A stretch of 64,000 bases of DNA from Vermamoeba vermiformis. Its lineage: Eukaryota. Numbering within the stretch: position 1 is the stretch's first letter; every line of letters starts with the position of its first letter. Both the position numbers and the translations under genes were made by a program. The stretch is taken from the NCBI GenBank assembly GCA_045837725.1, contig JBEWZL010000209.1:1-64000 (forward strand), written 5' to 3'. This document shows positions 1 to 64,000 of the stretch, piece after piece. Under the pieces are notes generated by a model. The model saw only the letters and a program-made list of their open reading frames with translations. It ran no database searches and was not told the origin of the DNA.

Positions 1-204
1 AACCCTAACCCTAACCCTAACCCTAACCCTAACCCTAACCCTAACCCTAACCCTAACCCTAACCCTAACCCTAACCCTAACCCTAACCCTAACCCTAACC
101 CTAACCCTAACCCTAACCCTAACCCTAACCCTAACCCTAACCCTAACCCTAACCCTAACCCTAACCCTAACCCTAACCCTAACCCTAACCCTAACCCTAA
201 CCCT
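1..204. repeat. Telomeric repeat (CCCTAA)n / (TTAGGG)n, left chromosome end
   Basis: Perfect AACCCT hexamer array from base 1 to 204 with the C-rich strand on +, then an abrupt switch to unique sequence (gtcgtcaaat). Confidence 0.99.
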
Positions 205-1137
205 GTCGTCAAATTAAGTGTACGAGACTCCTCTAAAATTCACTATTAATAATGACGTAAAATTGTTATCAAACTTGCCATCAAAATTAGTAGAGAGTGG
301 CTTCCAATCAATCAAGCTCTCACGTGCGTGAACGTCGATTTTGGCCTTTTTACGAGGCCACAATTCAGAAAGCTGTGGATCACGTTTTCGCTTTTTCTCT
401 AAATAATTATAAATAATGAGAATAAGCGCTTGGAGTCTTACCTTTGCCGTGATCCACATCCTCAACAACCTCTTCAATTCGCTCTCGAACTTTACCATCC
501 GCACTGTTAATGTCCCGATCGCTATTGTTTTCTATGTTGTCACTCTCTTGATTTTCATCGCCGTTACTGCTTTCACGATCGTCATTATCATCGCTCGTGT
601 TTTTTTTGTTGTTACGGGGACCCTTTTCGTCGTCTTCGCTGCTGCTGTTCTCATTCTTATCTTCGCTTTCTTTGCTATCGCTCTCGCTATCCTTGTCACG
701 CTCGGAACTTTGATCTTTGCTTTTGTTGCTAATAGATCTCTTTGCTTTTGCACCGGAGTTGTTCGATTTGGCTTTGCTGCTCGCAGTGCTGCTTGGCTTC
801 TTTGCCGTAGACGAAGGCTTGGTTGGATTCGCTTTCTTCTTGCCGTCATTAGTAGGGACCGACTTTGCTTGTGCTCGAGTTTTCACCTTTGTGCCTTGTT
901 CTTGATTGTTGTTGTTTACGTGCGGATCTGGGGCAGTCTTATCGCGCGTGTCAGCTTCCTTTCCCTTGGTTACCCTCGTCGTAGCTTGGCGCTTAGATCC
1001 TTTGTCTTCGTTGTCCTTTGCTTTCTCCGATTTTTCGGCAGTATTCTTGTCTCGCCTATTTCTGCAATTGCATTAGCTAAAATCGCGCTGGATGTCAAAT
1101 AATTAAATTAACTGTTGCAATAAACTTACCGGGCCAT
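205..1137 (-). CDS. Orphan low-complexity K/S/D/E-rich protein (gene A), abutting or truncated by the telomere
   Basis: ATG GCC CG|GTAAGT micro-exon at 1137, acceptor TTGCAG ~1062, then an open frame through ORF 407..886. An intron G|GTAAGA...TTTAG leads to exon EKKRKRDPQLSELWPRKKAK (NLS-like). The gene either stops at 214 or splices (GCAAGT...TTTTAG) into a frame that stays open into the telomere. Confidence 0.6.
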
Positions 1138-1441
1138 AGTGACTAAATTTCTATAATTTAAATAAGTTAGTTCCATCTTTCAACAATAGTCGCGCTTCGG
1201 TTTAATTTAGATTCGGATTTGCAAAAAAGATTTAGTATTTAATTATTTCTAGTTCTTATTGCTTTTAATGAATAAATAACAGAATATTTTATGCAATATT
1301 TCTCCGGATAAACAATTAACGTGAAAAATTGGAAATTCGATCTGATCAAAACTTGGTTCCTCGCCAGAAACGAACTTACTGCAAGCTTTAGTGTTAATTG
1401 GTATTTACTGCTACTAAGTTGTGTGTTACAACGAACTACTC

Positions 1442-4400
1442 TTAATTTTCTTTGCCAAAAACGTCGCGGTATTTTTCTAACCAAACCGAATCCGCTGCGG
1501 GCAAGATCTGAGATCTTGGAGGAACCCAAGGGAATAAGCCTGTAGCAAATACGTATTCTCTGACAGTGTTGTGGTACTCCGGCTTTTTGACCTTGAAATC
1601 GGTCTTTTTGAACGCGTGGTACGTGCAGTGCGCGAGCAGCTCAGTGCGACTTTTTACGCCGTCAACGAGCTTTGAATTCAAGCATATGTGCCTAAGGAGC
1701 TACAACAGCTTAGTACTAATAGAGGTAATTGATGGGCTACTTACGCGAAGCTTGGCTTCGTTGTCTATAATCTCTTTCGAATCCGTAACCACCGGTTTGC
1801 CATTAACAATTTGCAGAACACGAATGCGGGAGCTTGGCAATACCTGAGCAAGCTTGAATTTGCCTTCGTAGCCCCAGAAAGTACTCCAAGAGAAAACGGG
1901 AAAGAATCGCAGCTCCAAGTCCGCAAGTAAGCGGCGCATTTTCGAAATAATAGAATCCACGGTTAATATATCGTGGGTATAGTTTCGAATATGCTGCAGA
2001 ATGCGAGTTGCTTTCAAAGATCCGATTTTCAAGCGATCATTAAGATGCTCAATTACGGTCTTTGTCGCGAGAGCCCAATGTTTGGCAAAGTTGACTCTCA
2101 CGGGTGTGCACCCAAAGAGTTGCTCTGTTTGCCCTTGTGGAAATGCCATGTCGATAATGTCGGACGCACTCAACAACCGCTCTTTGAAATACACCTAAAA
2201 CTGGTTTAGTAAATAGTAAACGTGGTTAACATCCGCGTACCTTGATTGGGGTTGCAAAGTTATCCTGCTGCAAATAAGCGCGTTCGAGAAACGACTGAAT
2301 CTTCGCTTGATCCGTTCCTCGTAATAACTTGATGAACTGCGCCTGTTTCGCCGAAGTAACAATGTTTGCTGCACTAAACAACGCGGCAAATAGAGAATTA
2401 ATCAGGTTCGCAGCCAAAATTGAACTGATCGACTTGTCCCTCGGAGAAACAACACCATCTGATGAACACAGGCACAAGCACACGTTCGTTAAGATTTCGT
2501 TGAGGACCGATTGATCGTTTGAATCCGGAAATATCTTGTAGATGAATTGACGCGGCAATCCAACGTCAAGCAGGTCCACTTCTTCGTCATCGTAGTCATT
2601 GGTACGAGATATCGAATACAACCTCGCCTTGGCAAAGTTCAGACTTGGCACAAGCAAGTCATTGCCCACATAAAAATGTCCATATTCGAGCACTGCCTCA
2701 AGTTGCTTGTACCGTGTGAACAAAGTCGGATGAAGTAGCGATTGAACGGATCCGGACCAAATGAAGGTTAGCTGGTCCTGCAATAAAAATGCAAGCCGAA
2801 CGAAGTGATCGTTGTAAGCGAACGCCTGCAAATGCTTAGCTACGATTTTGAATTAGTAAATGAAAGCTCGGCAATTAGAATTAGTACTTACCAGAGACTA
2901 TATGCTCCAGCAGGGAGTAAAAATAATTAGCAATGCTTCGCGTGAACATGCGAGGGATGGAGCACAAAGTTTCTGTCTGAACTGCTTGAAGCGGACAGCA
3001 TCTCAGTATCTCTTTCGGAGCCACGTTGCATTGATACATTGCCTTTGTTACGTTAAAAAGGCAAATAATTGCCTCCGCAAACTCTACCAGCGTATCGTAC
3101 GCTGTTTCGAGCTCATCTAGCGTTGGATTTTGCAGTGTGAGCTCCACTCGCGGTCCATATGCCTTGTCTGGGAGGACTGTAGAATAGAGGGCCTCCGCGC
3201 GCTTGAAATGAACGCGAGCATGAACTTGCTCAGCCTCGCTTTGCAACCGGTTTTCAAGCTTCTTTGAAAGCGCTGGTGCGTGCGAGAACAAGGTTTTAAC
3301 GCTTTCGAACGGAAACGAAAGTGCTGCGTGCCAGATGTCAAGAAAAGGGGAGTTGTGACGAAAGACCTCGCTCGACTTGTCGTAAACCTTGATTTTGTGT
3401 AAAAGCGAGTACTGATTTTTCCAATGGAGCGTCATACTTGCAAACGAACCAATACCGTAGTTTGGAAATTCCGTGCAGCTTAAAGGAAATGGTCAGCATT
3501 TTTGTTATTATTTATCGTTACCTACGTATAACTCTTATAATCCTTGGACTGATCCTCAGAGCGTTTCCGGACAGTTCTCGTCGAATTTCGCACCATTAAT
3601 CTGGCGAATGGAGATCGTTGACGGTCTTTCAGAAGATGCGTAACATCACGGGTGAAGAATAATGTAATATCGTCTGGGTCATCACATCTGCATTTCGTTA
3701 ATAACAATGAATGCTGTATCAATATAACTTACGCAAAATCCTCAGCAATGTCGAAGAAAAACCAAGCTTTCGATCCGTGGCGATGGTTATACACCCTGTC
3801 CATATCAAACGATTCGCAGAGCTCTTCGTAGATTTGCCTGACACGAGCCCGATCAATAGGTTCCTTTTGCCCAAAGTACTGAACGACAAATACTGGTCGC
3901 ATTCTATAATTATGATTAGTTACTTCTGATAATCTCCAATGTCATAAATCTTACGTCGCGTCTTCTCTCACGAGATCGTCGATGGCACGGCCAATGCTTT
4001 TCAACGTGTCGGGCTTTACAGGAAAAGTCGAGCCAGGTGTTGCAACTGTGCGACCGACCTCGTACGACGATGCTAATGGCGATACTCGCCGTTGTTTAGA
4101 GTTGTATACACCTACAAGAATAATTAGATTTGTTTACTTATGCGGAGACATAGGTACCTTCATATATACAACTCTTAAAAAATCTGTTTACTGCAGCCGT
4201 ACGGTCCTCTTTACAAAAAGGAAAGGCTGCGTATAACAAAAGTGTGTTGTTGATAAGCCTACCAAGCGAATATATGAGTACGTGGAAAGAGATAAATAAA
4301 CAAACTTACCCAAGAGAGATGTTAGGGACTGTATGCAACGACTTGCCTGCGTAAGTCATCTTGCAATCTGATAACCTTGCAGCTGGACTAAAATCAGGGC

Positions 4401-5654
4401 AATAAACAAGATCAAATAAGACCTTGATGAAGGTTAAGTCTTCAAACAAGAAGCCGATGAAGTCGTTATCGATGCTGGTTGTTATTTGCATGTCGCTCTC
4501 AGATTTGAGAGAATAGCGCGGACCAAAATAGTCTCGAGAAGTCATCCAAGCGATATCCTTGTCAAATCTAGCTCCGAAGTCGGCGTCACTTCCAATTATC
4601 CTTGCGTTCTTAAGTAAATGTTGAGTGTACACACTCACTTTTGCGCGACCAGTCTCGAGCGCAGCACGCATTCGATCCAAGTACTCGTCCTTGTACTTCT
4701 TACGTGCGCCGCTGTGGTCAATGAAATCACTGGTGTAAGTTATTAGTAACTTCATCAATATTTAAAGCTATCGTATTCTTACCGCTCCGCGTACGTGTAA
4801 AACGCAGACTTTTCGGCATCGGTTAGCTTGTTGAAGCGCAGTAAGTCGGGTAAGCTTGCCTCTGGTCCAGCCCCAAGCCAGTCTGTGACCAATGAATAGA
4901 ACTCTTCAGAGAATTGTTCGGCGGCTTCATCACCAAAATGATGCGAAGCTCTGGGAGATCCGACGGGAGATCCGACGGGACTTCCATCAGAACACGGGGA
5001 CAGGTAAGGCGAATCTACGGGGCTAGGTGTTCTGACGGGAGTACGTTTCGAAATTGAGAGTGCTGGCGAACGCCGCTTGGATGCAGCTCCACTCACTGGT
5101 GAGGGAGTTGAAACTCGCGATAATGCCAATTTTGGTGAAGAAGTCGGTGTCTTTTTGGTTGCAACTCGCGGACTAGATAATGCCACTCTTGGTGAAGAAG
5201 TTGGCGTCTTTTTGGTTGCAACCCGTGGACTGGGTGAATTGCGAAGCCACTTCGAGGGTGACTCCGCGACTGGTGATTGACGAGCCGACGTGCGTCTCGA
5301 GTTCGGTCGCTTTGACCCTGGAGCTGTTGAAATATTATTATTATAAGCATTTTGTTATGAGTAAGTGGATTTGTAACTTACTGCCAAGAGTCGTCTCTAG
5401 TGCTGCCGTGAGCTCCGCTAACGAGCAAAGACCAGTTGATTTCGTAGAAGAGCCCAACCAGTTTTCTGAATCGATATTATTTATATTGAACTCAATCATT
5501 GAAACATACCCGTAAGCATAGCAACGTCCTCTTCTTCAAGGCGCCCCAATTCTGGATCATCAACAAGATCCGTTCCGCAAAATTCTAAACAACGTTAAAA
5601 CACTCAATAGTCAACTTAAACTAACTTACCAGTAGGATACAAGTCTAGTTCCAT
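1442..5654 (-). CDS. Large multi-exon orphan protein (gene B) with candidate Rep_trans/CRI-like rolling-circle nickase motifs; may be fused with gene C
   Basis: ORFs 4779..5186, 4306..4758, 3522..3722, 2881..3435, 2226..2831, 1700..2194 and 1442..1681, plus small exons, join in frame through canonical GT..AG introns. Motifs are FFFDIAEDF (DIAED 3738-3752), KIKVYDKSSE (YDKSSE 3367-3384) and GPRVELTL (RVELTL 3133-3150). The N-terminus is S/P-rich. The start is uncertain: ATG at 5654, or continuation from gene C via a weak intron at 5851-5949. Confidence 0.65.
5132..5232 (-). repeat. 57-bp intragenic tandem duplication (19-aa SPRVATKKTPTSSP unit)
   Basis: ttggtgaagaagtYggYgtctttttggttgcaac occurs at ~5132 and ~5189. 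Confidence 0.85.
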
Positions 5655-5856
5655 TTGATTCTCTTTTTCCGAGTCACTGTCATGGCCACCGACGAACGAA
5701 CCAAATTCTCGAAGATCGAAATTGAGCTTGAAAGGCGAAAAAGAGTTGCCTAAATAAAATAATGATTAGTCACACTTGTTTTTTAAATAATATTCGAATA
5801 TTACCTTGATTGTTGGTGGTTTGTTGGTACAAGTTAGTGATGTCGCGGAACTACGA

Positions 5857-8286
5857 TTAACTTGTTAGCCAGTCAGGGTATTCGTCGGAATGCGCGCGAA
5901 TGTAATCAAATAAAATCATTGTTGAATTTGGGTCTGGAAATGTCCGCACAATTTGCGTGAGTGACAGATCCGTAAAGAGCAATTTTCGCTCAATGGAGCA
6001 GATGTTAAAAAATCGGCTTATCCGAAATTTCCATTGGCGGAAAAACTCGCGTTGAAGGTTGGGCTTGGATGCGCTGCTAGCCAACTTCTTAATGTTCGGA
6101 TCATCCGGCATCGCTGCAACCAAATTGCTCGGCGTGCAGTGTTGCAACACTTTGAAGATGTTATCGTTCACCTCCACTTGCATCGCTTGGGTGTTTTCGG
6201 CGCGTGATCTATCACGAAAGAAGTCTGACAACTTCTCTATAAGTGCACCAATGTAGAATGTCTTCAACTTGATGAGGACAGTGAGCTCGATAACACGGAA
6301 CTCGAGCTTGGAAACCAGTTGCAGCTGTGAATTGATGGAGCCTGACACGGTATCCAAGTTGTCGTTAAGCTCTAGATCCAATGAACCAGACACGAAGTAA
6401 CTGAGTACTTCATGTCCTGGCGTCGTTGCAATCGCAGGCAATCCTGTGTTGTTGAGACTCATGCACTTGTCGTACGCCTCCTGAAGAAAGCGGCATTCGT
6501 TGAGGAGATTTCGAACCCGAGTAGATGGCTCTGGTACGTCGTTAGCAATTATAATTTTGCTTTGATATCAAAATCTATTTACCTTTTTCACTTGCCGTAC
6601 TTCTGATAGATGTTGTGGCCCGACTGCCCTCCCGAGCATCTTTAAGACGCTCGGAAGCCGCCTTCGCCGAGCCACGTGCGAATTTGAGCTTGTACTTCTT
6701 TTTTTGATATCCAAACCCAATAAATTTCCCTTCACCCTTGATTAAAAAGTTAAGACCAAGCCCACTTAATACATCCAAGTTCTGACAAAGACCCCGAATG
6801 TATTTGTGAATGAGCTTGTCTTTGGCCTGTTGTGAACTCTGAGCCTGCAGCAATTTCTTGAGGCTATTGGCTGTAAATATTAATTAGATTTAGAATGACA
6901 ACGAGCCACGAGTTAGCACTTACCTGCGCAGTTATTTGATGTACTCGTTGTCTTCAAATCAGAGCGCGCACGCTTTAACCGGAGGGATTCACCTGCATAA
7001 CAAGTTAGCATGCGTTAATATCACTTGTAAGTAACTCACTGTTTTTGAGCAACTTCGACGAGCGTTTGTGGTCACGAGCCTTTGCGTGCCTTACTGTTTT
7101 CAAATTAAATTGCACCCTTCTGTCTTTTTTGCCACGAGAAAGAGGCACCATTGCACCTCTATTTGAACGAGACTCGCCAGTTGGCAAGGCTAAAGCTGGA
7201 TCAGATGCGCTTTGTCTGGCTTCACTGAGGCCACTCTCTCTGTGCTGCCCGATAGTTGGCGTGTTGGTGGTTGCGTTATAGCCATCGCTGTGAGCATTGA
7301 CCATCGAGTCGTCGCCATCGGAACCAACTTTGGCCTCGGAGTCGTTGTCATCAGCTGCACTGGCTTTAGTGTCGTAGTGCTTGGAGTCAGCGTTCTCAGA
7401 GTCGTCGTCTTTGGACTCGGAGTCAGCGTTGTCGTGGGCATTGTCCTTGGAGTTGTCACCACCCTTAGAGCCAGAATCACCGTCATCGGCGTTAGAGTCA
7501 TCGTCATCGTTGGACTCGGAGTCAGCGTTGCCGTGGGCATTGTCCTTGGAGTTGTCACCACCCTTAGAACCAGAATCACCGTCATCGGCCTTAGAGTCGT
7601 CGCCGTCGTTGGACTCGGAGTTGTCCTCGCTCGATGATGGTTCATCCTCGTAAGCATCCTCTTCGTCATGTTTATCGATTTCCATGAAATCCTCGTCGTT
7701 AGGTAGGTCTTGCTCGTTGTTATCGACAAAGGCCAGATCTGACGGAGATGGGACATCCGTTTGGTGAAGATCCGCCCAATCGTGCGCTTCCATGGCAGGG
7801 TTGCTCAGCCAGTATTTGGTGTTGGCTGCTTTCTTGTCTGAAGGTTCGGCAAACCCTTCAAGGGCCGAGATGTTGCTCGACGCTTCTTCATCGGATTCTA
7901 AAACCAGATGTTAAATCCACATCCAAAAATTAAATCAAAATTAACATCCTAACGTACCATAATAACTCCACGCGTTAAATTCGTCTTTTGCCTTGCGCGA
8001 TGGATTCGCACGCACAGAAGCACTGGTCTGAAAAATAGCAGGTTAAATTGGATGTAAACTTTGGATGACAAATTTTGTTTTGCTAACATTTACCTCGCCG
8101 TACTGTTCATTTCTTGCTTCAGAAGCAATCTGGTTGCTGAGGGACTCTCCGGAACGTTGAGTATGGTAACTTCGCACCAAGCCCATATAGTCTTTTCGCG
8201 ACTGAAACACACGAAATTATTATGAAGTATTACGAAGCAAAAGACAGGTAAAACTAACTGCACCGAGTGACTACGTAACTTACCAT
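5857..8286 (-). CDS. Orphan multi-exon protein (gene C) with long acidic D/S/N-rich region and helical C-terminal domain
   Basis: ATG|GTAAGT at 8286. Exons MSRKDYMGLVRS..., TSASVRANP..., ORF 7005..7793, ORF 6575..6853 and ORF 5857..6462 join in frame via GT-AG introns. Confidence 0.65.
7395..7620 (-). repeat. 96-bp intragenic tandem duplication (32-aa ESNDxDDSxADDGDSGSKGGDNSKDNAHxNAD unit)
   Basis: Two full copies and one partial copy are visible in the DNA and in ORF 7005..7793. Confidence 0.85.
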
Positions 8287-8394
8287 GAGTGAGCAGATCA
8301 GGTTGTGGTTGTGGTTGCAGTTGTGGTTGTGTTGTCAAACAATAGACGAACGGGGAAACAGCAGCGATTTGTTTTTAAGTCTGTCGTCGTGATT

Positions 8395-10940
8395 TTATTG
8401 GTCCAGCACATCACCAACCACGTGAGCTTTTGGCGGGCTGAGTGAGTGCGCCAAAAATTTGGCGGGTGTCCCATTTTCGGCGGTGGCTAACTCACGCCCT
8501 ATAAGCAAATGGGACAAATTTATGGCGTGCATTTGCCACTGTCGTCCCCAGAGGTACCGTGAAGAAGTTAGCGTTAGGCTTTGGGAGGCATTTTTTGACG
8601 ATCTCTGACTGAAGATTTTGTGGGGTGAGCACAGCCGGAAAGAAAGCTTGATACGAAGGGTCCAATTGCTGAGTAGCGATTTGTTCAATAGTGTTGTCCG
8701 TGCCGTTAGGCTTGCCGAACATGTGGAACAGATCTTTTATCCAGATCGCTTGGAAAAGTGGCAGGGGGTACAGTAAGCACGGAGCTAACGCTTGAAGGTT
8801 GTAAGCAAACCTAATTTAAAAGATTGAATCAAAAACTGCGTTACTCAACCAAGCGGTGCCACTTACGGTCGTCGATCGAGTATTTCCTCGTAAATCTTCA
8901 GCGTTGTCTCCGTATCAAATCCTCCCAAATACAAACGCGGCCCTCGTGTGACGTATGACCAATAAGATTCTTCCCCTTGTGACCATGGCGGGGTAGTGAG
9001 ATCAATGAAGACGTTGACGAGCGCCAGATGAGGAAGGTTACACATGTAGATGGAAGGTACGTTAATTGTGACGCGCTTTCCAAAGCTGTACAACCCCAAA
9101 TATTTACAATGTGTGGGTATTTCAATTTCGGACAGGTCGATCTGGAGCGATTCGGATGGAGAACAAGGCAAAGGAATCTGTAGCCCCAGGAGGTACTCCG
9201 TATGCTTGAAGAAATAGCTAATAATATTTGCCAGAGAGGGGGAAGTCCTAGTCGCCATGAAGTTGTAGAAGTTTGCCACGTAATGATCGGGGACAATCCG
9301 GATGAGCTTCAAGTGTTTGAGGTGGAACCAGTCCAACCCAAACCTGTTGGAGCTAAAATGAAATATTGAAAGAGTTTCCAATGTTTCTTTGCACTGAGGC
9401 GCAAGCGCACTAATCAAAGCCGAATCGGGATGGTGGATGGACAAGATTCGGATCCTTCGCAACCTAAACAAACCTATTAATCAACAATATCAAATGTAAT
9501 TAGTACTTACCCCTCGAGGCAGAATTTAGAAGGTACTATGCTCGCAAATTCGGAAGACAGGGACATTGAATCGAGAATGAGTGTGGTGAAAGACGGGTAA
9601 AGCCGTAACACGTCGAAGTCCTCTAGCATACACGTGAAGCCCTTACACACTAGAGCTTCGAAATCGCGACCATTCGTTGGTTCGCCAAGATCTCGAAGTT
9701 GAATGACATCTTGGATGGTGAGACGGCCTGTTCTCTGGTCGTATATAAGTAACTTATAGTATCAATTGTGTCTTACTTACTTCCTTGGCTTCTTGCGTTG
9801 CAGAGCTTGCAAGGGTGCTGGAGTTCACGGGTACGATCGAAACAAGATTTGATTCGTTGTTCTGGTTTGAACTTGGGGCGGGCTCTACTTGCGATTGCAC
9901 TTCTTCTTCACTCGAGAAATCAGGTCTTATTGCAATTGAAGGGGAGTCCTTTTGGGAAGGTTAGTAAATTGAATCTGATCCGCTATTATTTGCTTACCAC
10001 ACTCGGCGGCGTTGGGGCTCGTGGGCTTGGAATATCTTCGATTTTTTCTTCATCCTCACAGTGAATGACTTCGTTTAAATCAGCGCGTTGCTTCTTTTTT
10101 GTTGGCTCGCTTGCCGGCTCAGCCGAAGCTTTACGCTTGCGATCTCCAAAGAGAGAGCCAGAAGAAGACGTAAGGAAAGTAGCGTGGTGAAAAGCATCGT
10201 GACCAATACCAAGGCTAGAACCTTCGATGAAATCTATGAGTTCAAAACCAGACGGGACTTTTGAATCTTGGGGGGCTGATCGTGCAGTCACGGAAGCCAT
10301 TTTCCAGCCAGACACCAAAAACGAAGCAAACTTAGTGAAGAGGGGTTGCTCGTAATCACACTTCGCGTCTTTTAGCTCTACGGAGGTTAGCAGGGAGCGC
10401 AAACCCTCATCTGTCTGCCAGTACGAATAATGGTAGTGCAGAGCGCACCAAACTCGGTAATGTTCTGTGTGGACGAGTTTGTTAAGGTCTTCGTAGGGTT
10501 GCTTGATCTTCTTTTCCATAATTAATTGCTGACAAATGTCCATTGCGGCCTTGAGGCGAATAGGTAGCGTGTGGAAGAAGTTGGCGAACTGTTTCCACTC
10601 TTCCGAATCCATGTCTACGGCCAGTGTAGCAGCGACTTTGGCACGGTAATTTTTATACCATAGCGGGTAGCACTTTTCGCCGTGGGCTGGTAGCATTTGG
10701 TGATACCAGAACACGCAAAAGTAAAAGATCAAATCTTGTCTCTTTTGGAAGTATGGGGGATAGCGTCCAATATTCACGGATATCTCTCTGAGAAATCCGT
10801 CGAGGTTCGTTGTCGGAGTCCGATTTTTTGCGAAGATCAAGAAGTTGATGTACGATCGAACGGTAAAGCTTAATGGTTGGGCCTAAAGGCAATTAATTAT
10901 TACAAATAAATAATTGTTAATGTCGTATTTTACTCACCAT
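8395..10940 (-). CDS. Orphan multi-exon protein (gene D): globular N-terminal domain, NLS-like basic patches, LRR-like C-terminal half
   Basis: ATG|GTGAGT at 10940 gives MAQPLSFTVRSYINFLIFAKNR (ORF 9986..10840). Further exons join ORFs 8863..9471 (LRRIRILSI, LETLSIF, LKHLKLIRI) and 8492..8722, ending at TAA 8395. RKRK...KKKQR is NLS-like. Confidence 0.6.
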
Positions 10941-11788
10941 TTCTTTTGAAAAATAAATTCTGATCGATCAAATCGAATGCGTGAGGCGATAATTACTAAT
11001 AATTTCACCTCGGGCTAGGAGTTTATCGATATAAATAATATTGTGAATATAATCACAATATTATTATGGCGATTAAAGCAAATTTGGGGAATTTGCTTTT
11101 TTGAATCGAGTTGGTCTTGTGGAGCAACTCGAAACGTAATCGGGCTTGTGGCGCGATTAATGAAAATATACTATGCGTTGTTGTTGTGGTCGTGGTTGAA
11201 ATTGAATATTGATTCCAAAAACATACACCGGATCGTTAAACCACGTGACTTCTCCTTATTTAGAAGGATCACGTGATTTTAGAGCAAACCGTTTGCGGTT
11301 GAAATTGAAAAATTCAAATGCTTCGCGTGATAGAAAAACAATGCAACTAACTCAATAAATCAGATTTAGCTGCCCTTCGGCGTTCGATCTGCATCTATAT
11401 CCAGTTGCCTAGTCGCAACGTTAGCATGCTTTATCGCGAAAATCCGTCAAACTATCAGCAATAATTATGAGAATTTTTTGGGCGCTAATCGCTCCTTCTA
11501 CACCAAGCCTCAACGCGCTGACGATAGAAGTCGTTCCCGGCTTGTTTTTGATGTGAGAGCCGTTTGAACAGGGCCGTCGTATGTACAAGCAGCTCAGTTT
11601 TGCTGCGCATAATACAGATACTTTGGCACTAAAAAATTAATTTGCTCATGAACGACCTCTAAAGACACAAGAGTTTCGCTCGCCCGCAAATGTTATGTTA
11701 ATTAGCATGCTAATTTTCATGGTTTTTTGCATGCTAGTTATCTTATCAATATGCACACTAGCATGCTAATTCGTATGAAAATCAAAAG

Positions 11789-12067
11789 GCATGTAGTTTT
11801 GAGGACTATGCCCCCGTTCTGGCACGCAAGGGCGTAGTTTTGAGGACTACGCCCCCGTTCTGGCACGCAAGGGCGTAGTTTCGAGGACTACGCCCCCGTT
11901 CTGGCACGCAAGGGCGTAGTTTCGAGGACTACACCCCCGTTCTGGCACGCAAGGGCGTAGTTTTGAGGACTACACCCCCGTTCTGGCACGCAAGGGCGTA
12001 GTTTTGAGGACTACGCCCCCGTTCTGGCACACAAGGGCGTAGTTTTGAGGACTACGCCCCTGTTCTG
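11789..12067. repeat. Tandem array 1: 41-bp unit, ~6.8 copies, each with a 9-bp-stem hairpin
   Basis: Unit GGGCGTAGT-TTTGAGG-ACTACGCCC-CCGTTCTGGCACGCAA starts at 11789, 11830, 11871, 11912, 11953, 11994 and 12035. Confidence 0.97.
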
Positions 12068-12137
12068 TGGTGGTAGGGCGTTATTTGCCCTTCAGAACGC
12101 GAAACCCTAAACTGCATTAACCTCCTAAATACTATAA

Positions 12138-12817
12138 AGGTCGCATCCTCTTGGACGACAACCTCCCTTGTCGAACGAGGTCACAACCTCCTGGACAACA
12201 TCCTCCCTTGCCGAACAAGGTCGCATCCTCTTGGACGACAACCTTCCTTGCCGAACGAGGTCGCATCCTCTTGGACAACAACCTCCCTTGTCAAATGAGG
12301 TCGCATCCTCCTGGACGACAACCTTCCTTGTCGAATGAGGTTGCATCCTCCTGGACGACAACCTTCCTTGCCAAACGAGGTCGCATCCTCTTGGACGACA
12401 ACCTCCCTTGTCGAACGAGGTCGCATCCTCCTGGACAACAACCTCCCTTGCCGAACAAGGTCGCATCCTCTTGGACAACAACCTCCCTTGTCAAATGAGG
12501 TCGCATCCTCCTGGACGACAACCTCCTTGCCGAACGAGGTCGCATCCTCTTGGACGACAACCTCCCTTGTTGAACAAGGTTGCATCCTCTTGGACAACAA
12601 CCTTCCTCGTCGAAAGAGGTTGCATCCTCTTGGACGACAACCTTCCTTGTCGAACAAGGTTGCATCCTCCTGGACAACAACCTTCCTTGCCGAACGAGGT
12701 CGCATCCTCTTGGACGACAACCTTCCTTGTCGAACGAGGTCGCATCCTCTTGGATGACAACCTCCTGTCAAAATGAGGTTGTGTCCTGTTGGACAACAAC
12801 TTGCCGTCTAAACAAGG
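12138..12817. repeat. Tandem array 2: 40-bp unit, ~17 copies, imperfect hairpin
   Basis: Unit AGGTCGCATCCTCTTGGACGACAACCTCCCTTGTCGAACG with AGGTYG...CAACCT and CATCC...GGAYG dyads. Variants are mostly CpG to TpG/CpA. Confidence 0.97.
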
Positions 12818-12921
12818 TGAAAGGAGGTCACATCCCCTCACGCGGCAAGAAAAGCCCCAGAGGGCCACTAACAACCCCATAACCCATAGGGTGGGCAACC
12901 CTAAATATATATAAAATCCCA

Positions 12922-13140
12922 AGGCCGTCAGACCGTCTGACGCCCTTTGCTGTTGCAGTGCATGACTGAGGGTGCAGGTGCAGGTGCATGTGCAATGCCT
13001 TTGCACCTGAGGCCGTCAGACCGTCTGACGCACCCCCCCTTTCCAGAGGCCGTCAGACTGTCTGACGCCCTCCCCCTGTCCCAAGGCCGTCAGACAGTCT
13101 GACGCACCTCCCATCCCTAGGCCGTCAGACCGTCTGACGC
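12922..13140. repeat. Array 3: five copies of AGGCCGTCAGAC-N-GTCTGACGC with variable C-rich spacers
   Basis: Copies at 12922, 13010, 13047, 13084 and 13119. Each has a perfect 8-bp dyad CGTCAGAC/GTCTGACG and only the central base varies (C,C,T,A,C). Confidence 0.95.
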
Positions 13141-14065
13141 CCTCCTGCTGCACCAAGCACAAGGTTACCCATGTTTGAAGTACAATTTTATTTTAAAAAC
13201 TGGCCAGCCCTGGCCCTAAACAGCCTTTAATTGCCTCTTGTGCTTGGAAAAAACCTGGCATGAACGACTAATTTAAAATTTCGGTTTGTTCATCCCAACA
13301 CGCACGAACACGAACACGAACACAAATACAGTGCTGTTGCATTATTTATTTGTCCGTACCCGTGCACGCTCATGTTGCCACCGGTCAATGGTGCTCTCTG
13401 CAATCTTAGGGTTGCAATCGTGCCTAACCCCAACGCAAGTTGATCTCGAGTGCCCTAAGCAGCGCACTGGAGGGGTGAGCTTTTCAAATAATTTATTAAT
13501 TAATTAAAAGTTTGTAATTTTATTTTTTCAGATTTGTTTGCACACTGCAGATCATCGTTGTTTGAAGGCTGGAGTTGGACTGGTGCTTCAGTAAGACATT
13601 ACAAATTATGTTCTTAACTGAAGAGTGGTCGTAGCAAGGCAAGGAGCGTTTGGTAAGTCGAATTAAATTTTAAAATAATTTTCGAGTGCGCGGCATCTGA
13701 CGCTCATTGTTCGTTCAGGGCAGCTGGCCCCCCACGAACTACATAAACATGTGCACTTGAATTTTTGTGCATTGTCACTGCTTGCGACCAAGCCTCCAGC
13801 AGCTAGGTAAGCTGGTTTGAATTCATTTTTTTCACATCGAGCTAACGAAGTCCTGCAAGATCGACCAAGACTTCTCCCAGTGTTGGCAATGAGCATTATC
13901 ACGCGTTACACATTAATTTCTGGTAAGCAAGCAATTTCTTATTAGATTTATCGCTAATATGCTCATTCAGTCGGTTTCTTTCGCTGCATCTGTCATGCCA
14001 ACTGATGGTGCATTCCCCTGCTACAACTGGTTACGACCCACTACGGCCAAGGGTAAGTTAGTTCA

Positions 14066-14330
14066 GGACTTAGTTTTTTTCAGACATCGTCTCCATGCGG
14101 AGACGACCTCCTACGACTTTGTTTTTTTTTGGTAGATCGTCTCCGCGGTGGAGACGACCTCCTGCGACTTTGTTTTTTTGGTAGATCATCTCCGTGGTGG
14201 AGACGACCTCCTGCGACTTAGTTTTTTTTAGTAGATTGTCTCTGCTGTGGAGACGACCTCCTACAACTTTGGGGGTTTTTTGGTAGATCGTCTCCATGGT
14301 GGAGACAACCCTCTATAACTTTATTTTTTA
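14066..14330. repeat. Tandem array 4: ~50-bp unit, ~5 copies, hairpin followed by T-tract
   Basis: Unit GTAGA-TCGTCTCC-GCGGT-GGAGACGA-CCTCCTGCGACTTTGTTTTTTTG. Confidence 0.93.
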
Positions 14331-14617
14331 CTATAACTAATTTTAACCATTAGACAATTGTTTTATGTTGACTGTCAGCCAGAGTCACATGTCACCACAC
14401 AGCTCGCTGGCCCTGCACAACTGCTAGTGACACACCCACACCAACTGCCACATGTGCATGTCATTTGCCCTTGACCTGTATTGTAAATAAAAAAAATTCA
14501 AAGTTTTTATTGTTTTGCAAGTTTTTCAAAGATATTTTTTGTTTTTCAGGGCTAGACCTATATGGCCAGGCCCTACAGTATATATGAATTAACTACTTAC
14601 ATATAGGCTACATTTTC

Positions 14618-15840
14618 GGTGGGAAAAAATAACGGTCACCCACGTGGAGTAAAAATGTTATGCAAAACTTTTGTAACTTCAAAACGAGCCTATTTTTCCG
14701 CATTTTTTGCGGCTAAAATCGACATTGCAAAACTAATGCAAAACTTTGAACACTTGAAAATTATTAAAATTATCGGGACCATTTAGCTTGCCCCCACATC
14801 GTGCCCTTTCAGATCTCAGTAATAAGGCGCGGCAGAAAAATTCTAATTCGTGAATATTAATTTGCGATATATTTCAATATATTTTTCATGCTAATAATCA
14901 ATACCACGCACTGTGTAAGCCCGTTGTAAAAATTCGGATTTGGAATCGCAGATCTTGGTCAGGACAAATGTTTTACAGATGATACTACCGCGAATAATAT
15001 TACTCACCACGTGCATATTTATAAATGGCGTTGAATTCGCCAGTGAATATCATGTCTCCGTGGATTGATGAATCCGATCACTGGAAATTCACCCCGGCGC
15101 AACAAAATTCGCTTTTTGCCGGTTCTATTGCTTGCTATAAGCCCATCTTTTTGAGGGCTGTATCTCCTTTTCTTGTATTGTATCAACACAAGAAATTGAG
15201 CAATTTGGCCTGGGTTTTTGACCGTTACACCTGCGGAATTTTCTGTCTGTAAATTTATCACACAGATGAGCAACACGATCAAAAACTTGAGGATTGCAAC
15301 AGTAATTACACCTCCAGTGCCAGTAATATACGCAGAATTTATCGCAGCACGTACCATCAGCATAATTTGAGGGCAAGAAGCGATTCTGTTGCTTCGGGAA
15401 GGCGTACCGATCGAGACAATCCACATCTCAGCACTACTACTTCAAATATTCTGAGTAGTATCATATTTGTTATTTATATATTCAAGTGCACGTAGGACGC
15501 CAATTTTCGAAGGTCTCAAGCTTCAGCTTGTCGAGATATAATTTAATTAGATTCAGATCTAAATCCGAGTTGAAACGAGGTTGAGACTGATTTCGCCTAT
15601 CATATATAAATATTCACACTCATTTAATTAATTATTAAATAAAATTACTGTAATTTGAGGCACGCAGCCCAATTTACGAATTCGCTGACATTCCGCACAA
15701 TCATTTGCAAGAGTTTTGGCAAATGTTTCGTAACATCACTTTGGGTCGTCAAAAACACGGAAAAATGTGCTCGTTTTGAAGTTACAAAAGTTTTGCATAA
15801 CATTTTTACTCCACGTGGGTGACTGTTATTTTTTCCCACC
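14618..15840. mobile_element. Non-autonomous TIR DNA transposon (~1.22 kb) with 8-bp target-site duplication
   Basis: TIRs begin GGTGGGAAAAAATAAC(G/A)GTCACCCACGTGGAG and are near-identical over ~83 bp (14618-14700 vs 15758-15840), then degenerate. The element is flanked by ACATTTTC at 14610-14617 and 15841-15848. No transposase was recognised inside. Confidence 0.92.
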
Positions 15841-16840
15841 ACATTTTCTTTGCAGCCAGGAGTGGACCCTTTCTGATAACTCTGATACACTGCTGTTTTG
15901 GGGTCTTCTGATAGCACAGTTTGCACAAAGCTGTGGTAATTGATAGTCTTCATTTACAGATGCAGCACAACTCAGTTATGTTGTTGCTCATGACCTTTTT
16001 TCATAATGGGTGCAATTACTATTGTTGGTTTGATTCAAATTCCCCACATTTCAACTGAAAAATATTTAGCTAATTTTTCAGTAATTTTTGTTTACTACCC
16101 AGAAAATTCATACTTGTAATTATTTATGCAACAAATTTGAAAGTCCATCACAACTTGGAAGTGAATCAGATTGGCATTGGGACCAAAGAACTCTCCCTTG
16201 CAAGAGTTTGGTATGGAGCATTGCGGCATAATGCACGTTCTGCACTATGACGTGTCCAATGCCACTGTTCATGAAAGAACAGGTAATTTTAACATATTCA
16301 CAGGTTTGCATCAGGATCATGTGGCAAATGCCACATTGGTTTTACAGCAAGTGGGCCTCCTTGTGGTAGATAGGAGTGTTGGGGATAGGCAAGGACTGAA
16401 TTAAATTGTTAAGCTTAAATATAATAATTGGTTTTACCTTCTGCCTCCCAATGAGGCAGAGAAACCTTTAAGCTCCCCAGATCAACAAATAAGGGAGCTT
16501 AAAGCACAATTGAAAGAATTGGAGGAGCACTTTAAATTGGCTCCACACTGGGAATAGTGTATGCTATTAGTTATTTAATTTGTTAGTTTTATAATAAATG
16601 CTATTTAAATTTTAATGCTGTATGTTATCAATAAACAGCCAGTTTGGCTATGCCAACTTTCTCCTACCAATAAAACATTGCAAAGTGTTTTTACAAAACC
16701 AATAAAAAGAAGTGATACAAAAATAGAGGGTTTTTCTCTAAAAAAAGAAAACATTCAAATTTTCCTGGTTTAACTGACAGAATCAAGCAACAAAGTTTTT
16801 GGCAAGCAGCAACACCTCAGTTCTGCTAAGCTTCCTTTAT

Positions 16841-19800
16841 TTACAAATTGTCAATCCACTTATGCACCATCAAGTAAATTTTATCCATGGAAGCAGGCTT
16901 GGTAATGTAATCATCCATTCCTGCTTGTTTGGCAGATTCAATCAATTGTTCATCTGTATGGGCACTCAAGCCAACTATTATACTAGGTATTGCCTTTGCA
17001 TCAACTTCAATCTGGCGCAGTTTCTTTGTGACTTCCACTCCATTCATAATGGGCAATGTCAAGTCCATAAATATCATTGAGAACATCTCTGGTGAGAACT
17101 TGTCAAGAACTTCTGGGCCAGTACTTGCAACAACAACTTCATGTCCTTGTTTCTTTAGAATGCTGCTCAATAGGGTTTGGTTGATTATGTTGTCCTCTAC
17201 AATCAGAACTGGCTTCTTGGGAAGATCGGAACGAGCACTGTTAATTGCGTTTTGTGTGACAACTTCCTCTTTGTTCTTTTTCTTGCTTCCATCTGCATTG
17301 ACCCATTGTGCAATGATGCTCCCAATCTTGTCAAATGTAGCAGGCTTGCTGATGAAATCATTCATTCCAGCTTCGATTGCTTCAACAATCTTTTCAGGTT
17401 GAGCGTAGGCACTTAGCCCAATGATGAATGTTGAGTTTGGTGTGCTTTGTGCTCGTTCAATTTCTCTGATTTGTCGGGTAACTTCAATTCCATTCAACTC
17501 AGGCATAGCAATGTCCATCAATATGAAGTCGAAATACTCTGGCTTGAACTTTTCCACGGCTTCCAAACCATTGGCTGCTACTTCGCAGGAGAAGCCTTGC
17601 TTCTTTAACAAGCAACGGCACAACACTTGGTTAATGTAGTTGTCTTCAGCTACTAAAACTCGTCTGGTTGGTTCGCGCAGTTTTTTTGGCAATTCGCTGA
17701 GATGCACTTCCTCTGGGGCTGAAGCACACGTAATGCTGAATGCAAAGCCGTGCTGTGAATGCTCTTCATTGTTAACTACTTGAATGGCACTGCCGCCCAT
17801 GACCTTGGCAAGAAGATTGCTGATTGCGATACTGAACCCCGTATTGCTGTAATGAGAGCCCAGACTACGATTTGCAAAGGAGTGCTGATGCAACGAGGTA
17901 AATTCATCAAATGTCTGCTGATTCATCACATAGTTATTGCACGTGATTCGGGTGATGAGTTCTGATAACTTGTTGCTGATGACTTCGGTTGACTGAGTCA
18001 ACACAATTTGACTGCCGCTTGGAACCTTGTCGACAATGTACGTAAGCAGTGAGTGGATGATGTGCGACAAGCATCGTGCGTCCAATTCAAAACGAAGTCC
18101 AAATACTACTGTTTGCAGTTCAAGTGTGATACCGCGCTGTTCGATTCGATCGGCATACAAACGAGCAATATTTGTGACTAAAACTGCTGGATTAATCGTG
18201 GTTGGTGATAATTCAAATTTGTTCGAGTAAAGCTTCGTCAATAGCACGACTTCGTCCATTACGCGTGTTTGATGAACGGTGCATTCTTCTAGATTGTTCA
18301 AATAGTCCTTCATGTCAGTCAAGTCAGTTGAAACGGTCTCGCGGAAGGTCTTGATTGGATCTTGTGTCTTTGTCGCTGCTTGCCAGGCTTTTTCTAGCGA
18401 GAACAGACGCTCAGAAAGCAACTCCCAGCTGCCAGTAATGCCATGCAACGGGTTTCTAATCTCGTGGCAAATCATGTCTATGAACTCATACAGAGCTGTG
18501 TTGAGTTGCCGCAGTTCTCTTGTCTTTTCTCTTACTTCAGACTCGAGATGCATACGCAACCGGCCAAGTTCCAAATGATTTCGCACACGGGCAATGAGCT
18601 CTTTCTCGGAGAAGGAAGTCTTGACGAGGTAGTCATCCGCCCCTGGCATAAATGTGAGCACCGACTTGTCGCAATGTATGAGACTTACCGTGGCTGAGTC
18701 CTTCAACTTTTGCTTCCTCGCCAGCACGTGCTGACAATAAAATCACGGGAATGCTCTTTGTTATTGGGTTGGAACGGATCTTGCTGATCAATCCGAAACC
18801 ATCAAGTCGAGGCATCATAACATCACTTAGTATTAAATCGGGTGGATTAGCGCATGCAATCTTGTACGCCATCTCTCCATCTGTCGCAGTATCCACGTGC
18901 CACCACTTGCTGAGAATTTGCTTGATGTAACTTCGCATGTCGGAATTGTCGTCGGCCAAAAGCACACGATACCGCTTATTAAAAGGATCGTTGGTCATTT
19001 CGAATGAATCCTCGTCTTCGCTTGAAGAACTCAAAGCACTTGTGCCAGTGACGCCTTCACCCCACTGACTTGCTTCGTCGACAATTGATCGCGTGGAAAT
19101 AGACACACTCACGTCCGTAGGTGATTCTTTGATCTTGTCTTTGGGTAAGTGCGAGCTGCCGAGCGGAATTTTGACGGTGAAAGTAGTGCCACTTCCTAGC
19201 TTGCTCGAGACAGTGATGATGCCTCCGTGTAGCTTTGTTAATTCCTGAATAAGAGCGAGACCAATACCAGAGCCTTCAAAACTTCTTCCTTGAGTGTTTT
19301 CAATTCGGTGGAACCGCCGAAACATGTTTGGTAACTCGTGATCGGGGATGCCAACACCAGTGTCGCTGACTATGAACAGCACCTGATCGTCAACCTGCTT
19401 TAACGACGCAGTTATTCGCCCCATCAGCGTAAACTTGAAAGCATTGGATATGAGATTCATAACAATCTTCTCCCACATCTCGACATCGACAAAGACAGGC
19501 TCCGACAACTGATCAAAGTCCAATACGTATTCAAGAGAGGACTGTTCCATCAAGGACGAAAAGAGTTGGCATAGCTCGCGCGTGAGTTTGACTAGATCCG
19601 TTGGCACGAATGCAACCTGGGACCTTCCTGCTTCAAGTCGTGAGAAGTCTAGAATGGTGTTGACGAGCTTCAATAGCCTGAAGGCATTGCGTTGAATCAT
19701 TATTTGTCGCTCTTTTTGTTGTTCATTAAGAGGGTTGTGTTTGTCCGCTAAGGAGTCTGCCAGTGGTCCAAGCATCAAACTGAGCGGGGTTCGGAACTCG

Positions 19801-21714
19801 TGACTGATGTTTGTGAAAAAGATTGTCTTTGCGTGGTCAATCTTGGCCAATTCTTCCGCTCGTTTCTTCTGCTCTTCGTAAGCACGCACTGTATCCAGCG
19901 CTTTTGTGACGTGACTGACTACCATGTCAAAGAAGGCTTGATACTCAGCATCGTACAAACGGCGAGGACTAATGCCTGCAATAAAAACGCCTATTGGAGT
20001 TCGTTGAGAGTTTGATATTAGTGGCAAAACTACTGCATAGTTCGGTGACTCGGGCCAGATTCCTCCAGGTAACGGACCAAACTTCGGCACAAGTTCTGAG
20101 ACTTTGACTTGCTTCATTGACTTCACTGCTTCCGCGAAAGGCCAACCACAGCTTGTCGTATCTATATCAACCTCGAATGGACTAGCAGGAGTTCCAGGCT
20201 CTAGACCGGTCCAAGACTCTAATATAAGCTTGTTTTCACTGTTGAACAAGTAGAGCAGAGTGAAAGGCAGATCCGCTGGGCACGTGGTCAAAGACTTCGC
20301 CATGGACTTGCAAACGTCGCTCACAGTACCCGCTTTGTTTGCACTGCTTACTTCTCGTAGAAGGTTCATTCTTCGCGTGTTTAAAACCTTCTTTGTCGTT
20401 TCTAATGTCACGTCAAGTACGCCAACTACTTGCATATCTTCGTCGAAGATCGGACTTAATGAGAACGTGAAGTAGACTTCTTCTTGAAATCCATTACGCT
20501 CCATGAGCAACAGCAAGTCTTCTTGAAACTTGGACTTTTCGCCTGCCAACGCGCCTCTTAGCATGCCGATCAGATCAGTCTTGAGTTCACCCCAAATGTC
20601 GAGGCCTCTTTTGCCCATCGCAGGGTGTTTGTCTCCAAGATAAGGTCGATAGCTGTCGTTGTATAATAAGATCAGGTTTGGGCCCCACCAAATGCTCATC
20701 GGGTACTCGTTCTTCAAGCAGATGTTGACCGTGAGGATCAGACTCCGAGGCCACGAAGTTATTGGACCTAATTCGGTCTTGCTCCAATCGATATTGAGCA
20801 TATGTTTGCCCATTGCACCTATAAAAACTCGTAAATTCGATGCTGATCGGTTGCCAAATTAGGAACTATTGACACTTACCTCCGGATGCTATCATGTCCA
20901 AAAAATTCGACGGCAAATCGGGAGGTCTTGCGACGACAATGGTTGTGTCGTTATTTTGTTGGTTTTTTTCTTCTTTAGGCGGATCTCTCTTCGCTACGTG
21001 CAAGATTACGGTGAATTTACTGCCTTTGCCAAGCGAGCTCTCAACGGAGATATTGCCTCCCATGAGATCCACCAATTGTTTGCATATTGTTAAACCGAGG
21101 CCGAATCCGCCAAACCTTCCAACGATGCCGGAGTTTGCTTGAGAGAATCTTTGAAACACTCGATCTTGTTCCTCCTGGCTCATTCCAATTCCCGTGTCCG
21201 CGACGCTGAATTCTACTTCGTATTCGTTCTGGCCTTTTAATTTGTATTTCAAACCAACTGTCACGATGCCTTCAGCGGTAAATTTGAGCGCGTTGCTGAT
21301 CAGCACAATGGCGATTTGTTTGAGCTGCGTTTCATCTGACTCGAAATAAATATCTTCGCGAGGGAAATCAACTACGATGTGCTGTTTGGGAAGTAAATTG
21401 GGTTTGAAAATTTTGATGACATCGCTGACAGCTTTATGCAGAGTGACAGTTGTTAGATTCAGATCTAATTTTGAAGCGTGTAGCTTCGCTGCGGTAAGAA
21501 ATCGCCTTGTGATTGCTGTTTGATGAGTGACGCTGACATCTATGCCGTCAATAAAGCCATTTAGCTCCGAATATACCGCTGCATCCATTTTTGTTTTTGC
21601 CGACGAGAGCAATTTTTTGAGTTGCTCGAGGTTTCCTATAATCCCTTGCAAGGGACTTTGTAGCTCGTGGCATATGTTCGTTAAATAATATTGTAAATCT
21701 TCCGGCGCGTCCAT
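16841..21714 (-). CDS. Hybrid histidine kinase: HisKA-HATPase / PAS-GAF / HisKA-HATPase / REC / HisKA-degenerate HATPase / REC / REC (3 exons)
   Basis: H-boxes ICHELQSPL, ISHEFRTPL and ICHEIRNPL. N/G boxes NALKFT-DTGIG-GFGLGL and NAFKFT-DTGVG-GSGIGL. REC motifs SDVMMP, MDIAMP and MDLTLP. In-frame introns at 20819-20879 and ~18644-18688. The GGAMG..DWSKTELGP sensor start is typical of bacterial hybrid kinases. Confidence 0.9.
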
Positions 21715-22594
21715 TTGGGCTATGTAAAAAACTTTCCGTTAATAACGGGTCCTAGCCACGACGTGATGAAAAGCGTGAATGGACATTTATAATTAAATAC
21801 TAATCAATAGAAACCTTTTTTGACTATCATTACCTAATCTAAAACATTGTGCTTCTACTAATACGCTTGCAACAAATAATGAAGCGATTGCGGGGCAGTG
21901 GTTGTGTTTGGCACGCGTCGCGTAAAAAGTGCGGAAATTTCGTAGCGAACGATGTACATCACGCGGGTTCGGCCGTAGCACTAGCACTATCATCACCACA
22001 ACTCACTAGTAGATCCTCAACAGCTTTACAACGCAAGCCCTAATAGATCGTTAGTATAATAAACACAATAAACCCAGCAAGGTTTATCGGAATTCCGATA
22101 GGATTGCTGTTTCGTAAACGCACGAGCTGAAACCAAAAATTACCTTATTGAGATCTATTCTCGCGTTCTGTGTCAGAGCCAAGCCACACCGCAACTGCAT
22201 GCTACATGTTGTATTCTAATTATAAAAAGGCCGAGAGGGGTTAGATGGCAATTAAAGCAGACCAAAAACGGATTTAATTAGGTAAAATTATTAACTAAAT
22301 TAAATCAACGCGTATTGCAATGCCATAGCACATAATTATTTATTGTGCCGTAATTAATTAATTGAAAATTATTCTGACAACATTACTGACCTTTCAAAGA
22401 TTTTCTTTGCATTGCGTCAAATCTGTGTTGGAAACCTCCTCTGGAGTCATTGTTTTCTCCTCTTCGTTGACTAAATTCTTTTAGTTTCGTTTTACGACTG
22501 TCGGGTCGGTACGTTTGAGTGTTCCATGGCAAGGAAAAAGTATTAACTGATCTACCTCTTGCGCCGGCGCAGGTCGTTAAATCCCGCAAGGCAC

Positions 22595-24019
22595 TTATTT
22601 ATTTATGTATTCCTTAATAAACACGGCAACTTTTGATTTAACGTTCTTGGTAAAGTTCTCTTTCTTCTCATCCGCAACTTTGTTCCACAGCTCTTCCTCG
22701 TCTTTGATGAAGTCTTTAATAGCGTCCTTCGCCATAAACTCCGCGAATTCATTAATTCTATCGGTGTTGACGGGCCCCAATTTGCTAATTACAGTATCCA
22801 ATCGGTTCTCGTTGATATACCGCTCAATTTCAGTATAGATCCTGCTCGTGCGACAACGTTAACACAATTCTTATATACTGCACAGTATTCGAACTAACAT
22901 ACCTTTCCTCGGCTTGCTTTGCCTCTTCGCGCTTTTGTTCGTACGCAGTGAGTGGTGGTTTCGGATTAACTTCAGCGAACTAGACATCAGGGTATTAGCT
23001 CAGTTGACGAAATTTATAATATGGCTGTCTACCTTGTCATTTTTGTGCTTAAAAATAGCACGCTCTCGACCTTTGCCGGGCAAAAACAATGGCTCAGCGC
23101 ATTTAATGATGACACCTTCGATTTGATTCTTGCCCAAACGAGGCAGTCCGAACAGCTCCGGAATTGTGCTGTTGATTTTGATATCGAAGCTCAAACATTC
23201 AGTCAAGGAGCCTAATAGTGCCGACAATTAGATTCTATTCTTAAGTAATAAGTAGTAACGTTACTACTTGACTGAGCTGTAATTGGTATAATACTTGCCT
23301 TCTCTCAGCGGTTTAGCGTAGAACAACTTCGCGGCCTCAAAACATTTCATCGCGTGAGTGTAGTTCATCCAATACGGCTCGCTTTGAGCGGAATCGTGCA
23401 CCAATATATCAAACGCGTAGAAATCGATCCACGGGCAATAATAGACGCCTTTTTGAACTGGTTGATATCCCGTGTCTTTGACGTCTTCGTGAGGATAAAT
23501 TCCTCCAAACAGCTCGCCGTAGACGGTAATCTAACGCGTGAGTTAGACACTGACGAACACAAGCCAAGGGATCGGACAAGATCTGAGACAACTTACTCGG
23601 TGGACTTCGGGATGATAGACTTTAACCTTCTCGAAGATAATTTTAATTCCCTCACGGTACTTTTCACGGACTTCTTGCCAACTGAAAAACGTCTCGCTGT
23701 CTTGCATAGCGGCGGTTCGACGGGCAGCATACAGGTTTGTGCCTGAGAAGTATTAAATCCAATTTAACAGGAAAATAATATTTATACCATCATAAATAAA
23801 GCTCAAATTAGCGCCATGAACCTTTTCAAGAACGAGCTAAGAAATAAAAATTAAAATTCAATTTGTTTATTGGTAAATCGAATCACTTACCCACTGCTTG
23901 TTTTGAATTTCTTCTGAATAATGGGCTGCTTTTTTTCTACTGCCCAAATTATTTATGGAATGGTATTCCTTAAACGCCTTTTCCAATGCCTCTCTGGCGT
24001 CGAAAGCAGATTGCTCCAT
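22595..24019 (-). CDS. Rnl2-family ATP-dependent RNA ligase (multi-exon)
   Basis: Spliced model gives FKEYHSINN, motif I EKVHGAN, GELFGG, VQKGVYY, FYAFDI, EGVIIK and IFKHKN, plus a C-terminal helical domain with SKLG and KDAIKDF. Confidence 0.88.
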
Positions 24020-24183
24020 TATGCTGCGGCAGTCAAATATTTAAATTGTTACTTGTGTTGTTGTGAGCGGCGCTCTCGGTTGAATTTGTATTGTTCTTTC
24101 TACGCGATGTTTTTACCTCGCAGATCAGCGAAATTTAACAGAACACTTGTGGCCTCTATAGAAGAATCTTTTATTCAATATTT

Positions 24184-25487
24184 TTATTGTACAATCGAAT
24201 AATAAAATGCTGATTTTATCACGTTCTGAATTAATTCAAAGTCGTGCAGATCGAGGTGTTTCAAGCTTGCTTCAGCGCTCAGGATAACGCTACTATCATT
24301 CACCTCTAGTTTAACCTTGTTAAATAAATTCCAGCTTACTATTCTTGCAATATGATAGCGCATATTGATGTAAGATTTCTGTTCCGCTACCAGTTGACGC
24401 GACAGATGAGCCAGCGCCTTGTCGAAGTGCTCGCAGACAATGAGCAAGTCTATGAGATAACTTCGTGCGGCTATTATTCGCCAACGATGGAAAATATCAC
24501 CACCAAGCTTGGTCTGGTACTCGGCTAAGAAATGCTCTATTAGCTGGACCACCTCTTGTCGTTGAGCTTCAACATCACGGGCACTGCTCTTCTGCAGCTC
24601 CATTAGTTGTTTGTGCGTGTGTTTGATGCGCTTCCATTCATTGCGCATGAGATCCATGTCACTGCTTGTGATTGACGGAACGTTGAGCGACATGCCGAGC
24701 TCTCCCTCAGAAGAGCACCGCTCACAGCAACACAGGAAGAAAAAGTTTGACTTCAGCCACTTGCGACGCTTCTCACAAGGCCATTCGAGAAAGTTTTTGG
24801 CTCGGTAGGAGATGCAGACTTCTTCGCCCGGTTGAATGTCGCGAATAGCCAATACAGCTGTTTCTAAATTGTCTTTTTCGAGCACTGCGGCGTTTGGCAG
24901 GCAACTATGGTTGAAGTGGCTGATATTTTCAAATAATAAGAACAGTAATTGCCCGATCATCTCCGATCGGAATCCGTTGGACACCACTTGCGACCAAGCT
25001 CGAGAATAATCGTCGTCAGAAACTCCTAAATAAAAGTTAGCAAATATTTTAGGCCTGTAGGCGATTTACCTTCAAGTTTAGATTTTCTGATCTTGAATTC
25101 CTTTGCGCAACAAAGGGCTATGTTACTTTTCAGAACTTTCTTAATTAATAGTGGTAGGTTGGCAGCTTTAGCAACAGCAAATGGGTGCTCTATAATAAGT
25201 GTTTCGCCACACGAGATGTGACTGGATGCAATGTAGCCTCGTCCTTTTTCTTCAACTTCTGAGTCTTTAATTTTTGCATTAAAATAAACACCTACAAAAG
25301 GGTTAGAAGTGAGCACACCTCGCGCGCGACCAATAAAGAAAAAAATTAAATTCAGAATTTAATGTCAACGTAAGAAACCAGATAGTCAGATTTGATTCGT
25401 TTCATACAATGAAAGTACGATAAGGAATTCTAATTCATTATTGCTTAACCCTCGAGATTTATACTTACAGCGCGTTTTGGAAAACAT
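24184..25487 (-). CDS. SET-domain (SMYD-like) lysine methyltransferase
   Basis: KGRGYIA...GETLIIEHP, FNHSCLPNA, IQPGEEVCISY and post-SET FLCCCERC. Probable first exon MFSKTR|GTAAGT at 25487. Confidence 0.85.
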
Positions 25488-25671
25488 GATCAACTATTAG
25501 TTAACAGCAAACCGCCTGGGTTGTAAGCTCGAAATATGCATGAAATATGCTCAATATATGTTTGGTTGTTTGGCTCAAACTAAACAAATAATGTTTTGGA
25601 CAGCAACAAAAATCGTCGTAATCAACTTTACGAAATTTCTAAAAGAAGGAATGCCGTTTTCGAACGTCGAC

Positions 25672-28600
25672 TTATTTACTCCTCCTTACTGCCAGTTTGA
25701 AAGACATTTTTTGAATTTTTTCTTCGTAAACTGGCTCACTGAGGTCGCTTGGCAACTCGTCCGCGACCGAAAGCTCCGACAGACCCGCGCGCTCTACGAG
25801 CATCTTCTGATGAACTTCAATCGCATGCTTTAACTCGGTATTGCCAGTGATGATCACTAATATGCTATTAGTTACAATCAATGATGCAGACTTAACTTAC
25901 ACAACCGGATGTGCTGCTTGCGGGCCAGATCAAGTTTCTTCCGTAGCATTTGAATTTTCCTAATACACTCTCGGGCCATGCCTTCTCGGTCTAAAGTTTC
26001 TGTTCGTGCTTTAGACAAAAACACCGAAAAGTGGGCAGACTCTATGAGTTGGTACTCAGCTGGGGGCAGCGCACTCAAAAGCACGTGTTCCTGAATATGC
26101 GCACGTCAGCAACTGAGCCATTGAAAATAAATTAACGTACAGCAACGTTGAGTTGAACAGACTCTCCGTTCGGTAGCTTAATATCGAGTTGCTTGGCGCC
26201 GCTCTTGATCTCTTCGACAATCGCTTGTTGCGACTGTGCAATTTGTTTCACGACCAAGTTGAACTTTTTGCCGAATTGTTTCGCGATACCACTCTGCGAC
26301 TTGATGCTGACTGTGTAATTGCACGGCACGTGCTCGAAGTCAAGGCATCTGAAAAATGTTAGTGGTCAGTCCATGCACTCACCCTCGCGTGGACTTACTT
26401 CACATTTGTGCGGTGCAGAATGATATCTTTAGCTTGTTCAACTGCCTTTTGAAGCTTCGTTTCATAGTCTTTGGCGGCATTCACGTGCACTACTTCGCAA
26501 GGCCACTTCACTCCGAGTGCGAGCTTGTCACGAGCAGCGAGTATTGCAGTAATTACGTCGTTGGCAATGTCGATGCTGTCCTCCAAATCGCGGTCGATGA
26601 ACTGTTGATCTACGCTAGGCCAGCTCAATAAGTGCACTGACTCCGCCTGAAGTATAGGCAAATAGCCATACTCAGCACGCAGGTTTTGGTAGATTTGCTC
26701 TGTAAGGTGTGGAACAACAGGGGCAAGGAGAGTGATAATCGTCAAGAGACACTTAAATAGCGTGCTGGGAACAACCGTTAGACAATTGAAGAAAAGGTGT
26801 AACACTCACTTTAATGCGCTCCTCTTCTCATCATCAGACCCCGCAGAAGTTGACATCTCCTCGCGGTTAGTTTGCACGAACCAATGACTGAGCGTCTTCA
26901 AGGCGAATTCGCAAATCAGCGGCGGTAGAGAATTAAACTTGAACTGCTCCATCCGCTCAGTGACCACACTCACCAGTGAGTTTAGTTTTGACAGCACGTA
27001 GCTTTCTTCTTGTGACAACTTTGATGATGCGCCTGTGTCCGGCTTGATTTTGTTTAATTGCGTCATTTCTACCAAGTACTTGTGCAGATTCCAAATGACG
27101 TGCAAGTTCTTCGCCTCGCTCTGTCATTGCCATTAAAATTGAATAGTCGATTGCAAGCCACTCACCAGAAGATGCTGCAGCGAGAATTTGAGGTCCATCC
27201 CCGGCGCTGAAGCACCAATCAAATAAAGTCGAAGAGGATCCACACCATATTTGGCGTACACAGCCGTCGGATCCTCGAAGTTACCAGTTGACTTGCTGAT
27301 CTTGTCCTCGCCTTCATCGACTACAAAGCCGTGCATGTAACAGTTCTTGAAGGACTTTTGTTTGTTCACCATGACCGAGAGCAAATGCAGCAGATTGAAC
27401 CAGCCCCGGATTTGGTCTTTGCCCTCTGTTGCCAGCATTAACACGCAGTCACATTGATAGAGTATGTACTTACCGAGAATTAGATCGATCGGGAACCATT
27501 CGCTGTTCAGCTTGCTCGCTGCAGTGGCATCTTGCAGTGCATTCCACGAGGCACTACCGGCATCCACCCACACGTCGAGTACATCGGGCACGCGCTTGTA
27601 TTGGTGACTCTTGCCGTCTTTCGGACTGACACGTGTAATGACAACTGCATCAACTTTTGACTTGTGCAGATCGTCGAGCGCGCTGTGCTCTCCCGCAAGC
27701 TGTTGCAACTCTTCGGCACTACCAACAACGAAGTAGTCGCTTGCGTCATCAACATTGCGCCAAATTGGCAATGGCGTACCCCTAAGCAAGGAGTTAACGT
27801 AAGTATTGAATGACAGTTCATTCAAGTACCAATATCTTTGTTTTGACACGCTGTTGTCTCTCAAGTTCTCGAGCCAAGCGTTGAACGCATTTTTAGCTGT
27901 CTCGGGAACCCAATGGATCGTGTTGTGCTCGTTTACAAGATCTGTCTTGATATCCTCCACTCTAAAGCAGGCCATTAGTGTAAGTCCTTATTATTGACCG
28001 CGTGACATTACCTGAAGAACCACTGCTTTGTGGGTCTGAAAATGATTGGCTGCTTTGATCGTTCGCCGAACAAGTGGCTGTGCTCCACTTTATGCGAATA
28101 TAACACGAGCTTCTTTTCGTTGAACTTGTCGACAATTTTTGCGTCATCAGCTCTGGCTTTCAAGCCCTCAAATGCGGGATAGTTTCTGCGACGATTGTGA
28201 GTGCCTAAATGGAACATTTGACATTGTCCACTACCTGATCACACCGAATTCATCCAAGCCATTGAACTTCGCAGGGATATTATTCAGCTTGGCCACGACC
28301 CAATCGTCCGCACCGCAAGATGGCGCGCATGGTACGAGACCAGATCCATAGCGAGAATTGACCTCTGTCGCTAGCAAGACTGGGCCTTGAGTAACGAACG
28401 CGTTGCCAAAGTCAGGCAAATCAAATTGCAAACCCTATCAACATCATCGTTAGAAATAGACAACGCCGCGTTTAAATCTTGCCTTGAGTTCTTTGCCCAA
28501 ATAGGTTGTGATAACACGATAGCCGTTGACCTTCACTTTGTGCAAAAACAAATCATCTATTTGCTCTTTAGCAATGATATACTTGTTCGTGTGACTATTG

Positions 28601-29661
28601 ACCGAAGCTTCGACGAGTGCGTAGGTGACTTCAGGATGCACGAGCACCGCTTGAGTGAACGGCAGTGTCCATGAGGACGTGGTCCTGTGTCACTGATTAG
28701 TGTTGCACACTTCAAACTGCTCACGCTTTATCACTACGCACCAAACAACCAATGAGGCTCCAGCAAACTGCTCGGGTGTGTTGGCGACAAGTGGAAGCGT
28801 GATGTAGACTGCCGTGCTGTACATATTCGCGTGGTAGGTCTCGTGCTTAGCGAGTGCTGTGCCGTTAACTGCGTCCCACATCAATGTCTTCTCGCCTTCG
28901 TACAATCGACCGAGTTCATGAATGCGCTTGATCAGCCTGTGACGGGTCGTCATTGTTAGTTACTTCACGTGCCAAACAGTGCCAATAACATACCACCACA
29001 CGCCCTCCATGAACTCTTTGCTAATTGTCATGTACGGAGTGTCCCAGTCCATCCACACGCCGAGCTCTTTGAACGTCGCGGTCATCTCTTTGAGATTGTC
29101 CAGCGCGAGTGCACGACATTCTTCGATGAATTTGTCCACGCCCAGATGTTCTATCTGATCGCGCCCTGAGATACTCAACTTCTTTTCCGTGGCTTTTTCA
29201 ATAGGAAGACCGTGCATGTCCTGCAGATCGCGAGGTGAGCGTGATTGTTTAATCATAACTACCGAGAGCTTACAAAGCCTGGTCTCGTGTAAACATTGAA
29301 ATTGTTCATCCGCTTGTACCGAATGAAGGTGTCTTTCAGCAACTTGTTCCATGCCGTACCCATGTGGATTCTTCCTAAAAAGGAAATAAGTGCCTGTCCT
29401 CGGTCCGAAAGTCTCAAAATATGACAAGAAGACCAGATAAATTAATTCAATTAAATATTAAATCAAATAATGGGCAATAATTAACATACCTGCAGTGTAT
29501 GGCGGCCCATCCAAGAAGTAGAATTTCTTGCCACTCGCGCACCGTTCTTTCAATTTCCTTTCGATCGAATGCTCGCGCCAATATTTTTTAATATTCTTCT
29601 CAACATCGACGAACGAAAAGTGCTCGTGTTGGTTTTGTTCTTGCTGAGATTTGTTTGACAT
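25672..29661 (-). CDS. ileS: Isoleucyl-tRNA synthetase, archaeal-type sequence signatures, many introns
   Basis: [77 protein letters not shown], KISKS and LLAPVVPHLTEQIYQ. Confidence 0.92.
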
Positions 29662-30348
29662 GCTGGAGGACTGCTTGGTTTCGCTTGATTTCGCTTGCTT
29701 GATCACCTCATAACCTGAAAAAACCAAATATCTTATCCTATATATTGTACTTTGGCAGGAGATAATCAATCGACTGGACTTGAAATTTGTTTCGTGCCTA
29801 AAGCAGAATTTGTTTGAAATTAAAAAACAATGAGGAGCTTATGTACTAATTCAGCACAATTAACAACTGTTATATGTTAATGACTACGTAGTGGAGGGTA
29901 ACATTCGTTCAACTCACGAACAGCAGGCGGTGAGATGATATTGAGCGCCAGCAATCTGAAGAAAGTAAGCGTCTGAAAATTTTACTGAACGTTAAAATAT
30001 TAATAGCTTGCGTGACAAGTAATTTTGGTGGCAGCTTTACCTTTAAAATAATTTTAATCGGCCAGATTTGATCACCATCCAGCACAAACTGGTCTGCGTG
30101 CATAAATAGCTTACAAGCCCTCGTTCTATTAATCGGCACTACACGTCTACAATGCATTGTGGTGCTTAATAGTACGGTAGTTCATCGTTGCTCGCTCGGA
30201 ACACGAATAACTTTTCGTCCTTGCCTTTTATGGCGTTTAGAACACGCGCAATGCTTTCTCCGGCGTCAAAAATTCTTTTTAAAGAGTGGACCATAACCAT
30301 AACAACAACACAACTTGGATGACACGATATTGATCGTAAAATAATCGA

Positions 30349-31622
30349 ATGTTGAGCGAAGAAGAACGCAGCATCCTCCTTCAAGTGATCGAGGCATTTG
30401 GCTGGACTGCTTTCGCATTAACTTCAATAGTATTTACATTATACGGGTATGTCTTCGATTCATCAAGACTTCATTTATACTTTCTTTACTGTTGGGCGTG
30501 TTTATTGCAAAATGCGAAATTCATTTTTGACAAATACCAGATCTGCTGATATTATTTTACAGGCTCGATGAAAGGTCACTTCAGTACCCAAATAAAATAT
30601 TTTGGCTGTCCACCATTCCTGCCAGTAAGCATTGCTCAAACAAATTTTAATCAGTAATTAATTTTATACTGGCAGTCGTCTCGGCTTTCTTTGTCCCGTT
30701 TGGAACAATATCGCTTGAGCCCGGTACTTACGACACGCTTACACCGCAATGTAATGCACAAGGTAAAATTTGATCCGCGGATTGTTTTTAGTTTATTCAC
30801 ACTTTGTCACAGCTTTCATCGGACACTACGGATTCATGAGCTGGGCAATTTCGCTATTACTCTCATCTGTGTGGGTACGTGTCAAGCGTAACTTCGTTGT
30901 TTCTCTTTTGAGATTTCTCTAAAATCTAGGCACCGCCAAATTAATTTTAAATTTTATTGTAAACGAAATCATAACCTAACATCACTTTTATATAGTTGTA
31001 CCTATTGCTGAAAAACTCGAAGTTTTTGCTAAGACCAGAAGACGAGATCTTGACGTGGTATTGTGTCCTTTGCTACATTTTGCCGTTATTACCGGCAATA
31101 ATAGCACTTATTGCCAATGTTTATGGCCCTCTAGGTTATTGGTGCTTCATTGACTCAAAATACGGTTACGGTTGGATCTTGGGCCTATTTTACATTCCAA
31201 TCACCGTTTGCTGCGTCGTGACCGCTGTGTTTTTAATTATGGGCGTACTGTTGTTATTGAAGGTAAGACGCATTTATATTATCTCGCAATTCTCATTTAT
31301 TTGATCGCAGCGCGTTAAAGCCAAGAGGAAAAATGAAGCTCGGCACTTCGAATACAACGACGAGCAATGGTATCAATTGCAGATTAGACTCGTCGTCAGT
31401 TTAACGCTGACCACGTGCATCACATTGGGACTGATGATTTATGCATTTGTGACTATCGGTGCCATGAATAGCGGTGCCGCTATCACCCGTGAATTCGGCG
31501 ATGCAATAACGCTCTCCGTGTTCATCTTCTTGCTCTACTTGGTGCTCGTCGTGCCCATGTTGTCGACAGCTGTGCCGTACAACTTCATCAGGCAACGACT
31601 GTCGCGCGATCGGAATACGTGA
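30349..31622 (+). CDS. 7TM receptor, cAMP-receptor-like (CAR/GCR1-type) GPCR
   Basis: Multiple hydrophobic exons, with YGPLGYWCFI followed by LFYIP, typical of CAR/CRL-family receptors. Confidence 0.65.
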
Positions 31623-31696
31623 AAATTTTTGTTTTAATGCGGAACTGTACATATTTATTAAACTTTTGTACATAAATTAGTTTTATTTGACGTTAA

Positions 31697-34600
31697 TTAA
31701 GCCTCTGATATTTGCGTGCATAATCGCAATCGAGCACCTTCCATCGCAAGCCCTGGACCGAACGCTAAAGAAACTACATCTTGACACGTGTCAGCAGGTA
31801 CCTCGCGTTGTTTGTTCAAAATATTCTCCAACACGAAGTAAACTGTGCCCGACGAGACGTTGCCGTACTTGTTGTACACTTCCCACGTCGATTTTGTTCG
31901 TTCTTTTGGAATACTCAACTTTTCTTCAATCGTGTTGATAATCGCTTTGCCTCCAGGATGAATGGCCCATGTAATCTCAGATGACTTCTGGTCTTGCATT
32001 AACTGAGCAGCGAAAGGTTCAATATTGCCGCCCAACAACTTGCTGATCTGAGACTCGAGACCGACTTTCCACCCTAAAACCCTCGGTTAGATTATTATCT
32101 TCTCAAGCGGTCAAGTAATGCACGTACCACTGTCAGAAAGGTCCCATCGGATCTGCTCCATTGAACCTTCAAGAGCACCGCTGATGCAATTGACAACTTC
32201 GTACTTGGGCTCTTCAGCACTACGGGGATTGCTGCCCATGATCAATGCTGCAGCACCATCGCCGAACAAGGACTCGGCAATGAGATTGTCAATGCGCGCG
32301 TCATCTTTTTGCACGTGCAATGAGCACAGTTCCGTGCACACGACGAGCACTCTGTGATTAGGACTAGCGCGGGCAATTTCAGAGGCAGTACGAAGAGCAG
32401 TCAAGCCACCGAAGCAGCCCATGAAGTTCACACCCAATCGAGCCACGGACTTGTTGAGGCCTAGCGCGTCCATAATGTAGAACTCCAGTCCTGGGACGAG
32501 CGTGCCCGTGCACGACACTGAAATCACGTGCGTGATGTCTTTGAGATCTCCGCCCCAGTTCTGTTCAATAAGTGAGACACAACACTCATTGTATACTTAG
32601 TGCTGACTTACGGCAATTGCTTGACGAGCAGCGGCAGTGGCGAGTGTTGGAGCCTCGCGCACGTAGTACTCGTTGCGGTGTTCAGTCGAACCAAGCTTGG
32701 TCAGTTCATCCAGCGACAAAACCATGTGGCGACCTTCAATACCGTTGGCGGTGAAAAACTTGATAATCTTTTCTACCATTTCGGGCTGTTTGGTGGGAAT
32801 AGTCGAGCTCTCAATTAGAGCACGAGCAGACACTTGTTGCGGGTAATAATTCTCGGGCACTGCTTTACCCATGGCCAGGACATACGCTGCGGTACTAGCA
32901 GGTTGTTGCACGGTTCGTTGGCTGGCAGACTTCTTTTGAGGACGAGTCGTGGCGCCAGGTCTAGTAGGCTTGCCCAGCGTCGATTGCTCGATGTTTTTCA
33001 ACGCCAAATACGAGGCCAATTCTTTGATGTTTTTGCACTCGTAGAAGCAAGTGGGACTGATATCTTGTTCCAAATAGCGCTCTAATTCTCCGACGGCAAG
33101 AGCGACATCGATGGACTTGAGGCCGTACTCAGCGAGGGGCTTGTGAAGGTCAGTGATAGTAATGCCGGCATTGGACTTCAATGACTCGATGATAAACTGC
33201 TCAATTTCACTAGCTTTGGAGGTGTGCGCGGCATTGAACTCTTTCTTCTTCTTGTATTGACGCACGAGACCTTTGACATAGCCCACTGCAGGTACAATGA
33301 GTGCCATGAACACGAGCACTGAGACGTAAAACCAAGCCGAGATTTCAACGGGACTGAACTTCCACAGCACTAACAGCAGAAGAGCTGTCGAGAGCATGAC
33401 CGTCCTCGGCCAGTGCGAGCTCTTCGGTCGATACGGCTTGAGTTCTTGATTCAACAACATGTCGCGGCACGTAGATCTAGGGCAACATTAGTGCACTGTA
33501 ATAAATACACTGGGATGATAATACCTTCTGATTTTACCGCTGGTGGTTTTGGGCACTTTACCAGCACTCATGAGAATCAAGTGATCGTCGCTGAGTGCGA
33601 GCGAGTGGTTCGTTTGCACCGCGAGTTTGATGGCACGACGAACGGCCTGCAGCGAGTTCATAGAGATGTTGACTCCTTTCTTGACCTCAGCCACGACGCA
33701 CAACTCTTCAGAGCTCTCGGAGGCCACTGCAAATGCAGCACAACAGCCCTTGCGGAGCAGAGAGTGCGCGCGTTCAACAGTGCTTTCAATGTCTTGTGGC
33801 CAGTGATTGGCGCCGTTGATGATCACCAAGTCCTTGTCCCTGGACGCGAAGAACAGCTCGCCTTTTTGAATGAAGCCGAGATCTCCCGTGCGCATGAAGG
33901 GACCTGAACATGCGGTGAGTTACTGCAACGAGCGGTTGAGTAACAATAGTACCTTGATTATCAGCGGTGAAGTTACGAAAGATTTCATTGGTGAGCGCTT
34001 TTTTGTTCCAGTAACCCTTGGCCACGCTCTTGTTTTTGACCCAAATTTCACCGACTTCACCGTCACGTGCTGGCAACTTTGTTTTTGGATTGACAATCAA
34101 CAGCTGAGTGTCACTTTGAGGTGCACCGAGACCGACGATCTCCAGTGCGTCATCAGTGCTCATTGTCTTCATTTCAACGCGCTTGTTCTCGGTCATTTCA
34201 CTGCGTGACACTGTCAAACACGTCGGCACTGTTTTCGTCTCGCGCGGTGAGTACGTTACGAGCAGCGTTGCTTCACCGAGTCCGTACACAGGATAGAAAC
34301 TTTCTTCCTTGAAGCCAAATTTGGCAAACGCACTGAACATCAAGTCAACAAATCGTATGAAAATTATTGCAAAGACTTACGCGGAGAATTTCTTGAGTGT
34401 AAGCGGATTGATTGGTTCGGCTCCGCAGAAAGCCATCGTCCACGAAGACAAATCAAAGTCTTTGGGATAAAACTTGGCGTCACTGAACTTCTCGGCTAAC
34501 AAACTGTACGCAAAGTTTGGACCGCCAGAAAACCCGATTTTGAGCTTGGACAACAATTCGAGCCAAATCGCGGGACGTTTCAAGAACGACAACGGACTGA

Positions 34601-35786
34601 TCAGCCATTGTGTGCCTACGACGAGCAAAGGTGTGAAGAAATGTCCGATGAGACCCATGTCGTGATACATGGGTAACCAACTGAATGCCAATGTTAATAA
34701 TTATTACTATATTAGGAAATTATAGGGATTACCTGAGGCCACTAGACGAGGGTAGAGCCCCAGTGAAATTGAAAATTTGCGTGCAATTGTGGAAAATGTT
34801 CTGTGAATGTTGATTGTAAGTGGCAATGATTACCAAATAAGGAAATAATCTGTCATTACCTCGTGCGTGAGAATGATGCCTTTGGGATCGCCAGTCGAGC
34901 CCGAAGAATATTGCAACATTAGCGTGCTGTCCGGTGTAATTTCTGGTTCAATGAAAGATTCGTCTTTGTGTCCCACGGCAGCGCTGTAATCGACCCACTC
35001 AAAATCTTTGGGCAAATGCTGGTTCAGTTTTCTGTGGCGCAACATGAGCTGCATTTTGATCATTTTGAGAACGAGATTAGAGGCCAAACAAAGCGACGAG
35101 CCCGAGTCAGTTATGATCTTAATGGCCGCTCCCATCGAATACGCAAAGTTATTCGGCAATGGTGGCATGGCTGTGACCACAGTGACACCTGAAAATGACA
35201 CGTGTCAACGCAATTATTTGTGTCAAAACTCCGAAGCTGAATTGACCTCGCGCGACGATTGAATAAAGATTTTACCTGCATAAATAGCGCCCAAGAATAC
35301 TCGCAAGAAATCCAAACCAGGAGTGTACATCAAAAGCACTCTAAGAAGTCAAATAAGATTCGCGAATCAGATCTGAAAATTTTTTCGCTTTTTACCTGTC
35401 ACCAGACTTCAAGTTCTTTTTGTTAATTAAAAAGGATGCCACGCGACACGCGTCCTTGTCAAGCTCCGCGAAAGATGCGCTGTCAATTTCCTTGCCCTAA
35501 ATACAAATTAATATTATGATCCGTTTTGCAAATTCAACAGTTAACAAGTTTAGTAATATTATTATTAACTTAATATTACATTGCTAATCACGTACATTAT
35601 CGTCGAGGTATCGAAATAATTTGTGTTGCAAAGGCAGATTTTTGTCTTTGTACCACTTTGTCAAGGCTTGCCGCGAAAACATGTTGATGGATCCGCTAGT
35701 ATTGTGGTCTTAATAACAATGTTGAGTAATTAGACATATAAATTTCTCGTGACAAAGTTGCTTTACCTTTTTAAGACTTTTTCCAT
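31697..35786 (-). CDS. Fatty acyl-AMP ligase - transmembrane - ACP - type III PKS fusion protein
   Basis: FAAL motifs LQYSSGSTGDPKG, SWLPMYHDMGLIG, YGLGEATL, RTGDLGF and PKTTSGKIRR. An in-frame intron leads to a hydrophobic hairpin, then ACP EYGLKSID, then the type III PKS triad FMGCFGG / AIHPGG / YGNVSSG. Confidence 0.9.
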
Positions 35787-36249
35787 GTCGTTGCAAAACA
35801 CGAAAAACCTAACAATCCGATTAGTTTTCGCTGCACCTTCCCCACAATGCAATCACTACAACAATTGTATGCTAAACATTGTTGAGCGCGTTGGTTAAAC
35901 GGTCTGCTTCGAATGAATTAGATTAAATTAAAAATATCTTATTATTATTCATCCTTAAAATCCAATACAATTTTATCGAGACCGTACCTGCTACATTTAA
36001 CTCACCATGGATGCTAGGGCATTATTTAAAATTAATGGCGCAAACGAAGAGGTTTCTTAAGAACAACGACTTCGGAAACGGACGGCAAACATTGTCCTAT
36101 TTTCGATAATTATATTATTCATTAATACATTTTGCAATGGAGCGGAGGGTTTGGGTTCCGTGGAAGTGGTGCTTCCGTTGGCAGAAATAAAATAACGGAA
36201 AAAAGGTTTGAGTTCACTTTTCCAAGGCCTTTGTAAGCATTAATCAAAC

Positions 36250-38210
36250 ATGTTGGCATCAATAGGCACGACATTGGCGCTAATATTGGTGTCGCTAGCC
36301 TTATTATGGCTATCCAAGCTGCGATCTCGGATGGTAAGATCATAAACTTTCAATTATGGTCATCAATTCCGAAATTATCGGTTAGATAAATTAATTAAAA
36401 ATTTATTAGATCCGATTGCAGAGTTCTTTGGGCCATATCCCAGGCCCCAAGCCAAATCCACTCTTTGGCAATATTCTGGATGTTTTTACGGCCAAAGCAT
36501 ATGGCAAGGCACTATTACAGCATATTCCTAAATACGGTGATATTGTAAGGCACAATTTATTCACTTTTAATGCGTGAGTTTAAGATCTGACCATATTTTT
36601 AAGTTCGCCTTCTACGGCTTTCTACCTGAAGTCGTGCTTAGTCACCCTGATCATATTAAGATGATGTACTTGCAATCGCACGAACGGGGTGCTGACTTAT
36701 CGCAGCCTATCGCTGAAACAGCCAAGTGTACGTGTCGCATCCAGATTTAGTTTTCCTCCTACAATTAATTACTAACACATTCTATATAGCGCGAGGCTTA
36801 TTCTCATTGCCTTACGGCGACAAATGGAAATTTCATCGACGATTAGTCTCGCCGAGTAAGTTCAACTTAGATCCAAGTCTTAAAGTTAATTCATCATACT
36901 TAGTTTTCCAATCGTCAAACTTGCAAAAGATAGATTGGATTATCATCGAAAAGGTCGGCAAACTAGCTGAGCGATGGCGCAAATTGGCTGCAGCGAATGG
37001 CGGACAAGTTGAAGTGAATTCAATGGTCGAATTTCAAAATATGACCGTGGATGCAGTAGGCAAGGCTGCTTTTGGATATGATTTCAACGGTATTGCCTCA
37101 ATATATAACCTCACTAACCTTATTTTAATTCTTTTTCCTTTTTTAGCACTCGACGGAAACAGCTCCGAATTGCTCCGCGCCTTCGATTTAATTCTCGCAA
37201 CTATCGCGCACCGAATTATCTTCAATTTGATACCCTATTGGAAGTGGCTCCCGTTCATTCCTGCCAACGCACGATTGCGCCAGGCACAGCACTTGTCTGA
37301 GAGCACCATGGCACGCATGATCGAGAAGCGTGTCGAGGACTATGTGCGCGACAAAGCTGCGGGCAAGTTGAAAGAAGAGGGCCTGGATCTGATGGACCTC
37401 TTGTTGCGTGCCTCGCAAGAGAGCGAAGACGGCAAATTCTCCGTTGAAGACCTCTACGGCGAGTGCTTTACATTCGTGTAAGTGACACTCTTTGACACGT
37501 ATCAAACTTTCTACAACTGACACGTTGACAGCGTTGCGGGCAATGAAACCACGGCCATTTCACTCACATTCTTATTTAATTTGCTTGGCAATCACTTGGA
37601 CGAACAACAGAAGGTAACAATAACACCACGAGTATTGTCAGTAATGTTTTTTGATAGCTTCGTGAACACATCCGCAAAGCTATCGGCGACAAAACACCGA
37701 CGATCAACGATCTGAACAACATTCCTTATTTGGAAATGACCATCAAAGAGAGCATGCGCGTGTTCCCAGTCGCGTACATCAATCGTCGTGAAGCACAAGA
37801 GGACATGAAGTTCGGTGATTATGTAGTACCCAAGGGCACGTCGTTGATTTATGCCACGCAGCACCTGCACAACGACGAACGGTTCTGGAAAGAGCCGCAA
37901 CAGTTCAACCCTGAACGCTTCAGTCGCGAAGAGGAAGAAAAGCGGCCGTTGCATTCGTTCGTGCCATTCGGTGGCGGGTAAGCACAACAACAATATCGCA
38001 CATAGACCCTTAGTATTAACAATTCTATTGGCCCCTAGATTGCGCATTTGTGTGGGCAAGACATTCGCCATGTCCGAAATGAAGTTCACGACAGCCCTCT
38101 TGTTGCGCGACTTTGAATTTGATTCGCGCAAGCACGGCATCACAGACACGGTGCAAGAGTTCGTGATGAAGCCGTGCTCTGCCTGTCCATTCACTGTCCG
38201 GCCATTGTAA
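36250..38210 (+). CDS. Cytochrome P450, divergent from the FAAL-PKS gene
   Basis: N-terminal anchor MLASIGTTLALILVSL, PGPKP hinge, AGNETT, KESMR, FNPERF and heme motif PFGGGLRICVG (spliced). Confidence 0.93.
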
Positions 38211-38287
38211 GCATGTAGAATAGAAGCGAACGCGTGTCAAGTGACTGGGAGCACAAAAAAGTAAGTTATTTCACTATAAACACATTA

Positions 38288-40723
38288 TTATGTACAAGTA
38301 GCTTTACAATATTGCGAGACCCAGTCGGGTATCGGACATTTAAACGGATTATTGGACGCATCGCAGTATATTTTCTTGCGTTTAGGCCTGGGCACTGAGC
38401 TGTTGAAGGATGTGAATTGGTTGTTGGTGAATGTGAAGCTGAGCACCGAGGTGAAGTTCAAGTGCGCCACTTCACCGCTGAACTGGTTGTCGTTGAGCAC
38501 GACATTAGCGACAGCGAGAGTCGATAAATTTTCAATTGTTCCGTTCAATCTGTTGTACGACACATCCAACGTGCCGACAGCAGTGCCTGGTGCGAACACT
38601 GGCAGTGAGCCTTCCAGTCGATTATGAGAGGCGTTGAAAACTGTCACGTGCCCCGACAGAGGCAACTGTGGAAAGCTGCCGGTCAATTGATTCGTGTCCA
38701 GTCTCACTTCGTACGCGCTCGTCCAGTTGACAACGGAGGCTGGAATTGGACCGGTGAAGTTGCAGTAATGGAGCCAAATATGAAACATATCAGGTGGTAG
38801 ATCGGGGATGGTGCCTGATAGTCTCGGATTGAGATTGAGCCATATTTGGTTCAGATTTTTCAAATTGCGGATCGAGCTCGGAATAGTTCCGGAAAGATTG
38901 TTGATTGCAAAATTTAGATTTTGCAGTGCATCGAGATCACCGATCGACTCGGGAATAGTTCCGCTCATATTCATGACCGTCAATCTCAGCTCGGTGACTC
39001 GTCCTTTTGCACACACCACGCCGTACCATTTGCACATTGGTTCTTCAGTCATCCACCGCACTGCCTTCGTGTCAAGTGCATAGCTCCAACTGCCACCATT
39101 AGTCGCGATAAATAGATCTTCCAACACGCGTCGGTCAGTATCCAAGTTGTGTGCAGGCACCACTATTTGTTGCGGGGCTGTATTGTTGTTATTGTCCTCG
39201 TGCGTCTTCTGCTCGATCAACATGTACGCGCCAAACATGACCGCGGACATGATCAACACTGCGCCAATGACCGCGCCAACAACTCTGCGCCACGCCCCTC
39301 GAGATCGTTGTAGTTCTGGTGCAAAATCACTCGCTGTTACGATCACAGTCGCGCGTTGTGGGTGTTTGGCTGCTCGTTCTCGCTTCAAAAAGTCATCGTA
39401 CAACATGTCCACGATCAGTTTGATGCGCTCTTGTTCCGACGAAATGTTTTTAATGTCGTTGAAGTTCTGTTTGATGGACTCGCTCAGATACGGAATCAGT
39501 GACTCGTAGTCCACGTGCAGAATACCATCGATCAGCTGCACCGCTTCAGGCACTACACTTTCAATCTGCTGCGCAATGTAGCCCACGAATCGTTTGTTCG
39601 TTGCATGTGACACGCTGCTTTTGAACTTGTAAGTGACACCGTCAATCTTCAGAATCACGTCGCGCGGGTCATGATCTGTCAAAAGCGTCAAAAGTGACAT
39701 TTGACACGTGTCATTCAATCACTACGCACCCTCCATGAGCAGTCTGACGTCCTCTTTAATGTTGATGTCTGAGGCCTTGTAGAAGTTCAGCGCGCGGAAG
39801 TTGCCAATCACTTCCGCATTGCCGTTGTACAGCACCATGTAGTTGTCGTGCTCGGCTCCTTCGTAGCTGCGAATCACGTGAGTCATTAATAGGAGGACAT
39901 CGCTACTTGAGTCTTTCAACTTACCTAATGGACGCAGGTTGGATGTGTTCCGGACTGTCATCCGAATAGACTTGCAATTGGCTCGGTGAGTCCGATACCG
40001 CTAAATTACCGCTCTGCGACTCGTTCAACTCATCATTGCTCGCTGTGCTGAGCTCGCCTTGGCCAGCAAAAAATTCAATCAAGTCTCGTTCATCCAAGAT
40101 TGGTGCGCTCAAAGTGTTGGTGTTCGATGGCTCTACATTCATCGGCACGCCATTGCTATTGGACAAGTCGTTGAGGTGCTGCCATTGCATTTGGATTATG
40201 ACTGACAATAAACTTTAATTAGACGGAATTCAAATATTACATTGTCTATACCTTCGCCGTCCTTTTTCCTCTGTTGGCTCAGAACGTCGCTCTTTCTTTT
40301 ACGAGGCAATGCTTGAAAAAATTGAGAAGTTGCTTGATGCAGTATTTGACCGGCTGGATTTGTGCATTCTATTCCCAAACGAACGAATCTCTTCGTGTTT
40401 CGTAAGTCAAAAGCGCCTTGATTAATTTTAATTCTTAATATTAATCCTTGTTGCTGGCCATTATCGGAGTCTGTTGGCTTTTTAATGCCGAGCGGAGATC
40501 GCTTCTTCCAAGTTAGACAGTCTGACTGCTCGTACTCTATTTTGGACGATAATCTATTCTTGACAAATACTCGTATATTAAATATTAGCGCTTCAGACTG
40601 TTTCTCGCCGAGAGTAAAGCGTAAATTAGGCTTCGTCGCCTCATCTGGAGTAGCAGCGAGTCCTTCTTGGCATTCAAAAGGCACAAATACGCTGAAGCAC
40701 GCCTTCACGTGTACTTTCTCCAT
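38288..40723 (-). CDS. MYRF/MrfA-like membrane-tethered factor: putative Ig-fold DNA-binding domain, Peptidase S74 autocleavage domain, TM, LRR ectodomain
   Basis: N-terminal domain ends in PRKRK. KASDINIKE (39755-39772) with GYIAQQIE..VPEAV..VDYESL and a coiled coil forms the ICA domain. TM VVGAVIGAVLIMSAVMFGAYMLI is followed by plant-type LRRs (NNLSGTIP, NQLTGSFP, NRLEGSLP) with a CxWxGVxC N-cap and an NNPFKCPIP C-cap. Confidence 0.8.
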
Positions 40724-41023
40724 AATTCAATGACTGAAATGATTTAAAATGATCGGTCGAATCTTACGGCATTTTTTGGCTGGACAGGACACGCAATGGG
40801 ATTTTTTGACCGGAGTGCAATCAATGTCAACCCTAATCTGCAATCGGAATTGATTCTATACTCGCTGATAATGTTCTCGATAATGTCGAGTCTTCTTTCG
40901 AGGTGCCAATTTAGCGACAACGAAATTACGAAAATATCTTCGCTAATTTCGGCTCTATTGTTGTCTTGTATAACCGATTTGTGGCTACAATAGACAAAAT
41001 ACAAGACTAGTGCTAACAACAAT

Positions 41024-41823
41024 ATGTCTGGCCACGAACTGACTCAAAGCAAGTTGTGGGTTGGATTTATCTTCAACTTGCTCGAGTTCGTCTCTTTAGG
41101 AATATTTCTGACTGTCGGCTTGGTTAGTATTAATATTGTAACATTTTCTGGGTAATTATTTAAATGATTATTTTGCAGGTGATGAGCTTGGCTGTTCGGT
41201 GGAAATTAGAAGCAATAGCGGGCATTAGCACATTAATTTGGTTAATTATTTTCATCAGTATTATAATATGCTATATTATCACCTACGCAAATGAGAGAAA
41301 GTAAGATCCAAGCTGAAATAATTTAATAATATTTTATTAAATTGATCTTACCTATTACAGGCAACTCGCATCAAAAATGTTTACAAATGTAGCATTTAGA
41401 GATCGAAAATGCGGCACTTATTTCACGCTCTGCTTGGTTGCAGCCTTCTACATCAATATTGGCGTTATCATTTTGGATGTGATCGGTATTACGATGTCCA
41501 TTATGCACAAAGAGGTCGAGGGCATTGTAGAGTTCTTATTGCTCCTCGGAGATTTAATATTGGCCAAGCATTTGCTGCAAAAGTTACTGCTCGTCAGCAA
41601 GCGGTTGGATGGCAAATATTCAATGTTCGCTGAGACCCATATGGCACTTTCTAGCCACGATAATAATACGCACGAAGATCAACATATTCAATCGAGTCCT
41701 AGTGTCAGTGAAACAACGCATTTGATCGGCAATCAAGCGAATACTACATCCGTTTACGCTAATGCTGCTGGACACGTCGCTGTGCCTTATCAAACGGCGT
41801 ATATTGTAAAAATTGACTCATAA
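41024..41823 (+). CDS. Multi-pass membrane protein of unknown function
   Basis: Three exons joined by GT-AG introns, encoding about four hydrophobic helices and a polar tail (ORF 41377..41823). Confidence 0.6.
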
Positions 41824-41941
41824 ATATCTTTGTATCATAAAAATCAAGGAACAGAGCCGATCAGTTGTGCCAGATCTTCTCCGAAGGTTCGGTGAATGAA
41901 AATAACGGACAACAGAACAGAGTTTATTTTGTATTTCAATC

Positions 41942-43815
41942 ATGAAGACAGCCACTAGTGTGAATATATTAGTCGTATTATTGGGCTGCGCTGTGCTCAG
42001 TTTGGCGCAGCAAGGCGGCACTAAGAATCCAGTCACCCAGATGCCAGGCATCAGCCACGTTGACGACACTATTTATGCTGGATATGTGTCCGTGCTGCCG
42101 CAAGGTGATATGAGCAACGCGTTGTTTTATTACTTCGCTGAAAGCAGAAACAATCCTTCAACGGATCCTTTAGGTAAATATATAGCCGTTTCTACAATTA
42201 TTTTTTAATACTAACCCTTTAAAATTAATGCATATTTATGTGTATTTTATTTATAATAATAGTATTTAAAATTGTTAAGCTTGACTTTTTCGCTCGCCTT
42301 TTCTAATCTGGATCTACTTTCTAGTTTTGTGGATGAATGGAGGCCCTGGTGTTAGGTATAGTTAATATTCTCTCATTGTATGATACTATGCACGATCGCA
42401 TCCCTTATTTTCTATGTTGTACCTGTATGTTGAGAGATCGTCTTACATTGCTTTTACAGCTCTATGTACGGCTGCTTCTTCGAGAACGGTCCTTATAGAA
42501 TTAAGCCTAATGGTGATCTCTACCCCAACGCTTATTCGTACGTAATATAAGTCTCGATCTTAAAATTGCAAAATCGAATCTGACTTCGTCTTGCCAGATG
42601 GAACCAAAACGCCAACGTTATCTTCATTGACCAACCTGTTGGTACTGGGTATGTTAATAACATTATCCCACTCATTTCTTTATTAATCTCTTGCACATCC
42701 AGCTACTCTTACGGCACGCGCTTCTGCACCACGCAGAAACAAGTCGCCACCGATTTGTACTACGCCTTGCAACACTTCTTGCAGCTGTTCCCTCAATATG
42801 CTAACACTCCGTTCTTTATTACTGGCGAGAGCTATGCTGGAAAGTAAGCAAAACACATCTGCTAGTACACGCAGATCGGATGTGGCTAACAATCTCTTTA
42901 AGATACGTGCCTTCCCTCGCTTATGAAATCTTTTTGATGAACAAGAACGTTCCTAGCGGCATGCAGACTATTAACTTGCAAGGCATTGCTATTGGAAATG
43001 GTTGGGTACATCCGATCCTTCAAAACAAAGCTTACGTCGATTATTCTTATAATCTCGGTACGTGCAGTCCTTAAATACAATATTATAGTAATCTAATAAT
43101 ATTTTTAGGTCTTATTGGTCCCAACACGCGAGATCAAGCCAATATGATTGTCAAGAACTTGACTGAACAGATCTACAGCGAAGAATGGGACGCAGCGAAC
43201 GATCTCTCCAATTTATTAGAGACCGTTATATTAAACGATGCTAACGTCAACATCGACAACGTGCTCTACTCGGAGGATCCGTTGCAGCCCTTGTACGAGC
43301 CTTTGATCGGCTACTTGACCTCCGCTCAGACTCGAAAGCAGTTCGGTGTCGGAAATACGCCGTTTAATTTTATTAGCAACGATGCTGGCAATGCGTTGAA
43401 CGACGACGAACAACAATCAGTGTTGTATCTGCTCCCGACCTTGATCTCCAACTATCGCGTCATGATTTACACCGGCAACATGGACTTGAACTGCAATATT
43501 GCTGGTGTTGATGGTACGTATTATATAGAGCTTTATTAAGCCTTAATTTCTTCGAAAAAACAAATATGATTAATTCAGATCTCGTTTTCTTCAGCTTACC
43601 TCGAAGCGATGCAATGGAAGAACTACTTGAAGTGGTACCAATCACCGCGCATTCAATGGCACGTCGGCAAGCAATTAGCAGGCTACGCCAAGACCTTCGC
43701 GAACTTGACCACCGTCGTGGTGCGCAATGCCGGTCATGAAGTGCCGTTCTACCAGCCCAAACACGCGCTCGACATGCTCGGTAGATTCTTGAATAACCAG
43801 CCGTTTAGCAATTAA
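41942..43815 (+). CDS. Serine carboxypeptidase (S10), secreted
   Basis: Signal peptide, YAGYV, WMNGGPG, ENGPY, IDQPVGTG, TGESYAG, GIAIGNG, GNMDLNC and NAGHEVP. Confidence 0.95.
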
Positions 43816-43823
43816 ATCGTATT

Positions 43824-46135
43824 TTATAATTGCGGTGAATACAAGTTAGTAAATTTTTCTGTCCGCTTCAGCTCTCTTGGTGTTAAATACACGAATAAGC
43901 CATGTCTACAACAAGAATAAGTAAGCGACACTAGGACAGATACAAAGTTACAAATACTTACTCCGGTTTTTGTGTGACAGCGTAGGTCGGAACAATCTCT
44001 TTGGTCTCATCTAACTTCCACTCAAAGTACTTGGCCAATGTACTCAGCACTGCTCGCATCTCAATCTTTGCAAAGGTCTGACCGATACCTGAAGTAACAA
44101 TAACAAATGGTGTCAAACAACAACGACGACAACACTGATGATATCATATGATGACATGTGTCACTCACAGTTTCTGGGACCAGCACTGAACGGCAGGAAC
44201 TTGGGGTAATGTGATTGGTTGTTGGCGAAGCGATTGGGATCGAACTTGGAGGGCTGTAACGACATGTATTAGCGACTCAAAAGCACGGACTTGGTGCGTA
44301 CCTCGGGCCATACGTGCTCGTTGTAATTCAACGTGTGCAGTGGCACCCACACAGAAGTGCCTTTGGGAATGAAATACTCGCCTAATTGAATGTCTTTTGT
44401 AGCTTCACGCACTGTCCGAGGGTTAGCATACTAATGTGTCGAAGGAAGTTCTATCGGTCGTTACCTGAACCACCCGGCGCGACACTCATCATTCGCATGC
44501 TCTCTTTCACCACCATATCTAGCACTGTCATTTGCGACAAGTCATCGTACGAGGGATAGTCTTTGTTTTGCAGCACCTGTGTTCAATCATCATCAGTAAC
44601 AACGATCATTTTTCCAGTCTGTTAATCACGTACAGCATCTACTTCGTCTTGAAGTTTCTTTTGCCATTCAGGGCTCTGAGCGGTGTGGAGCAAGAACCAC
44701 GTCATTGCTGTGGAGAATAGATTATGACACGTGTCAAGTATTCGAGTGATATTTTGACACTTACAGTGCGCAGTAGTCTCGTGCCCAGCGACCAAGAATA
44801 TAAGAATCTCGCTGATCAGCTCGTGCTCGGTCATCTTCGTGCCAGTCTCAGCGTCCTCAGCTTTGATCATCAAATTCAACAGATCGTTCTTCTCGGCCAT
44901 ACTCTGCGCGTCGTTGAGCCGCATGTTCAAACACTTGCGGGCCAAATCATCCACTGTTTTTCTACAGCCGATAGCGTTAATTAAATTATATGATATCGCG
45001 TCGATCCGTACTTGATTGTGCGCAACCTAACCAATGCAAAGGGGTTGAGTCGGTGACCAATCGGATTCTGTGAGCGTCGTTCAGCTTCAAGCAGCAAGTC
45101 AGACATGGCTTGAATAGCCTCGACATTAGCCCCGCGCAATGCTCCGAAGTTAATTCCAAACGCAGCGGCAGTCAAAACGTCCTAATAAGGAAATTTGACA
45201 CGCGTCAATCTTGGGTATCGATACAACGATAACAATTCTTTCAATAACGTACCAATGCTACCTTCTGCAAGATGTCGTTGATGTTGATGGACTCGCGCAA
45301 GTTTTGCTCGTTCAAAGTATGGTATGAAAATACGTTGTGAGCTCTTTCAACTCGTCAACCATCAAGTGGTACATGCCTTTGATCGCGGTTGTGCTGAACA
45401 TTGGATTCATTAACTTGCGTTGTTTGTGCCAATAAGCACCTAATGATTATACGTAATTCATTAGTGACAGCTTTAAACTCGGCTCTCCGCGAGCAGATCC
45501 GCTCCAAATCACGCACCGTCCGAAAAGAATAGGTCGTTATCACTAAAAAGGCGCAATGAATCATACATGACGCCCTTGCGGTCAAATGCTAGAGCTTCAG
45601 TCACGTACTGAAAAAATAGATCAGTCAAAACAAATTTCTCAAACTCGGTAACAATGATGAATCGTACCTTAGGATCAGCGACAAGCACTACGTCAGGTGT
45701 AAATAATCCTCCGCGCAGTAAAATCATGTCGCCGTACTTTTTCTGTAATTTGGTAAATTCTGAAAACGGATCTCCTCGTTTTCGACTGCCTAATACCGCT
45801 AAACCACCGAGCAGCAAGCTATCGGGATACGGCCCTGCAATTTTAGACCGGATTCGTTAGTCACGGGGAGAAAATTAGCTCTGACACTTCGCAAGCACAG
45901 AGCTTTAAATTTTAAATATGATGAATATTACGCGACTGATATTAGTACCTGGAATTTTTTTCTTCCAAGAGGGCTCGAAAGCTACACGCTGTCGAAAAAA
46001 TTATAAGCTTCAGATCCTCCAAATTACAAGCTTGAAGGTAATAATCGTAATATTTATTCTTACCAGCCACACTACTAACTTGGGAAGCAGCAAAACACCA
46101 GCAACAACTACGATGATTAGACCTACAGACACCAT
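43824..46135 (-). CDS. Cytochrome P450 (paralog 1)
   Basis: TM anchor at 46135, LVAGHETT, KESMR and FLPFSAGPRNCIG (spliced). Confidence 0.92.
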
Positions 46136-46740
46136 AAAAATAACAGATCTGTTTTTGGCGAGCCTCTTGATAGTACGTCGAACAAAATTAAAAACAATGA
46201 CCTGTTACTTCGTGTTCCGAAGATTCATCCCTCGGTGCCGCATCCACGTGCTTCAAAAAAAAGAATCACATCGAATCCAACAAAAATTCGTTCGAGTTCA
46301 ATCGTGCAAGAGCTGCCGTTCTGGCGAAGAACGTCGAGAAGTTTCCTATGCTCGTCGTTCAGTAACGAAAGAGTGTGCATTGTGTTTTCACCAGAACGAA
46401 GAGGTCGGTCACGTGTTGTTGGTGAGCGTCGTGGTTCGTGACCGGGACCTTGAGATCAAGTTGTCTGGCAGGCGAACAGATCGTAGAGGACGCTTCTTAT
46501 TCACTGGTCCCAGCTGAAGTCTCGAGGAGGGCAGGCACCGGAACACCGCGTCGTCCAACGGGTAAAATTATCCATTTGTGTTTGCGCGAACGAAAAATAA
46601 GAGAAGACAAGCGAATTGTATTCTTCTCACTCATATAATACCAGAAACGATTTCAGAATTCGGAAAATTACGATTTTGTTCGCAATTAGTCTTCTGTTTT
46701 GAACATACAACAACTATTCATTGTTTGCAGGTGGGTGAAA

Positions 46741-46773
<33 letters not shown>
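46741..46773. repeat. (AAT)11 microsatellite
   Basis: Direct inspection. Confidence 0.95.
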
Positions 46774-46778
<5 letters not shown>

Positions 46779-46918
46779 CTAATACAACTGATTGGAAAAG
46801 TGAAAATAATATTAAAATATTTCTTCGTTTCGATCTTGATTTTCTGTATTCAAGCGTTGATTTTTCTTCCACAATTTGAATTAAACAGTGCATACATTTC
46901 TGACTATTGTTTCCAGCA

Positions 46919-48100
46919 ATGAAACGTTATCGACCTCGTCAAGACTCGTTTACCCAAAATGCAAAACGGAGAAAATCTCAACAAACCAACCCACTTATTA
47001 CAGCTGACGTAATTAAGTACTCAATTGTTCCCCTTGGGGCACTAGATTGGTTGAATGTGTCGAAGGAACTTAATCATGTGGCACTGCAATATTTACTGGA
47101 GGATCCAAGAGTACTTGAAAAATCTGACACAGCCTTGTATCGAGCAGGAACAACTTGTAACATAGATATGCTCAATAGATTAATTCACGACAATAGATAC
47201 AACTGTTTATATGTTGACACGCTACAATTAGTGAAAGATAACAAGGCGAGATTAGTTCACTTTCTCAACCACAAATTTTTCACACAGATTGAAAGCGATG
47301 ACATATCAGAGGTCTTGCATGCAGCTGTATTAAATGGCTGGACTGATGTGGTTACACAAATACTTGATCGTTGCCAGGACTCAGTTAACATACTATATTC
47401 TTCAGTACATGCAAAAAAAGCACCTGTGGAGACAATTCGACTTATTATTCACCATCCAAAAATCATATTTGATACAAAAAGAGCGTTACGAATAGCTGTG
47501 CGATATGGAAATGTAGAAGTTGCCAAATCTATTATCGAAAATGCAAGAGTTGATATAAAGCAGGCTATTAAGTTTTTGCACATGGACCACAACACCTTTG
47601 AATTCTTATTAGACAACTATATTGTACCCGAAACTTCAAATACAAGACTGAAGAAAAAGCTGTGGTCTCAAATATTTAAGTCGCATAGTGTTGAATGCCT
47701 TGAGATGGCACTTAACCACCTTGCACTTGATCCAAGCGATGACTCCAACGTAGCTCTTTACGAGGCATGCAAATACAGTTCTACAAATATGATTGAACTG
47801 CTGCTACAAGATGATAGAGTTACACCAACGATTAAACCTTCAAGAAGAAATCCTATTGTAGCTGCTGCAAAGCATCAACGCAAAGATATTGTGGATTTTT
47901 TGATCAACCACCCAAAAATTGATGCTTTATGGCTTAATCAAGCTCTCATATTCTGGGCTCAAAAAAATCATGTAAATGCTGTTTCATTTGTGGTTAATAC
48001 ATACAGTAAGTTTGTTACTGCAAAAGCAAAAGCTGAAGCTATGCAAAGCGCAATTAAACATGATTATACGGATGTAATTGATGTGTTGTTTAATAAATAA
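46919..48100 (+). CDS. Intronless ankyrin-repeat protein
   Basis: Repeats LHAAVLNGWTDVVTQIL, ALRIAVRYGNVEVAKSII, DPSDDSNVALYEACKYSSTNMIELLLQDDRV and IVAAAKHQRKDIVDFLI. Confidence 0.85.
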   Translation: MKRYRPRQDSFTQNAKRRKSQQTNPLITADVIKYSIVPLGALDWLNVSKELNHVALQYLLEDPRVLEKSDTALYRAGTTCNIDMLNRLIHDNRYNCLYVDTLQLVKDNKARLVHFLNHKFFTQIESDDISEVLHAAVLNGWTDVVTQILDRCQDSVNILYSSVHAKKAPVETIRLIIHHPKIIFDTKRALRIAVRYGNVEVAKSIIENARVDIKQAIKFLHMDHNTFEFLLDNYIVPETSNTRLKKKLWSQIFKSHSVECLEMALNHLALDPSDDSNVALYEACKYSSTNMIELLLQDDRVTPTIKPSRRNPIVAAAKHQRKDIVDFLINHPKIDALWLNQALIFWAQKNHVNAVSFVVNTYSKFVTAKAKAEAMQSAIKHDYTDVIDVLFNK

Positions 48101-48188
48101 GGTTATTACCTGTTGATATCTTGGGAGCAGTCTTTCGAGGAGCCAGCGAAGAAATACGTGCACTCGTGTTACTATAATTCTCACCTAT

Positions 48189-49880
48189 TTATGCTACGAT
48201 CCATTGATTGAGATACTTATCAATATAACATCGCATGCGACCAACTTGTTGTGGCGTGAATTCATTGGGGCAATCAGGCTAGAATAATAGTCCTTATTAG
48301 TACACGTAAAGCCAACATAAGACTGACACGTACAGTCATTGCAAATGTAAATCCCATGTAATTGTGAATGGGTGTGTTGAACCAGGCTTGACCAGAACAA
48401 TCTTGACCAGGTGGATCCATGCACATCGGATTCATCGGTGAAGGTCGTGTATCAGCACAGAGATCACCGACTAAGTATATTTCCTTATTAGTCAATAAGA
48501 TCGATCGCAGGACAGGTACTCACTCAACATTGAGCCGTTCTGTGACGTTGGATACTGCTTGCCTTCATAACACGGATTTTGACAGCCCGTGCCCGCTCTG
48601 TTAAATATCAGCCACTATAATACTAACACTTAATTATAGGAGGCATCGAGCACTTACTCCGCACCATTGAACACGTGCCACAGCCCGAATGTGTGACCTA
48701 ATTCATGAACGGCAACCTTGCCCTTGAACATCGCGTCGAGGCCACCGAACACGAGGTAGTTGAACAGCGAGCCTTGTTGCACGACAGTGTTGGTGTTGAG
48801 GGTCCAGGGCACGGTCGAATCCGCGAGACAGAACGGACACTCGGCGATGTCTTCGTAGCGCGCAATGTATATGTTGAGCGACTGCGTGCCGTTCACTTGG
48901 ACCACACTCTTCACGACAGATTGATCAATCCATACTATAAAATGGTAGATGCATTAGTATTGAATATATTAATATGATTAGAGATGTTAAAATACCTTTT
49001 AAGGGACTGGCTGGATCGCGACAAGTTGAGACAGATCCGCCCGGCTGACAACAATCGCCATCGTCCCAATTATACTGCTTAAAGTTACACTCTGCATTGC
49101 ACGTGCCATCACCGCGCTGCGAGTGTTTGCAAGGGAATTGTTGGAGAATGTTAACGCAATCACCACCGTCGTACCCAGTGTCCGTTACATTGCAGAATAT
49201 TTGACAGACTCCATCGCCGACCTGTTAAATAGTTACAATGTTGTAATAAGATGACAGTCATATTAATAAAACCTACCATTTGAGGCGCACAAAACGGCAG
49301 AACTTTCCGATCGAACAAAAAAGTCGATGGAACTATCTTTGTACAGGCCGATAAGCTGATATTATACGGATAAAAAGCCTTATTAATAATCTAAAACATG
49401 ATCGATTAGTAATTTGCATTGACTAAGCGTTTAATTATTACCTTGAGCTGCATCTGAGCTTCTCGCTCACTGATTAACGGATTTGAACCATCATCTCGGG
49501 CTATTATATAAACTACAGTATTAATAACCCTCGGAGACAGCTTTTGTTGTTCATAATCGCTCGTGTACTGCAAAACAACAGATGGGTCGTCACAATCCTT
49601 CGTTAGTAAGCATGATGCTCTTTGCAAGCGAATACTCTCACCCCTGTCATATTTGTCGTAATTATTACATTTTTATTTACTTAATATTAAATTTAAAAGA
49701 AAAATTCGGATCTTTTACCTCAGTTGCGAAGAGCACCTGAAATCATAATGCGCAACAACACCTGTATATATATATATAATATAATTTAGTGAATTATTAT
49801 TTCAATGTAGTCATTGTTGGCTTACTCGTTGTAACGATCAAAATGCCAATAATTAAAATGCGTTGCAGCGAAGACAACAT
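48189..49880 (-). CDS. Pappalysin/ulilysin-like M43 metalloprotease with LNR module
   Basis: Signal peptide, LNR-like CAPQMVGDGVCQIFCN..YDGGDC, zinc motif HELGHTFGLWH, GDLCADT, Met-turn NYMG and FTPQQVGRMRC. Confidence 0.85.
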
Positions 49881-50111
49881 CTTACAAGAGCTGCACTACA
49901 ATATGACCTATTGTGCTAATTGATTTGATAATAATGAAGAAAAGATGACCAATGAACTCAATTTGAAGGCTTTGACAGGCCTGAAAATGCCGTAGAAGTT
50001 TGCGCTTGTCATACGTCGTTCATACTAACTTATTAAAGATATTATTAATCCTAATTAATAGCAACAACAACAATAGACCACCACGCTAACGGCAAAGACT
50101 GGAACTACAAA

Positions 50112-50805
50112 ATGTCAAAGGTAAACTCTAATTAGCCACGAATTTATTGATAAAAAGTATATTAATTCCTAATTATATGTATAGAATATTTGGAGTAGTG
50201 TAGCCATAACAGTAGCCCTAATATTCTCTTCCGCAATCTTCGGTGCCGAATCTACTTGGCTTTTGGAGAGGAATTGCAACGGCACCACTATAGCTGGGTG
50301 GGGTGTCTACCTCAATGGTGAATGCGGTAATAGCGACTTTGGCAATCCTGGCTACGGCACGTGTTCCAGCTCGACATTTACGGCCTTCGATTGCCGCGGA
50401 TCTGCTTCCTGTTCTTCTTCATCGTGCACCGCGACGCATGTAACACCATTAGATGTGTGCACTAAAGATAACACCTACTACACGTGCTCTACTAACGATC
50501 CCGATTACTCTTCGTTCGGATCGAGCTACGCAGTCGCGGATGTTTACTCCATGAACGACTGCATCGGCACACCTACAACCATCGTGGCAGGCATATTGAA
50601 CAAGTGCTTGAACTCGCCAGTGAGTGCTGTCAGCTCGTTCAGCTCCGTGTACATCACGTGCTCGAAGGACGGTGTCGCGCAAGTAACGACCTATCAACAG
50701 CGCGATTGTCAACAGCCCATCTCCAGCCCGCTGCAAATCAACACCAACACGTGCACTGACACGCACATTTATCCGCCTTTCTCTGTCTCGTGCTACGGCG
50801 TCTAA
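50112..50805 (+). CDS. Small secreted Cys-rich protein with two internal repeats
   Basis: MSK micro-exon plus signal peptide, followed by Cys-rich ORF 50263..50805. Confidence 0.7.
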
Positions 50806-50991
50806 ATAAACGGACTTACTTGGCTTACATTCTCCGATCCTTTCTTAGGTGAAGGAAAACTTCCTGTGTAATGTCGTATTTCAGTTCTTACTCGGCTCAT
50901 TGGAAGGGATCGCTATCATGAACCTTTGACACGATGAAATTGACCAATCAACTTCAATGATCAATGTTTATTTTGCAGCACCAATTGTGAC

Positions 50992-52715
50992 TTAGAACAA
51001 AGTGAGAACTAGTGCTAAACTGGCCACAGATGAAATGACCGAAGCGCTGCTGACAGTGTTAGTTCCGGGAGTGACTGTAATTGCAGGAACAGCTGAAGGC
51101 GGAACAGGGCAGGCCAGAGTTGAAGAGCACGTGACTGTGGGTGACAAAACTCTGTCGAACTCGAAAGTCACTGCCAACGAATTGTTTTTGTATGCGAGGC
51201 CCGAAACTGATGCTTTAACATCATATCCACTGCACTGATTGATCTCGAATGCATCGGTGTTTGACACGTCAAATTGACAGGTTGACACTTCGACATCAAA
51301 ACACGTGGCATTGATGGGTGCAAAGAGGCAACGAGGCACAGTGTAGAAATGATAGCTCACGACGCTGTTGGCGTAGGTTGCAAGTGTTGCTACGACGTGG
51401 TTGTTAGTGACACCAACGGCAGTACCAAAGCTACCGAAGTCGGGAGTGTGAGCCGTTGCTAGCGCGTTCCACGTGTTGTTGGTACGGCGAACGACCAATA
51501 AGTTTCCGAGGGCCTCATTAGCGACACCCTGCACTGGCGCATTGATCACGACCGTGTTGGCATCGATCGCTGCAATTCCACCGCCGATGCCAAGGTTTAA
51601 CTGAGTACTAGTAAGACCGACTTCATAGCCAGTGATGATTTGGTACTTCCACTCGTCGTTGACCTTGGTGGTGAACACGATGAAGCCAGGTGTGGGCGTG
51701 TTGTTGAAAGTGGAGTGTGAATAGACTACAATCAGCGAGTCGTAGCCGTTGTAGTATATACTGAACGATGAAACCACTTGAATGACAGGCGGGGCAAAGA
51801 CAAAAGTGTCGTTCAACAGCCAGGAGCCATCCGGTTGACGGGCGTGGATCAAGCAGCGAACATTTTGCGAGACGTTGAAGAAGACCAAGAAATTGTCGCT
51901 GATATGAACGACCTTGTCTTCGCTACTAGAACCGAGAAAACTCAGAGCGGCTAATTTTTTCGGGAGTGGAATCCACGATCCGTTGGACTGCAACACGAGG
52001 GAAGTGAAGTTGTTCGTCTGATCCAAGAACACAATCGTGTCGTCTGATAGCAGAGTAGTGTACTGCATCGATGTTTGTTGAATGGTAGTGAAGTTAACCA
52101 CGTTGTCGTTCGCATCCAGCCTGAACAACTCGATAACGGGTTCGGCACTTGATTGTCCTCCCATCCACTTGCCGTTATTGAAAACTGCAACAGGGAAGGG
52201 GCTTTGCGTAGGAACAGTGGCCACTTTGGCGTATTGGCCGTTCTTTTCACGATACACAAACCAAGCAGATGCAGAATTGTTTGTCGAATCCAGATAGGTA
52301 CCCCAAGTAACCACCGTATCGCCATGGAAAGCAGTTCTATAATATGGATAGTAGAGACCATTGAAGCCTTGGGAGTTGTTTAAAGCTTGCAAGCTCTATG
52401 AAAAATGTATTAGGCAACGGATTTAAAAACGGTTGAAATGTATAAAAACTGCGCAATAAAATTAAATAAAAAATCCTCCAGAATGGTGATGTGATCTTAT
52501 TTTGGCCTACCGCCCGATGAAAGCGATTTTTTCTTGATTGTTCTATCAAATCAAAAATATTCGAGTTATGATTAGGCAGTTAACAGGTTAAATAACAAGT
52601 CTTTTGTCCAGTAAAGCTCCTGAAACAGGTTTAAAAATATAGTATTACGTACGACAAGATCAGCTGCAACATAAACGGAAAGTGAAGCAAGGAACAAAAT
52701 AAATAATTTCAACAT
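50992..52715 (-). CDS. Secreted, probably GPI-anchored beta-rich (propeller-like) surface protein
   Basis: Signal exon MLKLFILFLASLSVYVAADLV spliced to ORF 50992..52392, FG-GAP-like SFGTAVGV, an S/T linker and a hydrophobic C-terminus. Confidence 0.7.
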
Positions 52716-53589
52716 TCTTGATCCAATCTCAACAAAAAAAAATGCTTTTGTTGTTGTTGGTTCGATTGAAACACAATAAATAATTCTTGCAGCTTGATAG
52801 GCTTTTATATTTAATGGCGGCGCACAGTGACACTTTGACATAATCTCCGCGTTATATCTGCCGTTGTACTGGTGCACTTATCAATCAATTGCTGATTCTG
52901 CATCGTTGCTGTACACCAATTCATTAATTTCTCATAATATTTGCATTAAGATCAACGGTATAATATGATTTTAAGTATTTTTCAAAGAATTATCGGTGCA
53001 ACAAAACTAACGCCCGGATGTATTTCCGTTTCAACCGGGGATAGCGGTATTGTTTTTCGCAAAGACTGTACGAATACACGTTGCGAACGCACAAGAACAG
53101 AATTCCAGGGTTTCTTGAACATTTGGGATTAATCGCACCGGAATACAGTTGACTATTGAACGACTGTCAACGTGTGTACGACTCGTGCACAATAGTCCAC
53201 GTAATAAACTCAATCAAGACTATGCGTAGTTGGAAATCAGCATAGTCAGCTATTTACAACTGTTGCTACGGACAGTACAACGAGTTGCAAAAGCTTGGAA
53301 TTCCACCGAGTCCTGTCACCTGTCATATTAAATCATTCATCGTCACGTGACTGACATTCCCGGAGTATTCCTTTAATTAGTCTTAGCTAGCGATCAGATT
53401 TCTTGTAGCAGTAGTAAGATATTACATTCTGAAAATACTAATTAAAGTCTGCAAACAGATCAGGAAACGAAACTACAGCCAACCCCTAATATTTAAATCT
53501 CGTTTGCATCTTCGCGTTTACGATGGCCCAAAATTAATATAATTAACCTTTAAATATATAACATTACGCACCAATTCCTCGCAAATACT

Positions 53590-55847
53590 TTAAAGTTTTC
53601 TTGGCGTCAAATGAACAAACAAGCCAGTCCTATTGGATTGAGTTATTAATACTATTAATATAATTATTGGTCCTTACTTTGGCTTTTGAGTGGTTGCAAA
53701 GAACGGAACTACTTCTCGACTCGGATCCAATTTCCAGTCAAAGTACTTGGCCAATGTACTCAGCACTGCGCGCATCTCAATCTTTGCAAAGGTCTGGCCG
53801 ATACCTGAAGTAACAACAACGATGGTGTCAAACAACAACGACGATGATGATATCTTTTGATGACACGTGTCACTCACAGTTTCTGGGACCAGCACTGAAC
53901 GGCAGGAACTTGGGGTAATGTGATTGGTTGTTGGCGAAGCGCTCGGGGTCAAATTTTTCGTGCTATTAACGCACGTTAGTACCGTCAAGTATTTGCTAGC
54001 ATTTACGTACATCAGCAAAACTGCGTTCATTGTGATTGAGCAGGTGAAGAGGTACCCACACAGAAGTGCCTTTGGGAATGAAATACTCGCCGAATTGAAC
54101 GTCCTTTGTTAACTCTCGCACTGATTGACCATTATTAGTACAAAAGATACCACGGACTGCATTAATTGGCACTTACACGACCCACCAGGCGCGACACTCA
54201 TGAGCCGCATGCTCTCTTTCACCACCATATCTAGCACTGTCATTTGCGACAAGTCATCGTACGAGGGATAGTCCTTGTTTTGCAGCACCTAACATTAGAA
54301 GGGTTAATTGCCGGGTACATTAAAGTCGCGTACAGTGTCCATTTCGTTTTGCACTCTCTTCTGCCACATCGGGTGTTGGCAAAGATGATACACGGCCCAC
54401 GTCATTGCTGTGGAGAATAGATTATGACACGTGTCAAGTATTCAAGTGACATTTTGACACTTACAGTGCGCGGTAGTCTCGTGACCAGCGACTAAGAAAG
54501 TAACATTTTCGCTGATAATCTCTTCCTCGGTCATCTTCTTGCCAGTCTCGGGGTCCTCAGCTTTGATCATCATGTTCAACAGATCGTTCTTGGTGGCCAA
54601 GGCCTCAGGGTTGTTACGCCTGTCGTCCAAACACTTCAATGCCAAACCACGCACCATCTTTTTAGCCTTTTGAAGTCGCATGTTCGCGAAGATATTTAAT
54701 CGGTGGCCAATAGGATTCACTGAACGGCGCTCGACTTCGTGCAACAACATCGACATGGCTTCAAGCGCGTCTTTATTGGCACCGTGTAGTGCATGGTAAT
54801 TGACGCCGAATGCAGCTGATGTCAAAATGTCCTGAGAATGACACGTGTCAACAAGTGACCAGCAAATAATGTCGATGAAAAGGAACTTACAAGTGCTACC
54901 TTCTGCAAAATGTCATTGATGTTGATTGGTGTTTTGGTTGAATCGTGTTCGAGCAAATATTTCTTGAGCGCACCGAGCTCTTCGACCATCAGCGGGTACA
55001 TGCCTTTAATAGCAGTGGTGCTGAACATGGGGTTCATCAACTTGCGCTGTCGGTGCCAGTATTCACCTGCAAATGAAGCATAAACAAGACATTACTAACA
55101 TCAGCAGCCTCGTACCATCAGACAGGAACACATCGTTGTCGTTCACAATTCTGAACGGATCGTACATCGCTCCTTTGCGGTCGAATGATAGTGCCTCGGC
55201 AATGTACTATACGAAACATGATATTAGCAATCTATGAATGCCGATCCGAGTGAGCTCGCTAAATCCGGATGCAGATCCAAATTCTTTAGTCCTACGGTGG
55301 ACAATAAATACAATAGACGTACCTTAGGATCAGTGACCATCACTACGTCATTAGTTAACAGTCCTCGTCTAATGAGAATCATATCGCCGTAATGCGCGTG
55401 AAGTTGCTCGAAGCTGTACATCGGATTGCCTTCTTCTTGATCCGTGGCCAGCAGCGCGAGACCTCCGACAATAGCACTCGTGGGATAGGGGCCTATAAGA
55501 GCAATGCCATAATGAGCAAGTTATTGAGATCGAGATCGACGATGTACAAAAATTTTAGGCTAAGAGGGAGTCTAAATTCATAATGCAAATATAATCGTAT
55601 TATCGCTCTTTACCTGGAATATTTTTCTTCCATTTGGGCTCAAAGGCAACCAACTAAGATAAGTTGTTAAAATTGAACTAAATTATAACAAATATTTGGT
55701 AGCCAATTATCATAAATAAAATACTACGAATGCAATTATTGGAAGATGATGATATATAATTTGAATACTTACCAGCCAAATAATTATTTTTGGCAGCACG
55801 AAGTATAAAAATACAATTCCGCCCAGACCAATAAGTAGTGGCGACAT
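53590..55847 (-). CDS. Cytochrome P450 (paralog 2 of 43824-46135)
   Basis: Same exon layout as paralog 1, with LVAGHETT, KESMR, FDPERF and FLPFSAGPRNCIG. Confidence 0.92.
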
Positions 55848-56001
55848 TTCTGAGTACGAGTGTATAAATATTATGTGTACAATGCAATTTATGTCGCTCT
55901 CATAAGAGATTGGTCTGGTGTTGGTTTCAGTTTCAAAAAAATGTTTAATGATCACAACACGCACGAACATTTCTTTTATTTTGGCTCAACAGTGCTTAAT
56001 A

Positions 56002-58774
56002 ATGACAATGGAACATATTAATAATAGTATGAGCACAAGCGGAGAGGATCACGCAACGTAAGAGCATCCTTTTTTTCGAAAACTCGTAGGCCTGGTTGGA
56101 TTATTTAATCTAATATTCCATATGCTTATAATTAAATTAGCATTTCGCGGTACAAGTTTTAATCCTCGCAATTATCATTATAAATTAAGCGCGGGAAATC
56201 TATTTTTCGATCGAGGTCTCGTGCTCGAGTTTTGATTTGTGTTGACGTCAGACACGTTATTTTATCCCCTAATATTTATTACTCGTACCACAAATGGCAG
56301 AGCTATTATCTAAGGTACTGTACACGTTTAATCAGATGTGACGAACACTTTACTAACCAAACCTTGCTTGCACAGGAAGCTCTCGAAATAAGATCGCTAA
56401 CTCATCACCTTGAACAAGAGAAGCTTCTTAATTTAGTAAGGGTCATTGAAAACAAATCAAATGCTGCTTATTCATTTGGATCGGTTGAAATTTATGAAAT
56501 TCTCTAAATTAGCAGATAGTTACTAATTGTCTAATGATAATTAATACAGAACCTAACTCAACAACTGCATTTGACGCAAGATCGATTGCAAGAATTTGAG
56601 AGAACAAATGAAGAAAATCGGATCTTGTATCAACGTACGGTGGAATACGGCAAAGAAATTCAAACAATTAAAGAAAATGCGTCCAAGACAATAGAGGTAA
56701 TATTAAATGCACCATATTAAGCCCGTTTATATTCATCTAATTACACCAAAGATTGAAATTGATTTTTTTTGGATCTGATAATTCCGTCTAAAATTGAATT
56801 AATACTTTGGTATTACCGACACCAATCCTCGTATCAACTTACATTCTATTCAATGCGTTAATAAATTCCAAAATCTTTTTTGCTATTTTTGGGATTTAAC
56901 CTTTTAAGGCAATAAATTGACTGGCAATACTTCGTAGCGTGCTACGGCACTGAGCGGACAATACGCAGAGACTATATATAAGCTAGTAGAAGATAAGGAA
57001 CAGTTGCTAGACGATATTGAGCAGATGAAAAATGAGCGAAAAGAAGATCAGAAAATATTTGAAAAATCATCGGACGAGAGCGATCAAAGACTACAAGTAC
57101 GTAAATATACAACTAATATTACAACTATATATCATTAAAATATCACAATATTGCAGCGAGTAGAGGAGGAAAAGAAGCGCGTTGAAGTGACCAATGCAGA
57201 GCTGTTAGAGTCAATTGAGCACTTAAAACAGTCGTTAAATTCCACAAAATTAGAGAACGAGAAGTTAAATTGCGATTTTGAACTAGAAAAATCCAATTTG
57301 AATAAGAAAATACAAGATCAGGTACGCAATCATAACATTACTTCGCGCATATAAATAAGAATCCTTAAGCGGTACTAATATTATTGTTGTTAATAGGATG
57401 ACTCGTATTCGGAGTTAAAGGGTATTTTGGGTCAAAAAGAGCAAGAGAATAAGAAATTGAATGAAGAGCTGAGCAATACTAAAGTCAGCATGGAACAAAT
57501 TAAAGTTAATTTCAACCAGTTAAATACTGCTTATAAGGTACGTCTATGTTATTCCTAAATCGTCATAATAGTAGCCGATGATACAACGCGGATCTGACCT
57601 TGCTTTAAATCCAGAAAACGGTGGGCGATAAGAAAGAAGTAAAATCGACGCTGCAAGAAAAATCAGCTGAATATCAAAAACTTAAAGAAGACAACGAGAA
57701 GTTCGCGGCACAAATAGCGGATCTGCAACAAAAACTCGAAGAAGAAATCAAGAATCATTCGGCGACGACAAATAAGTTCAATGAGCTTACTACGAGCTCT
57801 AATACTGAAATATTGAAGTTAAAGAAGCTCGTTGCAGCATTGAAAGCTGATAGAACCAAGCTGCAAGAAGAGAACAAGCAGATCGAAGTGCTCAAACTAG
57901 ACCTGAGCAGATCTGAACAAAACGAACGCGATCGAAGTGAAGAGTTGAATACATTACAGTCTCGATATGATAACGATCTTAAGGAATTGGCCATTACTAA
58001 GAACAAGTAAGTTTTTCAAGTGCGCGATCTGCGTAGACCTGGCTCTGGTTCGCAATCTCTTTATAATCCTATCTTATCATAATATTCTAGGCTCAAAGCT
58101 TTAGAAGATGAATATAAAGAGTATAAAGAGAAGACAAACCAAGATCTAGTTCAGACGAAGCACGCCTTGAGCGAAGAACAAACTGCTAAGGCTACCATCG
58201 ATAAGGTATGTATTAGTAAGCTTAAATATATAATTATACGAATTATTTGAACGAAAATTTAATCTCTTAAGCGTGGATTCGAAGTTGAATTCCGTAAGAA
58301 TATAATTATTCTTCTGTATAGTGACTAAAATTATTGCTATTAGGAATTAAAGAGTTTAAAAACGCAAATAAGCAAGACCAAACAAAGCGAGGTCTATTTG
58401 CGCGAGCAGATGACCAAACTCGAAAACAAAAACTCGCAGCTAGCCAAGCTCAATATGGAACTCAATGCTAAGCTAGTAAAAATGAATAATAATGGCCCAT
58501 CGGGCACCACAAAGTCTCCTGCAGGCTCTAGTACTGGTACGTTGTCAAATCTGCGAATTCTTTGTTTTTGATCGACTAAGTTTTGATTTGTTTCTCCTGT
58601 TGGAACCTTCTGATCGTTATCATAATGACACTTATATTCACATTTACATATGTAGCTGCATCGCGCCTAACTAGAGAGAATTCGACCAAAAAAAGCGGCG
58701 AGGCAGTCAAACCACAAAACGGATCTGCAGCACCTGAAGGCGGTACGAGCCTAAGCGACTCAAAATCTGAATAA
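56002..58774 (+). CDS. Long coiled-coil protein (many exons; start uncertain)
   Basis: Successive E/K/Q/L-rich heptad exons (e.g. ORFs 57151..57354 and 57621..58010) bounded by GT-AG. Confidence 0.65.
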
Positions 58775-59131
58775 ATTCCCCGCATTGTATTATATGACAC
58801 TAAAGAAGAATTGATCCGATTGTTGGAAAGACCGGATGGACTGACAATACAAATCCGGTTGTTGCCGTTCAATTAAGTTCCAAAAGATAATTGTTAAGGT
58901 ATATATCTCGAATGCGAATCATATTTACCTTGGTAGCTTGTTAGTCAAGCCATTCCATATTTAGGCGAATCACTCATGTTTTGTCGGTCGCAAATCAAAA
59001 GTATCACAAATGCTAGCCAAAATCATTAGATCAACACATCAAACGAACCAACAATAATAAATTGGCGAAAATGACCGTAGTTTATGGTATTAAAACGAGC
59101 GCAGGAATAGACGCAAATATCTTCCAGCAAG

Positions 59132-59770
59132 ATGTCCCTCTCCAAACACGCATGCAGATTCGACCAGTTCAACGCTAAGGACTTATTCAATCGCCGTCGT
59201 TCATATAAACCATTTTCTTATTTTACGGACGACACTTGCGACGATTATTTGCTGGCCCCTGCGTTTCAAATGGAAAGCGAATCAGATTCTGCCTTCAATC
59301 TGGGCTTCACTATCAACCAAATGGAATTGGAACTCGATGATATTATTGTAACAAAAGAAAAACACGAAGAAGAATTGAAGACCATTGAAAAGAAGGAAGA
59401 TGCCTTGCACGAGACACTCGATCCTGAACATTTCAAGCAAGAACTGCGCAAAAAGTACAAAGCCATCCAAGACTGGACAAAAGTGTCAAAGCCAGAAGAA
59501 CGCACGATCTCAGAAGCATTCACACTCTTGTTCGATGCAGATCCCAACCAAGACAAGTGCATCTACGTGCCCAAAGATAAAACTCTCGCTAACTTCGTGG
59601 CCAAGCTGGTGAAGAAGTTACAAATCAAATCTAAGGCTGCAGGACGACCTCCAGGCCCTGGTTCAGATCTTGAAATGATTAAGAAGCTTAAAGACGCTTT
59701 GCGTAAGGCTGGCTGGATGCGAGATGAGACGAGCCATCCGTTGTACTACATTTTCACTCAGTCTCATTAG
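59132..59770 (+). CDS. Hypothetical intronless protein
   Basis: 212-aa ATG-initiated ORF with globular composition; no family recognised. Confidence 0.65.
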   Translation: MSLSKHACRFDQFNAKDLFNRRRSYKPFSYFTDDTCDDYLLAPAFQMESESDSAFNLGFTINQMELELDDIIVTKEKHEEELKTIEKKEDALHETLDPEHFKQELRKKYKAIQDWTKVSKPEERTISEAFTLLFDADPNQDKCIYVPKDKTLANFVAKLVKKLQIKSKAAGRPPGPGSDLEMIKKLKDALRKAGWMRDETSHPLYYIFTQSH

Positions 59771-60194
59771 CAACGACTAGGCGTACTGAAATTATGAAAG
59801 ATAGTGCCTCTTTCAGCGATAGATTTGTACGTGGCGCTATTGATGTAAATAAATTTGAATTCAACTTGAATGAAATTGCTTGATCTCGTACCGCCTGCGA
59901 GAATTAAATATGATGTGACTGTAGCGACTCAACGCACGGCCGTTAAATGATGTCGCACATTTACGCACCACGCCGACAATTACAGTGGAATTTCGGCCTC
60001 GCTAGAATTTTGCCCGTATCTTTTTTTCAATTTTTCACTGCCGCACTCAAGGACAAGCCACAACGCAGTAATATTTTGAATAATATTATTCTTGTAGACT
60101 TTGTCATATTTATCTATTATATTATTTATTTATTTACAAAGAAACGGAAAGCAAGTCCTAACTCATCCGGATCTTGCGATAATAATCATCAACA

Positions 60195-61876
60195 ATGACT
60201 TGGAATATTTTTTGCGTTAGTCTGTGCCTCGTATTAATTATTCAAGGCACTATCGCCGTCGCCCAAACACCCATGGCGATGGGCCCGATGTCGATGGGCG
60301 GAAACGGAGGTCACAATGATACTTGCATTCTCATGCCTACTATGAGTGAATGCGCTAATTTTCATATGCCCGATCCGCGCGGCGATATCACTACTCTTTG
60401 CGGTATGATGTCGAACATGCCCGGATGCAGCATTGACAACATCTGCCACTCCAATGCCAAGCTGCACGAGACAGAATACTGCACTGACTTCAGTATTGTC
60501 AAGAACTTGTGCTCTGATATGCCCAAGATGGACGGCTGCCAAGACTACACCCGCATGTGCGTAAATGGATCCGTCGTCAAGGAATGCGCTACTCCTAGCT
60601 TGCAGACCCCTAAAACTATGTTCTTAATGAGCGCCATTAAGAAGATTTGCACTGAAATGCCCATGGAACAATGCTCCAAGTGCCCTGACAATATGGATTG
60701 CGATCTCTTGGTTGTTTATTCTGGTAAGGCTTAAAATATTTTATTATTTTAAGATAATTATTATTATGAGGCGCTATATATATTGTTTCGCTGTAAGACA
60801 TGCTGGCATCATTTTCTAAAATTCTGAAAAATGGATCTGTCAATTATGAACTGAACTCATTTTCATTTGATCACATTGATTAAAAGTATATTATTACTAT
60901 ATATTCTCTTTTGATCCAAAATTATGACGCGTGCGCTACCTAGCAAATATCGTATACCAGATCAAATTTTCTAATCTGCAATTAGAACTCTGCTACTCTA
61001 TGCCTGATATGGACGGCTGCGCTGAATGGAAGATGATGTGCACTAACACTGCTGCCTCTACTTGGCCCTTCTGCGACTTTTCTTCCGACGACACGAGTTT
61101 GCCTCCGATGCGCATGTGGTTCCACGTAGATGTGAACGAAATCATCTTGTTCAAGCAGTGGATCCCTCGCAATTCCCTCGCCTTTGCCGGCAGTTGGTTC
61201 GCCGTGGCATTGATGGGCTTTGTAGCAGAGTTCTTGCGCTTCTTGCGACAACGCGCGGAGCAGAAGTGGAAACTTCAAAAACTCGGCAAGAACGACACTA
61301 GCTTCGTGTTTGGCGTCGATGTACCTCGCGCTCTCTTCCACACTGCGCAATTAGGCTGGGGCTACATTGTTATGTAAGTTAACTTTGGTTATTGATCGGA
61401 TCCACCAGTCAATTTTGATTTTCTCTTCAATAACGCTTGACTTGATTGCAATGATATCAACGCGTAAATTTATGATTTTATTGTCGGTATTTCAATCGTT
61501 GCAATCCATCTTAATTAACGGACTCGGTATTAAAACTTTTTACGATCCGTTTGTGGATCAAGCAATCAAATCTTTATGTAATTGATGCCGTTGGTATTTA
61601 GTACTAAAATTTCTTATTTACGCTTTTTACTATCATGACGCACTTTAATTAACATTACTGAATGTCGATCGTTTACGATTTGGATCACATCTTGGCTGAC
61701 ACTCCGGTTCTAACCGCTCGTTATTCAATAGGTTGCTTGTTATGACCTATAACGTCGGATTATTCTTCGCGGTCCTTGCCGGCCATTTGTTTGGTTCTTT
61801 GACTTTCGGCAGATTTATGAAAGCGAATCCCGAACCTGAAACAGTGACCGAGGATTGCTGCAGCACCAATCCTTGA
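60195..61876 (+). CDS. Ctr-family copper transporter with Cys/Met-rich ectodomain
   Basis: Signal peptide, repeated CxxM(P/S)xMxGC motifs, MRMWFH, ILFKQW, GYIVMLLVMTYN (MxxxM), GHLFG and a C-terminal CC. Confidence 0.9.
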
Positions 61877-62206
61877 CTAGCTTCCGAAGAAGGAGATAAT
61901 AATAAGGTGCCCTCTAATCCTGACCAAGTTATCTCGATTAAGAAATTAGAAAAAACTAAGCTGATCGAAGAAAGCAGCGATTAAATTACTGCTTAGATTG
62001 ACATGTACATTAATAGTAAATATAGTATCTAGCTTTAGTATAGAATAGGATCGTAAACGCTATCAGCAACTTCAATAATTGAATCACTGCCCGTATCTTT
62101 TTGGTGAACAGCGTAATTACTTCAAATCCGACAAAGTTGATATGAGAATCGAGCGATTACATCGTTATTGGTTTATTACAATCGACCGGTTAATAAATAA
62201 GATGTT

Positions 62207-62929
62207 TTAGTGGAAGAAAGCCAAGATCAAGGCAACAGCGAGCAAAACAAATGAAGGCAAGACGTTCATGCCAGCAGCGAAGCAATTGTCTGAGGCACGA
62301 ATAACACCCGGGAGGTACATCTTGTTCCAGAAGTCTTGAGAGCTATCGTAAACGTTCTGGCAGTAGTTGCTGTTGGAGTTTTGTCTGCAATCTACGGACG
62401 AGTTACCGTTGGTAGCGCATTCCTTGACCTCCAAGCAGGCCTTCTCGAGGGCATCATAGAAGTTGTCGCACAAACGAAGCTTCAAGCCGTCCAAGTAGGT
62501 GGTAAGGAAATCAGGCTTGCAAGTAAGTCCGCAGCTCAACAAACCTTGCAAGTAAGTGCAGGTATCTAATGAAACAGTATTAGCGCATGCATGATTAAAT
62601 ATAATCAAAATAAGAACAAATCAAAGTATATTTCTGGATTATAAAATAAAAAAACCGATCCACACTCACCAGGAACGCGTCTGCAGCCATCGTAGCTAGA
62701 GCAGGTAGTTTCGGTGAAGGTAGCAGGGCAGCAAGTGTCAGAAGCGTATTGAGGGCAGGTAGTAGTAGCCTTACTATTCAATTACAATGAGGTCAGAATC
62801 AATCTGGGGTGCGATCCGGCAAAATGCAACTTACTCGACTGAGAATGAGTTGTAGAGAATCAAGCCGCACTTGCCAGCAAAGGCAGAGAGCACGAGGCAT
62901 GAGAGAACGACTAAAGTAATGGCACGCAT
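62207..62929 (-). CDS. Cys-rich, probably GPI-anchored folate-receptor-like protein
   Basis: Signal peptide, TCPQYASDTCC, LRLCDNFYDALEKAC and a hydrophobic C-terminus. Confidence 0.55.
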
Positions 62930-63449
62930 GACTTGGATCTGATTCGAGTAGAATTGGAATGACCGTTGCAGAAGAAGTTTGATCTTTTCTGTTAATCAAG
63001 CACGTGTTTGCAGGTAAAATCACGTGAGCGTATCAAATTACATAAACTGTGCCAGGGCGGGCCGTTCAGAATCAACGACAACATCCAATTTTGAGGTTGG
63101 TTTTGCGTTGATTCCCAAAAAAACTAACACAAATCATCCGATCCGCGGCTAAATCTCCATCGAGCACAGTGCAGATGAATAACTAAGAGATACCGTGCTT
63201 TGTTGTTCAATGAAATCCGATCTTTTCAACGAAAGAGCTGGAAATGGATCTCAGTTAATTCAATTCTCAACAAGTCAATGTATTGTTACAATGATATGAG
63301 AACCATTCATTCCTGGCCAAAAAGATAATAACTTGTGTAAGTCAGGGCAGTGAAAAAAAAAAACACAAACAACGCGTCGGGCATGATTATCAAAACGCAA
63401 ATTTACAAAAATGTACAATGAATTCAAAATTAGAGCACTAGGATTACAA

Positions 63450-64000
63450 TTATTTGTTCTTAGTCGCGCGGTACATCTCGCTGCTCTTGTGACCCTCAGG
63501 CACGCCTTCTTTCACCGCGCACGCCAATCGGTTGTCCTTGTTGTCGAAGGTCACCGTGCAATGTTCGCGCAGCTCGCCAGTCAAGATCATGCGGCTGACT
63601 TGCGTCACGATGTGCTTCTCCAAGTAGCGGCGCAGAGGACGAGCACCGTAGACTGGATCGTAGGCCTGTTTCAAGATGAAGTCCGAGGCCGCAGGTGTGA
63701 TCACCACGGCGATGTCTTTGTCGGCCAAGCGCTTCTCGACTGAACGCATCTGGAGGTGCACGATGCTGTTCAAGTTGCTGCGACTGAGGGCGCTGAAGAT
63801 GACCATGTCGTCCAATCTGTTCAGGAACTCGGGTCTGAAGTGCTTCTTCACCTTGTTCATCACCTTGTCGCGGATGTGTTCGGGGATCTTGCCGTCTTCA
63901 ATCGGAGCTTCCATCAAATGCTCCGATCCCAAGTTTGATGTCATAATGATGACAGTGTTGGTGAAGTCGATCACGTGGCCTTGACCGTCGGTCAATCGTC
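63450..64000 (-). CDS. ClpB/Hsp101-type AAA+ disaggregase, 3' part (gene extends beyond window)
   Basis: RLTDGQG, IDFTNTVIIMTSNLGS, FRPEFLNRLD and YGARPLRR. Confidence 0.95.
   Translation of the reverse strand, partial: RLTDGQGHVIDFTNTVIIMTSNLGSEHLMEAPIEDGKIPEHIRDKVMNKVKKHFRPEFLNRLDDMVIFSALSRSNLNSIVHLQMRSVEKRLADKDIAVVITPAASDFILKQAYDPVYGARPLRRYLEKHIVTQVSRMILTGELREHCTVTFDNKDNRLACAVKEGVPEGHKSSEMYRATKNK

Follow-up and report, generated by a model that had tools for sequence, protein, structure and literature searches.

The window that we analysed is a stretch of 64,000 nucleotides from Vermamoeba vermiformis (assembly GCA_045837725.1, contig JBEWZL010000209.1, positions 1 to 64,000 of the forward strand), which starts at a chromosome end. 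Next to the telomere, at a distance of 1.2 kb, lies a spliced gene on the minus strand, referred to here as gene B, whose inferred model consists of 12 exons and 11 introns of 44-58 nt, all GT..AG, and gives one open frame of 1179 codons with a single terminal stop. The start codon and the first two exons are the least certain parts of this model, as they rest on splice signals alone. The features discussed below are as follows:

1..204, no strand assigned: telomere repeat, (AACCCT)x34, also written (CCCTAA)34.
1442..5519, minus strand: gene B, inferred exons 5519-5510, 5465-5382, 5323-4783, 4729-4310, 4258-4158, 4111-3955, 3903-3733, 3687-3526, 3478-2892, 2839-2241, 2194-1745 and 1699-1442.
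3733..3903, minus strand: exon that carries motif 1, reading MRPVFVVQYFGQKE...AWFFFDIAEDFA.
3861..3893, minus strand: the stretch VFVVQYFGQKE, within the motif-1 exon.
3735..3767, minus strand: motif 1, AWFFFDIAEDF, with D489 (codon 3752-3750), A491 and D493.
3688..3732, minus strand: intron of 45 nt, GTAAGT..GCAG.
3526..3687, minus strand: middle exon, CDDPDD...SPFARLMVRN..., part of a family-specific stretch between motif 1 and the hairpin.
3479..3525, minus strand: intron of 47 nt, GTAGGT..TAAG.
2892..3478, minus strand: exon that carries motifs 2, 3 and 4 and the helical region after them.
3406..3432, minus strand: motif 2 candidate, TLHWKNQYS.
3367..3396, minus strand: motif 3, KIKVYDKSSE, with K579, Y581 (codon 3384-3382), K583 and E586.
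3133..3156, minus strand: motif 4, GPRVELTL, with R659 (3150-3148) and E661 (3144-3142).

The observation made in the original prediction, a spliced gene that reads AWFFFDIAEDF, KIKVYDKSSE and GPRVELTL in that order, is confirmed, and the limits it gave, 3133-3904, are exact. The first Asp lies 92 residues before the Tyr and the Tyr 78 residues before the Arg, so the predicted gaps of ~87 and ~75 residues are roughly right; the corresponding spacings in pT181 RepC are 47 and 21. The exon junctions around the motifs find support in relatives. The 3526/3478 junction is continuous in three of them (P0014, P0007 and L001, which lack the 47-nt intron) and holds an in-frame insert in a fourth (P0013), and the junctions at 3733/3687 and 2892/2839 fall where the ORFs of relatives break. 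The motif-1 exon has relatives of 93% (P0015) and 84% (P0016) identity that start and end at the same points. Three RNA runs with the same species label gave 0 reads on positions 1100-7000, which does not amount to a test of expression.

Gene B belongs to a very rare family. Only 12 fragmentary relatives exist among 1.84 billion representatives, and a search with the motif-1 exon found only the two close relatives above. Four of the relatives, P0001, P0002, P0012 and P0013, lie on longer contigs of 12.9, 13.0, 14.6 and 7.0 kb. At the DNA level, we found one 1.6-kb metagenome contig (L001), without the motif-1 exon, and nothing in 185,579 prokaryote genomes or in viral contigs. The best named relatives of a neighbouring Hsp104 gene are Amoebozoa, and the neighbours of gene B have no Pfam family.

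No curated model recognizes the protein. Pfam returned no Rep_trans (PF02486) or Phage_CRI (PF05144) hit at E<=1 for eight exon translations, nor any among the eight families listed at E<=10 when 15 family members were scanned, where the cut-offs of the two models are 29.6 and 21.7 bits. PHROGs, NCBIfam and a family profile run against PDB sequences gave nothing relevant. HMMs that we built from 42 members (26 Rep_trans and 16 Phage_CRI ORFs) give only -1.1 to 3.0 bits on the spliced protein; for scale, true RepC reaches only 36.5 bits on the Pfam model. A RepC search of a word-indexed sequence collection added no diversity, as all 120 hits listed were 86% identical or more.

The motifs nonetheless match, in the same order, the published active site of Rep_trans enzymes. 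Of the thirteen conserved residues named by Carr et al. 2016 for RepDE (R140, D142, A144, D146, T176, Y178, G180, R189, Y191, K193, E196, R212 and E214; PMC4797284), ten have a matching or conservative residue in the window protein: D489, A491, D493, T565, K579, Y581, K583, E586, R659 and E661. In motif 1, D489, A491 and D493 align with D142 (a metal ligand), A144 and D146, while F487 stands where R140 would be, an Arg that 36 of 41 true members in our set possess. The motif-1 block scores 4.6 bits, and D-x-A-x-D is known only from the window and the two relatives of 93% and 84% identity. In motif 3, K579, Y581, K583 and E586 align with R189, Y191, K193 and E196, and the block scores 15 bits, rank 1 of 1053 in the protein. 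In motif 4, R659 and E661 align with R212 and the metal ligand E214, again at rank 1 of 1053. The motif 2 candidate would be the strand before the Tyr strand and starts 12 residues before motif 3, the spacing found in true Rep_trans and CRI members, but the match is weak (about 4-6 bits), and Y178 and G180 are not matched. NYGIGSFAS was also considered as the Y-x-G-S motif and was dropped, as both the motif chain and hhalign prefer TLHWKNQYS. For the N-terminal strand with the third metal ligand (RepDE D46, motif h-h-D-W-L), the best upstream block matches are KPDTLKSIGR (5.7 bits) and SFDMDRVYNH (4.9 bits), both weak, not strand-like and in a part that no relatives cover.

Of the residues that match this active site, those of motifs 3 and 4 are also among those the family keeps, a point that had been set as a test beforehand. 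Of 191 alignment columns with six or more sequences, 14 are invariant, and these include K579 and Y581 (7 of 7 each) and R659 and E661 (10 of 10 each), while K583 is K or R and E586 is E or Q in 7 of 7. These counts leave out P0003 (the same as L001b), P0008 and P0009 (cluster mates of P0013 and P0014) and P0011, which does not cover the motifs. The Asp after the Tyr, which the original prediction counted as part of the motif, is not conserved in this family (D/Y/A/Q/S), nor is that position in 42 Rep_trans/CRI sequences.

To ask whether the likeness exceeds chance, we built motif-block matrices from the 26 Rep_trans and 16 Phage_CRI ORFs. In the single sequence, it does so only modestly, as 4 of 3000 residue shuffles of the protein reach its four-block chain score, which is not rare for a scan of many genes. 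At the family level, the answer is clearly yes: the family profile scores 28.5 bits for the collinear chain, a score that 0 of 5000 column shuffles reach (maximum 21.5), and the reversed alignment scores 2.9. With the window sequence and its three closest relatives left out, the three blocks each rank 1 of about 220 at the same positions, and the chain scores 23.3, again reached by 0 of 5000 shuffles (maximum 13.7). An unrelated real family (Hsp104, 881 columns) reaches 16.7 for four blocks and 11.6 for three. Column shuffles are, however, a lenient null, and the gap limits of the chain were set after seeing the data.

Profile-profile comparisons are weak but point to the matching motifs. In plain hhalign against Rep_trans, the best alignment puts RxE on RxE (P 0.023) and the second puts FDIAEDF on lDlA.D (0.18), whereas against CRI the Tyr hairpin lies on the Tyr hairpin (0.11; MTLHWKNQYSLLHKIKVYDKSSE against Tv.w-g..sr...lK.Y.K..E); four negative controls give 0.31-0.47. 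The plain hhalign probability is only 0.5-2%. When two long family-specific segments, residues 496-552 and 592-647, are modelled as insertions, it rises to 19.5% (E 1.2e-3, CRI) and 34% (E 4.2e-4, both sets), a mask chosen after seeing the data, while 45 random masks of the reversed alignment give E of 0.19 or worse. One hhalign run aligned CRI motif 1 to DRVYNH instead of FDIAED. In a protein-language-model search with the 203-aa exon, clusters named Rep_trans or II/X-family replication protein stand at ranks 4, 5 and 11, and all ten best named hits share one family or clan, but the scores are 0.88, below the 0.9 line of the method, and the hits share 117-119 features, typical of chance hits or distant relatives; the distant relative P0014 gave no usable hit. 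An AF2 model of the same exon, which lacks the rest of a domain split by two introns (one out of frame), has a pLDDT of 50.4 and puts strands on motifs 2, 3 and 4 at low confidence; Foldseek found no match for it at E<=0.001 in PDB or BFVD, with best E-values of 0.84 and 0.16 that are meaningless. In the reciprocal direction, the family HMM was run against 158 bacterial ORFs, of which 51 match Rep_trans/CRI. Although 18 of the top 30 are Rep ORFs (P 5e-4), the scores are about 0 bits, the alignments lie mostly off the matching motifs, and P is only 0.03 among ORFs of 250 aa or more, so we do not count this as support.

A comparison with known systems places these similarities in context. With RepC, RepD and RepDE of pT181-family plasmids and RepSTK1, gene B shares the order and make-up of the active-site strands, namely D-x-A-x-D, a strand-turn-strand with basic-x-Tyr-x-Lys-x-x-Glu/Gln, and Arg-x-Glu; the E/Q alternation at Y+5 is the one seen between RepDE E196 and RepSTK1 Q184. 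It differs in having no HMM-level similarity, in the Phe at Arg140, in the unmatched Tyr178 and Gly180, in the lack of an identified Asp46 equivalent and in spacings two to four times those of RepC, and it is a 1179-aa, spliced, nuclear protein encoded next to a telomere, with no origin, partner helicase or plasmid context seen. The same differences hold for the filamentous-phage gpII-type initiators (Phage_CRI), which gave the best single profile alignment of the Tyr hairpin; some members lack the Arg before the first Asp (WID, HID), as the window protein does, and some end motif 4 with ELT, as here. Rep_trans-type relaxases of Tn916/ICEBs1/ICESt3 elements (MOBT; PMC6499999) have the same catalytic motifs, and the 401-404 aa ORFs of this type in our set (L093-L095) score 236-249 bits on PF02486, but these have a bacterial conjugative context and an N-terminal HTH, and nothing comparable is seen here. 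Rep-Arvir (DUF7845, PF25227) of archaeal viruses and plasmids is a precedent for a Rep_trans relative outside bacteria that sequence searches miss and only structure shows, with a conserved Tyr and acidic residues (PMC13107129); its motif is KHYYM, not K-x-Y-x-K, and it is archaeal with a wHTH domain. HUH endonucleases use the same chemistry, a Tyr nucleophile plus a metal (PMC4797284), but their fold and metal site are unrelated, and no HUH motif family was found in any exon. Helitrons and Replitrons use HUH enzymes.

We consider it somewhat more likely than not that the central region of gene B, about residues 440-700, holds a very divergent catalytic core of the Rep_trans/Phage_CRI kind, the non-HUH, TBP-like-fold tyrosine endonucleases that start rolling-circle replication of pT181-type plasmids and filamentous phages and act as relaxases of Tn916/ICEBs1-type elements. 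By analogy with RepDE and RepSTK1, Y581, the candidate nucleophile, would attack a phosphodiester and become joined to the 5' phosphate; a divalent metal would be held by D489, E661 and a third acidic residue not yet identified; and K579 and K583 would take the roles of R189 and K193, which are critical for religation. What our analysis establishes is the gene model, the motifs, the strict conservation of the matching residues in the relatives that cover them, and profile alignments that are weak but consistently at the matching motifs, whereas the common fold, catalysis and any substrate are inferred. The interpretation offered in the original prediction, a tyrosine nickase of a eukaryotic rolling-circle or transposing element, is partly supported: the gene is eukaryotic and spliced and the triad is real, although the first of its motifs lacks the Arg, as had been noted, but there is no sign of a mobile element. 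No direct or inverted repeats flank 1.4-5.6 kb, there is no second copy in the 64-kb window, relatives are very rare, and the palindromic tandem arrays at 11.8-14.3 kb, with units of 37-50 nt, lie 6-9 kb away behind other ORFs, with nothing that links them to the gene.

The main alternative, which we regard as less likely but which survives, is that gene B encodes a lineage-specific orphan protein of another fold, whose conserved K-x-Y-x-K/R hairpin and R-x-E strand serve some other purpose and resemble Rep_trans by chance or convergence. The blank library searches, the low hhalign probability without a chosen mask, the sub-threshold language-model scores, the long spacings, the missing Arg140, the lack of an identified Asp46 equivalent, the near-zero reciprocal scores and the fact that short motifs were picked from a very large scan are all consistent with this view. 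However, chance likeness in one sequence does not predict that the matched residues are the family's invariant ones, that blocks built from bacterial proteins rank first at the same three places in relatives that played no part in the original prediction, or that the free and conservative positions (Y+1 free, Y+2 K/R, Y+5 E/Q) follow the bacterial pattern, and decoys and an unrelated real family score far lower. It is unlikely that the protein is a true descendant of a Rep_trans-like domain that no longer cuts DNA and now serves as a DNA-binding or structural module of a large host protein. Its 1179 residues with long flanking regions of no known family, its rarity, the absence of a second copy in the window or visible element ends, the loss of Arg140 and the unidentified Asp46 equivalent would fit, but the candidate nucleophile, both flanking basic residues and the R-x-E pair are invariant or conservative across relatives of 23-67% identity, the pattern expected of a working active site. 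A decaying pseudogene or false exon chain, despite the lack of RNA support and the weak first two exons, is very unlikely given 3540 nt open across 11 canonical introns and protein-level conservation, with shared intron positions, in relatives as low as 23% identity.

A bolder possibility, which we hold to be doubtful but not excluded, is that this family is a third, eukaryotic branch of the Rep_trans/Rep-Arvir tyrosine endonucleases, inherited with its introns in amoebozoan-like protists and still active. It would nick a specific DNA hairpin to start rolling-circle copying or movement of an as yet unseen nuclear replicon or element, possibly acting on subtelomeric palindromic arrays like those at 11.8-14.3 kb.

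Rep_trans enzymes are described as restricted to bacteria, and their archaeal cousins were recognized only in 2026, and only by structure (PMC13107129). Literature searches on Rep_trans in eukaryotes and on PF02486, judged by title and abstract start, showed no paper on a Rep_trans-like gene of a eukaryotic cell. A spliced nuclear member would raise the question of what DNA such an enzyme cuts in a eukaryote, and it would extend this fold of nicking enzymes to all three domains.

The sequence begins with a telomere, and gene B ends 1.2 kb from it, so the stretch starts at a chromosome end. Short GT..AG introns with TACTAAY-like branch sites, together with long intron-poor histidine-kinase-like ORFs further in, show a eukaryote, and an Hsp104/ClpB fragment at the far end has Amoebozoa as its best named relatives, at 53-55% identity (Cavenderia, Acytostelium, Physarum, Dictyostelium), although this is a rough placement from one protein. 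An aquifer metagenome run (X3) holds six short contigs identical to 1803-6795 but for one base, and the same or a near-identical organism therefore occurs in that kind of sample. The features of the gene and its motifs are as follows:

1-204: 34 perfect AACCCT repeats, the telomere.
5519-1442, minus strand: gene B, an inferred model of 12 exons (5519-5510, 5465-5382, 5323-4783, 4729-4310, 4258-4158, 4111-3955, 3903-3733, 3687-3526, 3478-2892, 2839-2241, 2194-1745, 1699-1442).
5119-5231: a 57-nt tandem duplication inside the Ser/Pro-rich N-terminal exon of gene B (SPRVATKKTPTSSP twice).
3893-3861, minus strand: VFVVQYFGQKE.
3767-3735, minus strand: AWFFFDIAEDF (motif 1).
3396-3367, minus strand: KIKVYDKSSE (motif 3).
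3156-3133, minus strand: GPRVELTL (motif 4).

The 12 exons give a 3540-nt frame of 1179 codons with one terminal stop, and all 11 introns are 44-58 nt and GT..AG. Residue numbers below follow this model. The start codon and the first two small exons rest on splice signals only, but relatives support the exons that matter: the related ORFs P0015 and P0016 begin and end with the 3903-3733 exon; the relatives P0014, P0007 and L001 (a 1.6-kb metagenome contig) run straight across the 3526/3478 junction, whereas P0013 has an in-frame insert of 22 codons there; and L001 and P0011 break where the 2892/2839 intron lies. The 47-nt intron at 3479-3525, between the middle exon and the exon carrying motifs 2, 3 and 4, is absent in three relatives, and L001 has an extra intron between motif 3 and motif 4, so intron gain or loss has occurred within the family. 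Three RNA runs with the same species label gave no read on 1100-7000, which does not amount to a test of the model. The original prediction placed the motifs within 3133-3904 and held that the first lies in a separate small exon; both points are correct, and the observation as such is confirmed.

Standard searches do not place the protein in a known family. Eight exon translations have no Pfam family of note at E<=1, and a HMMER search over 1,835,955,588 representative proteins found 12 at E<=0.001, all fragments of 332 aa or less and none informatively named. Pattern scans found one 1.6-kb metagenome contig and nothing in prokaryote genomes or viral contigs. The family is therefore rare, eukaryotic as far as seen, and unannotated. 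Scanning the 15 family members one by one brought no replication-initiator family from Pfam, PHROGs or NCBIfam, and a profile of the family against PDB sequences brought none either. By the usual definition, gene B is not a member of Rep_trans (PF02486) or Phage_CRI (PF05144).

For comparison, we read RepC from pT181 (TRLDLAFDF, RIYNKKQE, WRVEIELK) and collected 26 Rep_trans and 16 Phage_CRI ORFs from about 800 bacterial genomes, whose alignment gives five blocks:

m0: h-h-D-W-L.
m1: x-x-R-h-D-h-A-x-D.
m2: T-h-Y-h-G-x-x-x-S.
m3: x-h-basic-h-Y-x-K-x-x-E.
m4: W-x-R-x-E-h-x-h-basic.

The same residues are named in RepDE by Carr et al. 2016, with Y191 on strand 10, R189, K193, E196, T176, Y178 and G180 on strands 9-10, and R140, D142, A144, D146, R212 and E214 on strands 6 and 11; the metal is held by D46, D142 and E214, and R189 and K193 are critical for religation (PMC4797284). 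The gene B protein has D489, A491 and D493, with F487 in place of R140; T565; K579, Y581, K583 and E586; and R659 and E661, which is ten of the thirteen named residues, counting K for R. Block m3 scores 15.0 bits and m4 7.5 bits, each the best place in the 1179-aa protein, whereas m1 scores 4.6 bits (second best) and m2 5.6 bits, and no convincing m0, the block that would carry the third metal ligand, was found. The chain totals 32.6 bits, against 50-71 for six true members, which were part of the training set. Motif 2 starts 12 residues before motif 3, as in true members, while the other two gaps are long, 92 and 78 against 47 and 21 in RepC, although some proteobacterial members have 35-48 between Tyr and Arg. 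On its own, the single-sequence chain is not rare enough, as 4 of 3000 shuffles reach it.

We then asked what could not be asked of the one sequence: whether the matched residues are the ones the family conserves. In an alignment of the gene B region with 14 fragments, leaving out P0003 (same as L001b), P0008 and P0009 (cluster mates of P0013 and P0014) and P0011 (which does not cover the motifs), 191 columns have 6 or more sequences and 14 are invariant: G557, K579, Y581, S585, R589, P593, A600, F604, P605, R659, E661, N666, P711 and Q713. Four of the 14 are the four strongest Rep_trans positions. K583 is K or R and E586 is E or Q in all 7 sequences, Q being also what RepSTK1 has at that place (PMC4797284), and the residue after the Tyr is free (D, Y, A, Q, S), as in the bacterial set. 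Motif 1 is seen only in three close sequences, in which, by our count, 12 of the 13 differences fall in the first 36 of 57 residues and one in the last 21.

The family profile scores 28.5 bits on the block chain, which 0 of 5000 column shuffles reach (maximum 21.5), and the reversed alignment scores 2.9. Leaving out the gene B sequence, P0001, P0015 and P0016, the blocks m2, m3 and m4 each rank first of about 220 positions at the same three places, and the chain is 23.3, with 0 of 5000 shuffles reaching it (maximum 13.7). Column shuffles are a lenient null, so we also scored a real unrelated family, Hsp104 (45 sequences, 881 columns), which gives 16.7 for four blocks and 11.6 for three. The gap limits of the chain were chosen after seeing the data, but they were applied to all nulls alike.

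Profile-profile comparison gives weaker signals. Aligning the family against Rep_trans with hhalign gives P 0.023 with RxE on RxE, and the next alignment puts FDIAEDF on lDlA.D (0.18); against CRI it gives 0.11, with the Tyr hairpin on the Tyr hairpin. The positive control, Rep_trans against CRI, gives 95.7% and 9e-9, and four negative controls give 0.31-0.47. Our HMMs of the bacterial sets, run on the spliced protein as the single target, give E 0.04, 0.0054 and 0.0029 at the Tyr region, but only -1.1 to 3.0 bits. If residues 496-552 and 592-647 are treated as insertions, a mask that was chosen with the hypothesis in mind, hhalign rises to 19.5% (E 1.2e-3, CRI; 127 columns through all motifs) and 34% (E 4.2e-4, both sets), whereas 45 random masks of the reversed alignment stay at E 0.19 or worse. 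In the CRI alignment, motif 1 of CRI falls on DRVYNH rather than FDIAED.

A protein-language-model search with the 203-aa exon lists clusters named Rep_trans or II/X-family replication protein at ranks 4, 5 and 11 (scores 0.88, 117-119 shared features), below three unnamed top clusters from phages and bacteria. By the method's own figures this is a lead only, and what gives it weight is that it names the family proposed beforehand; a distant relative gave no usable hit. An AF2 model of the same exon, built with 15 sequences, reached pLDDT 50.4 and draws strands on SMTLH, KIKVY and EL of RVELTL and helices elsewhere, and fold searches with this model are meaningless.

The surroundings contain the following further features:

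407-1072 and 5857-10882, minus strand: five further ORFs of 205-301 aa, some acidic or Lys/Ser-rich and repetitive, with no Pfam family at E<=0.1.
11793-12067: tandem array, unit of 41 nt.
12138-12765: tandem array, unit of 40 nt, whose read-throughs are the long ORFs at 12181-13015.
13002-13157: tandem array, unit of 37/72 nt, with units that are palindromes themselves (CGTCAGAC-N-GTCTGACG).
14067-14329: tandem array, unit of 49-50 nt, with units that are palindromes themselves (GTCGTCTCC...GGAGACGAC).
14618-14743 and 15715-15840: an inverted repeat pair of 126 nt, 84% complementary, with 971 nt between the arms, which looks like a small foldback or MITE-like element.
16841-21738, minus strand: three long, nearly intron-free ORFs (633, 741 and 290 aa) that, judged by eye, read like hybrid histidine kinases with receiver domains.

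No repeat flanks gene B and no second copy lies in the window. The neighboring ORFs up to 11 kb, and the low-complexity ORF between the gene and the telomere, have no Pfam family. The first 11 kb from the telomere holds only orphan genes. Rep_trans enzymes cut in origin hairpins (PMC4797284), which makes the tandem arrays of palindromic 37-50-nt units at 11.8-14.3 kb conceivable substrates, but nothing connects them to the gene.

Taken together, the interpretation offered in the original prediction is partly supported. The reading of gene B as a Rep_trans/CRI-type tyrosine nickase is the best explanation, which we consider somewhat more likely than not, whereas the suggestion that it belongs to a rolling-circle or transposing element has no support. 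The motifs and the conservation of the matched residues among relatives come directly from the sequences, but that the protein works like these enzymes rests on a conserved active-site signature and twilight profile matches, and its fold, expression and nicking activity are inferred. If this reading is true, a family said to be confined to bacteria, with archaeal cousins (PMC13107129), would have a new, eukaryotic variant that bears introns and long insertions.

Follow-up and report, generated by a model that had tools for sequence, protein, structure and literature searches.

A single spliced amoebozoan gene joins a FAAL-type adenylation domain, an acyl carrier domain and a type III PKS

Gene structure at the locus

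The window analysed here, a stretch of 64,000 nucleotides of Vermamoeba vermiformis contig JBEWZL010000209.1, carries on its minus strand a gene of 11 exons whose coding sequence (CDS), spliced in silico from the window sequence, runs from 35682 to 31697 and comprises 3384 nt encoding 1127 amino acids (Table 1). The gene model was read from positions 36100 to 31500 of the minus strand; its ten introns are 48–99 nt each, and all ten begin with GT and end with AG. A Dicty_CAR receptor gene adjoins this FAAL–ACP–PKS gene, which also has a divergent P450 gene as a neighbour. The stop at 31697 agrees with the gene end placed by an earlier note on this DNA, which had also extended the gene up to 35786; we place the start more probably at the ATG at 35682, because the Physarum and Soliformovum open reading frames (ORFs) described below begin with an aligned Met-Phe. 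Given this start, positions 35683–35786 are most likely a 5′ untranslated region or an optional small exon.

The adenylation domain is linked to the rest of the chain across intron 8, where the earlier note had proposed an in-frame fusion over an intron at about 33478–33523. The fusion was borne out with slightly corrected intron boundaries: the frame is continuous, and the junction reads SGKIRR/STCRDMLLNQE. Downstream of this point, the acyl carrier domain (ACP) and the first 100 amino acids of the type III PKS are both encoded by exon 9 and are therefore joined without any splice.

Table 1 Features of the FAAL–ACP–PKS gene and its predicted protein, in window coordinates
Feature	Position	Strand	Remarks
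Whole CDS	31697..35682	-	Spliced frame open throughout; GT..AG at every intron
CDS exons 1-4	35682-35596, 35496-35396, 35340-35276, 35188-34860	-	
CDS exons 5-8	34800-34733, 34680-34381, 34332-33953, 33903-33525	-	
CDS exons 9-11	33476-32612, 32560-32128, 32073-31697	-	
Stop codon	31697-31699	-	Sole stop in the spliced frame, terminal
Intron 8 (48 nt)	33477..33524	-	GT..AG; sole link between FAAL and the remainder of the chain
FAAL-type adenylation domain, aa 1-570, exons 1-8	33525..35682	-	Pfam, PDB matches, NCBIfam
FAAL motifs			SSGSTGDPKG aa 179-188; YGLGEAT 333-339; TGDLG 449-453; PKTTSGKIRR 561-570
Hydrophobic segment 1, aa 595-608	33362..33403	-	Kyte-Doolittle (19-residue window) 1.71; marginal transmembrane helix
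Hydrophobic segment 2, aa 615-637	33275..33343	-	Kyte-Doolittle 2.26; strongly transmembrane-like
Acyl carrier domain (PP-binding), aa 664-727	33005..33196	-	PP-binding 36.3 bits, cut-off 20.8
Predicted phosphopantetheine attachment site, Ser691	33113-33115	-	Motif GLKSID; invariant Ser, carrier fold
Low-confidence ACP–PKS linker, aa about 738-773	32867..32974	-	Exon-9 model residues 168-203 have pLDDT <50
Type III PKS domain, aa about 758-1127, exons 9-11	31700..32914	-	Chal_sti_synt_N and _C
Cys907	32414-32416	-	
His1041	31958-31960	-	
Asn1074	31859-31861	-	

Transcript evidence for splicing

Four public sequencing runs were compared with the gene, yielding contigs of 150–380 nt at 95–100% identity; run X4 is RNA-Seq on record, and for run X1 an RNA origin is only a guess. 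Seven of the ten introns were seen removed as exact joints in contigs of these two runs (35341-35395, 35189-35275, 34801-34859, 34681-34732, 34333-34380, 33477-33524 and 32561-32611), and two of them, 34801-34859 and 34681-34732, are both spliced on one 192-nt contig from X4. The FAAL-to-linker joint, 33476 to 33525, is carried by a single X1 contig that extends 266 letters into the FAAL side and 90 into the other. We count the X1 joints as splicing because spliced RNA is expected to show just such exact deletions with GT..AG ends. Intron 7 is represented by a 21-letter loose end only, and no contig in the four public runs bridges introns 1 or 10. Raw RNA reads of a 90–95% identical relative, 12 from X13 and 16 from X15, have intron 9 removed; they inform on this single joint and not on the FAAL junction. 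No contig or read in the examined runs covers the whole mRNA. The fusion gene is real and is expressed as spliced RNA.

Domain assignments

Pfam, structure and family scans were run on single exon translations. The type III PKS is recognized by Chal_sti_synt_N (102.2 bits), which begins on exon 9 and runs on into exon 10, and by Chal_sti_synt_C (83.6 bits; cut-off 27 bits for both) on exon 11. The Cys-His-Asn triad, already described as intact, is so: Cys907, His1041 and Asn1074 sit on columns that are invariant in nine relatives. For both PKS exons the top solved relative is Dictyostelium Steely1 (2h84; 3e-43 and 2.2e-19), the former value comparing with 1.3e-26 for the next solved type III PKS.

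The carrier domain bears the motif that had been read from the DNA before, GLKS followed by Ile-Asp, and so has Lys where an Asp usually precedes the Ser (GLKS, not GLDS). This Ser, residue 121 of exon 9, does not vary in any of the 12 aligned sequences, and the AlphaFold model of exon 9 shows a confident carrier fold in which Ser121 opens helix 2 (residues 121–135, pLDDT 84–90). Because the Ser is invariant throughout, we argue that the ACP is in use, and Ser691 would be the residue that is pantetheinylated.

The adenylation domain matches Pfam AMP-binding on exons 4, 6 and 7 (43.6, 40.2 and 38.5 bits; cut-off 29.9), with the ANL core present, and its C-terminal subdomain on exon 8 matches AMP-dom_DIP2-like, a FAAL-like family. 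Against the PDB, 14 FAAL/FadD-type chains rank ahead of any other adenylating enzyme for exon 7, led by 3kxw (1e-19), 7r7e, FadD32, FadD23 and FadD28. The alignment of exon 7 with residues 312–427 of the FAAL 3kxw is nearly gap-free and passes through the FAAL insertion; 99 residues of the exon correspond to 72 positions in the general profile for AMP-binding, and non-FAAL enzymes (NRPS adenylation domains) align to it only past residue ~61, downstream of the insertion. These comparisons point to the presence in exon 7 of the FAAL-specific insertion of the N-terminal domain. Among NCBIfam models, fatty-acid--AMP ligases come first for exons 7 and 8, at scores far below the whole-protein cut-offs, as these are exon pieces, and exon 6, likewise an exon piece below those cut-offs, scores 89.7 with a long-chain-fatty-acid--CoA ligase model against 85.5 with the FAAL model.

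The marginal preference of exon 6 for the CoA-ligase-named model raises an alternative interpretation, in which the adenylation domain acts as an acyl-CoA ligase and supplies acyl-CoA to the PKS, the ACP being vestigial or serving some other partner. Such a division of labour would suit the CoA starters that, according to one recent paper, type III PKSs normally use (PMC12625978), and a vestigial ACP would suit GLKS in place of GLDS. We nevertheless consider this interpretation unlikely because FAALs give the best matches of structure and family, with alignments that extend across the insertion, because the C-terminal subdomain falls to the DIP2-like family, and because an invariant carrier Ser is not what a vestigial ACP would lead one to expect. 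The sequence comparisons thus favour FAAL rather than CoA-ligase chemistry. Eukaryotic FAAL-like domains are described chiefly as DIP2 in a 2021 eLife paper (PMC8460268).

Homologous chains in other Amoebozoa

Searched exhaustively with phmmer, exon 9 returned 217 matches at E ≤ 0.001, nearly all of them ACPs of large synthases. Four top entries (P0001, P0002, P0003 and P0004) pair an ACP with a type III PKS; a word-index search of longer proteins with the same exon gave no match, and it was the exhaustive search that found relatives. Two transcript ORFs, P0003 from Physarum polycephalum (1117 aa) and P0151 from Soliformovum irregulare (1168 aa; cluster of P0004), contain AMP-binding, PP-binding and Chal_sti_synt_N/C in the same order as the window protein. 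Each aligns with it as a single BLASTP segment, the former at 42% over 1146 columns (residues 1–1115 to 1–1111) and the latter at 39% from end to end, and the residues at the FAAL–linker junction align with both.

A second search, with the Physarum ACP–PKS part against proteins of 614–1955 aa, gave 91 matches. The combination of AMP-binding and PKS domains, for which the earlier note had advised an architecture search, was found in 13 of these 91 long type III PKS matches, two of the 13 also bearing KS and methyltransferase domains. Other architectures among the 91 were MT-ACP-PKS, an ACP-PKS of Acrasis kona and DH-ER-KR-ACP-PKS, and 56 were Dyadobacter-type PKS-UbiA fusions. In two quick trees, which carry SH-aLRT support and no bootstrap, the window protein, P0002 and the Physarum and Soliformovum proteins are united in one clade with an SH-aLRT of 99, and these trees, whose deep forks are open, set a second FAAL-ACP-PKS clade apart.

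These relatives also bear on whether the locus makes one product or two. Retention of intron 8, or an internal start, could yield a free FAAL and a hydrophobic-ACP-PKS protein that meet in trans as the bacterial proteins do: an in-frame TAA inside intron 8 would be read if the intron were retained, the gene is covered in full by no single record, and P0004, a 585-aa Soliformovum isoform ORF, has its start within the FAAL C-terminus, so that a shorter ACP–PKS product is possible. P0002, a 546-aa metagenome fragment that lacks the FAAL, points the same way but is probably cut, because it lies on a 2157-nt contig and has no initial Met. Two products are nonetheless improbable in view of the contig spliced over the FAAL–linker junction, with its 90 and 266 letters, the conservation of the junction residues in two full-length transcript ORFs, and the 13 long matches that hold AMP-binding and PKS domains in one protein. 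The single chain of FAAL, linker, ACP and type III PKS that had been proposed for this gene is upheld by its open spliced frame, by that contig and by colinear, transcript-derived homologues.

Prokaryotic relatives

GTDB species genomes were scanned, and the best 80 of 573 confirmed loci were analysed, with ORFs read in two of these 80 (L069 and L001). The match to the query was limited to the PKS part in 79 of the best 80 loci. L069, from Bacteroidota, matches residues 33–1115, and its AMP-binding, UbiA, PKS and methyltransferase parts are separate ORFs. The closest prokaryotic relatives of the PKS, among the best 80 loci, are mostly chlamydial. In L001 a stand-alone PKS of 365 aa, without an ACP, lies in the context of a methyltransferase and a FAD hydroxylase, with an acyl-CoA-ligase-type AMP-binding gene on the opposite strand; we take this type of operon to be the Srs-type phenolic-lipid operon, whose stand-alone PKS without ACP differs from the fused ACP–PKS of the window protein. 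Such a context favours an alkylresorcinol-like product class. The earlier assertion that bacteria keep the parts separate is supported in part, by the PKS-only matches and the separate ORFs of L069; at the level of ORFs it extends to two loci, so that fused bacterial forms may exist.

The hydrophobic linker

Two hydrophobic segments lie between FAAL and ACP at the positions given before (about 33275–33400), yet they differ in strength. Crude insertion energies, summed from Hessa et al. 2005 scale values without position terms, and hence rough only, are +3.4 for segment 1, which does not improve on the +2.4 of a buried segment in the FAAL core, and +0.9 for segment 2, with −0.4 and −0.2 for the latter in P0001 and P0002. 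Across the window protein, P0001 and P0002, the Kyte-Doolittle value of segment 2 is 2.26–2.52, and a Lys/Arg-rich stretch follows it. In the exon-9 AlphaFold model, which carries no information on membrane insertion, the linker is a helix, a six-residue loop and a helix; segment 1 is the helix of residues 22–40 (pLDDT about 59–70), and segment 2 starts a long helix. The feature is strong only in the closest relatives, namely the window protein, the 79%-identical P0001, which has retained the hydrophobic character despite substitutions, and the metagenome fragment P0002. In Physarum and Soliformovum the linker reaches at most 1.51 and 1.55, respectively, under the threshold of 1.6, and no linker segment of the second FAAL-ACP-PKS clade rises above the threshold used.

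The membrane anchoring that the earlier note had proposed is partly supported by these hydropathy values, segment 2 being clearly transmembrane-like and segment 1 marginal. The competing explanation is that the stretch serves as a linker, as a helix in a dimer contact, or as a hairpin that lies in-plane or on a lipid droplet, with the enzyme soluble or peripheral. We regard this as a substantial alternative, if a somewhat doubtful one: segment 1 scores like a buried core segment, the more distant homologues fall below threshold and AlphaFold confidence in the linker is only moderate, whereas the hydropathy and near-zero crude insertion energy of segment 2 in all three close sequences, the Lys/Arg-rich stretch after it and the persistence of hydrophobicity in P0001 argue for an anchor. 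If the protein is anchored, a hairpin or monotopic anchor is the sensible reading, because with a single span FAAL and ACP would end up on different sides of the membrane.

Comparison with known systems

Steely proteins are about 3000 aa long and start with a type I FAS/PKS module in the order KS-AT-DH-ER-KR. Common to Steely1 and Steely2 (StlA/StlB) and the window protein is a C-terminal type III PKS that comes right after the ACP in one amoebozoan chain. The type I FAS module is absent from the window gene; as Pfam scans of all exons found no KS-AT-DH-ER-KR module family, the gene was not classed as Steely, from which its protein further differs in having 1127 aa and a hydrophobic linker. 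Steely builds its acyl chain, whereas the FAAL of the window protein would take the chain up ready-made. The earlier view that this design is different from both the separate bacterial proteins and Steely thus stands for the fusion and the FAAL loader, but not for the other end of the protein, where the PKS is closest to Steely1 and the ACP–PKS didomain is the Steely arrangement; for these two reasons we see the window protein as sister to the Steely design, with a different loader, rather than as invented independently. Recent papers term the two Steely fusions of Dictyostelium unique (PMC9489281, PMC12625978).

Bacterial three-protein systems, as covered in a 2025 FAAL review, comprise a stand-alone FAAL, an ACP and a type III PKS, for example CylA/CylB/CylI of cylindrocyclophane and the Myxococcus alkylpyrone pathway (PMC11837247). 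They share with the window protein the three activities and the presumed order of acyl transfer but consist of separate polypeptides, whereas in the window protein all three are fused, in a eukaryote and with introns. Passages of the same review describe the didomain loaders HapA, NocH and AmbG, in which a FAAL is fused to its cognate ACP, as here; these pass the acyl group to type I PKS or NRPS modules rather than to a fused type III PKS, and those passages report for them no hydrophobic insert between FAAL and ACP like that of the window protein (PMC11837247). The classes of FAAL given there are stand-alone, didomain and PKS/NRPS-fused, with type III PKSs appearing in trans only (PMC11837247). 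Our literature search found no paper describing AMP-binding, PP-binding and type III PKS in one protein.

Proposed function

We interpret the gene, with a probability of roughly 0.7, as a Steely-like ACP–type III PKS in which a FAAL takes the place of the type I FAS loader, giving a self-loading enzyme on one polypeptide. The N-terminal FAAL domain would adenylate a free fatty acid; the acyl group would pass in cis to the phosphopantetheine arm on Ser691, and the acyl-ACP would prime Cys907 of the C-terminal PKS, which would extend the starter with malonyl-CoA and cyclise it to an alkylresorcinol, acylphloroglucinol or alkylpyrone. The probable outcome is the conversion of free fatty acids to phenolic or pyrone lipids, a product class suggested by the protein family and the Srs-like context of bacterial relatives. 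In the window organism and its closest relatives, the hydrophobic helix-loop-helix probably tethers the enzyme to a membrane or lipid droplet, so placed that its two halves share one side.

The window gene and its Physarum and Soliformovum homologues represent a second, smaller hybrid on the same ACP–type III PKS unit as Steely. If the proposed function is true, this is about the shortest possible route from free fatty acid to aromatic polyketide, in which no CoA ester and no partner protein except a PPTase is needed, and the protein would therefore be an attractive part for making alkylresorcinols, pyrones and acylphloroglucinols. It also allows the priming of a type III PKS by acyl-ACP to be tested and may indicate new lipid signals in non-dictyostelid amoebae. 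A wider proposal, which we hold tentatively and at slightly under even odds, is that Amoebozoa have a previously undescribed family of 'FAAL-Steely' synthases, self-loading and tethered to membranes, which convert free fatty acids drawn directly from a membrane into phenolic-lipid signals or defence compounds on one 125-kDa chain, the ACP–type III PKS cassette accepting interchangeable loaders (FAAL-KS-MT-ACP, MT-ACP, FAS-ACP), with Steely only one of them.

Elsewhere in the window, an IleRS exon is closest to those of five named Amoebozoa, at 45–53% identity.

Relatives and fusions of the type III PKS

Among the best 80 of 573 confirmed loci in GTDB species genomes, the prokaryotic sequences nearest to the Physarum PKS domain came mostly from amoeba-associated bacteria; within the best 45 (loci L001-L045), 38 carried chlamydial names and two were from Dependentiae. 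At locus L001, the PKS, a methyltransferase and an FAD oxidoreductase are encoded consecutively. In a quick tree, these nearest relatives fell on the bacterial side of a split with 99% support (SH-aLRT), and a claim of transfer is therefore not possible.

Proteins of ~650 aa in which a type III PKS is fused with a UbiA prenyltransferase, their source names mostly from Dyadobacter, made up 56 of the 91 long type III PKS matches (within P0173-P0233), and represent another route to membrane tethering of a type III PKS. Further ACP-type III PKS hybrids (protein matches P0152, P0156, P0157, P0158, P0161, P0165 and P0170) differed in their upstream parts, which comprised FAAL-KS-MT-ACP (n = 2), MT-ACP (one cluster member being as long as 2,565 aa), a Steely-like DH-ER-KR-ACP and, in Acrasis kona, ACP alone.

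Gene neighbourhood

The PKS gene is flanked by a divergently transcribed cytochrome P450 gene, ~0.7 kb from the PKS start codon and encoding a candidate tailoring enzyme, and by a convergent GPCR gene whose last ORF ends ~75 nt from the PKS stop. Elsewhere in the window, very long ORFs look like hybrid histidine kinases that carry multiple receiver domains, and the best matches of an isoleucyl-tRNA synthetase exon were Amoebozoa mixed with many DPANN and Woesearchaeota archaea (45-53% identity).

Features of the window around the PKS gene
Feature	Position	Strand	Remark
Very long ORFs	16841-21738	-	From ORF list
Isoleucyl-tRNA synthetase exon	27133-27987	-	
Dicty_CAR-type (cAMP-receptor-like) GPCR gene	30996-31622	+	
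Cytochrome P450 gene, multi-exon	36410-38210	+	p450 match in Pfam at 36717-37481; ORFs 37521-37715, 37658-37981 and 37848-38210 contain motifs resembling the I-helix and the haem loop
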